From the NCBI GenBank assembly GCA_030615205.1, contig JAUWZS010000001.1, positions 209,492 to 273,491 on the forward strand: a DNA stretch of 64,000 nt, in the 5' to 3' direction. Positions 1 through 64,000 of the stretch are shown in pieces (position 1 is the first letter of the stretch; every line of letters begins with the position of its first letter). Source of the DNA: Candidatus Aenigmatarchaeota archaeon (lineage in GTDB: Archaea; Aenigmatarchaeota; Aenigmatarchaeia; CG10238-14; SCSR01). The notes under the pieces are model-generated. The model searched no databases and was not told the DNA's origin. It saw only the letters and a list, made by a program, of their open reading frames with translations. Position numbers and translations under genes: made by a program.

Positions 1-330
1 TAAACTAGGCCATGCTGGGAATATAACATTATGAAAGGGTTTGTATATTGTAGATTCTTTAAAATAAAATTTCGTACGGTCCTCCAAGTCCTCGAGTAAG
101 AGTTTAAGTAATTGTTTTTTGGGACTATATTCTACGAAAACTTTTTTGTTGCTCACATAAGATTTTATAGGAAATCTGTAATACGCCTTTAAGCCATTTT
201 TATTAAAATGAAAATCTCCCCCAATTACCTCCAAGTCAGGTGAGCCAATCTTATCCACTTCTAAAAACTCTGGGAAAAAGTTTACATTCATCCTTACTTT
301 CAATATATTATATATATTGTAATTTTTCAT
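1..330 (-). CDS. hypothetical protein, C-terminal part cut off by window edge (first 110 aa present)
   Basis: Own translation from the ATG (complement of cat at 328-330): MKNYNIYNILKVRMNVNFFPEFLEVDKIGSPDLEVIGGDF... It stays open to position 1. It is absent from the ORF track because it has no in-window stop. No family recognised. Confidence 0.35.
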   Translation of the reverse strand, partial: MKNYNIYNILKVRMNVNFFPEFLEVDKIGSPDLEVIGGDFHFNKNGLKAYYRFPIKSYVSNKKVFVEYSPKKQLLKLLLEDLEDRTKFYFKESTIYKPFHNVIFPAWPSL

Positions 331-362
331 TTATTCACCGACTCATCCGCCAAGTTTAGTTA

Positions 363-1508
363 TTAGACTAGAGCACAACATCTTCTACACCCCGGAAAGA
401 TACCACATTCCTTTAATTTTTTCCTAAAAAATATAAATCTTTGGCTGTTCCATAATTCAGATAAATTATTTTCCTTTAGATTCCCGATAACGTATTCTGG
501 TATATAGTAGTCAGGACATGGAACTACATCTCCATTAGGTTTTATAGTTGCAGAATACCATGGGTACAAACAGCCTTTATTAATAATCTTATTCAGATTT
601 TTATAATCTGAGAAAGACGTGCCTTTTTTAGATAAGTCAGGCCAAAATTTTAGATATATGTTACTTTTTTTGGCGATCTCTCTTAATTTTTTTAGTTGAG
701 ATTCTAAAATCTTCTCATCAATTTCATTAATTTTTTCATTTACATATCCGAAAATTCCTTTACAATCTATATTGAAAATATTTTTCATCATCTCTTTATG
801 AGCATTGGCGAGCTTCTTTGATGTAAACCAAAATTGCTGGAAAGTTATTCTGTCTACTTGCAAATCTAACGCAAGTTTTAGTATTGGGACCAAATCCTTA
901 TAGTTAGTTGGAGAGATCGTAGTATTCATCTTTATTATTGGTGTTTCGCTGCCTCTCAATTTCTTTTGTTCTACAAGTTTTCTTATGTTTCCTATAGTTT
1001 TTTCAAAATTTCCTTTACCTCTTATAGCATCGTGGGTTTTTTTAGTTCCGTCTATTGATATGTTTATTTGATCTAATCCAGAACCTATGATTTCATTTAT
1101 TTCGTCTCTGATAAGTATGCCATTGGATGTTATGTCACATAAAAATCCTTTGGATTTTATATGGTTGATTATTTCTAATAGGTCTTCTCTAATGAAGGGT
1201 TCGCCACCGGATATATAGATTAAATAACATGTTGATGGTAAATTGTCTATAATGTTCTTTATTTCATCTGTTGAGAGTTCTTCTTTAGCATATTGTTTAC
1301 CTATTCCGGATTCCCCCCACAACCAACAAAATTTACATCTAAGGTTGCATCTTGCAGTAATTTCAAAGATTACATGCTTGGGCCCCAAACTTCTCCCGTT
1401 AAGGAGCCTATAATCGAAGTTTGTTTTTTCTCTTGATAGATTGTAAAATAGTTTTGGTAAAAGTCTAAAATTTTTTTTCAATAATTTTATTTTTTTACTT
1501 GTTTCCAT
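363..1508 (-). CDS. radical SAM protein with C-terminal SPASM-type Cys cluster
   Basis: CNLRCKFC (CxxxCxxC) near the N-terminus, GGEPF motif, and a C-terminal Cys-rich tail (CPDYY...GCRRCC) typical of SPASM/twitch domains. Confidence 0.8.
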   Translation of the reverse strand: METSKKIKLLKKNFRLLPKLFYNLSREKTNFDYRLLNGRSLGPKHVIFEITARCNLRCKFCWLWGESGIGKQYAKEELSTDEIKNIIDNLPSTCYLIYISGGEPFIREDLLEIINHIKSKGFLCDITSNGILIRDEINEIIGSGLDQINISIDGTKKTHDAIRGKGNFEKTIGNIRKLVEQKKLRGSETPIIKMNTTISPTNYKDLVPILKLALDLQVDRITFQQFWFTSKKLANAHKEMMKNIFNIDCKGIFGYVNEKINEIDEKILESQLKKLREIAKKSNIYLKFWPDLSKKGTSFSDYKNLNKIINKGCLYPWYSATIKPNGDVVPCPDYYIPEYVIGNLKENNLSELWNSQRFIFFRKKLKECGIFPGCRRCCALV

Positions 1509-1593
1509 TAAACATCACACTAACTTATAGTTTTTGATATTAATTATTCAAGTGGTGCGTAAAAATTAAAGGTGATATGAATAACATTATCTT

Positions 1594-2448
1594 TCACAAA
1601 ATTTCATAACTCTTATCCAAGGTCAGCTTATAAATTTCTGGAGTCCCTATTTCCAATCTAGTTTCCCCTGGTTTCAACTCTTCAGCATATACCGATAAGC
1701 CCCAGTCTATTAATAATTGGATTGCATCTGTTAATTCTTTTTGACCATTTTTATCATAGTCTATCTGCTCTAAAGCCTTAAATATCATTGGGGTGAAAAC
1801 ATACACACCGACCACACATAGGTTTGAATCTGGTTCTTTTGGTTTTTCAATAATTTTATCAACCTTGTAGATTCCATCTCCAACTTCTTTACCAATAACT
1901 ACCCCGAATCTTTCAGGATCAGGAACTCGTTCAACAACTATGGTAGCAGCTGCACCGAACTTATCGTGTGTTGCAACAAGTCTTTTGAGAAAATCGTTGT
2001 TTTTTGAAACGATAAAATCATCCCCAGCAAAAAGCAAGAAATTATCCGATTGGACAAAGGATTTTGCCTTGTGTACAGCGTCCCCAAACCCTCTTGGTCT
2101 CAGCTGATTCTTCCATATTATATCCACATTCTCTAACATGAAATAAAATTTCCTGAGTTCATTGGAAAGCTCTGTCTTATTGTTATTTTCCAATAGTCTT
2201 AATAAATTATCGTCAGGTGTAAAATGATCTTCAATGGCTCTTTTGCCCCTACCTACAATAAAACAAACATTTTTTATACCAAAACCATAAAGTTGCTCAA
2301 ATATAATTTGTAACAATGGTTTTACACAAATCCCACCATCACTATTCCTAGCGAAGATGGGCAACATCTCCTTGGCCTGTTCTTTAGTTTCTGGTAGGAA
2401 TCTTGTTCCCAAACCAGCAGCTGTGATTACCGCTTTATTTATCGTCAT
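1594..2448 (-). CDS. galU: UTP--glucose-1-phosphate uridylyltransferase-type sugar nucleotidyltransferase
   Basis: N-terminal AAGLGTRFLPETK...KEMLP signature of the GalU/nucleotidyltransferase family. 4-nt overlap with the upstream dehydrogenase gene. Confidence 0.75.
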   Translation of the reverse strand: MTINKAVITAAGLGTRFLPETKEQAKEMLPIFARNSDGGICVKPLLQIIFEQLYGFGIKNVCFIVGRGKRAIEDHFTPDDNLLRLLENNNKTELSNELRKFYFMLENVDIIWKNQLRPRGFGDAVHKAKSFVQSDNFLLFAGDDFIVSKNNDFLKRLVATHDKFGAAATIVVERVPDPERFGVVIGKEVGDGIYKVDKIIEKPKEPDSNLCVVGVYVFTPMIFKALEQIDYDKNGQKELTDAIQLLIDWGLSVYAEELKPGETRLEIGTPEIYKLTLDKSYEIL

Positions 2449-3338
2449 TCTTTATCGGCCTCTTGAATTTCATCATTTATCCTATCTATCGTCTCAAATA
2501 AAGTTGGTTCGCAGCCGGTTTCTTTTGCAAAATGTATGAATGCTTTCACATCTTTTGGCAAGCACTTACCTTGATAACCACGACCTGTTATAACTGATCC
2601 ATATTTTCCAATACGGGCGTCCATTGCGACTATGTCTGCTACAAATTGTACATCAATTCCCAATTTCTCACAAACTGGTTTAAAATCGTACCAAGGTGTT
2701 ATTCGGCTCGCTAAAATACAATTGCTAGCATATTTAATCATTTCAGCGGTTCGGAGGTCCGTCCTAAAAATGGGGATTTTTAGTGGGTTGTAGAGTTTTT
2801 CGACGATGTTCCCAGATTTTTTATCAAACTCGCCGATGACAATCCTGTCCACTGTGAGAAAATGTCTAGACATGCTTATATCGTTACTCCAGGATTTGTG
2901 TATTTCTGTCAAAAATTCTGGGTTCATACACAAACCAAAATCTGTACCACATTTCTTTCCCGATTCTTGTTCAATGATAGGTTTAACAATCTTTTTTGTG
3001 GTTGTTGGGATTACAGTGCTCTTAATTACTACAACGTGATATTGGTTTTTGGTTTTTATGGCCTGTGCCAAGGATTTAGCTGCAGACTTCACATAACTCA
3101 AATCTATTTTTCCGTTTATGGTGGGTGTTGGGACAGTCACAAAAGATATGTCTGAATTTTTTACAGCATACCCAACATCATTTGTGGTATCGAATCCTTC
3201 GGCCTTTAACTTTTCGATTCTGTCTTTACAAATATCATAAAATATTACATCGTTGCCAAGCTCTTTAAATCCCTTTCCAATGGTTGTTCCTACAACACCG
3301 CTTCCTATTATGCTAACCCTTGCCAACTGAACACCCAA
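2445..3338 (-). CDS. UDP-glucose/GDP-mannose dehydrogenase family protein, short form
   Basis: Rossmann N-terminus IIGSGVVGTTIG and the catalytic-Cys motif GKCLPKDV about 38 aa before the stop. The C-terminal UDP-binding domain seems absent. Confidence 0.7.
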   Translation of the reverse strand: MGVQLARVSIIGSGVVGTTIGKGFKELGNDVIFYDICKDRIEKLKAEGFDTTNDVGYAVKNSDISFVTVPTPTINGKIDLSYVKSAAKSLAQAIKTKNQYHVVVIKSTVIPTTTKKIVKPIIEQESGKKCGTDFGLCMNPEFLTEIHKSWSNDISMSRHFLTVDRIVIGEFDKKSGNIVEKLYNPLKIPIFRTDLRTAEMIKYASNCILASRITPWYDFKPVCEKLGIDVQFVADIVAMDARIGKYGSVITGRGYQGKCLPKDVKAFIHFAKETGCEPTLFETIDRINDEIQEADKE

Positions 3339-3689
3339 TTAAAGATAAGAAAAATACTTATAAAAAGCTTACAAAAGTGTGAAATTATTTCCTTTCATAA
3401 AACTCCATTTGCAATTAAATTGTAAATTATTTAAATAGACATTTGTAGTTTTAACAAATATTTAGAATAGGGTATCAGTAATTTAAATTCGTGCTAAGAA
3501 TTGAGGTACTTGGCTCTAGAGACTAGCTTGCTGGCGAATATCTATTGACAATTTCAGGTCATATGATGAAAACTGCTGGAAGATTTATTAATTACATGAT
3601 GAGTTAACTAAAGCCTATGGTATAGTTGTTGATTTAAAACCAAATGTTTGATAAATATTCACTAGTACGTATACTAATGGGTCGATAAT

Positions 3690-5282
3690 TTGAAAATTGG
3701 CATTAGACGTATCATTTTGATTTTACTCCTAGCGATATCTATATGGTATCTTTTATCACCGAGCATATTTAGAGTCGTAGGTGTAAGAGTAATTTTCATT
3801 GATGGTAATGCCAAGTGCGGCAATCTGAAGATTGGAAATATAATAACACAGATTGAAGGAACCCGAATTGGGAATAGAGAAGATTACAATGTGGTCTTAA
3901 ACGCTGTCTCTGTTGGTAGCCATATAACTATGATTGTAAATGGTGGACCAGGTGGATGTACTGCATTAGATGCAGGTGGCCTGGGTATAAAAGTTACTGA
4001 TGTTGAGTATGGAGGACTTGAGTTTGGTACAGACCTTGTTGGTGGTGAGAAGGTTTTATTGTCAAGTAGTGATGATTTGGGTGATGACGATGTTTCTTAT
4101 ATTTCAGGTGTTCTTGAAAAAAGACTTAAAGTTACTGATCTTAAGGATGCTAAAATTTCTGTAGATGGCAAAACAATTATAATTTATACGCCTACCAGCA
4201 GCCGACTAGGACCATTATTAACAAATGGTAAAATCGAAGCTATGATAGAACAAGAAGTAAAGTTAACCAATGATAGTGGAAGGATTATAGTTAATACCAG
4301 CTCGTATGATATTTTTTGGAATGGTTTGAATGTGATAGTTGATGGGGACAGCTATAATATTGGTGATTTTTTTAGCCTTGAAGGCGTACAGTTCAGAGTG
4401 GCTAATGTAACGAATGTGTCGATTGTTGTAGACGCACTGATTTTTGATAATAACGACATTGAAAAAATACCTACGGTTGCTGGATATGTTAAATACGATA
4501 GTTTGACGAACCAATATCAATTTAATATACCGGTTGAGGTCTCAGAAGAGGCTGGTATAAGATTCTCAAAAATTACAAAGGGGTTAGTACCCTTGTACGG
4601 AATGGGTGGCAATGTGCTTAATGGTATGTTGGTTTATTATCTGGATTCTGAAGAAATTACAAGACTCTCAATACCATCTGATATGGTTGGCACGCCTATA
4701 AAAACGATTTCAATAGTTGGTGGTGAGTCTACTATGAAAGAAGCTGTTAATAAAAAAATATCATTTGAAATCGCTCTAGAAGGAGAACTAGAAAAGAACT
4801 TGTCTATAGAGAGCATAGATTATTTTTCTGGCGATCTTGGTTGGATGATTTTGGGCGGAGGAGCTGTAGTAATAAGTATTATAATTGTAACATTTGCCCT
4901 CGGCGCAATTCGCTACAAAAATCTAAAAGTCGGTGTGTTTGGCTCGATAATTTTGTTTTTAGAAATAGTATATATATTTGGTGTAGCTTCAATCTCACAA
5001 TCTGTTTTAACTTCTGGGTGGATAATAGACGCGGCTTCTTTATTTGGTGCTTGTACTTTTACAATTATTAGCATGACCCAAATTATTCTTTTATCCGAAA
5101 AGGCTTTGAGGCAACGTATTCTAAAAAGATATAATCAATTTGTGTTTTTAGTGTTTATTGTAGGATTTTTACTTCTATTTACGCCCTTAAACAGATTCGG
5201 CCTTGTATTGATTGTTGGCGGCCTGATTGGAACATTTCTGACAAAGCCTGTTTATATCGATTTCCTATCAGGGTTTAGGTAG
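3690..5282 (+). CDS. SecD/SecF-like membrane protein with N-terminal PDZ-like segment (putative)
   Basis: TTG start. One N-terminal TM, a large extracytoplasmic region, then five C-terminal TMs (SecD/F-like topology). PDZ-like stretch GNLKIGNIITQIEGTRIGNREDY. Confidence 0.4.
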   Translation: MKIGIRRIILILLLAISIWYLLSPSIFRVVGVRVIFIDGNAKCGNLKIGNIITQIEGTRIGNREDYNVVLNAVSVGSHITMIVNGGPGGCTALDAGGLGIKVTDVEYGGLEFGTDLVGGEKVLLSSSDDLGDDDVSYISGVLEKRLKVTDLKDAKISVDGKTIIIYTPTSSRLGPLLTNGKIEAMIEQEVKLTNDSGRIIVNTSSYDIFWNGLNVIVDGDSYNIGDFFSLEGVQFRVANVTNVSIVVDALIFDNNDIEKIPTVAGYVKYDSLTNQYQFNIPVEVSEEAGIRFSKITKGLVPLYGMGGNVLNGMLVYYLDSEEITRLSIPSDMVGTPIKTISIVGGESTMKEAVNKKISFEIALEGELEKNLSIESIDYFSGDLGWMILGGGAVVISIIIVTFALGAIRYKNLKVGVFGSIILFLEIVYIFGVASISQSVLTSGWIIDAASLFGACTFTIISMTQIILLSEKALRQRILKRYNQFVFLVFIVGFLLLFTPLNRFGLVLIVGGLIGTFLTKPVYIDFLSGFR

Positions 5283-7997
5283 AATATAATATTTAGATCT
5301 CTCACTGCCTTTGTAAAACAAGACCCTGCCACCACAAGAACCACATTTCCCGATTAATGGGGGTCTTCCATATGTTTTCCCACATTTCTCGCATACTACC
5401 CCATCTATGGAATCTAGTGGTTCACTTAGAGCTCTCGTTTTCGTGGGCTTCTTAGAAGTTTGTCTCTTACCAAAAAGGGAAGTTAAAAGCATCTGCCGTC
5501 CAACACCTAATAGTTCCGATTTGTCTATGCCCATAGATTCGAATACTCTTTCCAATGGCGGCAGCAACTGGTTTTCTATATAGTACTTGGAATCTATTTT
5601 CAGGCCATGTGCCTTAACATATTCTGGGTCTTCTGCACGATTTGAGAGCAATTGTAGACCTTGTGTAATAACAAATCCTATCCTATCACCAACACCGGGC
5701 GCATCGCTAGGGCTCCTTCTTCTCATCTTTTTAACAACTTCTATATGTGGTTGTATTCCTTTGTAAGACCTTACCGGTTTGGTTATACTTTTCGTTATAA
5801 CAAGACTCTCGATAGGTATTTCATTTTTTTGGAGTTTCTTCAGCACGCCGCGTACATACTCGAATGCTTTTTTCGGATTTTGTTCTTTAAGGATTATTTC
5901 CAATACTCTAAATAAGGTGGTGCTCACTAGGTCGCACCAGTCGCGTCTTATAGTTTCTATACCTTTCATAATTAAACTGTCTTCCCATTCATCATCGCGC
6001 TTTTCAAAACTCCATCCAGCGTACCTTTTTTTTGTTAGAATAAGTATGGATTTGAAGATGCTCTCTATCTTTATTTTAACTATGCCTTTAAGTTCGTTGT
6101 TTATCTTTTTCTCTAATTCTAAACCTATCTTGAACGCTTCATCTATGTCTTTCGCGTCAGTCTTTACCATTATTGAATCTGTATCTCCATAAATCACTTT
6201 ATACCGTTTATCCTTTTCGACAATATCTCTAGTCTTTTGTATTAAAAATCTCCCACAACTTGTTATCGCGTTTGCTATATCTAGAACATATACTTTTGCA
6301 CGTGTGTATCCAGTATAACCGTAGAACGCATTCGCCATTGTTTTTAGTGCAAACTGTTTTGCATCCAGCTCGCGCCTTTTATTTTCGTCTTTTGTTTTTC
6401 TCATTTCCTTTTTCACAAGGTCGCGTTCGTTGATTAGCTGTTCTACTATCCCAGGGATGATGCCGGGCCTGATTTCTTTTGAAACAAACCTAGTCCCGTA
6501 CGGTGTGTCCACGGCTTTTTCTTTACTGCCCTTTTCGAGTAATGTCGTTGGGCAGATATTGTATGATATGTATATGGAGGGGTACATGCTCTTGAAATCT
6601 AAATAAATTATACTAGCTGTATGGAGCCCTGTTTCCGGCTCAAGTACTAAAGCCCCTTTCAAAGCTTTGGTCTCTCTCTCTGTGGTTCTTTTCGAAATCT
6701 CACCTGGAGTTGGCTTGCAAGGTAGAACAAAACCTGCCTCATTAAATTTTCTAACCAATAGCGTTTCCAAACGGATTGATTCGCCGCCTGACAACGCATC
6801 TTGAAGCAATACCCCAGAAACTTTTGATAATTCTATAAATTTATCCAGCATATTCTTTTCTAGAATAAGTCTGAGCGCTAACACTGCATCCTTCCTAGAA
6901 TAGCTTATCAGTTTTTCTATTTTTTTATCATCACCGTTCCAATATTTTCCAATTTCGCTGTGAGTTATCTTTATTTTATCCTCGTTTAAGAGGGCTTTCG
7001 AAACGTCACCCAATCCGTATCTCTTAAGCCTCATCAGTCCTTTGCCCACAGACTCTTTTATCAATTCATACGCATCTGCTATAATTCTCCCAGTAGCAAC
7101 GTTTCTGTGCCACATCCCAAATTTCCTAGAATAGGCTTGTTTTTTCTTACATCTGCCAAGCATACATGGTATACCACACTGCAGGAATCTCTCTACTATA
7201 TATGGAAAATCAAAACCGTTTATGTTGTATCCGATAATTACATCTGGGTCAAATAAATCAACGACCCTTAAAAATTCTTTAAGCATCGCCTTCTCGTTTG
7301 TGAAACTTTTCACACTTTTGTCGCCGTTTTTAATTTGTTTTACAAGAAAAACCATCGAGTCTTGGTCATTATGTTTTGGATAGAAGGCCATACTTATCAT
7401 AGCTATTTCATCCTTTCTCGCGTCTGGCAAACCTTCACGACTGCTCATGACCTCAATATCAATGGACATATATTTCAGATCAGGGTTGATATCTTCATCA
7501 GTCGGTGCTATTTTTGATATTGTTACCCGATGGTTTGCTTTGACAGTTGTTGTGTTTGAGTGTCCTCCGCTTACTGTAACACCACTCATGCCAAATATAC
7601 CATTATCTACCATGAACCTATATTTGAAAAGTATGTCAGCCTCAAAGATATCTTTAACAAATTTGTTTCTCCTCAATTCATCCCTAATAGTTGGTACTTT
7701 AGATGGGTCTGTTAATGTAATTTTCAGTATGTCTGTCTTTTCTTTTTGGAATCCGATTGGCAGGTATTTTTTCAAAGTTTCTATTTTTATAACAAGGTTG
7801 TTGAATTTTTTATTCAGCAAATCGATGATGTGTGGTGTCCCATCATTACCCACAGGTAAAATGTAAAAGTACGGTTGAAATCCCTCATAAAACGCGCACA
7901 CTGTTTTACCTTCCTTTGTTTTACCAAAAAGTCTTATAACTGGCTTGTTTCCATTCATGAAATAATCGCAGTCTAGAAGTTGAAATGTTAGCTTCAT
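5268..7997 (-). CDS. polB: family B DNA polymerase with C-terminal Cys4 zinc-ribbon extension
   Basis: Exo I SIDIEV, Exo II YNINGFDFPY, Exo III YSRKDAVLA. Pol motif A DFKSMYPSI, motif B KTMANAFYGYTGY, motif C YGDTDS. C-terminal CEKCGK-x12-CGSCGG. Confidence 0.95.
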   Translation of the reverse strand: MKLTFQLLDCDYFMNGNKPVIRLFGKTKEGKTVCAFYEGFQPYFYILPVGNDGTPHIIDLLNKKFNNLVIKIETLKKYLPIGFQKEKTDILKITLTDPSKVPTIRDELRRNKFVKDIFEADILFKYRFMVDNGIFGMSGVTVSGGHSNTTTVKANHRVTISKIAPTDEDINPDLKYMSIDIEVMSSREGLPDARKDEIAMISMAFYPKHNDQDSMVFLVKQIKNGDKSVKSFTNEKAMLKEFLRVVDLFDPDVIIGYNINGFDFPYIVERFLQCGIPCMLGRCKKKQAYSRKFGMWHRNVATGRIIADAYELIKESVGKGLMRLKRYGLGDVSKALLNEDKIKITHSEIGKYWNGDDKKIEKLISYSRKDAVLALRLILEKNMLDKFIELSKVSGVLLQDALSGGESIRLETLLVRKFNEAGFVLPCKPTPGEISKRTTERETKALKGALVLEPETGLHTASIIYLDFKSMYPSIYISYNICPTTLLEKGSKEKAVDTPYGTRFVSKEIRPGIIPGIVEQLINERDLVKKEMRKTKDENKRRELDAKQFALKTMANAFYGYTGYTRAKVYVLDIANAITSCGRFLIQKTRDIVEKDKRYKVIYGDTDSIMVKTDAKDIDEAFKIGLELEKKINNELKGIVKIKIESIFKSILILTKKRYAGWSFEKRDDEWEDSLIMKGIETIRRDWCDLVSTTLFRVLEIILKEQNPKKAFEYVRGVLKKLQKNEIPIESLVITKSITKPVRSYKGIQPHIEVVKKMRRRSPSDAPGVGDRIGFVITQGLQLLSNRAEDPEYVKAHGLKIDSKYYIENQLLPPLERVFESMGIDKSELLGVGRQMLLTSLFGKRQTSKKPTKTRALSEPLDSIDGVVCEKCGKTYGRPPLIGKCGSCGGRVLFYKGSERSKYYILPKP

Positions 7998-8006
7998 ATG
8001 TTAAGA

Positions 8007-9263
8007 TTATGAGAGGTCAAGTTTATTAATTTCGCGGCTCTCCAAGTTTACTCCCCAAAAAATAGGATTGTCTGCCAGGTCGCCTGTTGTAATAATAGTG
8101 ACTCCTTTGTAGTTTGTTGTTTGTGGGGAATGAAAACCACCAGACACGAAGATGTCAGGGATTTGATCTATAACGGATTCCGTTGATGGTATACATGGTC
8201 GGCCAGGCTCTGCACAAGGGTTTAACTCTCTTCTCTTTAGTATATTTTTCATAACACTCATAGCATCGCCGCTCCACACATCATCATATTTACAGAGTCT
8301 ATCGCCTTGGCATAATAAAAAATTAATCCCATCAATCTCAAGAATTATAGGAATCTCCGAGACTAGAACATCTTCAGATTCTGGCGCTCGCGCGTCTTTA
8401 CTCGATTGTAAAAATATTTTGAAGGTTTCTTTTGGCATGCCAACCAACAACCTCTTAACATCTTCCGATCTTCTTGAAATCCCGCCCAGAATAAAGATGT
8501 ATACTTTTACATAGTTTTCTTTTCCGGTGGTTGTTTCAACCCATTTAACAAATTTTTCATATCTCTCTTTATCAAAATTTTTCGAGTCCATATGAAAGTC
8601 TGAAATGAATATACAATAAACACTTCTTTTCGCTTTTCTCGCTTCTCGTTTCAATGATACATCAGGCCAAATAATTCTTCTCGCCTTTATACCGTTAGGT
8701 GAAGAATCGCAAAGAACTGCAATCACATCATTCTCAAGTAGGTTTTCAAATTCAGATTTGTCTTTAAAATAAACGGTCGTGTTCCCTGTTAAATCCTCCA
8801 CTATAGCAGATTTCTCAATTTGATCCTTCTCCATCACCATACAAATTATAACAAATTGTTTTTGTTTCTGTATTTTATTTATTGACAAGAGTTTAGCAGA
8901 ATCGACTCTGCTCATGAGCAGTTGTTTCTTTCTTGTATAAATATCCGCAAATTCATTGGAATAATCGGATATAGAAATTTTCTCTTTTTCATGACCAATA
9001 TAAAATTTCTTTATAATTTTTATAGTTGATTCTTTCTCCTTCAATATGGTTTTCACAAAACTCAAGGTTATTATAGATGGTTGGGGTTTGGTTGCTTTGG
9101 TTTTTTGTATGAACTCGTTGGTCTTTTCTGGGTTTGTTATAAAATAATCCAGAGTAGACGTGTCTATCTGGTACCCTTCTTTTAGAAGCCTCACTACTAT
9201 TTCCTCTTTCTTCATTACAACCACCTGGCTCCCAGCAGCCGAGTAAATGAGACGACTGCCCAC
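8007..9263 (-). CDS. dp1: DNA polymerase II (PolD) small subunit DP1-like protein with degenerate phosphoesterase motifs
   Basis: N-terminal helical domain, OB-fold region (VEDLTGNTTVYF...) and a calcineurin-like C-terminal domain that starts FISDFHMDS. The later metal-binding motifs look degenerate (LGGISRR, QSSKD, GGFHS). The likely true start is MKKEE at 9215. Confidence 0.7.
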   Translation of the reverse strand: MGSRLIYSAAGSQVVVMKKEEIVVRLLKEGYQIDTSTLDYFITNPEKTNEFIQKTKATKPQPSIITLSFVKTILKEKESTIKIIKKFYIGHEKEKISISDYSNEFADIYTRKKQLLMSRVDSAKLLSINKIQKQKQFVIICMVMEKDQIEKSAIVEDLTGNTTVYFKDKSEFENLLENDVIAVLCDSSPNGIKARRIIWPDVSLKREARKAKRSVYCIFISDFHMDSKNFDKERYEKFVKWVETTTGKENYVKVYIFILGGISRRSEDVKRLLVGMPKETFKIFLQSSKDARAPESEDVLVSEIPIILEIDGINFLLCQGDRLCKYDDVWSGDAMSVMKNILKRRELNPCAEPGRPCIPSTESVIDQIPDIFVSGGFHSPQTTNYKGVTIITTGDLADNPIFWGVNLESREINKLDLS

Positions 9264-9283
9264 AACATCCCAATTGGTTTATA

Positions 9284-9541
9284 TCATCGTTTCAAAGTAT
9301 AAACAACAAGACCAGTTTCCCCAGTTTTTTTAGAGTGTGGTAGTGGTATTGGTTTAATATGGTTCGTTTCCACCAACTCTCTAACGTACTTTTGTACTGT
9401 GTTCCAACTCGTTTGTATCTCTAATTCTTCGGCCATAAGCCTGCACAAAGCAGATGTTGTTAAAGGTACAGCTGATTTTTCTAGGGTTGTGAGAATTGCT
9501 CTTAGCATATCGGATCTTTTGCTGGGTCTTCCTCTTTTCAT
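9284..9541 (-). CDS. small winged-helix DNA-binding protein (putative)
   Basis: 85 aa. Basic N-terminus, then a helix-turn-helix-like LTTSALCRLMAEELEIQTSWNTVQKYVRELV and a beta-hairpin wing GLVVYTLK. Confidence 0.45.
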   Translation of the reverse strand: MKRGRPSKRSDMLRAILTTLEKSAVPLTTSALCRLMAEELEIQTSWNTVQKYVRELVETNHIKPIPLPHSKKTGETGLVVYTLKR

Positions 9542-9686
9542 ATATTTTCTATGAATAGTTACAAAAATAAGTTTTTGTAAACATTCCTATCAAACTTCGA
9601 TTAAGCTGTCAGTAAATTTTGTTATAGTTGGTATATATGTTAATAATAAAAAATATAATTTATATTATATTATAACATTGTTATAT

Positions 9687-9720
9687 TATTAATTTATTAA
9701 TTTATTAATTTATTAATTTA
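9687..9720. repeat. tandem 8-bp repeat (TATTAATT)x4 in AT-rich intergenic region
   Basis: Read directly: tattaatt tattaatt tattaatt tattaatt ta. Confidence 0.9.
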
Positions 9721-9795
9721 CAGAAATATGGAACATTGTAAGGATTCTTTGCTGACAGGCTCCCCAACATTTTATACAAAATATCAGATTATTTT

Positions 9796-9852
9796 GTTGG
9801 AGAGTTCATAAAATATGGTTGGAGAGTTCAAATATATTAGTTGGAAACATCA
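9796..9852 (+). repeat. three 22-bp-phased direct repeats GTTGGAGAGTTCA (iteron/ORB-like)
   Basis: Exact 13-mers at 9796-9808 and 9818-9830. Degenerate copy GTTGGAAACATCA at 9840-9852. Inverted GTTGGGGAG at 9760-9768. GTTGGAAA at 9903-9910. Confidence 0.85.
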
Positions 9853-9954
9853 TAGAAATAAATCGATTTGTAACACAACTCCTTTATTAGTTGTTAAAAA
9901 TTGTTGGAAATTAACAAAATTCTTAGAATAAGACGCCATTGTTATAATTACACT

Positions 9955-10341
9955 TTAAAACTTAAACGAACTTCTTAATCCATGTATCACAAAAAATTTC
10001 ATTATAACCGCTCGGACAATCTTCTCCTTTTCCCGAACAGGCCCATAGTTGGTTGGGTTGCTTTTCTTGATTTTTTCCAAGAAACCGCATTTTACAAGAT
10101 TGGATAGGCGCTTCCTGAGTGCTTCACTCCCAACCTTTAAACGATTCGAATCCTTCAACTCTTGATAAAGAATAGGGAAACAGTATGGTTGTGTATCAAA
10201 GGGGAAATCTCTGCCAGTTATATAAAACTTTCTTAATATTTGCACATCCCAAAAATCCATCTTCTCAGCCAGGAGCAAGACAGTCTTTTCAAAATCATCT
10301 TTTAACATCGAGGTGTTTTCAACCATCATTAGCGCTTTCAT
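9955..10341 (-). CDS. hypothetical protein, possible wHTH
   Basis: 128-aa ORF with a plausible C-terminal recognition helix and wing (LRKRLSNLVKCGFLEKIKK). No family recognised. Confidence 0.4.
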   Translation of the reverse strand: MKALMMVENTSMLKDDFEKTVLLLAEKMDFWDVQILRKFYITGRDFPFDTQPYCFPILYQELKDSNRLKVGSEALRKRLSNLVKCGFLEKIKKSNPTNYGPVREKEKIVRAVIMKFFVIHGLRSSFKF

Positions 10342-10443
10342 CCAACCACTTAGTTTATTAAATATACCAGTCTACAATATTTTAAAATTGGTAATTAACA
10401 ATTAAGGCGTTGAATATAAAAAATGTTATTGGTAGCACAGACA

Positions 10444-11130
10444 CTATATTAAATTAACTATTTTTGCGGATACGTTTGAGCTAGATATATCTATATCTAT
10501 CACTCCACAATAACCCTCAGGGAACCTACCAGCGTTCACTATTTTAGTGTGGTCTATAGTATCTACACCACGCGCTTCGTGGATATGGGCGCAGATCGCA
10601 ACGTTTGGTTGCAACTCCTCAATAATTTTTCTTACCACTTTGGACCCAACATGGGCACCAGAACTTATTCTGTCCAACTTTGTATTATATGGCGGGTTGT
10701 GTGTGACCTGCACCTTTATTTTAGCGTTTTTAACTCTTTCGTAAGCTTTCCTAAGGCCAGCTTCTAGTTCTTCTTCTTCAGGTTCGAGTGGGGTGCCAAA
10801 GGGCGTTTTTGCGCCACCGAACCCGTAAAATCCAACATCACCTAAAATTTTGCCGCTGCCATGTATACTAATACCCCGCTCTTCTAAGAGAGGAACTATG
10901 TCTTTATCATGATTGCCTGGTATTGCTAGAATTGGTACGTTTAGAGCAATTAATTCCTCTAAAACAACTTTGGACACATCAATCCATGTGAACCCCCTTA
11001 TAGTTATTCCAATATCTATAAAATCCCCCGAGAAAACAATTACATCAGGGCTCAGTGACTTGACCCTATCTAAAAACTGTATAAGATTTTCAATATCGTT
11101 GTGCACATCACCAACAACAATTATTCTCAT
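10444..11130 (-). CDS. calcineurin-like metallophosphoesterase
   Basis: All canonical motifs are present: GDVHND, SGDFID, GNHD, THNPP, AHIHE. Confidence 0.85.
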   Translation of the reverse strand: MRIIVVGDVHNDIENLIQFLDRVKSLSPDVIVFSGDFIDIGITIRGFTWIDVSKVVLEELIALNVPILAIPGNHDKDIVPLLEERGISIHGSGKILGDVGFYGFGGAKTPFGTPLEPEEEELEAGLRKAYERVKNAKIKVQVTHNPPYNTKLDRISSGAHVGSKVVRKIIEELQPNVAICAHIHEARGVDTIDHTKIVNAGRFPEGYCGVIDIDISSSNVSAKIVNLI

Positions 11131-11193
11131 TCAAACTACACCTCTAATATAACATATATCCAACCTTTAATTTTAAAAACCATAGATTTAATT

Positions 11194-11532
11194 ATGACGC
11201 AAGCAAAAAAACGTGGATATAGAGTAGAAAGGAAAATACGCATGATGTTTGAGAAGCACGGTTGGAAAACAATACGTGCAGGCGCGAGCCTTGGAGAAGC
11301 GGATATAGTCTGCATCAAGGTCGGTACGTGCATACTTCTTCAGGTCAAATCAACGAAGAAGAAGAAGTTTTATTACTATGATTATATGAAACCGAGATTA
11401 GAAGGATTTCCGTTTTTTATTGTGGTGGATTTCGGGTATGGAAAAATACGAATAAGTAACCCGAAAAAAACATTGGAACCGACTGAAGGTGTCGATCTGA
11501 ATGTGTTCTTGAGGGACCCAAATCCGCGATGA
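11194..11532 (+). CDS. hjc: Holliday junction resolvase Hjc-like nuclease
   Basis: KRGYRVERKIRMMFEKHGW...RAGASLGEADIVC...LLQVKS matches the archaeal Hjc GxxxE...D...ExK-type fold pattern (QVK in place of ExK). Start moved to the ATG at 11194, because the upstream part of the track ORF overlaps the divergent phosphoesterase gene. Confidence 0.65.
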   Translation: MTQAKKRGYRVERKIRMMFEKHGWKTIRAGASLGEADIVCIKVGTCILLQVKSTKKKKFYYYDYMKPRLEGFPFFIVVDFGYGKIRISNPKKTLEPTEGVDLNVFLRDPNPR

Positions 11533-11609
11533 GAGCACTTAAAAAATGAAAGATTCAGATAAATTTAAACAACTCCACTACTAATGTTTATTTGAGGTGA
11601 AGATTTAAG

Positions 11610-12155
11610 ATGTCGATGTCTGTAAAAGAAATAATGTCTAAACCAGCGGTGACTATCAGTTACAATGAAACAGCTAAAGCCGCAGGTCAAATGATGCGTA
11701 AAAAAAGAATAGGGTTTCTAGTAGTGACAAAAAGAAGCAAGGTAATTGGTATACTATCTGATGCTGATTTAATTAACAAAGTTATTGTTGGAGGGGTCTC
11801 AGCTCAGAAAACGAAAATAAGAGATTTGATGAGCAAACCACTGATAACTATATCCCCAGAGGAAGATGTGCTCGAAGCGGTTAAAAAAATAAAGAAAAAC
11901 AACATTCATAGAATGCCAGTTATTAAGAAAGGAAAGGTTGTCGGCGTAATCTCACTTACAGACATAGCTAGAAGCTCGCCTGAAATGCATTACCTTTTAG
12001 AATACAGGCGAGAGATGAAAAAACACCCGATTGTTATAAAAGAGGAGAGAACATCTGGTATGTGCGATTCTTGTGGTAACTATTCTGGTCATCTTGAAAA
12101 AATAATAGATGGGAGATGGATGTGTGAAACTTGCCGAGATGAGACTGAAGAATGA
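11610..12155 (+). CDS. CBS-domain pair protein with C-terminal zinc ribbon
   Basis: Two CBS repeats (VMSKPAVTI..., LMSKPLITI...HRMPV) and C-terminal CDSCGN...CETC. Confidence 0.8.
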   Translation: MSMSVKEIMSKPAVTISYNETAKAAGQMMRKKRIGFLVVTKRSKVIGILSDADLINKVIVGGVSAQKTKIRDLMSKPLITISPEEDVLEAVKKIKKNNIHRMPVIKKGKVVGVISLTDIARSSPEMHYLLEYRREMKKHPIVIKEERTSGMCDSCGNYSGHLEKIIDGRWMCETCRDETEE

Positions 12156-12952
12156 CGATTAACTTAAAATCTGCGGGATTAGATTATCAACAAAAAGTTA
12201 TAACAATAGCAAGTAAAGACCCAATTTTTTGTAAAGATTCAGATACGATTAATAGTGTTGTTGATAGAATTGTCTCGAGCGGCCATAGAAGAATACCAAT
12301 AGTTTCTAGAAGAGGCGCGATAGTTGGAATTATAACAAAGTCTGATATATTAGACGCATTTCTGAGAAAGGAGAATTTTAGTAACAAAATTTCAGAGATA
12401 ATGACTCGCGATCCAATTCTATGCGGATCAAACGAAACTCTACAATATGCTCTTCAAAAATTCAAGCTATCACGTCGTGGAGGGTTCCCAATAACTGACG
12501 GTAAAAAACTCATCGGTATGTTGAGCGAACGAGATTTTGTAAAGCAGTTTTTAGGCACGGATATTGGTATTAAAGTCGAGGATGTTATGACAAGGAAACC
12601 GCTTATAATACAGTCAAACATATCTGTGTACGATTGTTTGAAAATTATGGTTAATACACGATATCGGAGGTTGCCGGTCGTATCAGATGGGGAACTTGTA
12701 GGAATTGTAACATCTGAGGATTTGTTGAGATACATCTATGATAATAAATACAGATTCGAGGATCTGGATGAGCCATTGGAAAAAGTTATGATCAAAGACG
12801 TATTTACTGTTCAGAAAGCGGATGACATTTCGGTCGCAATAAAAATCATGGAAACAAAAGGCATTGGCGGCTTGCTCGTCGTCGCCGCTGATAAAAAACT
12901 CGAAGGTATAATCACCGAGCGCGACATATTAGAGAAGATTGAAAACATCTAA
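12152..12952 (+). CDS. four-CBS-domain protein
   Basis: Four CBS-like repeats (HRRIPIV, GGFPIT, YRRLPVV, GGLLVV). ATGA start/stop overlap with the previous gene. Confidence 0.8.
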   Translation: MTINLKSAGLDYQQKVITIASKDPIFCKDSDTINSVVDRIVSSGHRRIPIVSRRGAIVGIITKSDILDAFLRKENFSNKISEIMTRDPILCGSNETLQYALQKFKLSRRGGFPITDGKKLIGMLSERDFVKQFLGTDIGIKVEDVMTRKPLIIQSNISVYDCLKIMVNTRYRRLPVVSDGELVGIVTSEDLLRYIYDNKYRFEDLDEPLEKVMIKDVFTVQKADDISVAIKIMETKGIGGLLVVAADKKLEGIITERDILEKIENI

Positions 12953-12987
12953 CAACACGATCATTTATTTATTCAATCTGAACATGT

Positions 12988-13530
12988 TCATGCATCCAAC
13001 AATTTGGCTTCATGAACAACAGTATACATAGGACCAGTTCGATTAAGGACACTTCTTATCAGGTCTATGGAATTCACGACGAATTTTAAATTTTCTTCTA
13101 ATCGGATTTCCTTAACCCCTGTAACGACCTCTTCTTTATTTGAAACGCTTCTAACACGACAAAGAGTGATGTGAGGAGGGTTCATACGACCTCCTATTTT
13201 TTCTTTTATATTTGAAGAGATAGTTTTTAATACTCTGGACGAGTCTAATATTTCTAAAACAATAACACGAATATATTTCTCATTTGGAATAAGTCTAATG
13301 CCACCAACAACTACTTCAAATTTCGGTCGGGCATTGCATATTTCTGATAGAGAGACCTGTATATTTTTTGCTTCACTTTCCTCCACATCACCTAAAAACG
13401 AGAGGCACACATGAATATTATCAGACCCTACCATTTTACAGACCATTGGCAATTTTTCTAGAGCCGACTGTAAACTTACAACGTAGTTCTTGATTCTTTC
13501 AGGCACCCAGAAGCCTATGAAAGCCCTCAT
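12988..13530 (-). CDS. thpR: 2H phosphoesterase (RNA 2',3'-cyclic phosphodiesterase / 2'-5' RNA ligase family)
   Basis: Two Hx[TS/C]x motifs, HVCLSFLG and HITLCRV, at the typical spacing. Confidence 0.7.
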   Translation of the reverse strand: MRAFIGFWVPERIKNYVVSLQSALEKLPMVCKMVGSDNIHVCLSFLGDVEESEAKNIQVSLSEICNARPKFEVVVGGIRLIPNEKYIRVIVLEILDSSRVLKTISSNIKEKIGGRMNPPHITLCRVRSVSNKEEVVTGVKEIRLEENLKFVVNSIDLIRSVLNRTGPMYTVVHEAKLLDA

Positions 13531-13606
13531 TCAAACACCTACCTTTTATTTATTTTTGCAAAGAGTTAAAAATAACAAATGTATAATAAATAGTAGGTGG
13601 TAAGTA

Positions 13607-13870
13607 ATGGTTGAAAGTAGAATACGAGCAGCTGACATAGTAGGGAAAACAATTATAAGCGAAGAGACAGGAAGGAAATTCGGCATAGTGAACAATATAG
13701 ATTTCATAACAGAAAGTGGGGAATTACTGAATCTTGTAGTTGACCAGTCTACAAAGCATTTGAGTGATTTAAACCTGAAGATCGACGACGAAGGAAGAGT
13801 ACAAATTCCATTCAGCGCAGTAAAAAGTATAGGGGACTTTGTGATAGTCAGTGAAAACGAATTGATTTAA
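13607..13870 (+). CDS. PRC-barrel domain protein
   Basis: 87 aa. The pattern G..V....G..lG.V.d...d..tG.l..lvv matches small archaeal PRC-barrel proteins. Confidence 0.55.
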   Translation: MVESRIRAADIVGKTIISEETGRKFGIVNNIDFITESGELLNLVVDQSTKHLSDLNLKIDDEGRVQIPFSAVKSIGDFVIVSENELI

Positions 13871-13920
13871 ATTCTTTGCATTGTTTTATCTACTACTCAC
13901 TGTCTATTCGAATTTAATAT

Positions 13921-14913
13921 TCACATCCAGGTAATCTCAGCTTCATCGGTTTTCCATTTTTGATCAATCCCACTTTTTTCTAAACTTGTTTTCTGCCCAG
14001 ATTTGTAAGCAAGCATACCAGCCCATGCAATCATTGTTCCATTATCACCAGAGTATTTTATGTCAACCACAAAAAGTTTAGCACCTCGTTCTTCGCACAT
14101 GATTCGGAGCATATCTTGCAATCTTTTGTTCGCTGCAACACCACCTACAAGCAAGACTTCATTTTTTCCAGTGTGCGCAAGCGCACGTTCGGTAACTTCA
14201 GTTAACATAGCAAAGCATGTTTCCTGCAAACTATAACAAACATCTTCTGGTCTGGCACCAGCTTTGATATTTTTTATCGCTTCTGTTACTATTCCAGAAA
14301 AACTCAGATCCATACCTTTTACACTATAAGGAAGTTCAATATACTTTCCATTAACAGCCCGTTTTTCTATTTCCGGTCCGCCAGGGGATTTCAAATCCAA
14401 CTCACGAGCAACTGTATCAAACACGTTTCCAACCGCTATGTCCTGGGTCTCCCCAAATATTCTGTAACGGCCTTCAGCAAAAGAAATTACTTGCGTGTTT
14501 CCCCCGGACAGGTAAAGAACAACCGGGTCTTTCGAGCCTGCCGTAAGCCTGCCTATTTCTATATGTGCCACTGGATGATTAACAGCAACCAAATCTATAT
14601 TGTTTGAGGTCGAGAGATATCTAGCGATTGAAGCGCCAACATGCAAACATGGCGGCAGACCAGGGCCTTGTGAAAATGCGATCAGTTTTACATTACTTGG
14701 ATTTATTTTAGCATGCTGTAGTGCAGATTTTATAACCACTGATGCATTCTTTGTATGATGTTCACTCGCATCTCTAGGCAGAATACCCTTACCTTTCTCA
14801 GGTCTATACATCATGCGTTCATCTGCAAGAATATTACCATTTTCATCAACGATTCCAACACCGAAAGTGTGGGCAGTAGATTCTATACCCAAACAGATTA
14901 ATTCGTTGTCCAT
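13921..14913 (-). CDS. kae1: tRNA N6-adenosine threonylcarbamoyltransferase Kae1
   Basis: LGIESTAHTFGVGIV N-terminus, metal-binding NHPVAHIE, and SGDNG near the C-terminus. Confidence 0.9.
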   Translation of the reverse strand: MDNELICLGIESTAHTFGVGIVDENGNILADERMMYRPEKGKGILPRDASEHHTKNASVVIKSALQHAKINPSNVKLIAFSQGPGLPPCLHVGASIARYLSTSNNIDLVAVNHPVAHIEIGRLTAGSKDPVVLYLSGGNTQVISFAEGRYRIFGETQDIAVGNVFDTVARELDLKSPGGPEIEKRAVNGKYIELPYSVKGMDLSFSGIVTEAIKNIKAGARPEDVCYSLQETCFAMLTEVTERALAHTGKNEVLLVGGVAANKRLQDMLRIMCEERGAKLFVVDIKYSGDNGTMIAWAGMLAYKSGQKTSLEKSGIDQKWKTDEAEITWM

Positions 14914-15036
14914 GGCTTCATCATCTCATCGGAACTGTCCATAAATAACTTCTTTGAGTTAAAAAACAATAAATAGTTTCACAAGCTTTAATTGACATAG
15001 GTTTATTGGTATAGGTTTTAATCGAAGTAGATTCTT

Positions 15037-17229
15037 ATGCACATTTCAGAACTATCAAAGTACAAAATCCCAAAGCAATTTATCGAAAAATTCAAAGAAG
15101 AAAAAATAGGTAAACTGTACCCACCGCAAGAAGATGCAATAAAATGTGGCTTATTCGAAAGCAAAAACATAGTGCTTTCCGTTCCTACTGCAGCCGGTAA
15201 GACATTTACAGCAACATTAGCAACGATTAATAAATTATCCAACTTCCCAGTTAAGGTCGTGTACATAGTTCCACTTGTTGCTCTTGCAAATGAAAAATAT
15301 AATTATTACAAAAAACTTTTTGGCGATAAATGGCGAGTCGCAATTTCAGTTGGCAATTTCGACTCCGGAGACCAATGGCTTGCAAAATACGATTTCATAG
15401 TTTGCACTACAGAAAAGCTGGATTCTCTGATTAGACATGGTGCAGGTTGGATCAACGAAATTGGATTAATAATAGTGGATGAGGTTCACATGCTAAATGA
15501 TATTTCACGCGGTCCGACTCTCGAGGTTTTGATAACACGATTAAAAGAAATTGTCCCACATGCTCAGATTCTAGCGCTATCAGCAACTATAAACAACTCG
15601 GATGAGCTCGCTGATTGGTTGGGCGCTGAGCTTGTCGTAAGCGATTTTCGGCCAGTAAAACTTTATGAAGGAGTTTCATTCGGAGACAAAATCCATTTTT
15701 TGGATAAAGAAGATTATGGTATAAACGGAGTAGAGCAAGAGAATTCTATTCTTGAAAATACATTGAAGTTGAGAAAGCAGGCTTTATTTTTCGTATCGTC
15801 AAGGCGAAATGCAGAAGGCCTTGCGGAAAAACTAATGAAAACAACTCGTCAAAAATTGACTAAAATTGAGCGCGAAGAATTAGCTAAACTATCTCAGAAT
15901 ACATTGAACGTTTTAGAAGTACCTACGAGACAGTGTAAAAAACTTGCGAACTGCATTAAATACGGCTCTGCCTTTCATCACGCAGGACTTCTCAGAAAAC
16001 AGAAACAGCTTATAGAAGAAGGTTTTCGGAAAGGCTTGATAAAATCTATATCTGCTACACCCACGCTCGCAATGGGCGTAAATCTCCCAGCATTTCGCGT
16101 GGTCATACGGGACTCGAAAAGATATTACCGAGGCATAGGAGCGTCGTATATACCGGTTCTAGAATATAAACAATTTGTCGGCCGCGCTGGCAGACCTCAG
16201 TATGACAAATTTGGCGAATCAATATTAGTCGCAAAAACAGAGTATGACGCTAGCGAGCTTGTAGACCGTTTTATTATGGGCGAACCTGAAAAAATAAAAT
16301 CAAAGCTAGCAGTCGAGCCTGTTCTTCGTATGCATACACTCGCACTTATATCAAGTGGGTTTGCAAAAACAGAGCAAGCTTTACTGGATTTTTTCTCAAA
16401 AACTTTTTACGCATATCAGTACGGCGAGATTTCAATAATCGAAAGTAAACTTTTAGAAATTTTGGATTCTCTTAAAAACTGGAAATTTATTTCTGAAAAT
16501 CCCGGGAAGCTACAACCTACGAGAATAGGCAGACGTGTCACTGAGCTCTATTTAGATCCGCTCACTGCACACGACTTCATACAATCGCTCAAACCACATA
16601 AATCAAGAATATACCCGTTCGGTATAACCCAACTCATATCCAATACAATTGAAATGTCACCACTACTTTCTATAAGGTCAGGTGATTTTTCAGAGTTGGA
16701 TAACTTAATTGCAGAACGAGAACATATGTTTCTGCAGCATATACCGCAGCAATGGGATATCGCGTTTGATCGTTTTCTGCAAAGCGTTAAAACAGCAATG
16801 TTCTTCGAGGCTTGGATCAATGAAAAAACAGAGGATCAGATATTAAGCAAGTTCAGAGTTGCACCAGGTGAATTGCGAGGTAGGTTGCATATAGCAGACT
16901 GGCTGATTTATTCTTTACAAGAACTTGCGCTGCTTCTTGGAGCAAAAGAAATATTGAAACACATACGGAAAGCCAGAGCGAGACTAAAATATGGTGTTCG
17001 GGAAGATTTAATACCTCTAGTAAGATTGAAATCCATTGGCCGTATCAGAGCGCGAAAACTCTATAATGCAGGACTTAAAAGCATCGCAGACCTACGAAAG
17101 ATTCCTTTACAAAGTCTGTCAAGAGTAATCGGACCAAATATATCTTATGCGATAAAAGAGCAGCTTGGCGAGAAACCAACAAAACCTCGTGCCCATCAAA
17201 CAAAACAATTCAATTTAGAAAAATTCTGA
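15037..17229 (+). CDS. hel308: Ski2-like ATP-dependent DNA helicase Hel308
   Basis: Walker A PTAAGKT, DEVH box, SAT motif, and a C-terminal HhH-like domain (RIRARKLYNAGLKSIADL). Confidence 0.9.
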   Translation: MHISELSKYKIPKQFIEKFKEEKIGKLYPPQEDAIKCGLFESKNIVLSVPTAAGKTFTATLATINKLSNFPVKVVYIVPLVALANEKYNYYKKLFGDKWRVAISVGNFDSGDQWLAKYDFIVCTTEKLDSLIRHGAGWINEIGLIIVDEVHMLNDISRGPTLEVLITRLKEIVPHAQILALSATINNSDELADWLGAELVVSDFRPVKLYEGVSFGDKIHFLDKEDYGINGVEQENSILENTLKLRKQALFFVSSRRNAEGLAEKLMKTTRQKLTKIEREELAKLSQNTLNVLEVPTRQCKKLANCIKYGSAFHHAGLLRKQKQLIEEGFRKGLIKSISATPTLAMGVNLPAFRVVIRDSKRYYRGIGASYIPVLEYKQFVGRAGRPQYDKFGESILVAKTEYDASELVDRFIMGEPEKIKSKLAVEPVLRMHTLALISSGFAKTEQALLDFFSKTFYAYQYGEISIIESKLLEILDSLKNWKFISENPGKLQPTRIGRRVTELYLDPLTAHDFIQSLKPHKSRIYPFGITQLISNTIEMSPLLSIRSGDFSELDNLIAEREHMFLQHIPQQWDIAFDRFLQSVKTAMFFEAWINEKTEDQILSKFRVAPGELRGRLHIADWLIYSLQELALLLGAKEILKHIRKARARLKYGVREDLIPLVRLKSIGRIRARKLYNAGLKSIADLRKIPLQSLSRVIGPNISYAIKEQLGEKPTKPRAHQTKQFNLEKF

Positions 17230-17239
17230 CCGTTGTGGA

Positions 17240-17335
17240 TGGGATTGTTGGGATTTGAACCCAAGTCTTAGCCTCCCGAAGGCTAGATCCTTTTGGCGGT
17301 GCATTTGCACCTAGACCAAACTAGACGACAACCCC
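17240..17335 (-). tRNA. tRNA-Pro(CGG) with a ~23-nt non-canonical intron in the D-arm/position-26 region
   Basis: Hand fold: acceptor GGGGUUG/CAAUCCC, anticodon arm UAGCC-UUCGGGA-GGCUA, T arm UUGGG-UUCAAAU-CCCAA. There are 43 nt between the acceptor and the anticodon stem, against ~19 expected, and they include the hairpin GGUGCA-AA-UGCACC. Confidence 0.65.
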
Positions 17336-17353
17336 AAATATAAAGTTTAACTA

Positions 17354-17965
17354 TTATTTCACTTCTAAAGTTATTTTTACTTCTGTTTTCGGGTCTTTTA
17401 GACTTTCTTTCATAGATTTGCTAAATTCATTTGCTGATTTATCTGCTAGTATGGCTACGGTTTTTCCATCAATAAAATCCGATTTTCTAATAACAAGTTC
17501 ATTTGCATCAGTAAGTTTGAGTGCAGGCGAACCGTATGCAATTATATTCTCAACTATGTCACCAGCTTCTATTGTTATTTCCATCTTAGTCGCACTTTTC
17601 GCTGCTGTCTTTAAAGCATCACTCAAGTCCTTGCACGCTTTATCTGCACGTACGGCAATTACACTATCCTCGCCCTTCGGATTTTTATTTCTTGTAATCT
17701 CAAAGCAACTCTCATCTCTAGCAAGGATATTTTCATGCCCGTATGCAGTTATTACTGCCTGTCCTGATACTTTACCACGCAATAGTTTCCATCCTTTTTC
17801 TGTTGGCACGTATGCACCACCCTCCATATGGTGTATCAATCCTTTCGATTCTAGGGTTGTGAAAACTGAGTGTACCATATCCGGGGTTATTTCAGGTTCA
17901 GCTCCGGTCGGGGTTTCTGGCCTTTGGTCTTCTTTCACATCTTCCATAATTCCACCTATGTACAC
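17354..17965 (-). CDS. DUF371-like protein
   Basis: ITAYGHENILARDESCFEITRN...SVIAVRADKA resembles the archaeal DUF371 signature. Identified from memory, not searched. Confidence 0.45.
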   Translation of the reverse strand: MYIGGIMEDVKEDQRPETPTGAEPEITPDMVHSVFTTLESKGLIHHMEGGAYVPTEKGWKLLRGKVSGQAVITAYGHENILARDESCFEITRNKNPKGEDSVIAVRADKACKDLSDALKTAAKSATKMEITIEAGDIVENIIAYGSPALKLTDANELVIRKSDFIDGKTVAILADKSANEFSKSMKESLKDPKTEVKITLEVK

Positions 17966-18010
17966 CTACTATCCTTACATTTAAAGTTTTACTTGTATAA
18001 ATAAAAAACT

Positions 18011-19039
18011 ATGAAAGCATCGATCGTAACAACAGTTATTGGCTGTTTTGGTGTGAGCGAAGACAATAATATTATTGCCTATATTAAATTCCAGAAGGAC
18101 CCACAAATAATTGCAGAAAAGATTCAAGCATCTGAAACGGAAAAAATTCCTGAAGAGCGCGAGATCGAGGACAAACTCAAGAAAAAAGGATTTACAGAGA
18201 TAAAGAAAACCAGTAACGAATTCATAAGAACCAATCTCAGAGCGTTGGCCATAGAGAAAAAATTTGTCAAGAGCCAAGCAGAACTAAACAAGCTGATTAG
18301 TAAAGTCAACATAGAATTAACGAAAATAAAAATAAAGAAAGCAGTTGGTAGAGATGCGCTAATAATGCAAGTAAGCGGCGCAATCGAGGAGCTTGACAAG
18401 TCTATAAACATCCTTGTCGAACGCTTGCGTGAATGGTATGGTCTTCATTTCCCAGAAATGGACAGAATTATAGAAAAGCATGAGAAATTTGCAGAGATAA
18501 TAGAAAAGTTTGGGTCCAGGGAGGCAATAGAGCATCCAGAACTTTCACAATTTAGAGAAAAGAGCATGGGTATTGATTTAAACAAAGCGGACGTTAAGAT
18601 TGTACAAAACTTTGCGAAAGATGTACTTGAACTTTATAAATTGCGTGAGGAGCTTTCAAAATATTCTGAAGATTTATTAAAAAAAGTCGCGCCGAACCTG
18701 GAAGAACTGGCAGGTCCGATGCTTGCTGCAAAACTCATTTCTCTGGCGGGCGGTCTTGAAAAGCTTGCGCGCATGCCCTCAAGTACAATACAGCTTTTAG
18801 GAGCAGAAAAGGCGTTGTTTAGACATCTTCACGGCAGAGGGAAAAGTCCGAAGCATGGTGTTATTATTGTGCACCAATATATACAGAAATCTCCTTTGGA
18901 ACATAGAGGTAAAATTGCACGGTTGATTTCATCAAAGTTATCGATAGCCGCTAAGATAGATTTTTATTCTAAGACCAACAGAGCAAAAGAAATGAAAAAA
19001 GAGTTAGAAAAAAAGATTAGAGAAATCAAGTCTAAATAG
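18011..19039 (+). CDS. nop5: C/D box sRNP protein Nop5 (Nop56/58)
   Basis: Coiled-coil middle region and a NOP domain containing LREWYGLHFPE and GAEKALFRHL...PKHGVI. Confidence 0.9.
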   Translation: MKASIVTTVIGCFGVSEDNNIIAYIKFQKDPQIIAEKIQASETEKIPEEREIEDKLKKKGFTEIKKTSNEFIRTNLRALAIEKKFVKSQAELNKLISKVNIELTKIKIKKAVGRDALIMQVSGAIEELDKSINILVERLREWYGLHFPEMDRIIEKHEKFAEIIEKFGSREAIEHPELSQFREKSMGIDLNKADVKIVQNFAKDVLELYKLREELSKYSEDLLKKVAPNLEELAGPMLAAKLISLAGGLEKLARMPSSTIQLLGAEKALFRHLHGRGKSPKHGVIIVHQYIQKSPLEHRGKIARLISSKLSIAAKIDFYSKTNRAKEMKKELEKKIREIKSK

Positions 19040-19060
19040 ATCGAGCTTAAATTGAGAACT

Positions 19061-19735
19061 ATGAAAATAAACCCTCATAAAAAATTTGAAGGAATTTTTT
19101 TAGTTAATGGAAAACTAGCGACCGTTAGTTTACGTCCTGGTACAACTGTTTATGGAGAACGACTGGTTAAATCTGGAAAGAAAGAATATAGGATTTGGGA
19201 TTTCTATAGGAGCAAACCAGCAACCGCAATTAAAAAAGGATTGAAAGAGTTCCCTTTAAAAAAAGGGATGTCTGTTCTTTACCTTGGAATTGCTTCTGGC
19301 ACTACGGCGTCCCACTTTTCAGACATAGTTGGTAAAGATGGATTAATTTATGGTGTAGAGATTGCAGAACGTGTGTTGCGTGAACTAATAATACATGCAG
19401 AAAGAAGAGGAAATATCGTGCCAATTTTAGCGGATGCGAGAAAACCAGAAAGCTATGAAAATATTGTTTTTGGTAAAGTGGATTTAATCTACGAAGACGT
19501 TGCAAGTAAGGACCAAATACCGATTCTAATTCGAAACGCCGAGAAATTTTTAAAATCCCGAGGATACGCTCTAATTGCAATAAAAAGCCAATCAATTGAT
19601 GTCACGAAAAAACCGAGGGAAATTTATAAAAAATGTTTGACAGAACTTGAAAAACATTTTGATATTCTAGATAAGGTTGAGCTTGACCCATTTGAGAAAA
19701 TGCACTTGTTTGTTGTGATGAAGCGTAGAAATTAA
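19061..19735 (+). CDS. flpA: fibrillarin-like rRNA/tRNA 2'-O-methyltransferase
   Basis: YRIWDFYRSK, and SAM-binding VLYLGIASGTTASHFSDIV. It lies directly downstream of nop5. The ATG at 19061 is preferred over the TTG at 19052. Confidence 0.9.
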   Translation: MKINPHKKFEGIFLVNGKLATVSLRPGTTVYGERLVKSGKKEYRIWDFYRSKPATAIKKGLKEFPLKKGMSVLYLGIASGTTASHFSDIVGKDGLIYGVEIAERVLRELIIHAERRGNIVPILADARKPESYENIVFGKVDLIYEDVASKDQIPILIRNAEKFLKSRGYALIAIKSQSIDVTKKPREIYKKCLTELEKHFDILDKVELDPFEKMHLFVVMKRRN

Positions 19736-19984
19736 GTGAGTGAATGGGATAAGGACTCTAATTAAATCAGCTTGAATCCTCTGTCGGGTTTATCCTTTCC
19801 CAAATCACCTCCTTTCCAACCCAGAAATTAAAGAAAAGAAAAAAACTATGCTTCGCATAACGCTCTTTTCTGGCCAAGACTGGAACTGCTAGACGCTTGA
19901 ATAAACCTTCCTCTCATAGATGATATCAAACCACTTTTTTCATCAAACCTTATGTCTAATATTTCTAGCACAATATCACCTGTT

Positions 19985-20179
19985 TTATTGAGTTATCGAT
20001 ATTACACCAGGTCTATAATACATTCCACTTTCAAATCTCAACAAATTCTTCTGGCCATTCGGCAAAATATGACTGTATTCAAGGAAACTCCTTCCACAAT
20101 TTCTACAGAATATTCTTTTGTTGCCGAAACCGTCAACAAAACGCATCGTCCTATGCGACTTGCAACGTAAACACTTCAT
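19985..20179 (-). CDS. small zinc-ribbon protein (possible transposase N-terminal remnant)
   Basis: MKCLRCKSH...FCRNCGRSF is a CxxC-x17-CxxC ribbon like those at the N-terminus of IS1/IS1595-type transposases. It is isolated in a 540-nt gap. Confidence 0.3.
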   Translation of the reverse strand: MKCLRCKSHRTMRFVDGFGNKRIFCRNCGRSFLEYSHILPNGQKNLLRFESGMYYRPGVISITQ

Positions 20180-20275
20180 CTAACACATCTCCTAAGAAGA
20201 GTTTGTCTTTTAAAGTATACACTCCCTTCGAAGGGGGTCAGTTCCGATGAGAGTCCTGCTGATAGTGATGATAAA

Positions 20276-21367
20276 TTAAGTAAGATTAGAAACATTAGAA
20301 ATTATACAATTTTTGAACTTTTCAAAATCAGATGTCCTAATAGAACCACCAGCAGCATGCCTATGTCCGCCCCCACCTAATGTACAACATTTTTCCATCA
20401 ATTTTCCTAAGTGAATTTTGCCACTTTGATATCTCGAGTGGACTTTAAAATTCTCTCCACGTCTTTCAAGCAAGATTATAAATTTGTCCTCGTTTTCAAA
20501 ACTAATATCGTTTAAGAGTGCTGAACCCATTCTTTTGAGAGTTGGAGTTATTACAGAGATAATTATGTTGTCAATTTTTTCAGCTTTGTTCCAAAATTCT
20601 TTTTCCACACCATTATACGCTTTTTCGAATTTACTATAGGCAGAAATGACTTTAGGATTTGATTTTAGTTTAGACAAGTTTTCAGATTCTATAAGAATCT
20701 CAATTACATTTCTAGCTTCTATTATAATCGTTCCATAAACCATTTTAGAAACTTTCCAAAAATCCGTTTTAATTACATCTTTCTTCTTTTCAACATGCAC
20801 CCATTTTTCCAAAAGATCCTTACAATCTTCAAATGCATAATCGCCTATTGTGCCAAGCACCGCCAACCATTCTAAATCTTTTAAATCAACGATCGAAGAC
20901 AAAAATTTATATACGATATAACTGGTAGGCTGGTATATCTCTTCATTTTCAAATCTCGGATTTATGTAAACTATTTTATCTGCATTCAAATCCACCCTCA
21001 AGGAGTGATGATCTATTATAAGAGTTTGGCCTTCAAAATTTTCGAACTCTTTTTTAAGGTAAGAAACGTCAACATCGAGTATAATTATTTTATTGTAACT
21101 CTTGACATCCTCACTTTTAACTAAATTTTCTATTTCTTCATTTGCAGCAGCGGTTATCTCTATCTTTATATTTTTATCAATGCGCTTCAACCCAGCAAGA
21201 AAAATGGCTCCAGAGCAATAACCATCTACATCTGTGTGATGAATTAAAAGAACATTTTCCGAAGGATTTATGCTTTCAATAAAACCCTTTCCTTTTTCAA
21301 ACAAATCATTTAGATTTCTTTTCTTTGGACTTTTGCTCAGACGATTTTTGGATTTCAGAGCCTTCAC
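20276..21367 (-). CDS. DHH/DHHA1 family phosphoesterase (RecJ/NrnA-like)
   Basis: HHTDVDGY, DHH (IIDHHS), and the DHHA1 motif GGGHRHAAGG. Confidence 0.8.
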   Translation of the reverse strand: MKALKSKNRLSKSPKKRNLNDLFEKGKGFIESINPSENVLLIHHTDVDGYCSGAIFLAGLKRIDKNIKIEITAAANEEIENLVKSEDVKSYNKIIILDVDVSYLKKEFENFEGQTLIIDHHSLRVDLNADKIVYINPRFENEEIYQPTSYIVYKFLSSIVDLKDLEWLAVLGTIGDYAFEDCKDLLEKWVHVEKKKDVIKTDFWKVSKMVYGTIIIEARNVIEILIESENLSKLKSNPKVISAYSKFEKAYNGVEKEFWNKAEKIDNIIISVITPTLKRMGSALLNDISFENEDKFIILLERRGENFKVHSRYQSGKIHLGKLMEKCCTLGGGGHRHAAGGSIRTSDFEKFKNCIISNVSNLT

Positions 21368-21974
21368 CTAATTTTTTTAATGTTTCTTCGTCCAACAAAA
21401 CCAACTGGACTGGTTGTTGTGCACCACCACTCATTCTAAATTCTATTATAGATGCCATATTATCCAGATGATGAAAAATAAGAGCTTCGAAATTTCTTGG
21501 AGGTGTTGGACCGCTTTCTCCAAAATGTGAGGCAACTATATGTATGATGTCTTCTGGAAATCCCCGATGATAAAGTTCGGCAACAGCGAGCATCGTATGA
21601 TCAAGCATTATACCTGTGTGTTCCAATCCCTGTGGTCCTCTCTTCCACTCAAAAACTTTCATTACATCATGCATGATAGCGGCTGCAATAAGATTATCGC
21701 GGTTCAAAGGTAACCCATAAGTTTTTTCAAAAACGTCTGCTGTATTTTCACACAACCCCACTACAGCTATAGTATGCTTTAATACAGTTCTCTCAACCGT
21801 AGAAGAGCCACCAGGGCCACCAACTGTAAACATTGAGGCAGCGTCTTCGATAGGCATTTTCGGATATTTGGAGAAGTCTTTGTTTGAAAGCTTCAAATCT
21901 TTTAGAAAACTGACTACAATTTTTCTTAATTTTTCATTCTTTATTTTTTTGGATAATTCGATCAGTTTCTTCAT
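21306..21974 (-). CDS. HD-domain metal-dependent phosphohydrolase
   Basis: H...HD signature (LKHTIAV...IMHDVMK), plus downstream HHLD. Confidence 0.7.
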   Translation of the reverse strand: MKKLIELSKKIKNEKLRKIVVSFLKDLKLSNKDFSKYPKMPIEDAASMFTVGGPGGSSTVERTVLKHTIAVVGLCENTADVFEKTYGLPLNRDNLIAAAIMHDVMKVFEWKRGPQGLEHTGIMLDHTMLAVAELYHRGFPEDIIHIVASHFGESGPTPPRNFEALIFHHLDNMASIIEFRMSGGAQQPVQLVLLDEETLKKLGEGSEIQKSSEQKSKEKKSK

Positions 21975-22051
21975 TCTAATTCACTACTACTTAATTCACT
22001 GTTATTTCTTCTCCATTCATACGCATTTAAACATTTCTTTTATTTAAATTT

Positions 22052-22336
22052 CTATCCAAACAATGCTCCCAACCCAGCCGCTGCTTCTTCAGCCTTCTTA
22101 CTTTTGTCCTCTTCAGCCTCCTCTTCTTTCTTCGCTTCAGCTGCAGGTGCAGCAACAGCTATAGCCGATTGCTGTATAGCCTCTTCTATATTAACACCTT
22201 CCATACTCGCGACCAATGCTTTTACTTTTGCATCGTCAGGGCTGATTCCGGCTCCCTGAAGGACTTTTTTAATATTTTCTTCGTTTATTGGCTGTTTTGC
22301 AGAATGCAACAGCAGAGCTGAATATACATATTCCAT
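22052..22336 (-). CDS. rpl12: 50S ribosomal stalk protein P1 (L12e)
   Basis: [11 protein letters not shown]... N-terminus and an acidic/Ala-rich tail ending GLGALFG. Confidence 0.9.
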
Positions 22337-23190
22337 TATTTCACACCTCCGTTTTTAGTTGCCGTTTCTTTTTCTTTTTCACTTGTTTCTTTTGTGCTTT
22401 CCTCTTTTTGCTTTTGTGATTTCTTTTCAATCCCAGCCAAACCACTAATGGCTTTTGCAGCTTGATTAGCTTTGGCTAACAAATGTTTTATATTTTCTTT
22501 TACTGGGAACACAATAGACACGGATAAATTCAATGCGTTGTTGAAAGCTTGGGACAACATCTGCGGATATTCTGTTGTCAGTATCAAAACATCTTTAGTA
22601 TAAATATCTCCGCTCGCATACACGGCAACAATATTCAATAAAACCTCCATGGGCTCTATTTTTAATTTTCTTAATGCGTTGGCCTTTACCGCAGATATAG
22701 TTTCACCTTCTTTTACAACGCATGCATCTTTTTTTACCACAATCTTACCACTCTCTATACTTGCCGGCACACCTGCTTGCTGCAGCTCGCTTATTGCCGG
22801 GCCAGCCATCAGGCTCGTCGGACCTGCAGACACCCATATATCCTCTTTTGCAATATCACCCTCTTTTGCAAATGTTTTGGATCGTAGCTTGTTCACAAGT
22901 GTGTATAGTCTGAAAGTCTCTATATCAGTGAGAATAATGGCGGGCTGTTTTGGCATAAAAGCTTCTATATCTTTTATCTTTTCCTTTTTCGCGCCATCAA
23001 TTGCGAATTTTAAAATAATATTTTTAACCATTTTTATTTTAGCCTTTCCTCTCAAACTTTTTCGTATCTCTTGTAATTGTTTGCTAGGCATTTTGTGCAT
23101 ATCTATCAACCCTATAACCGGAGTTTTTTCTATCTCTTCCCGAAGCATTTCAACTGCTTTTAATTTTTCTTCCTTTACCATCAATATCAC
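22336..23190 (-). CDS. rplP0: 50S ribosomal protein uL10 (P0)
   Basis: Position between L1 and P1. Typical uL10 N-terminal domain and a charged C-terminal tail. Confidence 0.85.
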
Positions 23191-23206
23191 CCTTTGCTAT
23201 CATCGC

Positions 23207-23824
23207 CTATAACTCTATCTTAACAGGCCTTCCCATCGTAAGCTTTATCAAAACTTTATTTATATTGTTTCTCCCTTTCGGAAGTCTCTTTTCCAAAAAC
23301 TTCAATACAACATCTATATTTTCAGCAATATCTTCATCCTTCATGCTCTCAATCCCAACAATACACTGAATTACAGGCGAGTCTTTTACTCTGATTCGGA
23401 CACTTTTTTTATGTTTTTCCACTGTTTCTTTTAGATTCCCAGCAACGATACTCGGCATTTTTCCGCGAGGTGCGAGTACACGTCCCAGACTCTTACCGAT
23501 GACTGGCATCAATTTAGGTTCAGATAAAAAGAAATCTGTGATTCTGGAAAGTTTCTTTAACTCTCTTTTATCTTTTGCCAATCCATCTATGTCGCTAGAA
23601 CCATATGTTTGACAATCAACGTCTTTCACACTATCTGCAAAAAGAACAACTTTGGCGTCTTTGCCACGGCCATTGGGGAGAACAAAAGGTTCATTTATTT
23701 TATTCTCGGATTTTTTAGTATCTATAAGTTTAAGGTTGACTATCAGATCAAAACTCTGCGAGAAATTGCGCTTCTTCAAACCGGTTCTAGCTTCTTTGAC
23801 AGCTTTGAGTGTATTTTCATTCAT
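23207..23824 (-). CDS. rpl1: 50S ribosomal protein uL1
   Basis: FDLIVNLK...PNGRGK...VLAPRGKMP motifs. Sits in the L11-L1-L10-L12 operon context. Confidence 0.9.
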   Translation of the reverse strand: MNENTLKAVKEARTGLKKRNFSQSFDLIVNLKLIDTKKSENKINEPFVLPNGRGKDAKVVLFADSVKDVDCQTYGSSDIDGLAKDKRELKKLSRITDFFLSEPKLMPVIGKSLGRVLAPRGKMPSIVAGNLKETVEKHKKSVRIRVKDSPVIQCIVGIESMKDEDIAENIDVVLKFLEKRLPKGRNNINKVLIKLTMGRPVKIEL

Positions 23825-23898
23825 CTTTATTCCCTCCTGCCGCAGCAGTAAAGCGGGTTATTGTAAGAGTTATTTGTTTGCATAGACTTAAAAATATT

Positions 23899-24159
23899 AT
23901 GGAAAGAAGGCATATTTACAGATTTTTGGAATTTTTATTGGTTGGGTTTATTATGGGAATTGCTGAAGATCTTATAGCAATACATTTCGCAACCGATGCG
24001 ACCATAACTATGGAAGTTATAGTTGTAGCGGCTTTGGTAGCACTCCCATTTGCAGTATTCAGCGAGCTAATAGTAGATTGGAAACATATAAAATTCGTTC
24101 ACAGGGGAGTAAACAACGTTAAAAGCGTTGTAAAGAAGAGCCACTTGTTAACGAAGTAA
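23899..24159 (+). CDS. small membrane protein (hypothetical)
   Basis: From the ATG at 23899: MERRHIYRFLEFLLVGFIMGIAEDL... with two predicted TM helices. The upstream part of the track ORF overlaps rpl1. Confidence 0.3.
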   Translation: MERRHIYRFLEFLLVGFIMGIAEDLIAIHFATDATITMEVIVVAALVALPFAVFSELIVDWKHIKFVHRGVNNVKSVVKKSHLLTK

Positions 24160-24654
24160 TTCATCCCATTTACCTTCATCTATTTCTTTCAAGACTTCTT
24201 TCGCACTTTTTTCTTCAACCTGTATGCCTGTCATACTTCCAGCAGTGCCGACAACCTGCTTCACCGCTGATTTTAGATCTTTGACCAACATCTCATTGAT
24301 TTTCATTTTTGCGATTTTTACACATTGTTCCATTGTGATACTGCCTAAAACAGTCTTACCAGCAGTAGTATCCTCTTCAGTAAGTTTTGCCTTTTCGATA
24401 CCGATTTCTTTCTTTATCATGCTCGAGACTGGCGGGATGCCGACTTCTACGTCTACACTTTTGGTATCCTTATCAATTATTATTTTTACTGGTACTTGCA
24501 TACCCTTGTAAGCCGCTGTCTGCTCGTTAACTTTCTTGAAAACATTGCCTATGTTCAGCTTGTACGCCGAAAGTTTTTGTGCCGAGCTAGGGTCCGGATT
24601 GGCTTTTCCGCCTTCTACAAGCAGTTCTATGACTTCTTTCTCTGGCATTATCAA
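24148..24654 (-). CDS. rpl11: 50S ribosomal protein uL11
   Basis: GKANPDPSSAQKL..., PVKIIIDKD, and the operon context. Confidence 0.9.
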   Translation of the reverse strand: MIMPEKEVIELLVEGGKANPDPSSAQKLSAYKLNIGNVFKKVNEQTAAYKGMQVPVKIIIDKDTKSVDVEVGIPPVSSMIKKEIGIEKAKLTEEDTTAGKTVLGSITMEQCVKIAKMKINEMLVKDLKSAVKQVVGTAGSMTGIQVEEKSAKEVLKEIDEGKWDELLR

Positions 24655-24704
24655 ACAACTCGATTTTTCCTATCGTCTTTTCAGAGAATTAAATTTTAAT
24701 ATTT

Positions 24705-25151
24705 TTATCTTTGTCTCTTCGCACGTTCTAAAAGTTTGACGAACTCAACACTTACGGTTATTGGTATAGGTATGGCAACATCTAGAAGCTCTATTGTAAC
24801 TTCCCTTTTTGTTTTATCATATCTCGTGACTTTGCCACGCTCTCCTTTGAACGGACCACCAATAACTTCTATAATATCTTTGAAATCCAAATCAATTTTG
24901 ACTTTTTCAGGCTGTAAGAATCGTCTTATCTGTTCTATATCTACAGGCTTTTTAATGATGCCCCGAATGTGGGGAACCATTTGTAATGCCTTTTCAATAT
25001 CTTCCAATTCACCTTCGACAAATATGTACCCTCTTATCTCTTCGGGATGGACAATTGAAAAAATGTTTAAATTTCCAGTTTTTGATTTAGAAGCCATATA
25101 ATCTGCTACTATATTTTCCCTTCCAACAACCGTTTTTACAGTGTATATCAT
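24705..25151 (-). CDS. spt5: transcription elongation factor Spt5 (NusG)
   Basis: NGN domain (VKTVVGRENIVA...GYIFVE) and a KOW motif (GPFKGERGKV). Confidence 0.9.
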   Translation of the reverse strand: MIYTVKTVVGRENIVADYMASKSKTGNLNIFSIVHPEEIRGYIFVEGELEDIEKALQMVPHIRGIIKKPVDIEQIRRFLQPEKVKIDLDFKDIIEVIGGPFKGERGKVTRYDKTKREVTIELLDVAIPIPITVSVEFVKLLERAKRQR

Positions 25152-25174
25152 TTATTCACACTCCATTCATTCTA

Positions 25175-25357
25175 TTACCCCAAAAAGAGCACAGATATCA
25201 AATAAACTAAAAATCCTACAAGACCAACTATTATCAACCCTATCATACATATCTTCATTGAGCTTGAATAATCGCTAAATTCAGGCTTCTTTGCGATTTT
25301 TAGTACACGCAAATAATTTCTCAGTTTTCCACGAATATTAAGATTCATCGCGTCCAC
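25175..25357 (-). CDS. secE: protein translocase subunit SecE/Sec61-gamma
   Basis: 60 aa with a single C-terminal TM, directly upstream of spt5 as in most archaea. Confidence 0.75.
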   Translation of the reverse strand: MDAMNLNIRGKLRNYLRVLKIAKKPEFSDYSSSMKICMIGLIIVGLVGFLVYLISVLFLG

Positions 25358-25391
25358 ACCGATCTTTTAAATGATTTTTTAAATATTAATA

Positions 25392-26510
25392 TCACTCTAG
25401 AAATTCGACACCTAAAAATTGTTCTATATCTTTTTTAGCTTTTCTGGTCCATGGCTTTCCCGGTCCGAATATCTGAGGGGATTTAACACCGGTGACTATA
25501 AGCAACGCACGAACGCGATCGCCCAAATCTTCAGAGATCTGAGCACCCCAAATAATTTTCGCGTCTGGTGAGAGTCGCGCGGAAACAGCTTCTACTATTT
25601 GTTGGGCCTCTCTTATAGTTACACTATTACCGCCAGTCACGTTTATGAGTGCTCCTGATGCACCCTCTATATCGATTGTAATTAATGGGTTGTTGAGCGC
25701 CCGCTCAACTGCTTCAAATGCACGGTTTTCACTATCGCTTTCCCCGACTCCTATCATTGCCAGGCCGCCTTGTCCCATCACAGTTCGAACATCTGCAAAA
25801 TCAAGATTAACAAGGCCCGGTTTTGTCACAAGCTCGGCGATACCTTTAACAGAATTCACAAGAATCTCATCAGCGATTTTGAATGCAGTTAATATACTTA
25901 CATCCGGAACAATCTCAAGGAGCCTATCATTAGGAATGACAATCAACGTATCTACCACACCTTCGAGATTTTTTAGACCCTCTTTCGCATTGCTCATCCT
26001 TTGTTTCCCTTCCATTGTGAAAGGTAGGGTAACAATTGCAACTGTGAGCGCACCAATCTTTTTGGCTATGTCCGCAACTATCGGTATACTGCCTGTGCCT
26101 GTACCCCCGCCTAGACCACATGTCAAAAAAACCATGTCAGCTCCACGTAGAGCATTTTTAATTTCTTCTTTCGACTCCCTTGCTGCTTCCATACCCAATG
26201 TCGGGTTTGCGCCAGCGCCAAGGCCTCCAGTTACTTCCTTACCAATTAAAATTTTAACATCAGCATCAGTGTATAAAAGATCCTGCGCATCTGTATTGAT
26301 CGCAATGCTTTCAGCGCCTGTTATACCAACCTCCATAAGCCTGGTTACAGTATTACCGCCAGCACCCCCACAACCAACAACCTTTATTTGAGTTCGTCTA
26401 GTTTCTAAAATGGTTCTAAGCTTCTCATCCTCTTCACTTTCTTCTACAAATCCTTTTCTGGCTTTTCTTTTTACCATTTGTCTAATACCCATAGAATCTC
26501 CTGTGTCCAT
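25392..26510 (-). CDS. ftsZ: cell division GTPase FtsZ
   Basis: GCGGAGGN, the tubulin signature GLGGGTGTGS, and NTDAQ. Confidence 0.95.
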   Translation of the reverse strand: MDTGDSMGIRQMVKRKARKGFVEESEEDEKLRTILETRRTQIKVVGCGGAGGNTVTRLMEVGITGAESIAINTDAQDLLYTDADVKILIGKEVTGGLGAGANPTLGMEAARESKEEIKNALRGADMVFLTCGLGGGTGTGSIPIVADIAKKIGALTVAIVTLPFTMEGKQRMSNAKEGLKNLEGVVDTLIVIPNDRLLEIVPDVSILTAFKIADEILVNSVKGIAELVTKPGLVNLDFADVRTVMGQGGLAMIGVGESDSENRAFEAVERALNNPLITIDIEGASGALINVTGGNSVTIREAQQIVEAVSARLSPDAKIIWGAQISEDLGDRVRALLIVTGVKSPQIFGPGKPWTRKAKKDIEQFLGVEFLE

Positions 26511-26560
26511 AAAATCTTCTAATACCTACTGTCTTATAATTAATTAAAATTCTCAAATAT

Positions 26561-27280
26561 TTATTTCTCGGTTTTTGGTTTATTTTTGGCAATGCCGCTA
26601 GTTTCTTTAGACCGAAGCGTTTCGGCCTTCTCAAAGACCTCAACAAACTTCACTTTACCAATTCCGCACCATTTGATAACGGCATCTGAAATCATTTTCT
26701 TCACAGGTCTCACTACATCGACATCTTTTTTAATTTTTATCTCAGCTTCTTCGTTTTTGCAGATAACATCAACATCGTCTATTCCTGTAAAATATTTTAC
26801 AATTGATTTAACTTTTTCGGGGACCTCTTTCACTAGTGACTTTATCTCAATTTCATATTCAAGCGTCTTTCCAGCAAGCGGATGGTTAAAGTCAACTTTT
26901 ACCCTGCCACCGCTCACGCTCACTATTCGTCCTTTCAAATTACCAATATTCACAACAGCACCCGGCGAAGGATCCAGCTTCTGCTCTTTGAATTTTCCCA
27001 ATGGTATGGTTCTGATCAACTTATCTTTTCTCTCTCCAAAGGCTTTTGCCGGCGGAATGTCAACTTCTTTCTTTTCGCCAACCTTAGCATCTCTTAATGT
27101 TTCGTCAAGTCCTTTTATTATAAAATCTGCGCCAACAATAAGGACAACAGGATTGTAAGAAACTTTGGGATTGTATACATTCTCCTTCTTTGCAATTTCT
27201 TCTTTTGTCAGATCGAAAATTTTTCCAGTATCCTTTATTCTGCCAACATAATCAACTTCTACAAAATCTCCAACTTTCAT
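26561..27280 (-). CDS. FKBP-type peptidyl-prolyl cis-trans isomerase (long archaeal type)
   Basis: MKVGDFVEVDYVGR...GKIFD, an IF-domain insert, and FNHPLAGKTLEYEIEI. Start chosen at 27280 (alternative 27301), because the longer track ORF would overlap the upstream small Cys-rich ORF. Confidence 0.8.
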   Translation of the reverse strand: MKVGDFVEVDYVGRIKDTGKIFDLTKEEIAKKENVYNPKVSYNPVVLIVGADFIIKGLDETLRDAKVGEKKEVDIPPAKAFGERKDKLIRTIPLGKFKEQKLDPSPGAVVNIGNLKGRIVSVSGGRVKVDFNHPLAGKTLEYEIEIKSLVKEVPEKVKSIVKYFTGIDDVDVICKNEEAEIKIKKDVDVVRPVKKMISDAVIKWCGIGKVKFVEVFEKAETLRSKETSGIAKNKPKTEK

Positions 27281-27312
27281 TATTACTACATCTCTGAGCA
27301 TGCTTAAAAGTT

Positions 27313-27492
27313 TTATTTTCTTATGTCTCCTGTTACACCATGTCCGCCCACACGTTTTATCCCGCCACACATTCTGCAGAAACCGGTTTTAGAATCTACG
27401 CAGTTTGGACAGCACTTACTTCCACACGCCTTACATGTGTATAAAGCTAGAGCATGCCTACCACAACATGCGCAAATTCCACTAATGACCAT
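27313..27492 (-). CDS. small Cys-rich zinc-binding protein (59 aa, below ORF-track cutoff)
   Basis: Own translation: MVISGICACCGRHALALYTCKACGSKCCPNCVDSKTGFCRMCGGIKRVGGHGVTGDIRK. It has 10 Cys arranged as CxxC-type pairs and fills the gap between tRNA-Leu and the FKBP gene. Confidence 0.45.
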   Translation of the reverse strand: MVISGICACCGRHALALYTCKACGSKCCPNCVDSKTGFCRMCGGIKRVGGHGVTGDIRK

Positions 27493-27513
27493 TTTATCAT
27501 CTTTTTCAATTCA

Positions 27514-27653
27514 TGCGGGAGGTGGGATTCGAACCCACGAAGGCACTAAGCCACAGGGTTTCTTATTTAGCTTGGTTTTCATCATCTTTTCATCTGCGCT
27601 TAAGATGTATAATCTTAAGCCCTGCGCCATCGACCAGACTAGGCGACCCCCGC
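27514..27653 (-). tRNA. tRNA-Leu(UAA), class II, with ~53-nt intron at the canonical 37/38 position
   Basis: Hand fold: acceptor GCGGGGG/CUCCCGC, anticodon stem CAGGG...CCCUG, loop CUUAAG-[intron]-A, long variable arm UGGCUUAGUGCCUUC, T arm GUGGG-UUCGAAU-CCCAC. Confidence 0.75.
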
Positions 27654-27722
27654 TTGTTTAACAGATAATTTTTTCTATATTTAAAACATACTTTTGAGAA
27701 CAAGAAGCGATTATAACTAATG

Positions 27723-28514
27723 TTATTTAACTTTCTTCAACGCTTTTTTGAATTCTTCCATTTTACTTCCAAGAATTTTTGCTGCAATGAATACAATTTC
27801 CTCAGGCTTTAATCCACTGATTGACTCGACATTAAAAACAAACGTATCTTCCATTGGCGTGATTTGTATTTCATCTTTTTTACTTGCTTCGGTACATTGC
27901 ATGCATAGGTTACAGTTTACAGGGTCTTTAACAACGAGTCTGCCATTATTGCTTTTGAAAACCCCTCTTGGGCAAATATCAACAAATTTTTCAAGATATT
28001 TTTTATCAATTTCATTTGTTTTTATTTTTGGCATGTTTTTGTAGCCAACAACCGCGGCTTTCCATTTTGCATGTTCTCTTCCTAGGCCTAGCTGAGCAGT
28101 TGCAACGAACTGCAATTCTTGATCCCCGAAGAGCTCGACTATAGCTATCTTCTCTATAGCAGTTTTTACGCTTTTATCCCCCGATTTCAAATTATCTGAA
28201 TGGACCATTCTAGGACCTTTCTTCTTCAAACTTATTTTGACTTGACATCGACTGCATCCTTTGCCACCACATTTACATTCGCTCGGCAGGTTGTACGCCT
28301 TTCTATCATAGGTGAGTGGCACCTGCCCTAAGCGGTTTGCAAGGATTTCATCTGGCATAGCCGAACCATTTTTCTTAAAATCGACCCATTCTATTGCCAT
28401 TGTAGGAACTTCTGAAATCATTATTCTCCTAAGAGAACCAGCAAACGATGTCTTTACCCCGCTTACTAAAAATTTAATTTTTGAATTGGTTTTTTCCAAA
28501 ACTTCTATTTCCAT
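27723..28514 (-). CDS. rpoD: DNA-directed RNA polymerase subunit D (Rpo3)
   Basis: N-terminal dimerisation-domain pattern (LRRIMISEVPTMAIE), an inserted Cys cluster (CKCGGKGCSRC; CPRGVF...CNLCMQC), and position downstream of S13-S4-S11. Confidence 0.85.
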   Translation of the reverse strand: MEIEVLEKTNSKIKFLVSGVKTSFAGSLRRIMISEVPTMAIEWVDFKKNGSAMPDEILANRLGQVPLTYDRKAYNLPSECKCGGKGCSRCQVKISLKKKGPRMVHSDNLKSGDKSVKTAIEKIAIVELFGDQELQFVATAQLGLGREHAKWKAAVVGYKNMPKIKTNEIDKKYLEKFVDICPRGVFKSNNGRLVVKDPVNCNLCMQCTEASKKDEIQITPMEDTFVFNVESISGLKPEEIVFIAAKILGSKMEEFKKALKKVK

Positions 28515-28614
28515 AATACGCCACCCATTTTTGAGTTATATGTCCATTCTATTAATCGCCATTTGTACTAATCATTTTGTTTTAACACGAATTATAATTT
28601 AATCGGCACTATAA

Positions 28615-29061
28615 TTATACTCTCCTTCCTCTGCGGCCGCCCTTCCTTCGCGTTACGTCATGTGGTATTGGAGTCACATCTTCAATCATACCAATTCTAA
28701 GCCCGCTTCGGGCCAAAGCCCTAATTGCAGCCTGCGCACCAGGCCCAGGGGATTTGTCGTGGTGACCTCCACGAGCACGCACAAGAATATGGACACCTGT
28801 TAATCCGTTTGAAAGCGCCTCTTCAGCTGCTTTTTTTGCGGCCTGCATAGCTGGGAATGGCCGTCCCTGCTCTCTATCTTTATCGGTCATCATACCGCCA
28901 GAGTATCTTGCAATGGTTTCAGCACCTGTCAGATCGGTAATGTGCACCATTGTATTATTCGACGTGCTAAATATGTTTGCTACTCCCCATCTTTCTTTTT
29001 TTCCAATTCTAGTTCGTTTTACACTTTGTCTTCTTTCCATAGTTTCAGCGTCTCTCCTCAT
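28615..29061 (-). CDS. rps11: 30S ribosomal protein uS11
   Basis: [18 protein letters not shown]...[11 protein letters not shown]. Confidence 0.9.
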
Positions 29062-29084
29062 TTTACCATCCCTTAATCGGCTTT

Positions 29085-29615
29085 TTATTCTTTTTGTACG
29101 GTCAGTGTCGTAGGTTTATTTGCGGCTTTAGTTACATCTGCTTTAGCTACAGGTTTAATTTTGCGTTTGACAACTTCTATTTTGTTCTCTTCAGTTTTCG
29201 GTATAAGATAACTTGGGTAACTTGCTTTTTTACCCCCAATTTTTACATGACCATGTACTATCATTTGTCTTGCCTCTTTCACCGTACTTGCAAGACCACG
29301 TTTAAAAACAATCGTCTGTAATCTGCGATCTAATATGTTTTCTACGCTTAAACTCAAAACATTGTCTAAACCAGTGCCCTTTTCCAAAATACCCAGTTTT
29401 GCTAACTTATCCATAAACTCTTTTTCAGTTTTTATATCCTTTGTTGCAGCCAATCGCCTTGCTAAACGCCTGTACTTTCTGAGCAAAGTTTCTGCATTCC
29501 AAATCTCACGTTTTCTCAAAAGTCCAAACGTCTTTTTTAATTCTTTATCTCTTTCAATCCTCGTTTTATCCCATATCATTTTGGGTCGCTTGTATTTCTT
29601 CTTCGACTTCCTCAT
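29085..29615 (-). CDS. rps4: 30S ribosomal protein uS4
   Basis: An S4 domain ([30 protein letters not shown]). Confidence 0.9.
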
Positions 29616-29638
29616 CTCATCACTTGTTCACTGAATTT

Positions 29639-30181
29639 CTACTCCTCCTTCTCCTTCTTGGGCGCACCTGTTGCTAATCTGACAGACTTTCTGATTACCC
29701 CAACAGTTTTTCCACGCCTGAAGGAGCTTCTAGTTCTCTGGCCACGCACAGGTAGACCAAACATATGCCTGACACCTTTGTAATTTTTTTTGTCAATCAT
29801 CCTTTGTATATCAAACTTTCTTGTTACATCAATATCCTGGCCTGAAACATGCGAGTCTTTACCACTTTCTATGCTCTTCCTTCTATTTAACAACCAAGAA
29901 GATACACCGATTTCTAACGGCTCTCTTATAGCCTTTTCAAGCTCCGCTATCTCACTTTCAGTAAAAGAACCAAGCTTTTTGTTCGGGTCGATTTTGGCTG
30001 TTTTGCATATAGCATTTGCAAATGAATGGCTAACTCCCTTAATTTTCAGTATTGCATGGGCTACATCTTTTTCCCCATCTAAATCTGTTCCAAGGACTCG
30101 AATTATCATTCGCATGCGATGTTTCTCTTTTGGTTTTTTCACATCCTTCTTTTTCTCTTCCTTGGTTTTTTCATATATCAT
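29639..30181 (-). CDS. rps13: 30S ribosomal protein uS13
   Basis: IRVLGTDLDG...ILKIKGV...PVRGQRTRS. Confidence 0.9.
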   Translation of the reverse strand: MIYEKTKEEKKKDVKKPKEKHRMRMIIRVLGTDLDGEKDVAHAILKIKGVSHSFANAICKTAKIDPNKKLGSFTESEIAELEKAIREPLEIGVSSWLLNRRKSIESGKDSHVSGQDIDVTRKFDIQRMIDKKNYKGVRHMFGLPVRGQRTRSSFRRGKTVGVIRKSVRLATGAPKKEKEE

Positions 30182-30251
30182 ATTAACACTTCAGTTTAGT
30201 ATCTATAATAATCTATTTAAAGATTTTAAAAACTTTTAGGATTCAATACAA

Positions 30252-30360
30252 TGGACCGACCGGGACTCGAACCCGGAGCCTCCACCATGCCAAGGTGGCG
30301 ATCTTGGCAACTTTTTGATGAGACTTTTTCCAAAAGTTTCTACCATTGATCTATCGGCCC
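30252..30360 (-). tRNA. tRNA-Ala(GGC) with ~37-nt intron inside the D-loop
   Basis: Hand fold: acceptor GGGCCGA/UCGGUCC carrying the G3-U70 alanine identity pair. The D stem GAUC...GAUC is split by an insert containing the helix AACUUUUUG/CAAAAAGUU. Anticodon arm CCACC-UUGGCAU-GGUGG, T arm CCGGG-UUCGAGU-CCCGG. Confidence 0.75.
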
Positions 30361-30378
30361 ACAGTTTATAATTTTTTA

Positions 30379-30546
30379 TCATTTACGTTTTTTGGCCTTT
30401 ACCCATTTCAACTTTTTAGGATTCCTACCCATTAAAAAGTTTTTTTCACATTTCTTCGAACACCAATAGTATATGGTTCCATCATTTTTAACAAACATCT
30501 TCCCTGTTCCAGATTTTATACTAGTACGGCAAAAAGAACACTTCAT
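30379..30546 (-). CDS. rpl24e: 50S ribosomal protein eL24 (L24e), 55 aa, below ORF-track cutoff
   Basis: Own translation: [55 protein letters not shown]. This is the classic L24e zinc ribbon, and it completes the L7Ae-S28e-L24e operon. Confidence 0.85.
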
Positions 30547-30567
30547 TCGGATCAACTCTATTTCTCA

Positions 30568-30783
30568 CTACCTTTCGCTCAACCTACCAGCAGATTCCAT
30601 TTCAGTCTCTCGGAGCATGAGTATGTCATTGACTCTAACAGCGCCTATTACATTTCTAGTCAATATTTTTCCTCTATTTGGCCCATCAAGAACTTTGCAT
30701 CTAACTTGTACTATTCCCTTCACGCCAGATCGGCCTAAAATCTGGAGAACTTCAGCTGGATGTGCGTCAACCATTAGAATCAC
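30568..30783 (-). CDS. rps28e: 30S ribosomal protein eS28
   Basis: [23 protein letters not shown]...[22 protein letters not shown]. Confidence 0.9.
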
Positions 30784-31148
30784 TCCTTTTTAGGCTGTGT
30801 TATTTTCGCCAGAATCTCCTTGAATATATCTTTACCTTCCCCGACCTCTGTGATTCCAATCGCAGCAGTGGGAACATCTATGCCAGCAGCCCTTCCCAAT
30901 TCCATCTTACTTGGCACATAAACATATGGTATTTTCTTTTCTCCGCACAGTGCAGGCAAATGCATGACAATTTCTTTTGGTTCTACATCTGAAGCTATAA
31001 CAACCAGTTTTGCAAGTCCGCGATCAATGAATTTTGTAGTTTCATTAATACCCTTTTTTACCTTTCCAGTATTTTTAGCCATTTCCACGAGCCGCAATAC
31101 TTGATCACTAACTTCTTTTGGTACTTCTCCATTTGCCATATCAATCAT
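30780..31148 (-). CDS. rpl7ae: 50S ribosomal protein L7Ae (eL8), kink-turn binding
   Basis: [27 protein letters not shown]...YVYVPSK. Confidence 0.9.
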
Positions 31149-31208
31149 CCACCAATTTAATTACGCCTGATTAATCTCTTATATTATTCCTTTAAATCCT
31201 TTTTAATC

Positions 31209-32903
31209 TTATTTATGTGCAAAATATAAAACTATATCCTTTTTGCTCCTATCCACCCTGAAAAAGCCAATTCTTACGAGTTGTATTACATCATCAACTT
31301 TTGCCTTTTTGATATCAGGTTCAGCAATAACGTTTTTAGTCTCACCGTTCGGCATAATTATTTTTATTTTAACATTTGGTTCGCTTACCCAATGGAGTTT
31401 TTGGGAATCCATTTTGATTTTTTCAGATGTAAACCTAGAATTTTTGTCTAATTTGATCGAAAAAAGATTAATGAGCCCAATTTCTTTATCCCTGTATTTT
31501 TCATAATCTTCTTTTTCTATGTATATTTCGCTAGAGTTTACAGGTATCTTTCTTTTACCACGTTTTGGGAAATCTGGATGCAGCGGCGCAAATGCAAATT
31601 TCTTTTTGGAGCCCTTTCTCAAATTTACTGATATTTTGAGCGGGTCCAGTATTGCGAAATATCTGTTCGCCCTTTTATCGATTAGTTTTCTATTTTCTGA
31701 ATAAAGTATTTCCGCAGGCACAGTTACATCTGCAAGGCTAATTCCCATGCGGACAATGAAATTACATACGGCTTCTGGTTGTATACCACGCTTTCTTAAT
31801 GATTGTAACGACCATGTTCGTGGATCGTCCCAGCCACTCAGCACGCCAGATTCAATTGCGGCACGGGCCTTGCTTTTGCTTAATTTTCCTTCTTTAAGTT
31901 TCAACAAGCCATAATGTAAAAACTCTGGGAGGCCCCATCCCATCTTTTTCCATATGAAAATTTCCATCAAATCTTCCATTACCAACTCTTTACCACGTAA
32001 TATGTGCGTCATCCCAAGCTCATGATCATCTATAGCCCACGAATATTCGAGCATCGGCCAGACATGATATTTATTTCCAACACGCGGATGCTTTCTGTTC
32101 GATATCCTCAAAAGAACACGGTCTCTGAAAGCTGGGTTCGGTGCTTTCATATCTGTTTTCAACCTGACAGTTGCTTCGCCTTCTTTATACCTGCCATCAA
32201 TCATCCCTTTCCATAGTTTCAAATTTTCTTTTGGCGCATGGTCCCTGTGCACGCATGCTATTCCGGTTCTACGGCCGCTTCTCAATTCTTCTTGAGAGCA
32301 CAGGCACACATATGCAAATCCTTTCTTTAGCATGGTTTCAGCGTATTTGTAGAAAATTGGCATCCTATCAGATTTGTAAATCTCTTTATGAATTTTTACA
32401 CCAAGCCAATCAAGCCCATCTTTAATCAGCTTATAACCCTCGAGAATTAATTTCTTCTCTTTGCTCCCTATGGTATCATCATAGACAAGAAATAGTTTTC
32501 CACCATAACGCTTGACGTACTCGTCATTAAGCACTACCATTCGAGCATTTCCAATATGTAGAGGTCCAGAAGGGTACGGTGCAAGACGCATAACAACTTT
32601 TCCTTTTACAGCTTTTGGCAGAGGTGGCAATTCACCTTCTTTTCTTTTTTTCTTCGGCTTGATTTCCAGTTTTTCAAATTCATTTTTCAATTTTGTAGTG
32701 GACCACAAGTTGACTTCGTCTACGCAAGAAGTTATAAATTTTATGGCGTTTTTGATATCCGCCTTCAGCTCAGGCTTATCACCAATTACTTTACCCAAAA
32801 CCGCTTTAACATCAGCTTTCCCATTATGTTGAGAAGCATTGATAATCGTATGTCTAAGTACAAGTCTCTTCAATCCCAGTTCGCTTTTCTTTTTCTTCAG
32901 CAT
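31209..32903 (-). CDS. gltX: glutamyl-tRNA synthetase (archaeal GlxRS type)
   Basis: The HIGH-type motif PSGPLHIGNA and the KMSKS-type motif GKLSKSK. The 564-aa length is typical of the archaeal enzyme. Confidence 0.9.
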   Translation of the reverse strand: MLKKKKSELGLKRLVLRHTIINASQHNGKADVKAVLGKVIGDKPELKADIKNAIKFITSCVDEVNLWSTTKLKNEFEKLEIKPKKKRKEGELPPLPKAVKGKVVMRLAPYPSGPLHIGNARMVVLNDEYVKRYGGKLFLVYDDTIGSKEKKLILEGYKLIKDGLDWLGVKIHKEIYKSDRMPIFYKYAETMLKKGFAYVCLCSQEELRSGRRTGIACVHRDHAPKENLKLWKGMIDGRYKEGEATVRLKTDMKAPNPAFRDRVLLRISNRKHPRVGNKYHVWPMLEYSWAIDDHELGMTHILRGKELVMEDLMEIFIWKKMGWGLPEFLHYGLLKLKEGKLSKSKARAAIESGVLSGWDDPRTWSLQSLRKRGIQPEAVCNFIVRMGISLADVTVPAEILYSENRKLIDKRANRYFAILDPLKISVNLRKGSKKKFAFAPLHPDFPKRGKRKIPVNSSEIYIEKEDYEKYRDKEIGLINLFSIKLDKNSRFTSEKIKMDSQKLHWVSEPNVKIKIIMPNGETKNVIAEPDIKKAKVDDVIQLVRIGFFRVDRSKKDIVLYFAHK

Positions 32904-32934
32904 AAATAGAAAATTGTGCCACTATATATTAATT

Positions 32935-33780
32935 CTACATTATTATGCTTGCATATCCTACAACCGCGCTCCTGTCACCGGTAATATCTGCCGAAGTGGC
33001 GTATTTCAATAATTTTCCTTTTTTCGAGCCAAGCATTTTTGCAGCAACGACTGCTGTAGCAATTCCGCCAAAACCACAAACACTCGCATTTTTTTCAATA
33101 ACGCGGTCAATAAACATCTTTTCATTAAGTCGCAAAATCGATTTTATTATATAGGTATCCACTTCTTCTGCCAATTTTTGCGGCACATAGTGTGAGAAAT
33201 CTGAACTTGCCAGAATTAACCAATTTTCTTTGCTTGATTTCACAGCGTTTGCAATGCTTTTACCAATAAATATACAGTCATCAATAAGCGCATTGTCAGC
33301 AATATCGCACGCAATACTTATCGGAACAAACTTGAAATCATCGCCAAAAACATATTGCAAAAAAGGCAATTGGACTTCTATTGAATGCTCGTTCTGGTGA
33401 GGAATTACATCATTTTCCAACAGTTCGCATTTTTCAAGCAAACGAGAAGCCATAGATTCATGTACAGTTGCAGTACCTAAAGGTGTTTTCCACAATCCGC
33501 GTTTCATAGTAGCATATTTTGATCCGAACATGTAGTGGTTTGTGCCTAATATTATAAAGTTCACTGGCTTTTTTTCGCCAAGCATAGAATAGACTTTAGC
33601 AGCAACCCATCCAGAATACATATAACCAGCATGAGGTACAACAGCTACATCAAATTTCTGTATTTTCTTTTTTTTATTCTCATCAGCTTTCTTAAAACTA
33701 GCTTCAATCTGCTTTTTCAGCCTGTTCACATCTAAATCATAAAACGTACCAGCTGCAACAGGCGGGCGCAAATATAACAT
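32935..33780 (-). CDS. MEMO1 / AmmeMemoRadiSam system protein B family
   Basis: RPPVAAGTFY...VPHAGYMYSG...HSIEVQLPFLQ...SSDFSHY. Confidence 0.8.
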   Translation of the reverse strand: MLYLRPPVAAGTFYDLDVNRLKKQIEASFKKADENKKKKIQKFDVAVVPHAGYMYSGWVAAKVYSMLGEKKPVNFIILGTNHYMFGSKYATMKRGLWKTPLGTATVHESMASRLLEKCELLENDVIPHQNEHSIEVQLPFLQYVFGDDFKFVPISIACDIADNALIDDCIFIGKSIANAVKSSKENWLILASSDFSHYVPQKLAEEVDTYIIKSILRLNEKMFIDRVIEKNASVCGFGGIATAVVAAKMLGSKKGKLLKYATSADITGDRSAVVGYASIIM

Positions 33781-34031
33781 AATAATGTAATCAATATTCT
33801 TTCCCTTTTAAGTTTTCCCATTTGAGGTCCAAACACATAAATACGTATACCATATAGTGATATATATTGTATGCTACATCAATTACTATATAGTAAACTA
33901 AATAGACAGCGTAAAAATTAAAAATACTAACAGTGCCCTTACTAAAGAAACATATTATAAAAAACATATTTAATGATGGATATATTCTAAGTATATAAAT
34001 ATCTCCAGAGCGTATATTCTATTAGAGTGAT

Positions 34032-34316
34032 ATGCGATTAATAAAGACTCCGCCATCAGCAAAATTGTATTTGCATGTAAAACCAGTAAGGTTACTTACA
34101 AGTTTGAAGGCCGGGCCCAAATACGCAACAATTTTATCGAAAGAAATAGACTGTACATATTCGCACACGGTCAAGCTGCTGGATCAATTCAAAAGATTCG
34201 GTCTTGTCGAATTCGAAAAGAAAGGAAGAATAAAAATTGTAACGCTAACAAGCCTGGGAGAAGACCTCGCGCATGCTTTTGAAGGCGTTATGATGAGGCT
34301 GAACAAGCTAAAGTGA
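34032..34316 (+). CDS. winged-helix DNA-binding protein
   Basis: 94 aa. KYATILSKEIDCTYSHTVKLLDQFKRFGLVEFEKKGRIKIVTLT is an HTH plus wing. Confidence 0.5.
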   Translation: MRLIKTPPSAKLYLHVKPVRLLTSLKAGPKYATILSKEIDCTYSHTVKLLDQFKRFGLVEFEKKGRIKIVTLTSLGEDLAHAFEGVMMRLNKLK

Positions 34317-34349
34317 GGGTTTAAATCTTTTTCTACTAATTTTTAAACC

Positions 34350-34607
34350 ATGGACGAATCAGCTTATGATGTTGGAAGATTAGGTGCAGGTGGTTGTTGC
34401 GAGATATTGGAACATCTTAGTACTGTCGATAGTGCAAGACGATGCGAGTTGATACGTAAAATAGGTATGCATGCTACAACTATTGGTAGAAGTCTAAAAT
34501 ATTTAAAAAAAGAAGGTCTTGTTGAAGAGAAAGATGGTTACCAGATAACACCAAACGGAAGGAAAGCTCTTCCCCTCATACAGAAACTGAAAAGGTATCT
34601 TCAATAA
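34350..34607 (+). CDS. winged-helix DNA-binding protein (ArsR/MarR-like)
   Basis: 85 aa. RRCELIRKIGMHATTIGRSLKYLKKEGLVEEKDGYQITPNG. Confidence 0.5.
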   Translation: MDESAYDVGRLGAGGCCEILEHLSTVDSARRCELIRKIGMHATTIGRSLKYLKKEGLVEEKDGYQITPNGRKALPLIQKLKRYLQ

Positions 34608-34662
34608 ATCTAGTTCTGAAAAAGAAAGGAAATTAAATCTTTTGCTGTTTATAACATTTAAC

Positions 34663-34950
34663 ATGGTTTTAACAGATGAACAGAGAGAATTAATTGAAAA
34701 AACAATGTTACAATTACTAGAGAGAAAGGGATGGTTTACAGCACGTGATGTGTATAAAAGATTAGAAGATATAAATCCACGCGCTATAATCGGTTTTCTC
34801 GCTTATCATGGTTATAGAGATTTAAGAGAGGAATATGGTGTTAAATCACGTCGTATAATACATATCAGTAAAAAAACAGGGCGGTATGAAAACTCTATCG
34901 AGGTCTATCATCGTAAAGACGTTTCTCCTCCAGATAGCGTTGAATACTAA
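34663..34950 (+). CDS. hypothetical protein
   Basis: The ATG at 34663 is preferred over the TTG at 34642. No family recognised. Confidence 0.4.
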   Translation: MVLTDEQRELIEKTMLQLLERKGWFTARDVYKRLEDINPRAIIGFLAYHGYRDLREEYGVKSRRIIHISKKTGRYENSIEVYHRKDVSPPDSVEY

Positions 34951-35082
34951 TTTTTTTTATAAATCCATAGTTTTCGTTTTCAATAATAAAGCTGGTCAAT
35001 AATCAAGCCCATTCTCTCTTTCTCTATTATATAATAGAATAGAGAGTGGGCTAAAATGTGATACTTGGGATATAACTACCCA

Positions 35083-35226
35083 TTAAACGATATTGTTCAA
35101 TCGCAGATAACACTTATACAAGTTTGGACACATTTGCAACCAATCATGCTAGAATGCTAGACCTGATAATCTCATGGCTGAGATTATCTCTAACACGATT
35201 GGTAATTGCTGTGATTTATCGTTTAA
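35083..35226 (+). ncRNA. candidate structured RNA (four nested helices)
   Basis: H1 35083-35091/35218-35226 (9 bp). H2 35099-35106/35209-35216 (8 bp, with one pair that is G-U only on the + strand). H3 35139-35145/35197-35203 (7 bp). H4 35165-35174/35179-35188 (10 bp, loop TGGC). No long ORF is present. Confidence 0.35.
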
Positions 35227-35252
35227 CGAGAGTCCCCCGATGCTTACGAGAT

Positions 35253-35366
35253 TTAAACGGCATTTTCTTCAACTTCTAATTGTTCGGCTAATTCACGTTT
35301 ACGCCTAGCAATAGATCGCCGATGTGCAATTCCTGTAATTTGTCGGCGGTCGCCTTTTGTTGTCAT
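35253..35366 (-). CDS. small basic protein, 37 aa (speculative)
   Basis: Own translation: MTTKGDRRQITGIAHRRSIARRKRELAEQLEVEENAV. It is divergent from the 35400 operon. It is very short, so this is weak. Confidence 0.2.
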   Translation of the reverse strand: MTTKGDRRQITGIAHRRSIARRKRELAEQLEVEENAV

Positions 35367-35399
35367 ACTTATTAATTATAGTTAGACAATTATTAACAT

Positions 35400-35537
35400 A
35401 TGAGGAAATGCGCTCAATGTGGCAAGGGAATCGAAAGGAGAAAAGGTTATATAAGACACAAAGATTTGGCGGGCAAGGTGCAAGCGATCCTCTGTTCGTT
35501 CAAATGCCATAGAAAATATAACAGAGGTAATGCGTAA
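35400..35537 (+). CDS. small zinc-finger protein, 45 aa (below ORF-track cutoff)
   Basis: Own translation: MRKCAQCGKGIERRKGYIRHKDLAGKVQAILCSFKCHRKYNRGNA. Its stop overlaps the next start (TAATG at 35535-35539), which suggests translational coupling. Confidence 0.4.
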   Translation: MRKCAQCGKGIERRKGYIRHKDLAGKVQAILCSFKCHRKYNRGNA

Positions 35538-36187
35538 TGTTGAATCAAATAATGGACTTTATGTTTAACAACATATTCTATTTTATCATTGCTGGGTTTG
35601 GCATTTGGTTCTTATTGAAATATCTGAAATTTGGCTCACGAACAAAGGTAAAAGTAATAAGTAGAGGCGAAATAGAACGATTGAAGTTTATAGAGCGCAT
35701 GAAGTTCAATGAGAGTGAAACATTCAAAGACTTTGTAGTCGGCGATCGTCTTAGAGGCAGAATTACTCATTTCAGGCAGTTTACAGTTGGCAATCCGACC
35801 AAACAATTTACTCAAATGCTGGTCAAACCGATGCTGATTCGCAAACTGAATATAGTAAATCCTGTGGCAAAGCATAAGTGCGTGCAAATAGACAGCAAGT
35901 TAGTTACATTAGATGAAAAGACAAAGGCGGTTAAAATTGTTGATGGTGTTTTTTTTGATTTTCTATTTGGAATTTATTATGATACCGTTGATGAGAAGCA
36001 GCATCTCGAAAATATTAAATCTGATAATGTGCTGAGGACGGATTACGATCAGATGGCCGGTCGGTATTGGGTAAAAGGACAGCAGCAATGCGTATATAGT
36101 CCTGAGATGGCATTGCAGCTTGCATTAAAGGAAAGAGAATTAGCCATTGAGTTGGCAAAGAAGAAAGGCAAAGCTGAAACGGTGTAA
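35537..36187 (+). CDS. membrane-anchored hypothetical protein
   Basis: N-terminal TM (IFYFIIAGFGIWFLL). The remainder is soluble with a coiled-coil tail. No family recognised. Confidence 0.5.
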   Translation: MLNQIMDFMFNNIFYFIIAGFGIWFLLKYLKFGSRTKVKVISRGEIERLKFIERMKFNESETFKDFVVGDRLRGRITHFRQFTVGNPTKQFTQMLVKPMLIRKLNIVNPVAKHKCVQIDSKLVTLDEKTKAVKIVDGVFFDFLFGIYYDTVDEKQHLENIKSDNVLRTDYDQMAGRYWVKGQQQCVYSPEMALQLALKERELAIELAKKKGKAETV

Positions 36188-36191
36188 TCCT

Positions 36192-37175
36192 ATGGGACAA
36201 GACGACTATAAGAAAAGTCCATTCCATATGGAATTTCAGCCGTTCAATGCAAGACAAATGATATACTCGCAATATGGTAAGCTGATACCTCGAAATTTTA
36301 AACCGCATTTACGGAATAATACATTACTAAGACATACATTCTATAGGCAGCACCGAAATCAAAATACATTCATACTAATTTTGGGCAATGTTAGATCGGG
36401 CAAAACTTATTTTGCGCTTAAGATGGCTGAGTTGTTTATGAAAGAGCAGGGTAAGAAGTTTAGTATTAAGAAACAATGCTCATTTGATCCTATAAAGTTT
36501 TTAAAGTGGAGTAGCACAACTGAATGTTCCTGTTATGTGTTAGATGAGATACAACTTTCTATGGGCGCAAGGGAATGGTATGATGTGCAGCATAGGATAT
36601 TTAACCAATTTGCAGATATACAGGGATTCAGGCGTAATTGTTTGTTCTTGACATTGCCCAATATCGCTTACATAGATCGTCATTTGAGATTTTTGATGAA
36701 CTACGTTGTCCGCACTTTGTATCAAAGCAAAGTGATATGGTGGAAAGTAAAAATGCGCCACGAAGTTGGAAAAGGCTGGTTGGATTATGTGGGCAGCGTA
36801 AAAGTATCGCTACCCAGCAAGGAAGTAGTTGATGATTATGAAGCTATTAAGAAAATTTTCAATGATGAGCATCTGAGAACAAGCATAGAGATCTTGGAAA
36901 ACATAGGCAAGCCAAAGAAAAGGAAGATTTCAGCATATCAGATACAACAGGCGTTTAAGCGTGGCATTATTACTGAGGAAGTATTTACTGAGAAAATGAT
37001 TGATCGTGGATTTGATGAAAGTGAAGTGGCAATAGCTATGGAGAACATGGCAAAAAGCACACAAGGGACAGCCCAATTTAGTCATACTTGCGCTAAATGT
37101 GGTGCTACTTGGCAAGGAAAGAAAGAGAATCCTCGAAGTTGTCCAAGATGTGATGCGAGGAAGTGGCGTTTATAG
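36192..37175 (+). CDS. P-loop NTPase with C-terminal zinc ribbon (packaging/Zot-like or replication ATPase, unassigned)
   Basis: Walker A ILGNVRSGKT, Walker B CYVLDEIQ, and C-terminal CAKCG...CPRCD. The ATG at 36192 comes just after the stop of the previous gene. Confidence 0.65.
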   Translation: MGQDDYKKSPFHMEFQPFNARQMIYSQYGKLIPRNFKPHLRNNTLLRHTFYRQHRNQNTFILILGNVRSGKTYFALKMAELFMKEQGKKFSIKKQCSFDPIKFLKWSSTTECSCYVLDEIQLSMGAREWYDVQHRIFNQFADIQGFRRNCLFLTLPNIAYIDRHLRFLMNYVVRTLYQSKVIWWKVKMRHEVGKGWLDYVGSVKVSLPSKEVVDDYEAIKKIFNDEHLRTSIEILENIGKPKKRKISAYQIQQAFKRGIITEEVFTEKMIDRGFDESEVAIAMENMAKSTQGTAQFSHTCAKCGATWQGKKENPRSCPRCDARKWRL

Positions 37176-37282
37176 GATTAATAGAAAAGTATATCTCTCT
37201 TGTTTTATTATATCTTTACGGCTAATTAAGAGATGACTTCCCCCACACCGCCGCCGCCGTCATTCATACCCTCTCAGGATTG

Positions 37283-37348
37283 ACCGGATAGACCGGATAG
37301 CGTCCGCTCTATCCGGTTATCTTTTCTATCCGGTCATGTTCTCTATCC
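37283..37348. repeat. ACCGGATAG repeat array (2 tandem direct + 2-3 inverted copies)
   Basis: ACCGGATAG at 37283-37291 and 37292-37300. The complement CTATCCGGT at 37309-37317 and 37326-37334. CTATCC at 37343-37348; the inverted copies are 17 bp apart. Preceded by the GC-rich tract 37238-37261. Confidence 0.85.
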
Positions 37349-37352
37349 ACTT

Positions 37353-38537
37353 TTACTGCAATTCGTCCCAACTTGGTAATGTTAATGGTTGTAATTGTCG
37401 AATTTGCACAGTAGCAGTCTTATCTTCGGTTAATAATCTACTCTTATTTAAGAATCCATATTCAGCCAATTTATTGACATTAACATAAACCCAACTTCTA
37501 CCTCTATAATTTATAGCATCAACTATATCCGGCAATTCAGCCCATTTACCTAGCTTTTTACCATCATATTCCATAGCTTTTGATTCTTTTTGCAGTTTTT
37601 TAATCGTATCTAATAACCTTTGCTGCTCTTTGGTTAAAGGGATCATAAGCGGATTTGTAGTTAATTTTTTCATACATCTTTTGGCAATGTTATAATCCTG
37701 TTCAGTTGCCAAATAAAACCCATTTTCGTCTTGCTCACGCTGGTATTGATGTAATGCAGTCGAACTTTTCATCAGATCCAAAAATCTTTTGAACTGCGTC
37801 CTCATAATAATATTTTTCGGCATAAATTTTACAATCTTTTTTGCGTATGGGATTTTAACCTTTATTCTTCGCAATTTTCTCAATGCTTTCGTTATCGCTG
37901 GATCATATTCATCTGTTAATCCATTTTCTTCCATCTGTGCCTGTCGTTCCATTATTGCCTCAGTTTGTTTTATACTTGTATCAAGATTCACAAGTCCGTA
38001 TCTTCGCACATTATCTTTGCTTGGCGTTGAACTTGCCAAAGTATGAATTAAAATCGGTTTGCCATTTACAATCAGATCCTTTGGTTTGCCATCTATAACA
38101 ATAGTCGCCTTACTGCCGCTTGATGCAAAAACTTTCATTACATCACAATTTAAAATCCTTTGGCTTGTATCCTCGAAATAAATAACTGTGCCGTCCCAAG
38201 TCCATTCGGGTTCGAGTTCTGCGTTATGCCAATAGTTCAATGCCTTTTCTGTTATCCGTGTTCGTGTTTCATAAACTTTTTTTGGCAAAATATTACCAAT
38301 GTTGGATACAACCCAATCCTTACCGGCGCCTGTTTCATCATTCACGATCAGATTATAGCTTGTGAGCTTTGCATTTTCTACCAACCGCCCATTCATACAC
38401 AAAAATATAACTTCACAAGTAGCTTTTTCGCCGACAATCTTTTTCTCAAACTCTTTTATAATGTTATCAAAAAAATCAGGCGACAATAAATATTGGTCAG
38501 CCATATCTTCTACAAATTGCTCATTTATTTCTGGCAT
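37353..38537 (-). CDS. hypothetical protein with degenerate P-loop (possible SF3/D5-like helicase) and C-terminal wHTH-like region
   Basis: IVNDETGAGKDWVVSNIGNILP resembles a Walker A with D in place of S/T. VIYFEDTS is a possible Walker B. The assignment is tentative. Confidence 0.3.
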   Translation of the reverse strand: MPEINEQFVEDMADQYLLSPDFFDNIIKEFEKKIVGEKATCEVIFLCMNGRLVENAKLTSYNLIVNDETGAGKDWVVSNIGNILPKKVYETRTRITEKALNYWHNAELEPEWTWDGTVIYFEDTSQRILNCDVMKVFASSGSKATIVIDGKPKDLIVNGKPILIHTLASSTPSKDNVRRYGLVNLDTSIKQTEAIMERQAQMEENGLTDEYDPAITKALRKLRRIKVKIPYAKKIVKFMPKNIIMRTQFKRFLDLMKSSTALHQYQREQDENGFYLATEQDYNIAKRCMKKLTTNPLMIPLTKEQQRLLDTIKKLQKESKAMEYDGKKLGKWAELPDIVDAINYRGRSWVYVNVNKLAEYGFLNKSRLLTEDKTATVQIRQLQPLTLPSWDELQ

Positions 38538-38767
38538 TTTTTCACACCCTTCAATCCAAATTTTACATCTTGTTGGATCTCATCTCTAACTTCTATGGCT
38601 TTGAGAATCAGCATTTCATTATAAGTAGTATCAAGTCCCTTTTTGCGATAGACAAAAATCATTTTCCGTTTTCTCGCTATGTAGTTATCAATAAGTTGTT
38701 TCCAATCATTTGGTAGAATTTTCATTTTCCGTAGTCTTTTAATGCCTATACTTGTAATAACACACAT
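38525..38767 (-). CDS. hypothetical protein
   Basis: 80-aa ORF whose 3' end overlaps the start of the downstream gene by 13 nt (operon-like). Confidence 0.4.
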   Translation of the reverse strand: MCVITSIGIKRLRKMKILPNDWKQLIDNYIARKRKMIFVYRKKGLDTTYNEMLILKAIEVRDEIQQDVKFGLKGVKKCQK

Positions 38768-38779
38768 AGATAATCACAA

Positions 38780-39022
38780 CTATACTTTGCTTTGCGCTTT
38801 GTGAGGCGGAGGTTTGGCTTTCCTCCGCTTTCCTAATCCTATAAACATTTCTTTCAAGCGCAGTTGGGCTTTTCTGTATTGCTTATTGTAATAAAAAAGC
38901 GTAGATATGGGATACCCGAATAATTGGTTTATTTCTTTTATAGAATAGCCGACCATCAACATCAAATAAATTTCAGGTCTACTGCGCCGTCCTGTTTGCT
39001 TGAACTTTTTCTTAGGATTCAT
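38780..39022 (-). CDS. HTH DNA-binding protein (Hin/sigma-r4-like)
   Basis: MLMVGYSIKEINQLFGYPISTLFYYNKQY is a helix-turn-helix, flanked by basic tails. Confidence 0.45.
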   Translation of the reverse strand: MNPKKKFKQTGRRSRPEIYLMLMVGYSIKEINQLFGYPISTLFYYNKQYRKAQLRLKEMFIGLGKRRKAKPPPHKAQSKV

Positions 39023-39100
39023 ATGTAGACATTTGTCAATGCATCTATTTATAAGTTTAAAATTTCTTTTTTCTTATATGGCAAGAATTGATGATCGCAT

Positions 39101-39631
39101 ATGGCAAACATAGATGACATAACGGCTTTAATTGACAAGTATCCGCATAGATTTTGGGCTATATTTTTGGGCTGTATGCACAAGCCAACCCATATGAGCA
39201 AGGTTGATAAGCGGTTTGGATTCGCCAAGCGCAGCTTATACCAGCACAACATAGTAAAAGAAATGGTTCGGCTGGGCGTATTGAAATTTTATCCAAGTGA
39301 TAACAGAAAATTCAAGCTATATTTTAGTCAAGTGGATTGGCTATATTCTATGAACGGAATAAAATCTAAAAAATTGTATAAAGTCCTAAATGAACCAGCC
39401 GTAAGAGAAGCATTTGACTTTGATAAATTCAATGTAGAACCTGCGATACTAAAAATTTGGTCAGAGAATGTATTTTATGCCATAGTCCAAATCATAGCAG
39501 CTTGTTTATTTTGGAAACGCACACGGGAAAGGGATCAACTGATTTTTACTATGATCCCACATTTTTTGAGGGATAGTCATATAGACACTTTCGTTATGGC
39601 AATAATGATATTGAGAAGTGAGGGAAAATGA
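39101..39631 (+). CDS. hypothetical protein, possible N-terminal wHTH
   Basis: 176 aa. KPTHMSKVDKRFGFAKRSLYQHNIVKEMVRLGVLKF. Confidence 0.4.
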   Translation: MANIDDITALIDKYPHRFWAIFLGCMHKPTHMSKVDKRFGFAKRSLYQHNIVKEMVRLGVLKFYPSDNRKFKLYFSQVDWLYSMNGIKSKKLYKVLNEPAVREAFDFDKFNVEPAILKIWSENVFYAIVQIIAACLFWKRTRERDQLIFTMIPHFLRDSHIDTFVMAIMILRSEGK

Positions 39632-39780
39632 TTAAAGAAATAAGCTACGTTCTTGATGTTTTTACTTCACCCACTTTGACTTTCAGCAAGATTATGATGT
39701 GGTTTCTTATTCTGTTTAGTGCAGTCGCTATAATAATGATTTATGACAATTATAAAAAATATCATAAAAAGAAAAGATAG
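39628..39780 (+). CDS. small single-TM protein, 50 aa (below ORF-track cutoff)
   Basis: Own translation: MIKEISYVLDVFTSPTLTFSKIMMWFLILFSAVAIIMIYDNYKKYHKKKR. ATGA overlap with the upstream stop. Confidence 0.35.
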   Translation: MIKEISYVLDVFTSPTLTFSKIMMWFLILFSAVAIIMIYDNYKKYHKKKR

Positions 39781-39983
39781 CATGTTTGGATTATGTTATC
39801 TTTTGTTGAACTATTGCTTATGTATTCGTAGGATAGGTTTTTGGTATTGATGCCCTTGTTTGATCAAGACCAAACGTTCTCTCTCGTATGTATAAAAAGT
39901 ATAAATTAGACTTAGTTTCCTTGCCGCATAGGTCATTTTCTATATATAGAAAGTATAAATTTGCGTAAAAGAATTAATAAAAT

Positions 39984-40202
39984 ATGACTAAATTAATTAT
40001 AAAGTTTAAGAAAATTTTACCCGGAATTTATCTGCCTAGAAAAGTAGAAATTGACGCTACAGAAGATGGCTATGATTGGCACGAATTACCATTACTTGTT
40101 AAAATTGCAGATTTTTGTTACTCATTAGTTCCTAATTATGATGGAAAACTCACAAAACTACTTTTAGAAAGCGAAAATGCGCCACAAATAAAGGAGGACT
40201 GA
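39984..40202 (+). CDS. hypothetical protein
   Basis: 72-aa ORF preceded by a duplicated AAAGTATAAATT TATA-like box. Confidence 0.35.
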   Translation: MTKLIIKFKKILPGIYLPRKVEIDATEDGYDWHELPLLVKIADFCYSLVPNYDGKLTKLLLESENAPQIKED

Positions 40203-40208
40203 GCAAAT

Positions 40209-40556
40209 ATGAAATTAATACCATATCTTTTGGTGGGGAACCACCCAAAAACAGCTAAATTGAAGCAAAGAATAGTACAAATAGTCAAGATATTGAAGGA
40301 AAACCAAGGCAAAATCGAGGCAGAAGAGCTTGAAAAGAAGTTGGGCATCTCTCGAACAACGAATCCCAGCCTGTTTTACAAGCCACTGGCGTCCATGCGT
40401 AAGTGGGACTTGGTCCAATCGCATCGAAAAGTGGAAATTAATGCAGAAGGAAAGAAGAAATTCCGGACAACTTACGAACTAACACCAGGGCTTTTCTACC
40501 ACTATATAGAACGTACGCTGATTGAGCTGGCCAAAAAAGAGATCGAAATGGTGTAA
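40209..40556 (+). CDS. winged-helix DNA-binding protein
   Basis: IVQIVKILKENQGKIEAEELEKKLGISRTT...WDLVQSH. Confidence 0.45.
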   Translation: MKLIPYLLVGNHPKTAKLKQRIVQIVKILKENQGKIEAEELEKKLGISRTTNPSLFYKPLASMRKWDLVQSHRKVEINAEGKKKFRTTYELTPGLFYHYIERTLIELAKKEIEMV

Positions 40557-40983
40557 AACGTTAAAAACCTTTGATTTTCTTGAATTTTTGTTAATTTTTA
40601 GTATTTTATAGCAGAAATGCGCCACTGCTAAGCAGAGACTGAGCATTTGTGAGAGTTTGTGTTTAATTTTGTTGCGTGATAAATATTATATACTAAAGAA
40701 TATATATTGATTAGTTTTGCCTATTATCGAATAGATAGACTCTATTGTTGCTGTTTTATAGCCGATATAGCCCTCTTTTTAGCGTTTTTATGGCCTTTCT
40801 TTGTCAATTGGGTAGGCTAAAATAAGCAGATAAATATTTAAAATTAAGTAGGTTTGTATATAGAAATAGACTATATAATATATTAAATAAAATATACTAC
40901 ATAAAATAATGTGAGATAAATATAATATATAAGATATATTATATAAAAAGATAGTGTGTGATATATAGTTTGTTATAAATAAA

Positions 40984-41155
40984 AGTGAGAATTTTGGTTG
41001 ATCTGGTAGGAGTGAGATTTATGGTGTAGCAACATCGAGGTATGGCGCATTTAGTGGATTTTGGTGATCAGAGTGTTAAAGTGAAAGTGAGAGTTCGTGG
41101 CACAGTTTTGGCTAAACTAGCAAGTGAGTTTACAGGACTTTGAGTAAATGTGAGG
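40984..41155 (+). repeat. dispersed AGTGAGA(N)TT direct repeats (iteron-like)
   Basis: AGTGAGA at 40984, 41011 and 41086. AGTGAGT at 41123 and TGTGAGG at 41149. Related AGTGGAT and AGTGTTA lie between them. The array sits downstream of a very AT-rich tract. Confidence 0.6.
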
Positions 41156-41201
41156 TATTCCGAACGCAAATAAATTTAAGCTTCAAAATTTAATAAATTT
41201 T

Positions 41202-41918
41202 ATGGGTTTAAAGCAAAAATTAAAGCGGATATTTCGAATAGGCGCCAAAGATGAAGCGCTTCAAAGCGATTTAAAGCGCTCGAAAGCGCTCGAAAGCGCT
41301 GCAGATTTAGAAGATAAATACCCTTATCAAACTCCAACAGAACCTACCGAACTCTCACGGCCTCTCGAAATTCAAAAGGATTCATTGCAATTGGGAATCG
41401 CAGCTGGCTACACAGGTAAATTTATACGGGAAATTGAGCGTTCTTTGGGCAGAATCGAGACACATATGGTCTCTAAGGATTGGTTTTCATCTAAATTCGA
41501 GGATCGGTCACCCGAATTAATAGAACTTTTGAGCAACATTAAAACACTCATCCAAGAGCATGATAATACTGTCTCAAAGCGATTTAAAGCGCTCGAAAGC
41601 GCTTCAAATCGCATACAATCTATTGCAACCAAAGCCCCAAAACCTATTAGACAGAAACTGATGAAAGAAGTAGAAACTATTGAAGCAGCTCTGCCTCTTA
41701 CTTCAAAGATGAGAAAACTTGTTTCTGTTGTAAAAGATTCTGGAAAATTAAGTTATGATGAACTGTGTACAAAACTCAATGTCAGCCGATCATCACTTCG
41801 CGGTCTTCTTGCTAATACTATGAAACGAACAAATGAAATCGAACGATTCTCTGTTGACGGCAAAGGATGGGTGCGCTATAAACATCCAAAAACCACACAA
41901 ATTCCTGATTTTCCATAA
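41202..41918 (+). CDS. hypothetical protein with C-terminal wHTH; contains embedded 10-bp-phased AAGCGCT repeats
   Basis: C-terminal LSYDELCTKLNVSRSSLRGLLANTMKR...GKGWVRYK. The N-terminal and middle parts are helical. Confidence 0.5.
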   Translation: MGLKQKLKRIFRIGAKDEALQSDLKRSKALESAADLEDKYPYQTPTEPTELSRPLEIQKDSLQLGIAAGYTGKFIREIERSLGRIETHMVSKDWFSSKFEDRSPELIELLSNIKTLIQEHDNTVSKRFKALESASNRIQSIATKAPKPIRQKLMKEVETIEAALPLTSKMRKLVSVVKDSGKLSYDELCTKLNVSRSSLRGLLANTMKRTNEIERFSVDGKGWVRYKHPKTTQIPDFP

Positions 41919-41966
41919 AATATTTTCTATAAAACAGTAAAAAGTCACTCAAAACACTAGAAATTC

Positions 41967-42269
41967 CTAAATTTTTGGCACTTTCCTTTCACTCTTATTT
42001 TCAATCTTTTCTTTAACTGCTAAAAATCTGAAAACCCCGTTCAAATCTGTACCAGGTTTTAATCTGATCATGTGCACATTGAATGGTTCCATTGTCTGGG
42101 TTTCCACAAACATTGCTAAATGTTTATCAATAAGGCGGGAAACGGTTTTATGGTGTAGATTGCACCGTCTAGATATCTCTCTTATCCAAAGCCAGCCACC
42201 TTCTGCCTGCTTTAGGCATCTAACGATTTTTATTACGTTTTCAGCTGCATCTTTTCGCATTTTTACCAC
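41967..42269 (-). CDS. winged-helix DNA-binding protein
   Basis: GGWLWIREISRRCNLHHKTVSRLIDKHL. Confidence 0.45.
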   Translation of the reverse strand: MVKMRKDAAENVIKIVRCLKQAEGGWLWIREISRRCNLHHKTVSRLIDKHLAMFVETQTMEPFNVHMIRLKPGTDLNGVFRFLAVKEKIENKSERKVPKI

Positions 42270-42439
42270 ACTTGAGAATCCATAGCTCCAATTGGCGCAC
42301 TTAACATACTAAATATATTTTAAACCCGTCAGAACAAATAATTATTGGTTAACTATCACTAGTATAATCAACTTCGCAAACAAAAACATGAAAACAAATT
42401 TAAGTCACAACATTCTATTTATTCATTACGTAAATTCAC

Positions 42440-42558
42440 AGCGGAGTGGAGCAGTCAGCGACGTATTCGCCTGCAATGGAGTGCTCGTCGGGCTCATATA
42501 AAAGCTAAAAGCTTTTTGAGAGACCCGAAGGTCCTAGGTTCAAATCCTAGCTCCGCTA
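42440..42558 (+). tRNA. initiator tRNA-Met(CAU) with two introns (D-loop and canonical 37/38)
   Basis: Hand fold: A1-U72 acceptor AGCGGAG/CUCCGCU. The D stem GAGC/GCUC encloses a ~30-nt loop containing the hairpin GCGA-CGUAU-UCGC. Anticodon stem UCGGG/CCCGA with three G-C pairs, loop CUCAUA-[~24 nt]-A. T arm CUAGG-UUCAAAU-CCUAG. Confidence 0.7.
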
Positions 42559-42573
42559 TTTTTTCTTTTTTTT
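42559..42573 (+). terminator. oligo-T tract after tRNA-iMet
   Basis: ttttttcttttttt lies immediately 3' of the discriminator base. Archaeal terminators are oligo-T. Confidence 0.4.
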
Positions 42574-42579
42574 AAATTT

Positions 42580-42993
42580 TTGGTGAAGACCGTGCCGAGA
42601 ATCAAAGGTTTTGAAAAGCTTGTTGAACTTGTCAAACATCTACGGAGCGAAAGCGGCTGTCCATGGGACAGGGAACAAACGATTGAGAGTTTAAAAGAAG
42701 ATGTTCTCGACGAGGCAAATGAATTACGAGAAGCTATAGAAAAAGGCGATTATGAAAACATTAAAGAAGAAATCGGCGATTTGATTTGGGGACTAGTTCT
42801 TATGACACAGGTTGCAGAAGAAGACGGGAAATTCGATCTTGATGATGTTTTTAAAGACGTCAACGAAAAAATGGTCCGAAGGCATACCTATGTTTTTGGG
42901 GATGTCAAAGCAAAAACAGCTGAAGATGCAGCAAAGGCATTCAATGAGGCAAAAGCAAATGAAAAGAAAAAAAGTGGGCCCACCCAGAATTGA
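42580..42993 (+). CDS. mazG: MazG-type nucleoside triphosphate pyrophosphohydrolase
   Basis: LRSESGCPWDREQT...EANELREAIE...EEIGDLIW (EExxE/D motifs). TTG start. The last 19 nt overlap tRNA-Val on the opposite strand. Confidence 0.85.
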   Translation: MVKTVPRIKGFEKLVELVKHLRSESGCPWDREQTIESLKEDVLDEANELREAIEKGDYENIKEEIGDLIWGLVLMTQVAEEDGKFDLDDVFKDVNEKMVRRHTYVFGDVKAKTAEDAAKAFNEAKANEKKKSGPTQN

Positions 42994-43046
42994 ACTGGAG
43001 TCTCCACCTTGTAAGGGTGACATCCTAACCACTAGACTATAGGCCC
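42975..43046 (-). tRNA. tRNA-Val(UAC), no intron
   Basis: Hand fold: acceptor GGGCCUA/UGGGCCC, anticodon arm UCACC-CUUACAA-GGUGG, T arm UCCAG-UUCAAUU-CUGGG. Confidence 0.8.
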
Positions 43047-43081
43047 ATGTTGCTTATTCACGTGTTATAAAAATTAACATC

Positions 43082-45772
43082 TTAAAATAAAAAGCTTACT
43101 AATACAACTGCAGCAATGAGCATTATTTGAATTATTCCGAAAAAGCCAAAATCCGGCAGGCTTATAAGACCTCCTTTAACAATGAGTGTCTGATCAGATT
43201 CTATCTTGTTAGGACTTTGTGACGTATCTGACGATATTGAAACATCTGCAGTAGCAGTTTGTTCAGATGATAATACATTAACACCGACATAAATCTGTTG
43301 AACGTCGTTTGTGCTTAGCGACGCTGTGGTCTGGGCACCATTTTCGATAATTAATAGTCCTGGATCGGTTGCAACAACACTAATTCCATATGTATCACTC
43401 AAGGTACCATTGTTTTTAACAATAATGACAAGGTCCTGTCCTTCACCAACTACTAAACTCATACTACTCGGCATAAAGACTTCAAATGAAATCGGATAAA
43501 ATATTCTAGTGACTTCAACATATGTACCTGGGTCAATAGGATCAAAGGCTTTGCAATATATTGTATTTGGGTTTGTTCTCAGCTCACCACCCGGATCTGG
43601 TGTCATATCGTATTCTGCTGGTGGTAATAATATTGTACATCCTCCGCCACCAGGCTCACTAGAATATGGGAAAGGATTGCAGTTCCAGAGACCATTTAAT
43701 TCACACTCTACATTCACTGTAGCGCCTCCATACTCAGTGACCCAGTTTATATTAATTTGATCTAGAGTAGTCGAGAAGTGAAGGGATCTAATTTCTAGGG
43801 GTTCAGGTGGACTTTCCTCACTTCCCCAACTTCCGTGGGTTGGTTCTGGAGAGGCGTATTTTCTAAGTGTCATGGCATCCCAGTAACTAACATCTCCATC
43901 ATAGAGCAAATTAATCTGAAAACTTCCAAAGCTTGATAGATAAGGAGAAGTGCGGCTGCCAGCACCATTGCCATCACAAGTCGCAGTATAATCACTTCCA
44001 GTAATCTTAACTTCAAAATCATGCCATCCAGAAGCTCTATCGACACCTAATGAATATCCAGTTCCAACTTCCCCAGATTGCCATTCGACTATTGAATAAA
44101 CAGTTCCATCCTGAAATTGTTTATTATATTCTGTATCAACACCTAAACTGAGAGTGGGAGCGGAAGCGGTGCAATCCGCACCACCACTAATAAATAACCT
44201 GAATCTTACACCAGAATCTGATGGATTATTTTCTTTGAAATGGATACTAAGAATCCCAGTATTTCCTGTACTTCCCATATCATGGCAGAGACTGTCACCA
44301 GCTTCAATCTCTACAGAGCTAGTCCCATGCCATTGTTCAGATGCAACAAGGGTTGGACTTCCTCCAGTGGTCCATTGACTAAGGTCAGTTTCGAAGTCAT
44401 CAAAAAAATCAAATGTAGCACTGCCATCACTAGTCGTTGTAGCACCACTATTTCCATAGTACATGTAAATTGTTCGATCCGCCGTACTCAAATCATCTCG
44501 AACTTCAACCCAGAATGTTGCTGTGCTCGCGTCGTACGACTCCAACCAATAATCCAATTCTGTGGCTCCATCGTTATCTGTAAATCGTAGATCATCCGGC
44601 CAGTTCTGAGCATGACCATTCAAATAAACATCCTCACCGCTGTCCGTGCCACTTCCGCTATGTACAACGATTTTGACTTGATAGTTAGTATCAGCACCAG
44701 CAGCACTGTTGATTACGTGACTTTTGCGGTAGTTAAAACCAGAAAGCCATGAAGGTTCAGGTGCAATTTCTTCACTTTCCCAACTTCCATGGGTCGGTTC
44801 TGGAGACGTGTATTTTCTCAAAGTGATATTATCGAATTCTCCCTGAGTTCTTCTGAATGATAAAGATATATCTAAACCACCAGGTTGGGTTCCAATCGAT
44901 GCCTGACATGTTGAGTTCGAGTCAAATAGTGAACCATCTATATACCATGCACATCCTGGTATTGTGCTACCATTTACCACAAGTTTCCACTGATACCATT
45001 GATAGTACCACGGTTGAATGGTATCTTCAAGCGCTTGAATCACATTGTCATACTTCACACTAAATCCTCTTGTATAACTACCTCCAGACCTGTAGTATCG
45101 CATATAAAAATCATCAGTATCATAGAATTCAATCCTTCCACTTCTGTAAAAAGTCCCAAAAATACCTATATCTGGTTTTAATGCAGCTTCAAGTACATAT
45201 CCTTGACCAATAAAATTTTCAGTCAACTTTGTGTCATAATATAAATAAGTAAAAAAATCACCAGCCGTAGGACCTTTCACAACTTTAGTCCCATCCATAA
45301 CAACTGTCCACGATTCTGAAGATGACCAGCGACTCGGTGCTTGACCCACAGTTTCGTCTTCAAAATCCTCGTAAAAATCGTATGTTTCTGTTGCATTGCT
45401 CGTTGAAGAAACAGAAGGATTTCCATAGTACATGTAAATTGTTTTTGTGCTTGAAGCTAGTATGTTTGGGACATTTACCCATACTGTCGCACTTGTACTT
45501 GGGGTATAACTTTCAACCCAATACGGAACCAAAGTTGTTTCATCACTATCTGTAAATCTAAGATCGCTAAAATCAGAGTTCATATCGCTATCATAAATGA
45601 CAATAATTTTAACTGGATAGTTTGTTAAATCGCTTCCTGAGTTCTCTGTAATATCAACTGGTCTTCTGAAATTCCAATCTATATCAAACCACGTCCCTTG
45701 GGAATAGACTAAAGGAGAAAGAAATAAAAATACAGTAAAAAAAGTGAAGAAGAATATTATTTTCTTAATCAT
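43082..45772 (-). CDS. large secreted surface protein with two DUF2341-like modules, LamG/jelly-roll-like modules and a C-terminal TM anchor
   Basis: N-terminal signal/TM MIKKIIFFFTFFTVFLFLSPLVYS. Two modules begin W(N/F)YR(R/K) and end IYMYYGN...FDFF(E/D)DFE. Linkers RKY(T/A)SPEPTHGSW(E/G)SEE. C-terminal LPDFGFFGIIQIMLIAAVVLVSFLF. Confidence 0.75.
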   Translation of the reverse strand: MIKKIIFFFTFFTVFLFLSPLVYSQGTWFDIDWNFRRPVDITENSGSDLTNYPVKIIVIYDSDMNSDFSDLRFTDSDETTLVPYWVESYTPSTSATVWVNVPNILASSTKTIYMYYGNPSVSSTSNATETYDFYEDFEDETVGQAPSRWSSSESWTVVMDGTKVVKGPTAGDFFTYLYYDTKLTENFIGQGYVLEAALKPDIGIFGTFYRSGRIEFYDTDDFYMRYYRSGGSYTRGFSVKYDNVIQALEDTIQPWYYQWYQWKLVVNGSTIPGCAWYIDGSLFDSNSTCQASIGTQPGGLDISLSFRRTQGEFDNITLRKYTSPEPTHGSWESEEIAPEPSWLSGFNYRKSHVINSAAGADTNYQVKIVVHSGSGTDSGEDVYLNGHAQNWPDDLRFTDNDGATELDYWLESYDASTATFWVEVRDDLSTADRTIYMYYGNSGATTTSDGSATFDFFDDFETDLSQWTTGGSPTLVASEQWHGTSSVEIEAGDSLCHDMGSTGNTGILSIHFKENNPSDSGVRFRLFISGGADCTASAPTLSLGVDTEYNKQFQDGTVYSIVEWQSGEVGTGYSLGVDRASGWHDFEVKITGSDYTATCDGNGAGSRTSPYLSSFGSFQINLLYDGDVSYWDAMTLRKYASPEPTHGSWGSEESPPEPLEIRSLHFSTTLDQININWVTEYGGATVNVECELNGLWNCNPFPYSSEPGGGGCTILLPPAEYDMTPDPGGELRTNPNTIYCKAFDPIDPGTYVEVTRIFYPISFEVFMPSSMSLVVGEGQDLVIIVKNNGTLSDTYGISVVATDPGLLIIENGAQTTASLSTNDVQQIYVGVNVLSSEQTATADVSISSDTSQSPNKIESDQTLIVKGGLISLPDFGFFGIIQIMLIAAVVLVSFLF

Positions 45773-45900
45773 ACTATCTTATTATAGTTTGTTAGGAGGA
45801 GATTAAATTTATTTAATGATTATAGAGAAAAGAGATTTTTATATCAATTATTTGAACAGTCCGAGTAATATTATTTAATTGGCAACTGTTAGCAGAATTT

Positions 45901-48099
45901 GTGATTATTGTGGAAACAGGTAAAACCAGAAACATCAAAAAAATTCTATCCGTCCGACAGGAGACCATTGTAAATATAATAGTACTAATTGCAATTTTTA
46001 TTTTCCTACTCAGTTACTTTAAGCCTAGTCTGATTTTGTTAGATACAACAACTGCTGGCGGAGATACAGCAACACATAACTATCCAGCAAAATATATGCA
46101 TGAATATTTAATACCACATGGAAAAATTATTGGCTGGTCTCCAGGATGGTATGCTGGTCTTCCACTCTTTCAGTTTTATTTCCCGCTATCTTTTGTAATG
46201 ATGGAAGCATTTGCATTATTTACGAGTATTGAAGTGGCATTCAAGATTATTACTGTGTTAGGCACGTTCATGCTGTCTGTGTGTGCTCTAATTGCTATGA
46301 AGCTTATGAGGTTCAAATTTCCGATACCTGCGCTTGCTGCAGTTTTTACTCTGCCCTTCCTTTTTATGGAAGCGAATTCTATGTGGGGTGGCAACATTCC
46401 GTCTACTCTTGCCGGTGAATTCTCTTTTAGTTTTAGCTTCGCTATTACTCTTGTGTTTTTAGGGTTACTGTACAGGGGGATAAACGCAAACAACTTTGAC
46501 TCAAATAAATCTAATCGTGAATCTCAGTCTCAATTAAAGAAATTCATATTGCATAATGCTGTTCTTTTCGCTGCGATAATTCTTTCACATCTTTATACAA
46601 TGCTTTTTGCAGGTCTGACTTCATTGTTCTTTTTGCTACAGCGGAAAACTAAAAACATTATTAAGAATTTTTTATATCTTTTCAAAACCTATGGACTTGC
46701 TTTGATGCTTATTGCTTTTTGGCTGTTGCCGCTACTCGCACGTTTAGAATATACCACTACTTATAATTACGTTTGGAAAATAGGAGATTGGAGGAAAGTA
46801 TTTCCAGATATACTAATGCCTTTTTACACAATTGCCGCATTATCATTTGCATGGGCTGTATGGAAGAAGGACAATAGAATTATTTTTATAGCATTTTCCC
46901 TCCTAGTGGCTTCTATGCTTTTTCTCACTGCTAATAAAATTGGTGTAGTTGACATACGTTTCGTTCCATTCATTCAATTCTTTCCTTTGTTAATCGCAGC
47001 ATATGGTATCGGTAAATTGTTCGAGCGCATATGCGACAAAATAAGAGGAAATAGAGTGAAGATGACAAAGCTTTTACAAATACTACTGCCGATTATAGCT
47101 CTGGTCGTTGTTATAATCTGGGTTGATAATAATGTTACTTACATAGATTTTTGGATAAAATGGAACTATGAAGGTTTTGAAAACAAAGGTTTATGGGATG
47201 TGTACTCAAATGTAAATGAATTCTTACAGGGTTCATCCAATGATCCAAGAGTGGTTTACGAGCATTCGCCACTGCATGATTCTGCTGGTAGTCTTCGTGC
47301 TTATGAAAATCTCCCGCTATTTTCCGGCCGTTCGACACTAGAAGGGCTTTATATGCAATCGACCCCTACGTCACCTTTTGTCTTTTACATACAATCACAA
47401 GTCTCTAAGGTTTCCTCTTGCCCACTCCCAGGCTATAGGTGCACAGTGATGAATGTCACGCGCGCTGCTCCTCGCCTACGGATGTTCAATGTTAAGCATG
47501 TAATAGCAAGAACAGACGAAGCGATAGATGCATATAATGCAGATAGCGAAAATTACAAACATGTCAAATCAATTGACCCGTATGAAATTTTCGAGTTGCG
47601 AGGCGAGTACGCATATGTTATTGTACCAGAGTACGAACCAGTGTTTTTTGAGACTGATGATTGGAAAGCGACCGCTTACGGATGGTTTAAGAATGAGCAA
47701 GCGTTAGATGTACATTTAGTTTTCGATTCGGCATTGGAAAATAAGCTCCTGGCTGCAGGCGATTTGAACAATTTACCAATGACGAAAATAGAAAATGATT
47801 GTTCGATCGAGGAGTATGTATACAATGATGAAGTCAGATTCAACACAACATGCATAGGCAAACCGCATATAATAAAAATCTCCTATTATCCGAATTGGCA
47901 CGTAGAAGGCGCTGACAGAATTTATCTTATATCACCTTCATTCATGTTAGTCTATCCGGAACAAAGGAGCGTGAAGCTGTATTACGGAAAAAGTTTAATT
48001 GATCAAGCCAGTGAAATAGTTTCCTATTCAGCTGTTCTAATAATAGTTTTTGCTATTTTTTCACGGAACCAGAAGATCAAAAGATTTTTTAGCCTATAG
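45901..48099 (+). CDS. polytopic membrane protein, COG5617/PTPS-related-like (putative GT-C-type glycosyltransferase)
   Basis: GTG start. About 12 TMs, then a ~300-aa soluble domain. GWSPGWYAGLPLFQFYFPL resembles the signature of that family (from memory). There is no WWDYG motif, so it is not a canonical AglB. Confidence 0.4.
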   Translation: MIIVETGKTRNIKKILSVRQETIVNIIVLIAIFIFLLSYFKPSLILLDTTTAGGDTATHNYPAKYMHEYLIPHGKIIGWSPGWYAGLPLFQFYFPLSFVMMEAFALFTSIEVAFKIITVLGTFMLSVCALIAMKLMRFKFPIPALAAVFTLPFLFMEANSMWGGNIPSTLAGEFSFSFSFAITLVFLGLLYRGINANNFDSNKSNRESQSQLKKFILHNAVLFAAIILSHLYTMLFAGLTSLFFLLQRKTKNIIKNFLYLFKTYGLALMLIAFWLLPLLARLEYTTTYNYVWKIGDWRKVFPDILMPFYTIAALSFAWAVWKKDNRIIFIAFSLLVASMLFLTANKIGVVDIRFVPFIQFFPLLIAAYGIGKLFERICDKIRGNRVKMTKLLQILLPIIALVVVIIWVDNNVTYIDFWIKWNYEGFENKGLWDVYSNVNEFLQGSSNDPRVVYEHSPLHDSAGSLRAYENLPLFSGRSTLEGLYMQSTPTSPFVFYIQSQVSKVSSCPLPGYRCTVMNVTRAAPRLRMFNVKHVIARTDEAIDAYNADSENYKHVKSIDPYEIFELRGEYAYVIVPEYEPVFFETDDWKATAYGWFKNEQALDVHLVFDSALENKLLAAGDLNNLPMTKIENDCSIEEYVYNDEVRFNTTCIGKPHIIKISYYPNWHVEGADRIYLISPSFMLVYPEQRSVKLYYGKSLIDQASEIVSYSAVLIIVFAIFSRNQKIKRFFSL

Positions 48100-48740
48100 G
48101 GCACTTCATGCCAGAGACTAAACTTGCTCTTCCTTGTGTCGCGACAAGAAGTTTTTATCTCCACGATTTTTTTAATTTTTTGTTTAGCAAAGTAAAGCAG
48201 CGCTATGACATAGAACGAGCCACTGCCTATTTTATTGATCTTATTAATTATCTCATCCTTCCTATAGCCCTTTGCGCCAATAGAATAATCTGAAAAATCT
48301 AAACCAAGAAACAGTTTTGTTAATATTATGTAGGTCTTACTCATCACCCTCCTGTATAGTGGCCTTTCTTGTGAGCTGATTTTCGAGCCGACGACTATAC
48401 TATATCTTTTTAATAAATTAAGACATTTTGGGATAAACTCTAAATCAACAGACAAGTCCATATCCACTGATATCAAATTTTCATAAGATGAAGAAAGAAC
48501 TGCTTTTTTGAATGCTCTACCAACACCTCTTTTTGCTATTCTTATAAATTTTACTTTTTTTGGGAATCGTTTTTCCAACCTACGACCTAGTTTAGGTGTT
48601 TTGTCTGTGGATCCATTATCACATAAAATTATTTCATAACGGACAGGCATTTTATTCAAAAAATCGATTAATATTTTTGTGTTCTTCACCATGGTATCAT
48701 CTTCATTGTAAACTGGAATGATTATGCTTAATTTTTTCAT
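48024..48740 (-). CDS. family 2 glycosyltransferase (dolichyl-phosphate sugar synthase-like)
   Basis: LSIIIPVYNEDD, DNGSTDKT and DMD motifs. Confidence 0.8.
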   Translation of the reverse strand: MKKLSIIIPVYNEDDTMVKNTKILIDFLNKMPVRYEIILCDNGSTDKTPKLGRRLEKRFPKKVKFIRIAKRGVGRAFKKAVLSSSYENLISVDMDLSVDLEFIPKCLNLLKRYSIVVGSKISSQERPLYRRVMSKTYIILTKLFLGLDFSDYSIGAKGYRKDEIINKINKIGSGSFYVIALLYFAKQKIKKIVEIKTSCRDTRKSKFSLWHEVPYRLKNLLIFWFREKIAKTIIRTAE

Positions 48741-48744
48741 TGAA

Positions 48745-49704
48745 TCACTTGCTTTGTTTGGCTCTAAACCAATCTATGGTCTTTTCCAATCCCTTTTCAA
48801 TATCATGCATAGGCGTATATTTTAAAACATTTTTTGCCAATGTTATATCAGCTAGACTGTGTCTGATATCATTGGGTCTTTGTTCGACATGGGTCATCTT
48901 CGAATTACTGCCAATTAGTTCGATTATCTTTTTTGCCAGATCGTTTACACTCACACTTTTACCGAGGCCTATATTGAAAATCTTTCCATCAGCTTTTTCG
49001 CTCTCCATGGCTAAAATATTTGCATCGGTTACATCTTCAATAAAAACAAAATCTCGCGTCTGTTCCCCATCACCATGGATCGGTAAATCAGCGCTGCGCA
49101 AAGCACTAGATATGAATTTTGGTATAACTGCTGAATATTGCGTGGTCATATTTTGTTTTGGTCCATACACATTAAAATACCGCAAGATAACGCTCTTTAG
49201 ACCGTGCTCTTTGAAAAAATTGCTGACCAGAGTTTCGCCTACAATCTTCGATCTGGAATAGGGGTTCTCTGTATCAGTGCGTGACTCTTCATTAACAGGG
49301 ATTTTTCCACTATCACGATTGCCATAAACAGCGCAGGAAGATGCGAATATTACTTTTTTCACACCATTTTTAACAGAGCTGTTCAAGGCCTTTAAAGTTC
49401 CGGAAACATTTGTCTGATACGTTTTCAACGGATTTTTAATACTTTCATTTACATCCACTAACGCAGCCTCGTGGAAAACATAATCTACACCCTTCAACAC
49501 ATCATCCATTTTTTTATCTAGTATAGACGCTTTTACGAATTCAAAATTTTTGTTATTGGAGAACTCTTTTATATTTTCTAATCTTCCTGTCTCCAGATTA
49601 TCTATTACAACAACCGCATGTCCAATTTCTAGGAGCTTTTTAACAAGATTAGAGCCAACGAATCCTGCCCCTCCTGTCACACAAATTCTTGCCATTTTAT
49701 TCAC
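48745..49704 (-). CDS. NAD-dependent nucleotide-sugar epimerase/dehydratase (SDR)
   Basis: VTGGAGFVGSNL, and the catalytic YSRSK (YxxxK). Confidence 0.85.
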   Translation of the reverse strand: MNKMARICVTGGAGFVGSNLVKKLLEIGHAVVVIDNLETGRLENIKEFSNNKNFEFVKASILDKKMDDVLKGVDYVFHEAALVDVNESIKNPLKTYQTNVSGTLKALNSSVKNGVKKVIFASSCAVYGNRDSGKIPVNEESRTDTENPYSRSKIVGETLVSNFFKEHGLKSVILRYFNVYGPKQNMTTQYSAVIPKFISSALRSADLPIHGDGEQTRDFVFIEDVTDANILAMESEKADGKIFNIGLGKSVSVNDLAKKIIELIGSNSKMTHVEQRPNDIRHSLADITLAKNVLKYTPMHDIEKGLEKTIDWFRAKQSK

Positions 49705-49710
49705 TTTTTC

Positions 49711-51072
49711 TTATCTCATATACCTCAGGAAAAGTTTTAATTGTTTTGTGAACAACCTTGGATTTCGCCTTAGCACAGTTATTACATAGCTTGGTCGGAG
49801 ATAGAACTGCAGGTATGCTTTCTTTGCAATTGAACGCAGTTCGTCGTAATTGCGTGATGGGTCGCATAATGGGAAGAATTTTTTTCCGTTGGTAGAGTGA
49901 GCATCGCACGCATTGCCAAATACGGTTCCAGTATAAGGAATTGCGACATGGAACGAAGCATATGTAGGGTTCAGCTTTTTCGCGAACTCTATAGTTTCTT
50001 TTCTCTCGCTCTTGGTCTCGGTCGGCAGCCCGAACATGAAGAAGCACGCAGCCTCTATACCAACGCTCATGGCTGCTTTTACACCTTCTTCAATTCTATC
50101 AAGGCTGGCGCCCTTATTCATAATTTTTATCATCCGATGCGATTCAGATTCCACACCAAAATGGACCAATTTACAACCAGCATCATGCATCTTTTGTAAC
50201 AACTCGCGATCCACTGTGTCTGCGCGCGTCTGGCAACACCAATTCAATCCGTGGCCTTCTTTTCTTTTTTTAACAAGAAAATCACACAACTCAACTACGA
50301 GGCTTCTGTCTACTGTGAACTCAAGATCAATGAAATATACGTTCTTAACACCACTCTTCATGGCATATTCGAGTTCCTTAATACTTTTTTCAACTGGTTT
50401 CTTCCTGTAACCGCTCCCATACATCTTTTTTAGGCAAAAGATGCAGTTGAAAGGGCAACCACGCGATGCCTCGATCAGGGTGAAATCTTTTCCCAAAAGT
50501 TCGTAAAAATATTTTTTCATCGGCAACAAATCGAAAGCTGGCAATGGCAATTCGTTCAAATCTAAAAGCGTATTTTTGCGTTTTATCGAAATCTTGCCGT
50601 CTGCTTTATAACAGACACCATCTATATTCTCTAAACTTTCCATTTCACATATTTCTAAAACCGTTAGTTCAGGCTCGCCGATTATCACTGCATCCGCTTT
50701 TGTGATTTCTAGAACTCTTTTCGGTTCTACTGTTCCATGAGTTCCCATCACGTATAGTTCTGTCTTTGTGTTTTTGCAAGCGGCTTTGACCGATTTGACG
50801 CATTCTATGAACGGGCTTAGATCTATGTACGGGCATTGCCATCTGTCGATTGGGGTTGATGTGATAAAAACTTTTTTTGCATTGCTTAATCGGACGCGCT
50901 CCGATACTTCTTCTGGCTTCAACTGCTCGGCATTCGCGTCTATTATCGATACTTTAAAATTATGCTTTCGCAACAAGGCTGCACAATTAGCCAGTGATAG
51001 AGGTGGCCACACTCTGCTAATTACCTCTTTCTCTGAATACTGCCACGGATTAACAAAAACTATCGAACTCAT
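49711..51072 (-). CDS. B12-binding-domain radical SAM protein
   Basis: N-terminal cobalamin-binding-like domain, then EASRGCPFNCIFC (CxxxCxxC). Confidence 0.8.
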   Translation of the reverse strand: MSSIVFVNPWQYSEKEVISRVWPPLSLANCAALLRKHNFKVSIIDANAEQLKPEEVSERVRLSNAKKVFITSTPIDRWQCPYIDLSPFIECVKSVKAACKNTKTELYVMGTHGTVEPKRVLEITKADAVIIGEPELTVLEICEMESLENIDGVCYKADGKISIKRKNTLLDLNELPLPAFDLLPMKKYFYELLGKDFTLIEASRGCPFNCIFCLKKMYGSGYRKKPVEKSIKELEYAMKSGVKNVYFIDLEFTVDRSLVVELCDFLVKKRKEGHGLNWCCQTRADTVDRELLQKMHDAGCKLVHFGVESESHRMIKIMNKGASLDRIEEGVKAAMSVGIEAACFFMFGLPTETKSERKETIEFAKKLNPTYASFHVAIPYTGTVFGNACDAHSTNGKKFFPLCDPSRNYDELRSIAKKAYLQFYLRPSYVITVLRRNPRLFTKQLKLFLRYMR

Positions 51073-51140
51073 AGTTTATCATATACAGTTTAACTTAATA
51101 ATTTTAAGAAAGTTTTGATCTTGAAGATTTCAAATAAGAA

Positions 51141-51308
51141 TCAACTTCTCAATCCAAATTTTTTTGTATAGTTGAGACAGTTTACGCACAATAAAAACCG
51201 CTTGTTAATTTTCTTTCCGTGCATGTTGCAAATGGGTATCCTACAATTATTGCAAAAACCTATAGCTTTATTATCACAACCTATTAAAACACATTTACTT
51301 TTTCCCAT
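51141..51308 (-). CDS. small Cys-rich zinc-binding protein, 55 aa (below ORF-track cutoff)
   Basis: Own translation: MGKSKCVLIGCDNKAIGFCNNCRIPICNMHGKKINKRFLLCVNCLNYTKKFGLRS. Its Cys spacing is similar to that of the 59-aa ORF at 27313-27492. Confidence 0.4.
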   Translation of the reverse strand: MGKSKCVLIGCDNKAIGFCNNCRIPICNMHGKKINKRFLLCVNCLNYTKKFGLRS

Positions 51309-51406
51309 AATTAGGAGTTATTCTTTTAGTTACTTATTTAACTTACTGTGACTGGTATTCGAGAGCACGAATTAAAGCGTTTTGGGTTGATTTTGAAAAG
51401 GATTTT

Positions 51407-51676
51407 TTACTTCTTGTGAAATTCTTCTGCTTTTTCTTCCATCCGCTTAAGCCTTGTGTAGTAATCTGGAAATTCATTCAAATGTGCCAGGGAAATCTTG
51501 CCAGTCATAAGCGGGTCATCGTTCGTGACATTGGTATTAGGATCCTCTAGGCCATGCTCCAACTCTACATCCATTCCCATTCTAAATTGTTCAATATCAA
51601 ACTTGCTCCAATCTATATTGAGTGCCTTGCCAATCTTTTCAGCTTCTTCAGTTGTGAAATGTTTCTTGGTTGTCAT
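51407..51676 (-). CDS. hypothetical protein (DUF5661-like?)
   Basis: GMDVELEHG...SLAHLNEFPDYY motif. The family name is recalled from memory only. Confidence 0.3.
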   Translation of the reverse strand: MTTKKHFTTEEAEKIGKALNIDWSKFDIEQFRMGMDVELEHGLEDPNTNVTNDDPLMTGKISLAHLNEFPDYYTRLKRMEEKAEEFHKK

Positions 51677-51734
51677 AGTTATGATTGGGTTATTTGAAAA
51701 TAAAAATTTAGGGATTTATTCGATTCTGATTTAA

Positions 51735-52088
51735 TTAGAAAAACTCCTTAACTTTTTCTGTTCCTACTCTTGATTTTTCAAGTGCGTTAAGATAATGCCA
51801 ACCATCTTCAGTAGTTGTATATATTGCTTTTATCTGTCTATCCTTTTTTTCACTTGTATCGCCGCAAAGTCCTTCAAGTTGAAAAACTGGTCTCTTATCC
51901 TTTCCTTTTTTTCCGTAATAAGGGTTTTCCTCTTCATACAAAAAACCAGCGCCTACAAGTGCCTCAAGGTATTTAACAATCTGCAGACCACTAAGGCTAC
52001 ATTTGTGCATAATAGAGGTCTTTGTTTTCCCTTTTCTTGCTTCGGCTAGAACATCTTCTATAATTTTATCTCTTGACCTATATCTCAT
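51735..52088 (-). CDS. winged-helix protein (HTH_45-like)
   Basis: RSRDKIIEDVLAEARKGKTKTSIMHKCSLSGLQIVKYLEALVGAGFL. Confidence 0.5.
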   Translation of the reverse strand: MRYRSRDKIIEDVLAEARKGKTKTSIMHKCSLSGLQIVKYLEALVGAGFLYEEENPYYGKKGKDKRPVFQLEGLCGDTSEKKDRQIKAIYTTTEDGWHYLNALEKSRVGTEKVKEFF

Positions 52089-52124
52089 TTTTTATATAAC
52101 GAATATTAAACTTTTAAACCCTTT

Positions 52125-52187
52125 CCAAAGAACAAATAACTTCTCTGGCTCATTTGATTTGAAGAAAACTTAAAAGACTTAAATTTG
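52125..52187 (+). repeat. copy 1 of ~50-nt conserved intergenic hairpin element
   Basis: ccaaAGAACAAATAACTTCTCTGGCTCATTTGATTTGAAGAAaacttaaaAGACTTAAATTTG. It carries a 9-nt internal duplication relative to copies 2 and 3. Confidence 0.85.
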
Positions 52188-52193
52188 TTTTTT

Positions 52194-52475
52194 ATGGATA
52201 TTATTTCTATGATGAAAGGAAAAAAACATCTAACAGCTCAGACCACAGCACACATGACCGATGAAGAGATTGATCAATATTTGTTAGATCTTTTGCCAAT
52301 GACGCGATCTGAAATCTATGGACAATTTGGGGCCGATTGGAGTGCCGCAAGGAGGACTAAAAAAAGAATTAGAACTCGATTAAACGCTTTAATGGATGAG
52401 GGAATGATATATGCAACGGGTAGGGTTAGTGGTTTAACGTATCATAAGAGAAAAAAACATCAAGAAAGCATTTAA
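52194..52475 (+). CDS. hypothetical protein, possible wHTH
   Basis: The ATG at 52194 is preferred, because the TTG at 52185 lies inside the repeat element. RTRLNALMDEGMIYATGRVSGLTYHK is wing-like. Confidence 0.4.
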   Translation: MDIISMMKGKKHLTAQTTAHMTDEEIDQYLLDLLPMTRSEIYGQFGADWSAARRTKKRIRTRLNALMDEGMIYATGRVSGLTYHKRKKHQESI

Positions 52476-52491
52476 TATTATTTCAATTTTT

Positions 52492-52545
52492 CTCAAAGAA
52501 CAAATAACTTCTTCGGTTCATTTGATTGAAGAAGATTTAAATTTG
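52492..52545 (+). repeat. copy 2 of the conserved intergenic hairpin element
   Basis: ctcaAAGAACAAATAACTTCTTCGGTTCATTTGATTGAAGAAGATTTAAATTTG. Confidence 0.85.
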
Positions 52546-52575
52546 TTATCGTCAATTATAATAACAGATGATTTG

Positions 52576-53703
52576 ATGGTTGATCCCAGAGATATACAAT
52601 TGGCAGAGTTGCTAGTTGATTATTCGATTGAATTGAAACCTGGAGAGAATGTTTGTTTATTAACTGATTCTGTTCAAACTATGCCGTTATTTCGTGAAGT
52701 CTATAGAGCAATAATATTTGCTGGTGGTTATCCGTATCCTCATGTCGAATTAGACCCTCATATAGGATGGGAAGGAATGGATCCTATATGGATGGACTGT
52801 GCTTCTGATGAACAGATAAGACATCTCTCTCAACTTAGACTTGATGAAATGAAAGCTATGGATGCTTATATAAGAATTGGCGGTCCTGCTAACAAATTCG
52901 AGTTGGCTGGTATTGATGAAAAAAGGACTGCCTTAAGGAAGAGAATAACTAAACCCATACTAGATGAAAGATTGGGCAAGAAATGGGTAACTACAAGATA
53001 TCCAGTTCCATCAATGGCCCAGGCAGCGAGGATGTCAACTGTAGATTTTGCTAACTTCTTCTACGGTGCCTGTTTAGTAGATTGGAATGAACAAGAAACA
53101 TTACAAGAAAGGATAAAGAAAAGGCTTGAACAAGGCAAAGTCATAAGAATTCTTGGTGAGGATACTGACCTTTATATTGGTATTGAAGGTAGGAAATTTA
53201 AGAAATCTTTTGGAAAATGCGTATATAACCCAGATACTGGAAAATTTGAAGGCGCCAACATGCCTAGCGGGGAACTGTATTGTGGTCCAGTTGAAGACTT
53301 TACCCATGGCCATATTAAATATACTTATCCTTACAACAAGGATGGAAAGAGGATAGAAGGTATATTCTTAAAGTTTCAACATGGAAAAATTGTTGATTTT
53401 AAAGCTGAAAGAAATGATATGGCTTTAGCGACCCTTTTGAACACAGACCCTGGAGCCAAGCGTTTGGGGGAACTTGGGATCGGGACTAACCCAAATATAA
53501 CAGACTTCATGGACGAATTGTTATTTGATGAAAAAATACTTGGTACAGTACATGTAACACCTGGAAGATCATATAAAGGTTGGGGAAAAAATGAATCAGC
53601 AATACATGCAGATATTGTAAAGGATTTAAGGCCAGAACACGGCGGTGGAGAGATCCAGGTTGATGGTGAAACTATTCAGAAAAATGGAAAATGGGTCTTT
53701 TAA
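52576..53703 (+). CDS. aminopeptidase, M29 (AmpS/PepS) family
   Basis: LAELLVDYSIELKPGENV N-terminus. The ~375-aa length and the GELGIGTN...HVTPG motif are typical of M29. The ATG at 52576 is preferred, because the TTG at 52522 is inside repeat copy 2. Confidence 0.65.
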   Translation: MVDPRDIQLAELLVDYSIELKPGENVCLLTDSVQTMPLFREVYRAIIFAGGYPYPHVELDPHIGWEGMDPIWMDCASDEQIRHLSQLRLDEMKAMDAYIRIGGPANKFELAGIDEKRTALRKRITKPILDERLGKKWVTTRYPVPSMAQAARMSTVDFANFFYGACLVDWNEQETLQERIKKRLEQGKVIRILGEDTDLYIGIEGRKFKKSFGKCVYNPDTGKFEGANMPSGELYCGPVEDFTHGHIKYTYPYNKDGKRIEGIFLKFQHGKIVDFKAERNDMALATLLNTDPGAKRLGELGIGTNPNITDFMDELLFDEKILGTVHVTPGRSYKGWGKNESAIHADIVKDLRPEHGGGEIQVDGETIQKNGKWVF

Positions 53704-53710
53704 TAATTCT

Positions 53711-53764
53711 TCTTAAGAACAAATAACTTCTTTGGCTCATCTGATTTGAAGAAGACTTAAATCT
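53711..53764 (+). repeat. copy 3 of the conserved intergenic hairpin element
   Basis: tcttAAGAACAAATAACTTCTTTGGCTCATCTGATTTGAAGAAGACTTAAATCT. Confidence 0.85.
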
Positions 53765-53796
53765 TTAACCATCTTTATATTTGATAAGATGATACA

Positions 53797-54036
53797 ATGG
53801 CACCAACTGCATATGTTCTGTATAATGCAGACGCTACCAAAAAAGCCCAAAAGGGAGCTTTGGAAGCTGTCAGAAATGTCCAAGGTGTTGAATATGCACA
53901 TCCAACCGACGGGGTCTATGATGGTATTGCAAAAATCACAGAAAATACTATGGATAAATTAAAAGAAAGAACCGCGGCCGTACGTAGACTTGATACAGTA
54001 AGCACGACATTAACGATGATAAAAATAGAAGGGTAA
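53797..54036 (+). CDS. stand-alone Lrp/AsnC-type ligand-binding (RAM) domain protein
   Basis: 79 aa. MAPTAYVLYN...VQGVEYAHPTDGVYDGIAKI...VSTTLTMI fits the beta-alpha-beta-beta-alpha-beta RAM pattern. Confidence 0.5.
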   Translation: MAPTAYVLYNADATKKAQKGALEAVRNVQGVEYAHPTDGVYDGIAKITENTMDKLKERTAAVRRLDTVSTTLTMIKIEG

Positions 54037-54068
54037 TAGTTTTAATTAAAATTTGGTAAAGTGATACA

Positions 54069-54308
54069 ATGGCCCCGAGTGCGTATCTGGTATATAATAC
54101 AGAGATTGGAGCTCAAAACGAAGTTACGGATGATATCAGAAAAGCTAAAGGTGTTGAATACGCACATGCGTTCTATGGTATCTACGATGGCATTGCAAAA
54201 ATTAACGCAGATAGCATGGCTCAATTAAAACTAAGAGTTAATACCATACGTAAAACTGATAAGATGGTATCATCATTAATGATGATAGTAATAGAAGAAC
54301 AGAAATAA
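54069..54308 (+). CDS. stand-alone Lrp/AsnC-type ligand-binding (RAM) domain protein, tandem paralog
   Basis: 79 aa. MAPSAYLVYN...AKGVEYAHAFYGIYDGIAKI. It shares the upstream sequence GATACAATGGC with the preceding gene. Confidence 0.5.
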   Translation: MAPSAYLVYNTEIGAQNEVTDDIRKAKGVEYAHAFYGIYDGIAKINADSMAQLKLRVNTIRKTDKMVSSLMMIVIEEQK

Positions 54309-54311
54309 TTT

Positions 54312-54692
54312 TTACACCAATTCTTTATTCAGCTTTAAGAACGTCAATGTGTTTTTATCTAATTTAATTTTTTCCATTTCGTTTTTAGTTAACCATTTGT
54401 GTGTTTTGGGTAAGATTGAGCCTTTAAAATTTTCGATTAAAAAACTATACCCAATTAGAATACGAGTTTTTTCTTTTCTGAGGAAACTTCCAAGATAATC
54501 TATTTTTTGTTCTGTCAAATCAGCAACAATTTTCAATGCTCTTTTTACAGTATCGTCTAGACTTCCATTCAAATTACCGTCAAATTCTTCGTATGGAAAA
54601 CCCCAAACATTATTTTTATCATGTTTTAACAACAGAAATTTTCCTTCTTTATTTATGGCTACTGTTATGGCTGATACGATTTTCATGAACAT
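54312..54692 (-). CDS. Nudix-fold-like protein with degenerate Nudix box (tentative)
   Basis: AITVAINKEGKFLLLKH...VWGFPYEEF has Nudix-like N-terminal strands, but the REx2EE box is not recognisable. Confidence 0.3.
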   Translation of the reverse strand: MFMKIVSAITVAINKEGKFLLLKHDKNNVWGFPYEEFDGNLNGSLDDTVKRALKIVADLTEQKIDYLGSFLRKEKTRILIGYSFLIENFKGSILPKTHKWLTKNEMEKIKLDKNTLTFLKLNKELV

Positions 54693-54809
54693 ACAGGCCT
54701 TTATAAAATATTTAATTGGAGATAACCACTGTTGGTGGTGAACTGTTAAACCTTACCAACTTTTGAGAGTTGTAAATTATTATCAGAGTAATTTTTTCAA
54801 CCTTGATTT

Positions 54810-55220
54810 ATGAAAGACGTGAAAAAACTCGAGTTAGATTTATATGACGAATCTACTGGCTCTAAGCAAAGTCGTAAATCAATCTTAGGGAGGAGGATAG
54901 ACGGAATAAAAAATTACTTTACTAAACCATCCACACATGGAGGATTTTATTTTTCAGGCATTGGTTGCTTTATAGGAGGGCTAGGAGGTTTGGTGAAGGG
55001 GTTTACCTCTTCTTTGTATTCAGACGCTCCGGAAATTATAACAAAGTTTTCAGTTGGAGACTGGCAAGGAGCCATATATCAGTTCGCTGGCTCAGCTACA
55101 AAATCTTTTTTTAATGCTGCATACACGGCCGGTGCTGGAGGGTTCATAGGATATATTGGTGGTTCAATTATAACAGGAAAAATTTGGGATTCGTTGGTTT
55201 CTTTTTTTGGATTTAAGTAA
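54810..55220 (+). CDS. glycine-zipper membrane protein (hypothetical)
   Basis: GGFYFSGIGCFIGGLGGLVKG and GAGGFIGYIGGSIITG are Gly-zipper TM segments. Confidence 0.45.
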   Translation: MKDVKKLELDLYDESTGSKQSRKSILGRRIDGIKNYFTKPSTHGGFYFSGIGCFIGGLGGLVKGFTSSLYSDAPEIITKFSVGDWQGAIYQFAGSATKSFFNAAYTAGAGGFIGYIGGSIITGKIWDSLVSFFGFK

Positions 55221-55241
55221 ACGAAATAGGAGGTGACCTGA

Positions 55242-55547
55242 TTGGAGAACTCGAATGGAAAAAATAGATTGGAAGCTGGGTCAAGTGGAGCTGTAGAAAA
55301 GGCCGGATATTCTAAAAAGGCCGAAGGTCCGCTGTCCTACGGTTGGTTTTCCTTGGGCCAATCCAGAGGGATCAAATGGACTCTTTGGAAAACAAGCGTG
55401 ACTCTTCAAAGGAGAGAAAAACAAGGCGATAATTGGCTTACAACAGAGGAGCTTCATGTTGCCCCAAAGGTTCTGAAAGAATTAGTTTGGCGAATACCCT
55501 CTTGGCTTGAATCTATAGAAAAAAATAATGGGAGAAGAGGTAAATGA
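55242..55547 (+). CDS. hypothetical protein
   Basis: TTG-start ORF. Its 4-nt overlap with the next gene supports an operon. Coding status is uncertain. Confidence 0.3.
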   Translation: MENSNGKNRLEAGSSGAVEKAGYSKKAEGPLSYGWFSLGQSRGIKWTLWKTSVTLQRREKQGDNWLTTEELHVAPKVLKELVWRIPSWLESIEKNNGRRGK

Positions 55548-55747
55548 GTGATGAAAATGATAGCATACTCAAAAAATTAAAGCCATTCTATGGATTCGCT
55601 TTGGGTATTGCTGTAGCACTGGGTGGAGAGCGTCTTATAGTTTATCTAAAAGACAAGTACCACGAAAACAAAAAGAGAGAATTGCAAGAACTCGCGGACA
55701 TAATCGTTAAAAGATATAAGCAAGAAACTGAACCGGAGTCAGGATAA
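55544..55747 (+). CDS. small single-TM protein
   Basis: 67 aa. TM FYGFALGIAVALGG followed by a charged tail. Confidence 0.4.
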   Translation: MSDENDSILKKLKPFYGFALGIAVALGGERLIVYLKDKYHENKKRELQELADIIVKRYKQETEPESG

Positions 55748-55749
55748 GA

Positions 55750-56157
55750 ATGGAGTACATGCTAAAGGTACTCAATTTAGAAAAAGAAATTGATAAACTG
55801 AGAGTCGTGGATCAAGGCCATATCGAGTATATTGATTTGAAAAAAAAGCTTAAGGGCCTTGATAGTTTCGCACGGAAGATATCAGAGACGGATCTAAGAG
55901 AGTCGGATAGATATAGCTTCCTGGAAAGAGTGAAAGAATATAAAAGTAGAATTGAACAGTACAAGGCCAAGGCCGGTTCAAATAATGTAAAATCCGACAC
56001 GGCACAAACAATTATTTCTTTTTTGCTTGGGATTTTTTCTGTTGTGGTAGGGGTTAAATTGAAGGAGATGTACAAGCTTTATAGGGTTCGGAGAATGGCC
56101 AAAGAAGCTAACTTCATTTATGAAAAACTTTCTGGAGTTGAGTCGACCAATGAGTAA
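55750..56157 (+). CDS. coiled-coil protein with C-terminal TM
   Basis: 135 aa. Helical heptads, then the TM IISFLLGIFSVVVGV. Confidence 0.4.
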   Translation: MEYMLKVLNLEKEIDKLRVVDQGHIEYIDLKKKLKGLDSFARKISETDLRESDRYSFLERVKEYKSRIEQYKAKAGSNNVKSDTAQTIISFLLGIFSVVVGVKLKEMYKLYRVRRMAKEANFIYEKLSGVESTNE

Positions 56158-57052
56158 ACATATAAAAATGGCTAAGCAAGAAGTAATTCAGAGAGATATT
56201 GAAATTTTTCAAGAAGGTCTTAAAAATGGTGAAGAGGGTGGAGTAATGGAGCGAGAGGAGATTTTGCGTACGTTAGTAAGTTGTGGTCTTAGCGAATACG
56301 AGTCCAAAGTGTATTCTTCTTTGGTCTTTTTGGGGCCTTCTAAAGCAGGGACTATAAGCCGAGAGTCAAAAGTCCCCCAATCAAAAATATACGAAGTTTT
56401 AGATCAACTTACGAATAAGCAGCTTGTCGAGGTTTTTGATGGTAGGCCGAAAGAATTCAAAGCAACCGAGCCGGAGATCGCACTGAAAAACCTTTTAGAA
56501 GAAAAAATGAATGAAATAGACACATTAAAATCAAAAGTACAATCAATGAGCAACTTTCTAAAACCTCTGAAGAAGGATCAAGTCCTCGGAGGCGTGTGGA
56601 CGATAAAAGGTGAAAAATTCAAAGAATTTTTCAACAAAACCGCCGAGATGTTGGACAGAAGTGAAAAATATGTCTATGCAATTACACGTGATTTTTCTCG
56701 ATCAGCTTCTATGGCAGGAGCAGTAAAAAAATGTATAAAGCGTGGAGTAAAAATTCGTGTGATAGGCATGGAAAAAATAAGCAAGAGAAATTATTATAAA
56801 GCGTTGTGGTACAAAGAGCAAGGAATAAACCTTAGATTTTTCGAAACGAAAGTTCACCCAAGGATAATAGTTGTCGATGGAAAAGAAATCCTGCTACGCT
56901 TGGATTATAACCCACAAAAACGCAATAGGTTCCGATTCGATTCGCTATGGTCAGAAGACGTCTCGCTAGTCACTGTGATCGATAATTATGTTAAAAACAT
57001 GTGGGGAAATGCAAACACGATTAATTTCAGGAAAATTCCAATCTCTTTATAG
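56150..57052 (+). CDS. trmB: TrmB-family transcriptional regulator
   Basis: GLSEYESKVYSSLVFLGPSKAGTISRESKVPQSKIYEVLDQLTNKQLVEV is the TrmB wHTH, followed by a C-terminal PLD-like effector domain. Start ATG at 56150 (8-nt overlap with the upstream gene); the longer alternative is 56120. Confidence 0.8.
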   Translation: MSKHIKMAKQEVIQRDIEIFQEGLKNGEEGGVMEREEILRTLVSCGLSEYESKVYSSLVFLGPSKAGTISRESKVPQSKIYEVLDQLTNKQLVEVFDGRPKEFKATEPEIALKNLLEEKMNEIDTLKSKVQSMSNFLKPLKKDQVLGGVWTIKGEKFKEFFNKTAEMLDRSEKYVYAITRDFSRSASMAGAVKKCIKRGVKIRVIGMEKISKRNYYKALWYKEQGINLRFFETKVHPRIIVVDGKEILLRLDYNPQKRNRFRFDSLWSEDVSLVTVIDNYVKNMWGNANTINFRKIPISL

Positions 57053-57064
57053 GAATTTTAAAAA

Positions 57065-58579
57065 TTAGCTCGTTATCTGTATAATCGGTTTGCTCAAAGT
57101 CGTATTTGTTCCCATGTGCTCAACTGCCACGCGATGCTCTCCTTTCACAATACGGAGCGTGCCATTCAAATCGACATTTGAATATGGTATTACCAGCTTC
57201 TGTTTTTTTCGATTAGTCCTGCTAATTTTTATATTATCAAAGCTTGTGACCCCGTCCGGATTTGCTAGTACTATGGCGGCATTTGGTGTTTTTGCACCTA
57301 TGCTCTGCGAGCCGCTTTCAATTACCTTCTTCGTACTAAGTTCATATTCAGCCGCGATTTCATCCGAGCTTAGAGAAACATTCCAGATTTTTACTTCGTC
57401 GATAATGCCGTTGAAATATCCCTGAGTACTGTTACCTATTGATACTGGTGAAGTAGTATTAGTAATAGCACCTGTCAATGGGTCATTATTGCTTTCAATA
57501 CCGTTGATATAAACTCTTTGGTGAGCACCATCATAGGTAAATGCTACATGTGTCCATTGATCATTTGGAACTGTATTATCAGAAGAATAAGTTGCATAAG
57601 TAGCTCCCTGACGATTAACCCAAGCACCAATTTTATTAGGAGTATCTATAGTTACTTCGAATGTGTTTGCTTTTACTACTAAACCAATATTTGGGCTTTG
57701 GTCAGATGGAGATTTAACCCATAATGCTACTGTAATTTCACTAAAATTTAAACTCGGCGAATCAGAAACTTTAACATAATCATTCACACCATCAAACTTC
57801 AGACAGCTTAATCCAGCTTTGCAATCAGAATAGCTTTGCCAGCCACTTGTCGAATTCCCAGTAGTGTTCATATCCGTTAGTGTTCCATTGTTCAAATTAC
57901 CGGACCAATCATATGCTTTGCTGCCTGTCCGGTTGTCAAACGTCCAAAATCCGACGAGCCGCTCTGGGTTCGCAGGGAGCACGAATATTTGTCCGCCTGT
58001 TCCGCCACTCGAATTGTATATATCGCCAGAGAATTTGTAATTTTCAAGCGTGCTAAGATTATGATAAGCTAGGCCACCGTTGCCCTTGTATTTGTAATTA
58101 TCAACAATCCATTGACCAGATGTGTTTGTCCACACAGGATCAGCTTTGCTATCTTCAACATACCAGTTGAAAAAATCTAGGAAAACACTGCCACGTTCGA
58201 TGTATATGTCACCTTTTCTTCCTGTCAAGTACATGTGTTCAGACGGGTCATATGTGAATACGAGCGAATCAGTCGCTGCATTGATACTGTACTCACCTCC
58301 AGAAACAGAGACTGACACAGTCCGCTTGGAGCCTTCTGCTTCAGATGAAACTTCCTTTATAACACTGTTCAACAAATTCAAATTCTGAAAAGCGTCTGTT
58401 ATTACTGAGGAATCTTCAACGCGGTTGAATATGGGGTTTACAACTCCCAAAACCAGAGTTAGCATCAATACACCAAGCAGAATTGTTAAAACAGATGCGA
58501 TAAATGGACTAATTCCCTTTCGGTTCAAACTCATGCTAGACTCCCTGCTCAACAACTTTTCTATATAAATAGATTTCAT
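57065..58579 (-). CDS. archaeal type IV pilin-like protein fused to a LamG/concanavalin-like domain
   Basis: Class III signal peptide NRKG-ISPFIASVLTILLGVLML. The C-terminal half has LamG-like strands (LKFDGVNDYV...WTHVAFTYDG...VYINGI...IDEVKIWN). Confidence 0.75.
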   Translation of the reverse strand: MKSIYIEKLLSRESSMSLNRKGISPFIASVLTILLGVLMLTLVLGVVNPIFNRVEDSSVITDAFQNLNLLNSVIKEVSSEAEGSKRTVSVSVSGGEYSINAATDSLVFTYDPSEHMYLTGRKGDIYIERGSVFLDFFNWYVEDSKADPVWTNTSGQWIVDNYKYKGNGGLAYHNLSTLENYKFSGDIYNSSGGTGGQIFVLPANPERLVGFWTFDNRTGSKAYDWSGNLNNGTLTDMNTTGNSTSGWQSYSDCKAGLSCLKFDGVNDYVKVSDSPSLNFSEITVALWVKSPSDQSPNIGLVVKANTFEVTIDTPNKIGAWVNRQGATYATYSSDNTVPNDQWTHVAFTYDGAHQRVYINGIESNNDPLTGAITNTTSPVSIGNSTQGYFNGIIDEVKIWNVSLSSDEIAAEYELSTKKVIESGSQSIGAKTPNAAIVLANPDGVTSFDNIKISRTNRKKQKLVIPYSNVDLNGTLRIVKGEHRVAVEHMGTNTTLSKPIIQITS

Positions 58580-58621
58580 TTTTCCAGTAAATTAGTATTG
58601 CGATGTTAGTAGATGTAAACG

Positions 58622-59308
58622 CTAGTGTATGTTGATGGGTTTCTGGTATTTTTTTATATGTGTGGCGTCTTGGCTCACTAATGAGGCGTAGAAAAAGCCG
58701 ACATAGACATCCTTGTTCGTTTTTGTTGTTACTGTTATGCTTTCGGTTATGCTAGTTGCTGCATCACCGGCTGTGCTGTTGTACGTCAAGTTCAGCTCAT
58801 ATTGCGTGCCTGGGGTTATTGTAAAATTGGTATCCCACCTTTCATAATTTATAATATCGCTCTTAGTGTCAGATTGGCCGACAATGGTAAGGTTCGCGTC
58901 TATCGTACTGTCAATCATGTTTATCAGGCTCACGTTCATTGCGTTTATTGTTTTGTTCGATATGACGCCGATGTATAAAAATGTGAAGCTCATAGAATGC
59001 TCTGCCATTTTACGCTCAGTGAAATTCGCAAAATCGAAAACATTTTTAGTTATATTTTGCGGGTCATAGTAGGAAAATCTCAATGTGTTGTTTAGCTCGT
59101 TCACTATATTTTCAAAAATATCATTCTCAAATCTTACTTCTAAAATTTCTTTCTCTTTCTTAGCACCCGGACTTGCAGTGTTAAACTTAATAATGACTAA
59201 TGAAGCAACTATGACAACTGCAGCGATTAAAAACATTTGGCCTTTTGATTTTCTTTTTCTTTTCTTCGCTTTCAATATATTATCGGATAAGGTCCACAAA
59301 TTAATCAA
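58622..59308 (-). CDS. type IV pilin-like protein
   Basis: Basic stretch then KGQ-MFLIAAVVIVASLVII (class III signal-like), followed by a sequon-rich beta domain. Confidence 0.55.
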   Translation of the reverse strand: MINLWTLSDNILKAKKRKRKSKGQMFLIAAVVIVASLVIIKFNTASPGAKKEKEILEVRFENDIFENIVNELNNTLRFSYYDPQNITKNVFDFANFTERKMAEHSMSFTFLYIGVISNKTINAMNVSLINMIDSTIDANLTIVGQSDTKSDIINYERWDTNFTITPGTQYELNLTYNSTAGDAATSITESITVTTKTNKDVYVGFFYASLVSQDATHIKKYQKPINIH

Positions 59309-59696
59309 ACCCCCACATAAAAACTCTAATTTCCTTTGGTGTATAATTCCCGACTTTACCGGCCAGAAAATAGCCTACAGTTATAATATTTTCTGAGCTT
59401 ATGCTAGGCACAACTGTTAGATTTGATGTTTTGTTGTAGATGGTTACATTGTAATTCAAGTAAGTAGATATATACGAACTCAGCTCAGATTCTATAGCCG
59501 TTGCGTTGTTGTCAAGCGCGTTTTTTCTTAAATTACCCACATCATCAGATATTTTTAAGGCATCGTAGATTCTCAGCTTGTAATTGGCTTTGCTTAACTC
59601 TAAAGTTTCCAGAGGCCTTTGGAAAAAAAACACAAGTGTTACAACTATCATTGCAACTGCTATTGCAGCTTCTAAAGTATAAAATGTGCCTCTCAT
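59301..59696 (-). CDS. type IV pilin-like protein
   Basis: MRG-TFYTLEAAIAVAMIVVTLVFF is a prepilin-type N-terminus. 8-nt overlap with the downstream gene. Confidence 0.6.
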   Translation of the reverse strand: MRGTFYTLEAAIAVAMIVVTLVFFFQRPLETLELSKANYKLRIYDALKISDDVGNLRKNALDNNATAIESELSSYISTYLNYNVTIYNKTSNLTVVPSISSENIITVGYFLAGKVGNYTPKEIRVFMWGFD

Positions 59697-59714
59697 CTTT
59701 AAGGTCGCCTCTTA

Positions 59715-60908
59715 TTAGCTTTCAACAATTTCTATTCTGAATTTGTAATCTTCTCCGGTAACATCCCTCAATTGGTCATAAGTTAGATTGTTCAAAGCGT
59801 TTAGTTTTTTCATAGAGATAACATCCTCTATTTTTTCTGGGAATGGTTTAACAACCAAGGGAGGTAATTCGAAATGTACCTCATCAACTTTCAACTGCCG
59901 AGTTATGCCTGCTGTAGAATTTACCATGTAAAATGTGATGTTGTAAATATAGTTGCTTGCATCGAATGTGCTCCAATCCTCCCACTCAGAAGAAGAAAGA
60001 TTTTTTTCAAAATGGTACCATATCGCATTGCTCATGCTGCTGCTGCTTATGCTTGTTGTTATCGTGTCGTCGCTCTCGCTTATGGAAACATTCACAGAAG
60101 ATATGCCACTTAGATCATCTACGTATATCCAAGAGTCAATATACCACCCATTGGAAACACCAGTTATAGCCGATCCAGGCTCATATTTCAATCCAAGTTT
60201 TTTGCTGTCAAATGTGTCCTTTATCTGCACGCTCGCAGCCCCGCGCATTTTGACTGTAGAATTTGTCTCTGGAGATGCGCTGGACCCGCCGTACCTGCTC
60301 CACGACGTCGTAGCTTCAGACCAACTATCTCCGCTCGACGACACCCAGCTAGATGTGCTGTAAGTCATTGTGTAATTTGCCCCAGGTACGCCGCTATCTT
60401 CAGAATAAAAAACTAAGAAAGATTTTTCCTCGCCCTGAGAAATGTTTACTTTGAATCGTATGTAGGACTCGTTCAAAAACTGGCCCGAGCAATTAACAGG
60501 GTTTACAAGTTCGTATTCGTACTCGTTTAAATTCGAATCGTACACACGTACAGTATTGTTCCATGTTATGTTCGAACACTCTTCGTCAAAAACCAAGTTA
60601 GCGATCACTGGTTCATTAGTTCTGGCAGCAGTCCCAAGTTCTTCGATTATGATTGGAATTTTGTATATACTTTTGGTCAGTCCCAGCTCAGATGGAACAT
60701 TGCCTGTATCTTCCCAATCAGCAGGCGTACCACTCGTGCTAAAAAACCTTTCAAACATATTTATTGCAGCATCCCTATATTCTTCTATGCTGATTTCTAC
60801 GGGAACTTTTACAAAATATCGAATTGACAAACCCAATATAAGTGCTATAAAGAACAGGAAAAATCCAATACTAACAGCCAAATCAACGTAACTCATCTTT
60901 TCACCCAT
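59715..60908 (-). CDS. membrane-anchored, sequon-rich beta-sandwich protein (pilus-associated?)
   Basis: N-terminal TM LAVSIGFFLFFIALILGL. Many N-x-S/T sites and a CBM/jelly-roll-like C-terminal region. Confidence 0.45.
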   Translation of the reverse strand: MGEKMSYVDLAVSIGFFLFFIALILGLSIRYFVKVPVEISIEEYRDAAINMFERFFSTSGTPADWEDTGNVPSELGLTKSIYKIPIIIEELGTAARTNEPVIANLVFDEECSNITWNNTVRVYDSNLNEYEYELVNPVNCSGQFLNESYIRFKVNISQGEEKSFLVFYSEDSGVPGANYTMTYSTSSWVSSSGDSWSEATTSWSRYGGSSASPETNSTVKMRGAASVQIKDTFDSKKLGLKYEPGSAITGVSNGWYIDSWIYVDDLSGISSVNVSISESDDTITTSISSSSMSNAIWYHFEKNLSSSEWEDWSTFDASNYIYNITFYMVNSTAGITRQLKVDEVHFELPPLVVKPFPEKIEDVISMKKLNALNNLTYDQLRDVTGEDYKFRIEIVES

Positions 60909-60927
60909 TATTCTACTGAATCTTATC

Positions 60928-63900
60928 TTACTCCCAGACGCATATTCGTACAGTCACCTTTTCTATTGAACCGTCAGGATTTTGTATAATCTTGGGGACT
61001 TCATAGCACCCGATGTTCTCAGCTTCTATCCTCTCTTTTTCTTCCTCACCATATACCACAGTCACAGTAAAGCTAGTGCTATTCCTCATAACCTTGCTGG
61101 TATTTTTATCTGTAACTTCTACAACCACGGTAAATGTTCCGAGTTCATTCGGTGCAGTAAACTGGCAATCGTATGCACCAGACGCATCAGTTGTATCTGT
61201 ACATTTTACATTTCCAGAAATCTTAGCTTCAACACTAGACAAGGTGATGTATCCGGTATCAATGTACCTCGCCTGTCCTGAAACGTTTATGCTATCTGCG
61301 TAGCTCACTTCGGTTGCATTCAAATCAACTGAAACTGTACCATTCTGCCATACTAGAAGCGTATAATTAATCTGAGATGAAGTATAATTTTGATTTTCCG
61401 TGGTGTCCGCCTTTATTAGATACCACCCAAGAGCCAAGTTGTCCGTGTCAGTATAATTAATAACAGAGCCTGTTCCAGATGCTATCTCTTGCAATCCATT
61501 TGTGTAGTTTGAGTATATCTTTACTGTTAACGAGCTAACATTGCTCGTGGCTGTTATGTTTGCTATATCACTCATATACTCGCTGTCACCTTCTGTTCCG
61601 TTCAAGAATAAACTGGTATTAGTTGCTGCTTTGTTTATTATGTAAGTTCCATTATGAACGTATGTAACCTCAAGCTTGGCAGCTTTAGAAGAGCTGCCGT
61701 CTATTGAGTACACTGTTTTGGAACCCAAACCACCAGTTCCTCTAAATCTGATACCAATATAATTAGAAGGGTTGTAACTAGTTCTATTAATGAACTCTTG
61801 AACTAGTGTGCTTATATTAGGACTCATATACTCAGTTTCTGCAGTCCAGGGACCTATGTTCCAGTTAACAGTGGTATCTGTTACTGTCCATCCATAAGGA
61901 TTTGAAGAAAAGGCAGGACAACTGTCGTAGTCAAGAAGTTTAATATCCGTATTCACAGTACCAGAACTGCTATCGTAAGCCACTCCTATAAAATATGCTG
62001 AGACAATTGTTGAATCAGCAGGTATATAAATAGACCATCGGAAATATCCTCGGGTTAAATCATCATACCACCATCTAACCCAGCCCACTGTTCTCCAATG
62101 ATTTGAAGACATAGCATAATCATCATCCAAACTCGATGAAACCTGGTATATAACTGTGACTCTTGTTGAATTCCAATTATCATTAGTATCATTACCATAC
62201 CATACATAGCTGAAAGTACCAGCAGGTAAATCATCGAATGTTTTATTATAAACATTTCCTTCCTTAGAAATTTCTCCCAAAGAATAAGTGTAATTTGTCC
62301 CATTAAACTCAAGAATAACATCGCTTACTGCTACGTTGTCAGTCCATGTCGCGTTGAACTGATAACTCTGGCCTGGTTGATAAGTTGAACCTGATGCTGG
62401 TGATACTTGCAGATTTGACCATTGAGGAGCTATATTTATGCTGAATGTATTAATATTGGTTACATTCTCATTCCCGTTTGTATCGTTGTAATATATTCGC
62501 CAGCCAACTATCGTCCCTTCTGCCACAGAGTTGTTCGTCCATGTGAAGTTTGACCATGTCCATGTCTGAGAAGCATCTTGCATATCTATCGGTGAGGGAT
62601 ATGAACTTGATTCTTCGCTTCCCCAATCTTCATGAGAAGGTTCAGAGCCAATAATTTTTCTAACGAGTACCCAGTCAATCTTGATATTATTGCCGTTGTC
62701 ATTCCAAGTGAGAAATGTTATGTTTGCATTTTCTTCCATAATGTAAGTTGAGTGTATTCCTAAGAGAGTGGAATCCTTGTAGAATTCATGAGAAGTTCCG
62801 CCAATTCTTCTTATTTCATAAGTGCGATAATTAGTATGGTCTGTGGTCTCTGGTCTGTCCTGTTCATTAGTTCCAGCTTCCTCACTTGTGATTTCTAACG
62901 CATCATCTGTGCTTATATGGTGGATGCTCATCGTATTATCATCATCATACGCATTTTGCATCCATACTCGCCTAGTAACTGGACGGTAATAGCTTCGTGT
63001 AGCAGTATCATTAGTAGAAACAAAATCTAAAGACTTTATCCAAGAATTTATGCCACCACTCCTCGTAACGGTGCAGATGCTATCTGATACTGAAACACTT
63101 CCGATTGAAGACCATTTGTTGGTGTCTAAAGCAACCCCTAAAAAGTCATCAAAGAAGATGAATGTGTTAGTTCCATTGCTTGTTGTTGTCGCATCGTTTT
63201 TACCATAATAAATGTAAATCGTGTTATCAGTTACATTAGAGATAAAAGGAATCTCAACCCAGAAAGTGGCATTTTCTCCAGTATAATTTTTTTCTATCCA
63301 ATAATCGAGTTCATAGTCAGTGCTATTAATGAATCTTATATCTCCGAAATCACTTCTTGCTTTATTGTCTATGTAGAGAGTTGCTCCGGAATCAGTTCCA
63401 CTTCCGTTGATGACTGTGATGTTCATTTGATAGTTTGTTTGGTTTCCTGCTGAGCTTCCGTTTATTTTATGCTGTTTACGGTAGTTCCAACTTGAATTCC
63501 ACCAGCCAGAAACCTCAGTTTTATTCTCCCACTGCCCACTCTCATTTGTACTAAGCAAAGCCCAATCCAAAGCTGTCTCATCATATCCTTGAGCAGTCAG
63601 ATTTATAGATTCCCATTGATTGATGATATTATCAGTATCATTTGTGGTTTGATTGCGCCAGAGTGGTGGGGTTCTATCGATTGTAACAAAACTGAAGGTT
63701 TCAGAGACATTCCAGTTGTCGCTAGTATCATTGGCATATACTCTCCATTTTATAGTCTTTCCACCTTCTGAATTTATTATCTTAGTTACATTGCTCCAAT
63801 TTCCAGTTCCTGTCATAGAAACCCAAGTATCATTTGTCCATCCAGTTTCTTCGCTTCCCCAACCTCCATGGCTAGGCTCAGGGGAACTGTATTTTCTGTA

Positions 63901-64000
63901 TAAACCATAGTCCCTCAATGTTCCTGTTTGCTCCATGACTATTGATTCTGTGAAGTCAAATGTTTTTAAAACATTGTCCCCGCTGTCTAAAATTTGCATA
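60928..64000 (-). CDS. giant surface adhesin-like protein (DUF2341-like + LamG/Ig-like modules), probably 5'-truncated by window edge
   Basis: At least 1023 aa. It opens mid-module at the window edge with no signal peptide. DUF2341-like module WNYRKQHKING...IYIYYGKN...FIFFDDF. Linkers RKYSSPEPSHGGWGSEE and RKIIGSEPSHEDWGSEE. Very dense N-x-S/T sequons. Confidence 0.7.
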   Translation of the reverse strand, partial: MQILDSGDNVLKTFDFTESIVMEQTGTLRDYGLYRKYSSPEPSHGGWGSEETGWTNDTWVSMTGTGNWSNVTKIINSEGGKTIKWRVYANDTSDNWNVSETFSFVTIDRTPPLWRNQTTNDTDNIINQWESINLTAQGYDETALDWALLSTNESGQWENKTEVSGWWNSSWNYRKQHKINGSSAGNQTNYQMNITVINGSGTDSGATLYIDNKARSDFGDIRFINSTDYELDYWIEKNYTGENATFWVEIPFISNVTDNTIYIYYGKNDATTTSNGTNTFIFFDDFLGVALDTNKWSSIGSVSVSDSICTVTRSGGINSWIKSLDFVSTNDTATRSYYRPVTRRVWMQNAYDDDNTMSIHHISTDDALEITSEEAGTNEQDRPETTDHTNYRTYEIRRIGGTSHEFYKDSTLLGIHSTYIMEENANITFLTWNDNGNNIKIDWVLVRKIIGSEPSHEDWGSEESSSYPSPIDMQDASQTWTWSNFTWTNNSVAEGTIVGWRIYYNDTNGNENVTNINTFSINIAPQWSNLQVSPASGSTYQPGQSYQFNATWTDNVAVSDVILEFNGTNYTYSLGEISKEGNVYNKTFDDLPAGTFSYVWYGNDTNDNWNSTRVTVIYQVSSSLDDDYAMSSNHWRTVGWVRWWYDDLTRGYFRWSIYIPADSTIVSAYFIGVAYDSSSGTVNTDIKLLDYDSCPAFSSNPYGWTVTDTTVNWNIGPWTAETEYMSPNISTLVQEFINRTSYNPSNYIGIRFRGTGGLGSKTVYSIDGSSSKAAKLEVTYVHNGTYIINKAATNTSLFLNGTEGDSEYMSDIANITATSNVSSLTVKIYSNYTNGLQEIASGTGSVINYTDTDNLALGWYLIKADTTENQNYTSSQINYTLLVWQNGTVSVDLNATEVSYADSINVSGQARYIDTGYITLSSVEAKISGNVKCTDTTDASGAYDCQFTAPNELGTFTVVVEVTDKNTSKVMRNSTSFTVTVVYGEEEKERIEAENIGCYEVPKIIQNPDGSIEKVTVRICVWE

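Follow-up and report, generated by a model that had tools for sequence, protein, structure and literature searches.

A repeated promoter-bearing element before three consecutive genes of a small DPANN archaeon and its possible role as an upstream protein-binding site

To our knowledge, the ways in which DPANN archaea regulate their genes are very poorly understood. In a small genome of this group (assembly of 1.17 Mb, 38.6% G+C, 88.5% complete), we analysed a stretch of 64,000 nucleotides, hereafter the window (C29:209492-273491), in which a ~48-nt element occurs in three + strand copies within positions 52100-53800, before three consecutive genes. Why should three neighbouring genes share so much upstream sequence? 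A first-pass annotation of the window had offered three readings for the element: a shared promoter and operator module, a REP/MITE-like mobile hairpin, or a 5'-leader RNA motif. The answer would bear on how such genomes regulate their genes and, given what was found at the boundaries of the copies, on how tiny genomes acquire foreign genes and wire them in.

The three copies and their core promoter

The copies and the genes around them are listed below (positions in the window).

51735..52088, - strand: HTH_45 winged-helix protein of 117 aa (PF14947, E 3.5e-10), divergent from copy 1
52128..52184, + strand: copy 1 of the element, with Box1 AAGAACAAATAA at 52128-52139 and ATTTGATT at 52152-52159
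52209..52475, + strand: protein of 88 aa belonging to a very rare family
52496..52542, + strand: copy 2, with the inverted repeat CTTCTTC (52508-52514) / GAAGAAG (52528-52534) and TTAAAT at 52537-52542
52576..53703, + strand: M29 aminopeptidase of 375 aa, lying between copies 2 and 3
53715..53762, + strand: copy 3, with the inverted repeat CTTCTT (53727-53732) / AAGAAG (53749-53754) and TTAAAT at 53757-53762
53763..53796, + strand: TATA-to-ATG stretch of the first RAM gene, with the dyad CTTTAT-N5-ATAAAG and a Shine-Dalgarno-like GATGAT
53797-54036 and 54069-54308, + strand: two tandem genes for 79-aa RAM-only (AsnC_trans_reg) proteins (E 3e-4 and 4e-6)

The first-pass annotation was right about the number and the placement of the copies. 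Its degenerate 32-mer, AAGAACAAATAACTTCTYYGGYTCATYTGATT, matched at 52128, 52496 and 53715, where shuffled sequences are expected to give 0 matches, and the gene layout places each copy just 5' of a + strand gene. A repeat search put the ungapped identity within the element family at 73-90%. In copy 1, a 9-nt internal duplication has produced two TATA-like hexamers, TTAAAA (52170-52175) and TTAAAT (52179-52184).

A genome-wide search, which the first-pass annotation had called for, yielded no further copy of the full form in the assembly, although a wider family of related motifs was found (see below). A pattern scan allowing up to 3 mismatches returned the same three places only, and nhmmer recovered the three copies with E-values of 8e-16, 9e-15 and 1e-13, followed by a next match at E 0.7. 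The partial copy that had been proposed at 42331 should be regarded as chance: its 11-mer occurs 9 times with one mismatch, 4.6 occurrences being expected, and nhmmer was silent at that position. No match to the three-copy form was obtained by pattern search in 70 genomes of the same family (0.4-1.7 Mb each) or when metagenome and genome contig collections were scanned for the exact pattern. Two matches in viral contigs both lay within one coding gene and were rejected as chance.

The 3' end of each copy, previously described only as TATA-like, holds a hexamer at a genuine TATA-type position. When hexamers were counted ahead of the first ATG in a crude set of 906 long genomic ORFs, TTAAAT showed a sharp peak at -30..-26, with 46 of its 172 occurrences in this interval and 19 exactly at -29. 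A second, smaller group near -37 was found for genes that carry GTGAT at -10..-6. The four positions directly before the hexamer have the genome-wide consensus A(-4) R(-3) A(-2) Y(-1), with which the 3' ends of copies 1, 2 and 3 (AAGAC-TTAAAT, AAGAT-TTAAAT and AAGAC-TTAAAT) all agree. Each copy thus has a purine-rich BRE (AGAC, AGAT and AGAC) directly upstream of a hexamer at a fixed distance from the start, and by these position statistics the last ~12 nt of each copy (AAGAY-TTAAAT) are the consensus BRE/TATA of the genome. The hexamer of copy 1 begins at -30 from ATG 52209, that of copy 2 at -39 from ATG 52576 and that of copy 3 at -40 from ATG 53797; the latter two start codons are both preceded by the Shine-Dalgarno-like GATGAT. 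In their purine-rich BRE and in their spacing (-29 where the mRNA is leaderless, about -37 to -40 where a Shine-Dalgarno sequence precedes the start), the copies are like other archaeal BRE/TATA promoters of leaderless or short-leader mRNAs. The core is ordinary, and the difference is that three neighbouring promoters here share ~36 additional upstream bases. In addition, the divergent HTH_45 gene has its own box on the minus strand, TTTAAA at 52113-52118, at a distance of 30 nt from its start codon (ATG 52088), so that copy 1 lies between two divergent TATA boxes.

The same spacing bears on the start codons. As had been noted, the TTG-extended ORFs at 52185 and 52522 overlap the element. Of the two alternative starts then proposed, 52576 is supported by its TATA spacing and confirmed by homologues that begin with MVDP. 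The other, ATG 52194, is only 15 nt past the hexamer and would therefore lie upstream of the transcript start. For this small gene, TATA spacing favours 52209, the start called in the assembly (P0121, 88 aa), and a homologue on a related contig (L039) retains an identical TATA-to-ATGATG spacing. The 88-aa gene is probably leaderless from ATG 52209.

A putative upstream site and candidate regulators

We regard a shared promoter with an upstream protein-binding site in double-stranded DNA as the best reading of the element, and hold it with moderate confidence. Each copy would be a complete promoter cassette, in which the upstream ~36 nt (AAGAACAAATAAC...ATYTGATTTGAAG), which stop about 10 nt short of the TATA box, would act as double-stranded DNA, as a putative operator or upstream activating site. 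The genes for the HTH_45 protein, the 88-aa protein, the M29 aminopeptidase and the RAM-only pair would then be under one common control; the position of the winged-helix gene, divergent from copy 1, was counted in favour of this. Because other promoters of the genome have no consensus beyond -6 from the hexamer, the 36-nt module is special to these promoters. Among the three readings offered at first pass, the shared promoter and operator module was the best supported: its promoter half is established by the position statistics, whereas the operator half is what we infer from conservation and from the placement about 10 nt upstream of TATA. No activator is obviously needed, because the core promoters already match the consensus, and repression by blocking TFB is equally possible.

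Conservation was measured against L040, a short related contig (1937 nt). Across element plus leader, 71 of 76 positions are identical, compared with 52 of 70 when four-fold sites in the neighbouring M29 gene are taken (Fisher p 0.0025), and the element alone has 39 of 42 identical positions (binomial p 0.002-0.025). Conservation of the element between lineages thus exceeds that of near-neutral sites. Taken separately, the 5' 28 nt of the element are 26/28 identical, which is marginal (p 0.014-0.07) and counts against a regulator. From TATA to ATG, the sequence before the RAM gene hardly varies among four lineages, one of which (L041) has a RAM protein of only 49% identity. Relatives of the M29 gene in unrelated contexts keep the same core promoter and leader (...AAGTTAAATCT...AATTATAATAA...GATGATTT-ATG), a point in favour of the promoter, without the upstream module.

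Which proteins might bind such a site? The first-pass annotation had named as candidate regulators the HTH_45 protein, the small protein and the RAM-domain proteins. They are only partly backed: the HTH_45 protein, confirmed by Pfam, is a candidate local regulator, the two RAM-only proteins are weakly supported, and no family or fold was detected for the small protein. Its sequence pattern looks winged-helix-like to us, which is our own inference. It has no Pfam family and no match in sequence searches of the PDB, its AlphaFold2 model is poor (pLDDT 61.6) with nothing below E 1.8 in Foldseek, and its alignment with the HTH_45 neighbour reached an hhalign probability of 0.7%. No homologue was found in 371 genomes of the phylum, and the family comprises 5 members among 1.84 billion representatives. 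The absence of a detectable DNA-binding fold in this protein is a further point against a regulator. As for the RAM domain, the genome has only one other RAM-like match, a GYD-type protein whose contig is rich in G+C. A TrmB-type TGM motif in the RAM leader was also considered and rejected, as the GTGATA there is Shine-Dalgarno context.

An Lrp/FFRP operator is a palindrome of 13-15 bp with an A/T centre, bound by a dimer of full-length Lrp. The locus is like Lrp-type activator systems in that it encodes amino-acid-sensor-type RAM domains and a peptidase. It differs from them in two respects: the module is without a 13-15-bp abcdeWWWedcba palindrome, its inverted repeats being within chance, and no full-length Lrp/AsnC gene was detected in this genome, in which the RAM-domain ORFs are all short. 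Sites of the archaeal activators Ptr2, LysM and Ss-LrpB have been described just upstream of BRE, and the module, which adjoins BRE from upstream, fits these upstream activating sites in its position (PMC2995911).

If common control holds, a 36-nt module common to four promoters, near a winged-helix gene and two RAM sensor genes, would make a compact and testable putative regulon, and the locus could show RAM-only protein use in a genome without full-length Lrp. It should be noted that an element at three promoters is an ordinary kind of feature, and the finding would be an ordinary one if the module were merely a duplicated promoter.

A gene-boundary motif family and gene gain and loss at the copies

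The module could be placed in a wider family by an all-against-all comparison of intergenic DNA, then iterated nhmmer and then a sequence-only covariance model. The intergenic comparison revealed repeats that share AAGAACAAAWAA and ATYTGATT with the element, and the combined pattern occurs 5 times in the genome compared with 0 in five simulated genomes. Iterated nhmmer recovered 11 copies of a ~34-nt motif, CC(A)AGAACAAAAATCTATCTGATTCGGGTTGAT, with the core GAACAAAAATCTATCTGATTC; the covariance model, whose E-values are rough, recovered 13, and the consensus structure of the family contains 0 pairs. The three copies were not linked to these repeats after the fact, because two of the seven best non-self matches obtained with the original three-copy HMM belong to the family and lie on the same strand (probability about 2e-6). 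Judged by sequence similarity, the upstream ~36 nt of the three copies belong to this unstructured gene-boundary family, which has 11-13 further copies in this genome and of which the module is probably a local variant.

Family copies occur in divergent, tandem and convergent intergenic regions and in either orientation relative to genes, and in every one of five local clusters all copies point the same way (p about 0.002). In three divergent regions, the motif is flanked on either side by a TATA box at a distance of about 10 nt. This placement, the indifference to gene orientation and the lack of a consensus fold point to a function at the level of DNA. On the other hand, about one-fourth of the family copies occur where two genes converge and a promoter would not be expected, and this speaks against a regulator. 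In other genomes, the 22-mer core is exact in G048, which belongs to another genus, and occurs with 1-3 mismatches in G012, G050 and G064. The covariance model found 6 copies in G048, 2 in G043 and one weak match each in about 18 other genomes. The motif in G048 flanks a DEAD-box helicase and a GTPase, whose orthologues in this genome have no flanking motif. A conserved regulon fits poorly with such findings because the family is patchy among related genomes and absent at orthologous genes.

Evidence for a different history comes from the genes between the copies. A related-locus search with the M29 protein found no close relatives. Among the 70 family genomes, no M29 exceeds 40% identity to the copy described here. 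Metagenomic proteins reach 66-77% and a Bathyarchaeota protein 65%, and their genes lie in non-syntenic contexts; by this pattern of similarity, the gene was probably acquired from outside the family. Two short contigs, L039 and L040, from the populations of ENA ERZ936102 and ERZ27275891, carry related gene orders. In L039 (728 nt), a 96-aa homologue of the 88-aa protein is followed directly by a RAM gene, M29 being absent between them. The spacer shares its left and right flanks with copies 2 and 3, but of the module it has the 3' half only. L040 contains, in order, the end of M29, a copy with a conserved 5' half, a 200-aa gene, a full copy and two RAM genes. The full copy is the orthologue of copy 3 (nhmmer E 2e-13), and no homologue of the 200-aa gene exists in the genome studied here. 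Single genes have therefore been gained or lost exactly at the copies, as L039 is without M29 and L040 has the extra 200-aa gene; in each case direct repeats bracket a gene that relatives lack at that site. Being direct repeats, the copies have probably allowed single genes to be added and removed here, through recombination between two copies or through insertion at one.

The copies could accordingly be read as attachment-like junction repeats, at which single genes, each bringing or acquiring a promoter, would have been slotted in by site-specific or homologous recombination. The site would have been duplicated at each insertion, and the similarity of the copies would reflect this history and no shared regulator. 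We consider this the main rival reading, possible but rather unlikely. It accounts for the M29 gene bracketed by copies 2 and 3 in the window where L039 has one element-like spacer, for the 200-aa gene between the 5'-half-like copy and the full copy in L040, for an M29 protein nearer to outside proteins (65-77%) than to those of the family, and for the co-orientation in all five clusters; furthermore, family copies often adjoin tRNA 3' ends in G048, G012 and G050. However, neither a recombinase nor a tRNA target was found at this locus: there is no integrase within 130 kb, the nearest on the contig being a tyrosine recombinase at C29:397879. The substitutions between copies 2 and 3 are scattered and show no arm/core pattern, purifying selection acts on the element between lineages, and the genes flanked in G048 are housekeeping genes.

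Direct att repeats bounding integrated DNA in archaeal genomes, and integron attC arrays, offer a comparison. An integron attC site has R'' and R' cores (RYYYAAC / GTTRRRY) within a foldable imperfect palindrome, and an IntI gene lies nearby. The locus resembles such systems in its small array of co-oriented repeats at every gene boundary and in the presence or absence of genes between the repeats in related contigs. It departs from them in that the repeats carry promoters and that related copies flank housekeeping genes, and an integron attC array was rejected, as the repeats have neither the cores nor a fold or hairpin and no tyrosine recombinase lies within 130 kb. The regulator and attachment readings are not mutually exclusive. 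It is conceivable, albeit improbable, that the element and its family are promoter-carrying cassette boundaries of an integrase-less or unrecognised gene-capture system of DPANN archaea. In that event, the recombination site would supply a TATA promoter, and foreign genes such as M29 would be expressed and co-regulated on arrival.

Could the copies be selfish or neutral dispersed intergenic repeats of the REP/MITE kind, fused to promoters by chance and without host function? The wider family, with its 11-13 copies in any type of intergenic region, its patchy distribution, its exact 22-mer in another genus and its lack of conserved orthologous positions, would suit such repeats. They would need, however, features that could not be observed: neither the three copies of the element form nor the wider family has a palindrome, no terminal inverted repeats or target-site duplications are present, no transposase was identified, and low copy number, non-random orientation within clusters and conservation above neutral sites all argue against them. 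We therefore consider neutral repeats distinctly improbable. Bacterial REP/BIME elements are likewise short, intergenic, multi-copy and clustered; the present element differs from them in being non-palindromic, far less numerous and co-oriented, where those alternate. Of the REP/MITE-like mobile hairpin proposed at first pass, the hairpin and the copy number have to be given up, while a dispersed family and copies that bracket insertions are indeed present. A mobility or recombination aspect of the element is possible because of these two features.

Folding of the element

That the module acts as RNA, either as a 3'-UTR hairpin (a terminator or stabiliser) or as a long 5' leader bound by a regulator, is very unlikely. 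The CTTCTT/AAGAAG hairpin claimed for the element did not withstand comparison with shuffled sequences. Folding z-scores were +0.71 for copy 1, -2.92 for copy 2 (-13.5 kcal/mol) and -1.19 for copy 3, so only copy 2 beats shuffles; copy 1 is without the proposed stem and copy 3 forms it weakly. The longest perfect inverted repeats in copies 1, 2 and 3 (5, 7 and 6 bp) were matched by 74%, 8% and 21% of mononucleotide shuffles, which is within chance. What favours an RNA is the folding of copy 2, the stop codons that lie 20 nt before copy 2 and 12 nt before copy 3, and the L039 spacer, which keeps a 9-bp A-U/G-U stem in the same place with different bases. Yet this stem, like that of copy 3, is no better than shuffles, the copy in L040 prefers a different fold, and copy 1 is unfolded and has no + strand gene upstream. 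No conserved secondary structure with covariation was found across the copies, their relatives and the wider family, and Rfam gave no match to the element either at the gathering threshold or at E<=1. A T5 tract lies before copy 2, another point against an RNA.

Several more specific structures were also rejected. In an H-type pseudoknot (CAAAU/AUUUG with CUUCUU/AAGAAG), the stems of copies 1 and 3 would have no linker and copy 3 breaks one stem; for a C/D-box sRNA, there is no C box and CUGA is present in copy 3 only. A separate promoter upstream of the copies was rejected, as the AT-rich boxes 35, 26 and 16 nt before them give no consistent TATA placement. A 5'-leader RNA motif, the last of the readings offered at first pass, is disfavoured by the absence of a consistent fold and of an Rfam match and, moreover, by the order of the parts: the TATA box is located 3' of the module, and the module is therefore outside the transcript that this box drives.

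Leader of the first RAM-only gene

The TATA-to-ATG stretch of the first of the two RAM-only (AsnC_trans_reg) genes was near-invariant across four lineages, whereas the RAM proteins encoded there were only 49-67% identical:
window 53763-53796
L040 (related metagenomic contig) 1389-1422
L039 (likewise) 367-400
L041 (likewise) 1372-1409

Inside this stretch lies a dyad, CTTTAT-N5-ATAAAG, which in L041 reads CCTTAT-N5-ATAAGG. The dyad stretch is a candidate repressor operator spanning the transcription start. Among the upstream repeats, copy 1 contains a 9-nt internal duplication (window 52161-52184, AACTTAAAAG / ACTTAAAT) that yields two TATA-like boxes 9 nt apart, and a similar duplication was observed in the L039 spacer (GAAAAGGTAAAGAAGG).

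Proteins encoded at the locus

The 88-96-aa protein family is rare, with five members among 1.84 billion representatives. In L039, the RAM-only gene is located directly 3' of the 96-aa homologue:
window 52209-52475, 88-aa protein gene
window 53797-54308, RAM-only genes
L039 25-634, 96-aa homologue and RAM-only gene

No full-length Lrp/AsnC protein was found in this genome. The 88-96-aa protein may be the DNA-binding part and the RAM-only protein the sensor part, each with its own gene. Judged by sequence similarity, the M29 aminopeptidase (window 52576-53703) looks horizontally acquired: its identity was at most 40% within the family of related genomes and up to 77% to metagenomic proteins. 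The family-typical paralogue (C29:363066-363953), 100 kb distant, was 30% identical to it.

Other repeats and composition in the assembly

A family of unstructured gene-boundary motifs (~34 nt, core GAACAAAAATCTATCTGATTC) occurs in intergenic regions of every type, and copies within each local cluster point the same way:
C26:138785-138832, minus
C26:139236-139268, minus
C26:139882-139914, minus
C26:234325-234352
C26:244873-244902
C26:245235-245267
C26:246326-246356
C26:246873-246904
C26:324239-324269
C26:324543-324574
C29:165581-165609
C29:166365-166393

Other genera of the family also have this motif, with some copies immediately 3' of tRNA genes.

A second intergenic repeat, ATTCCTAACTCTTGAGAATTAAAAAAAGAAAAAGA, has three copies (94-100% identical), all within 7 kb:
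C26:180848-180896
C26:182482-182515
C26:187898-187944

Recurring tRNA-3'-half-like strings (CGCCCAGGGTGGGAGTCATCGGCTTGAGGTGGATTTTGGTG) were observed at the boundaries of the DEAD-box helicase and GTPase genes:
C26:218620-218660
C26:220350-220400
C26:221290-221340

Finally, C19:36000-38200, encoding a GYD-type protein, has far higher G+C than the remaining assembly and may be bin contamination.
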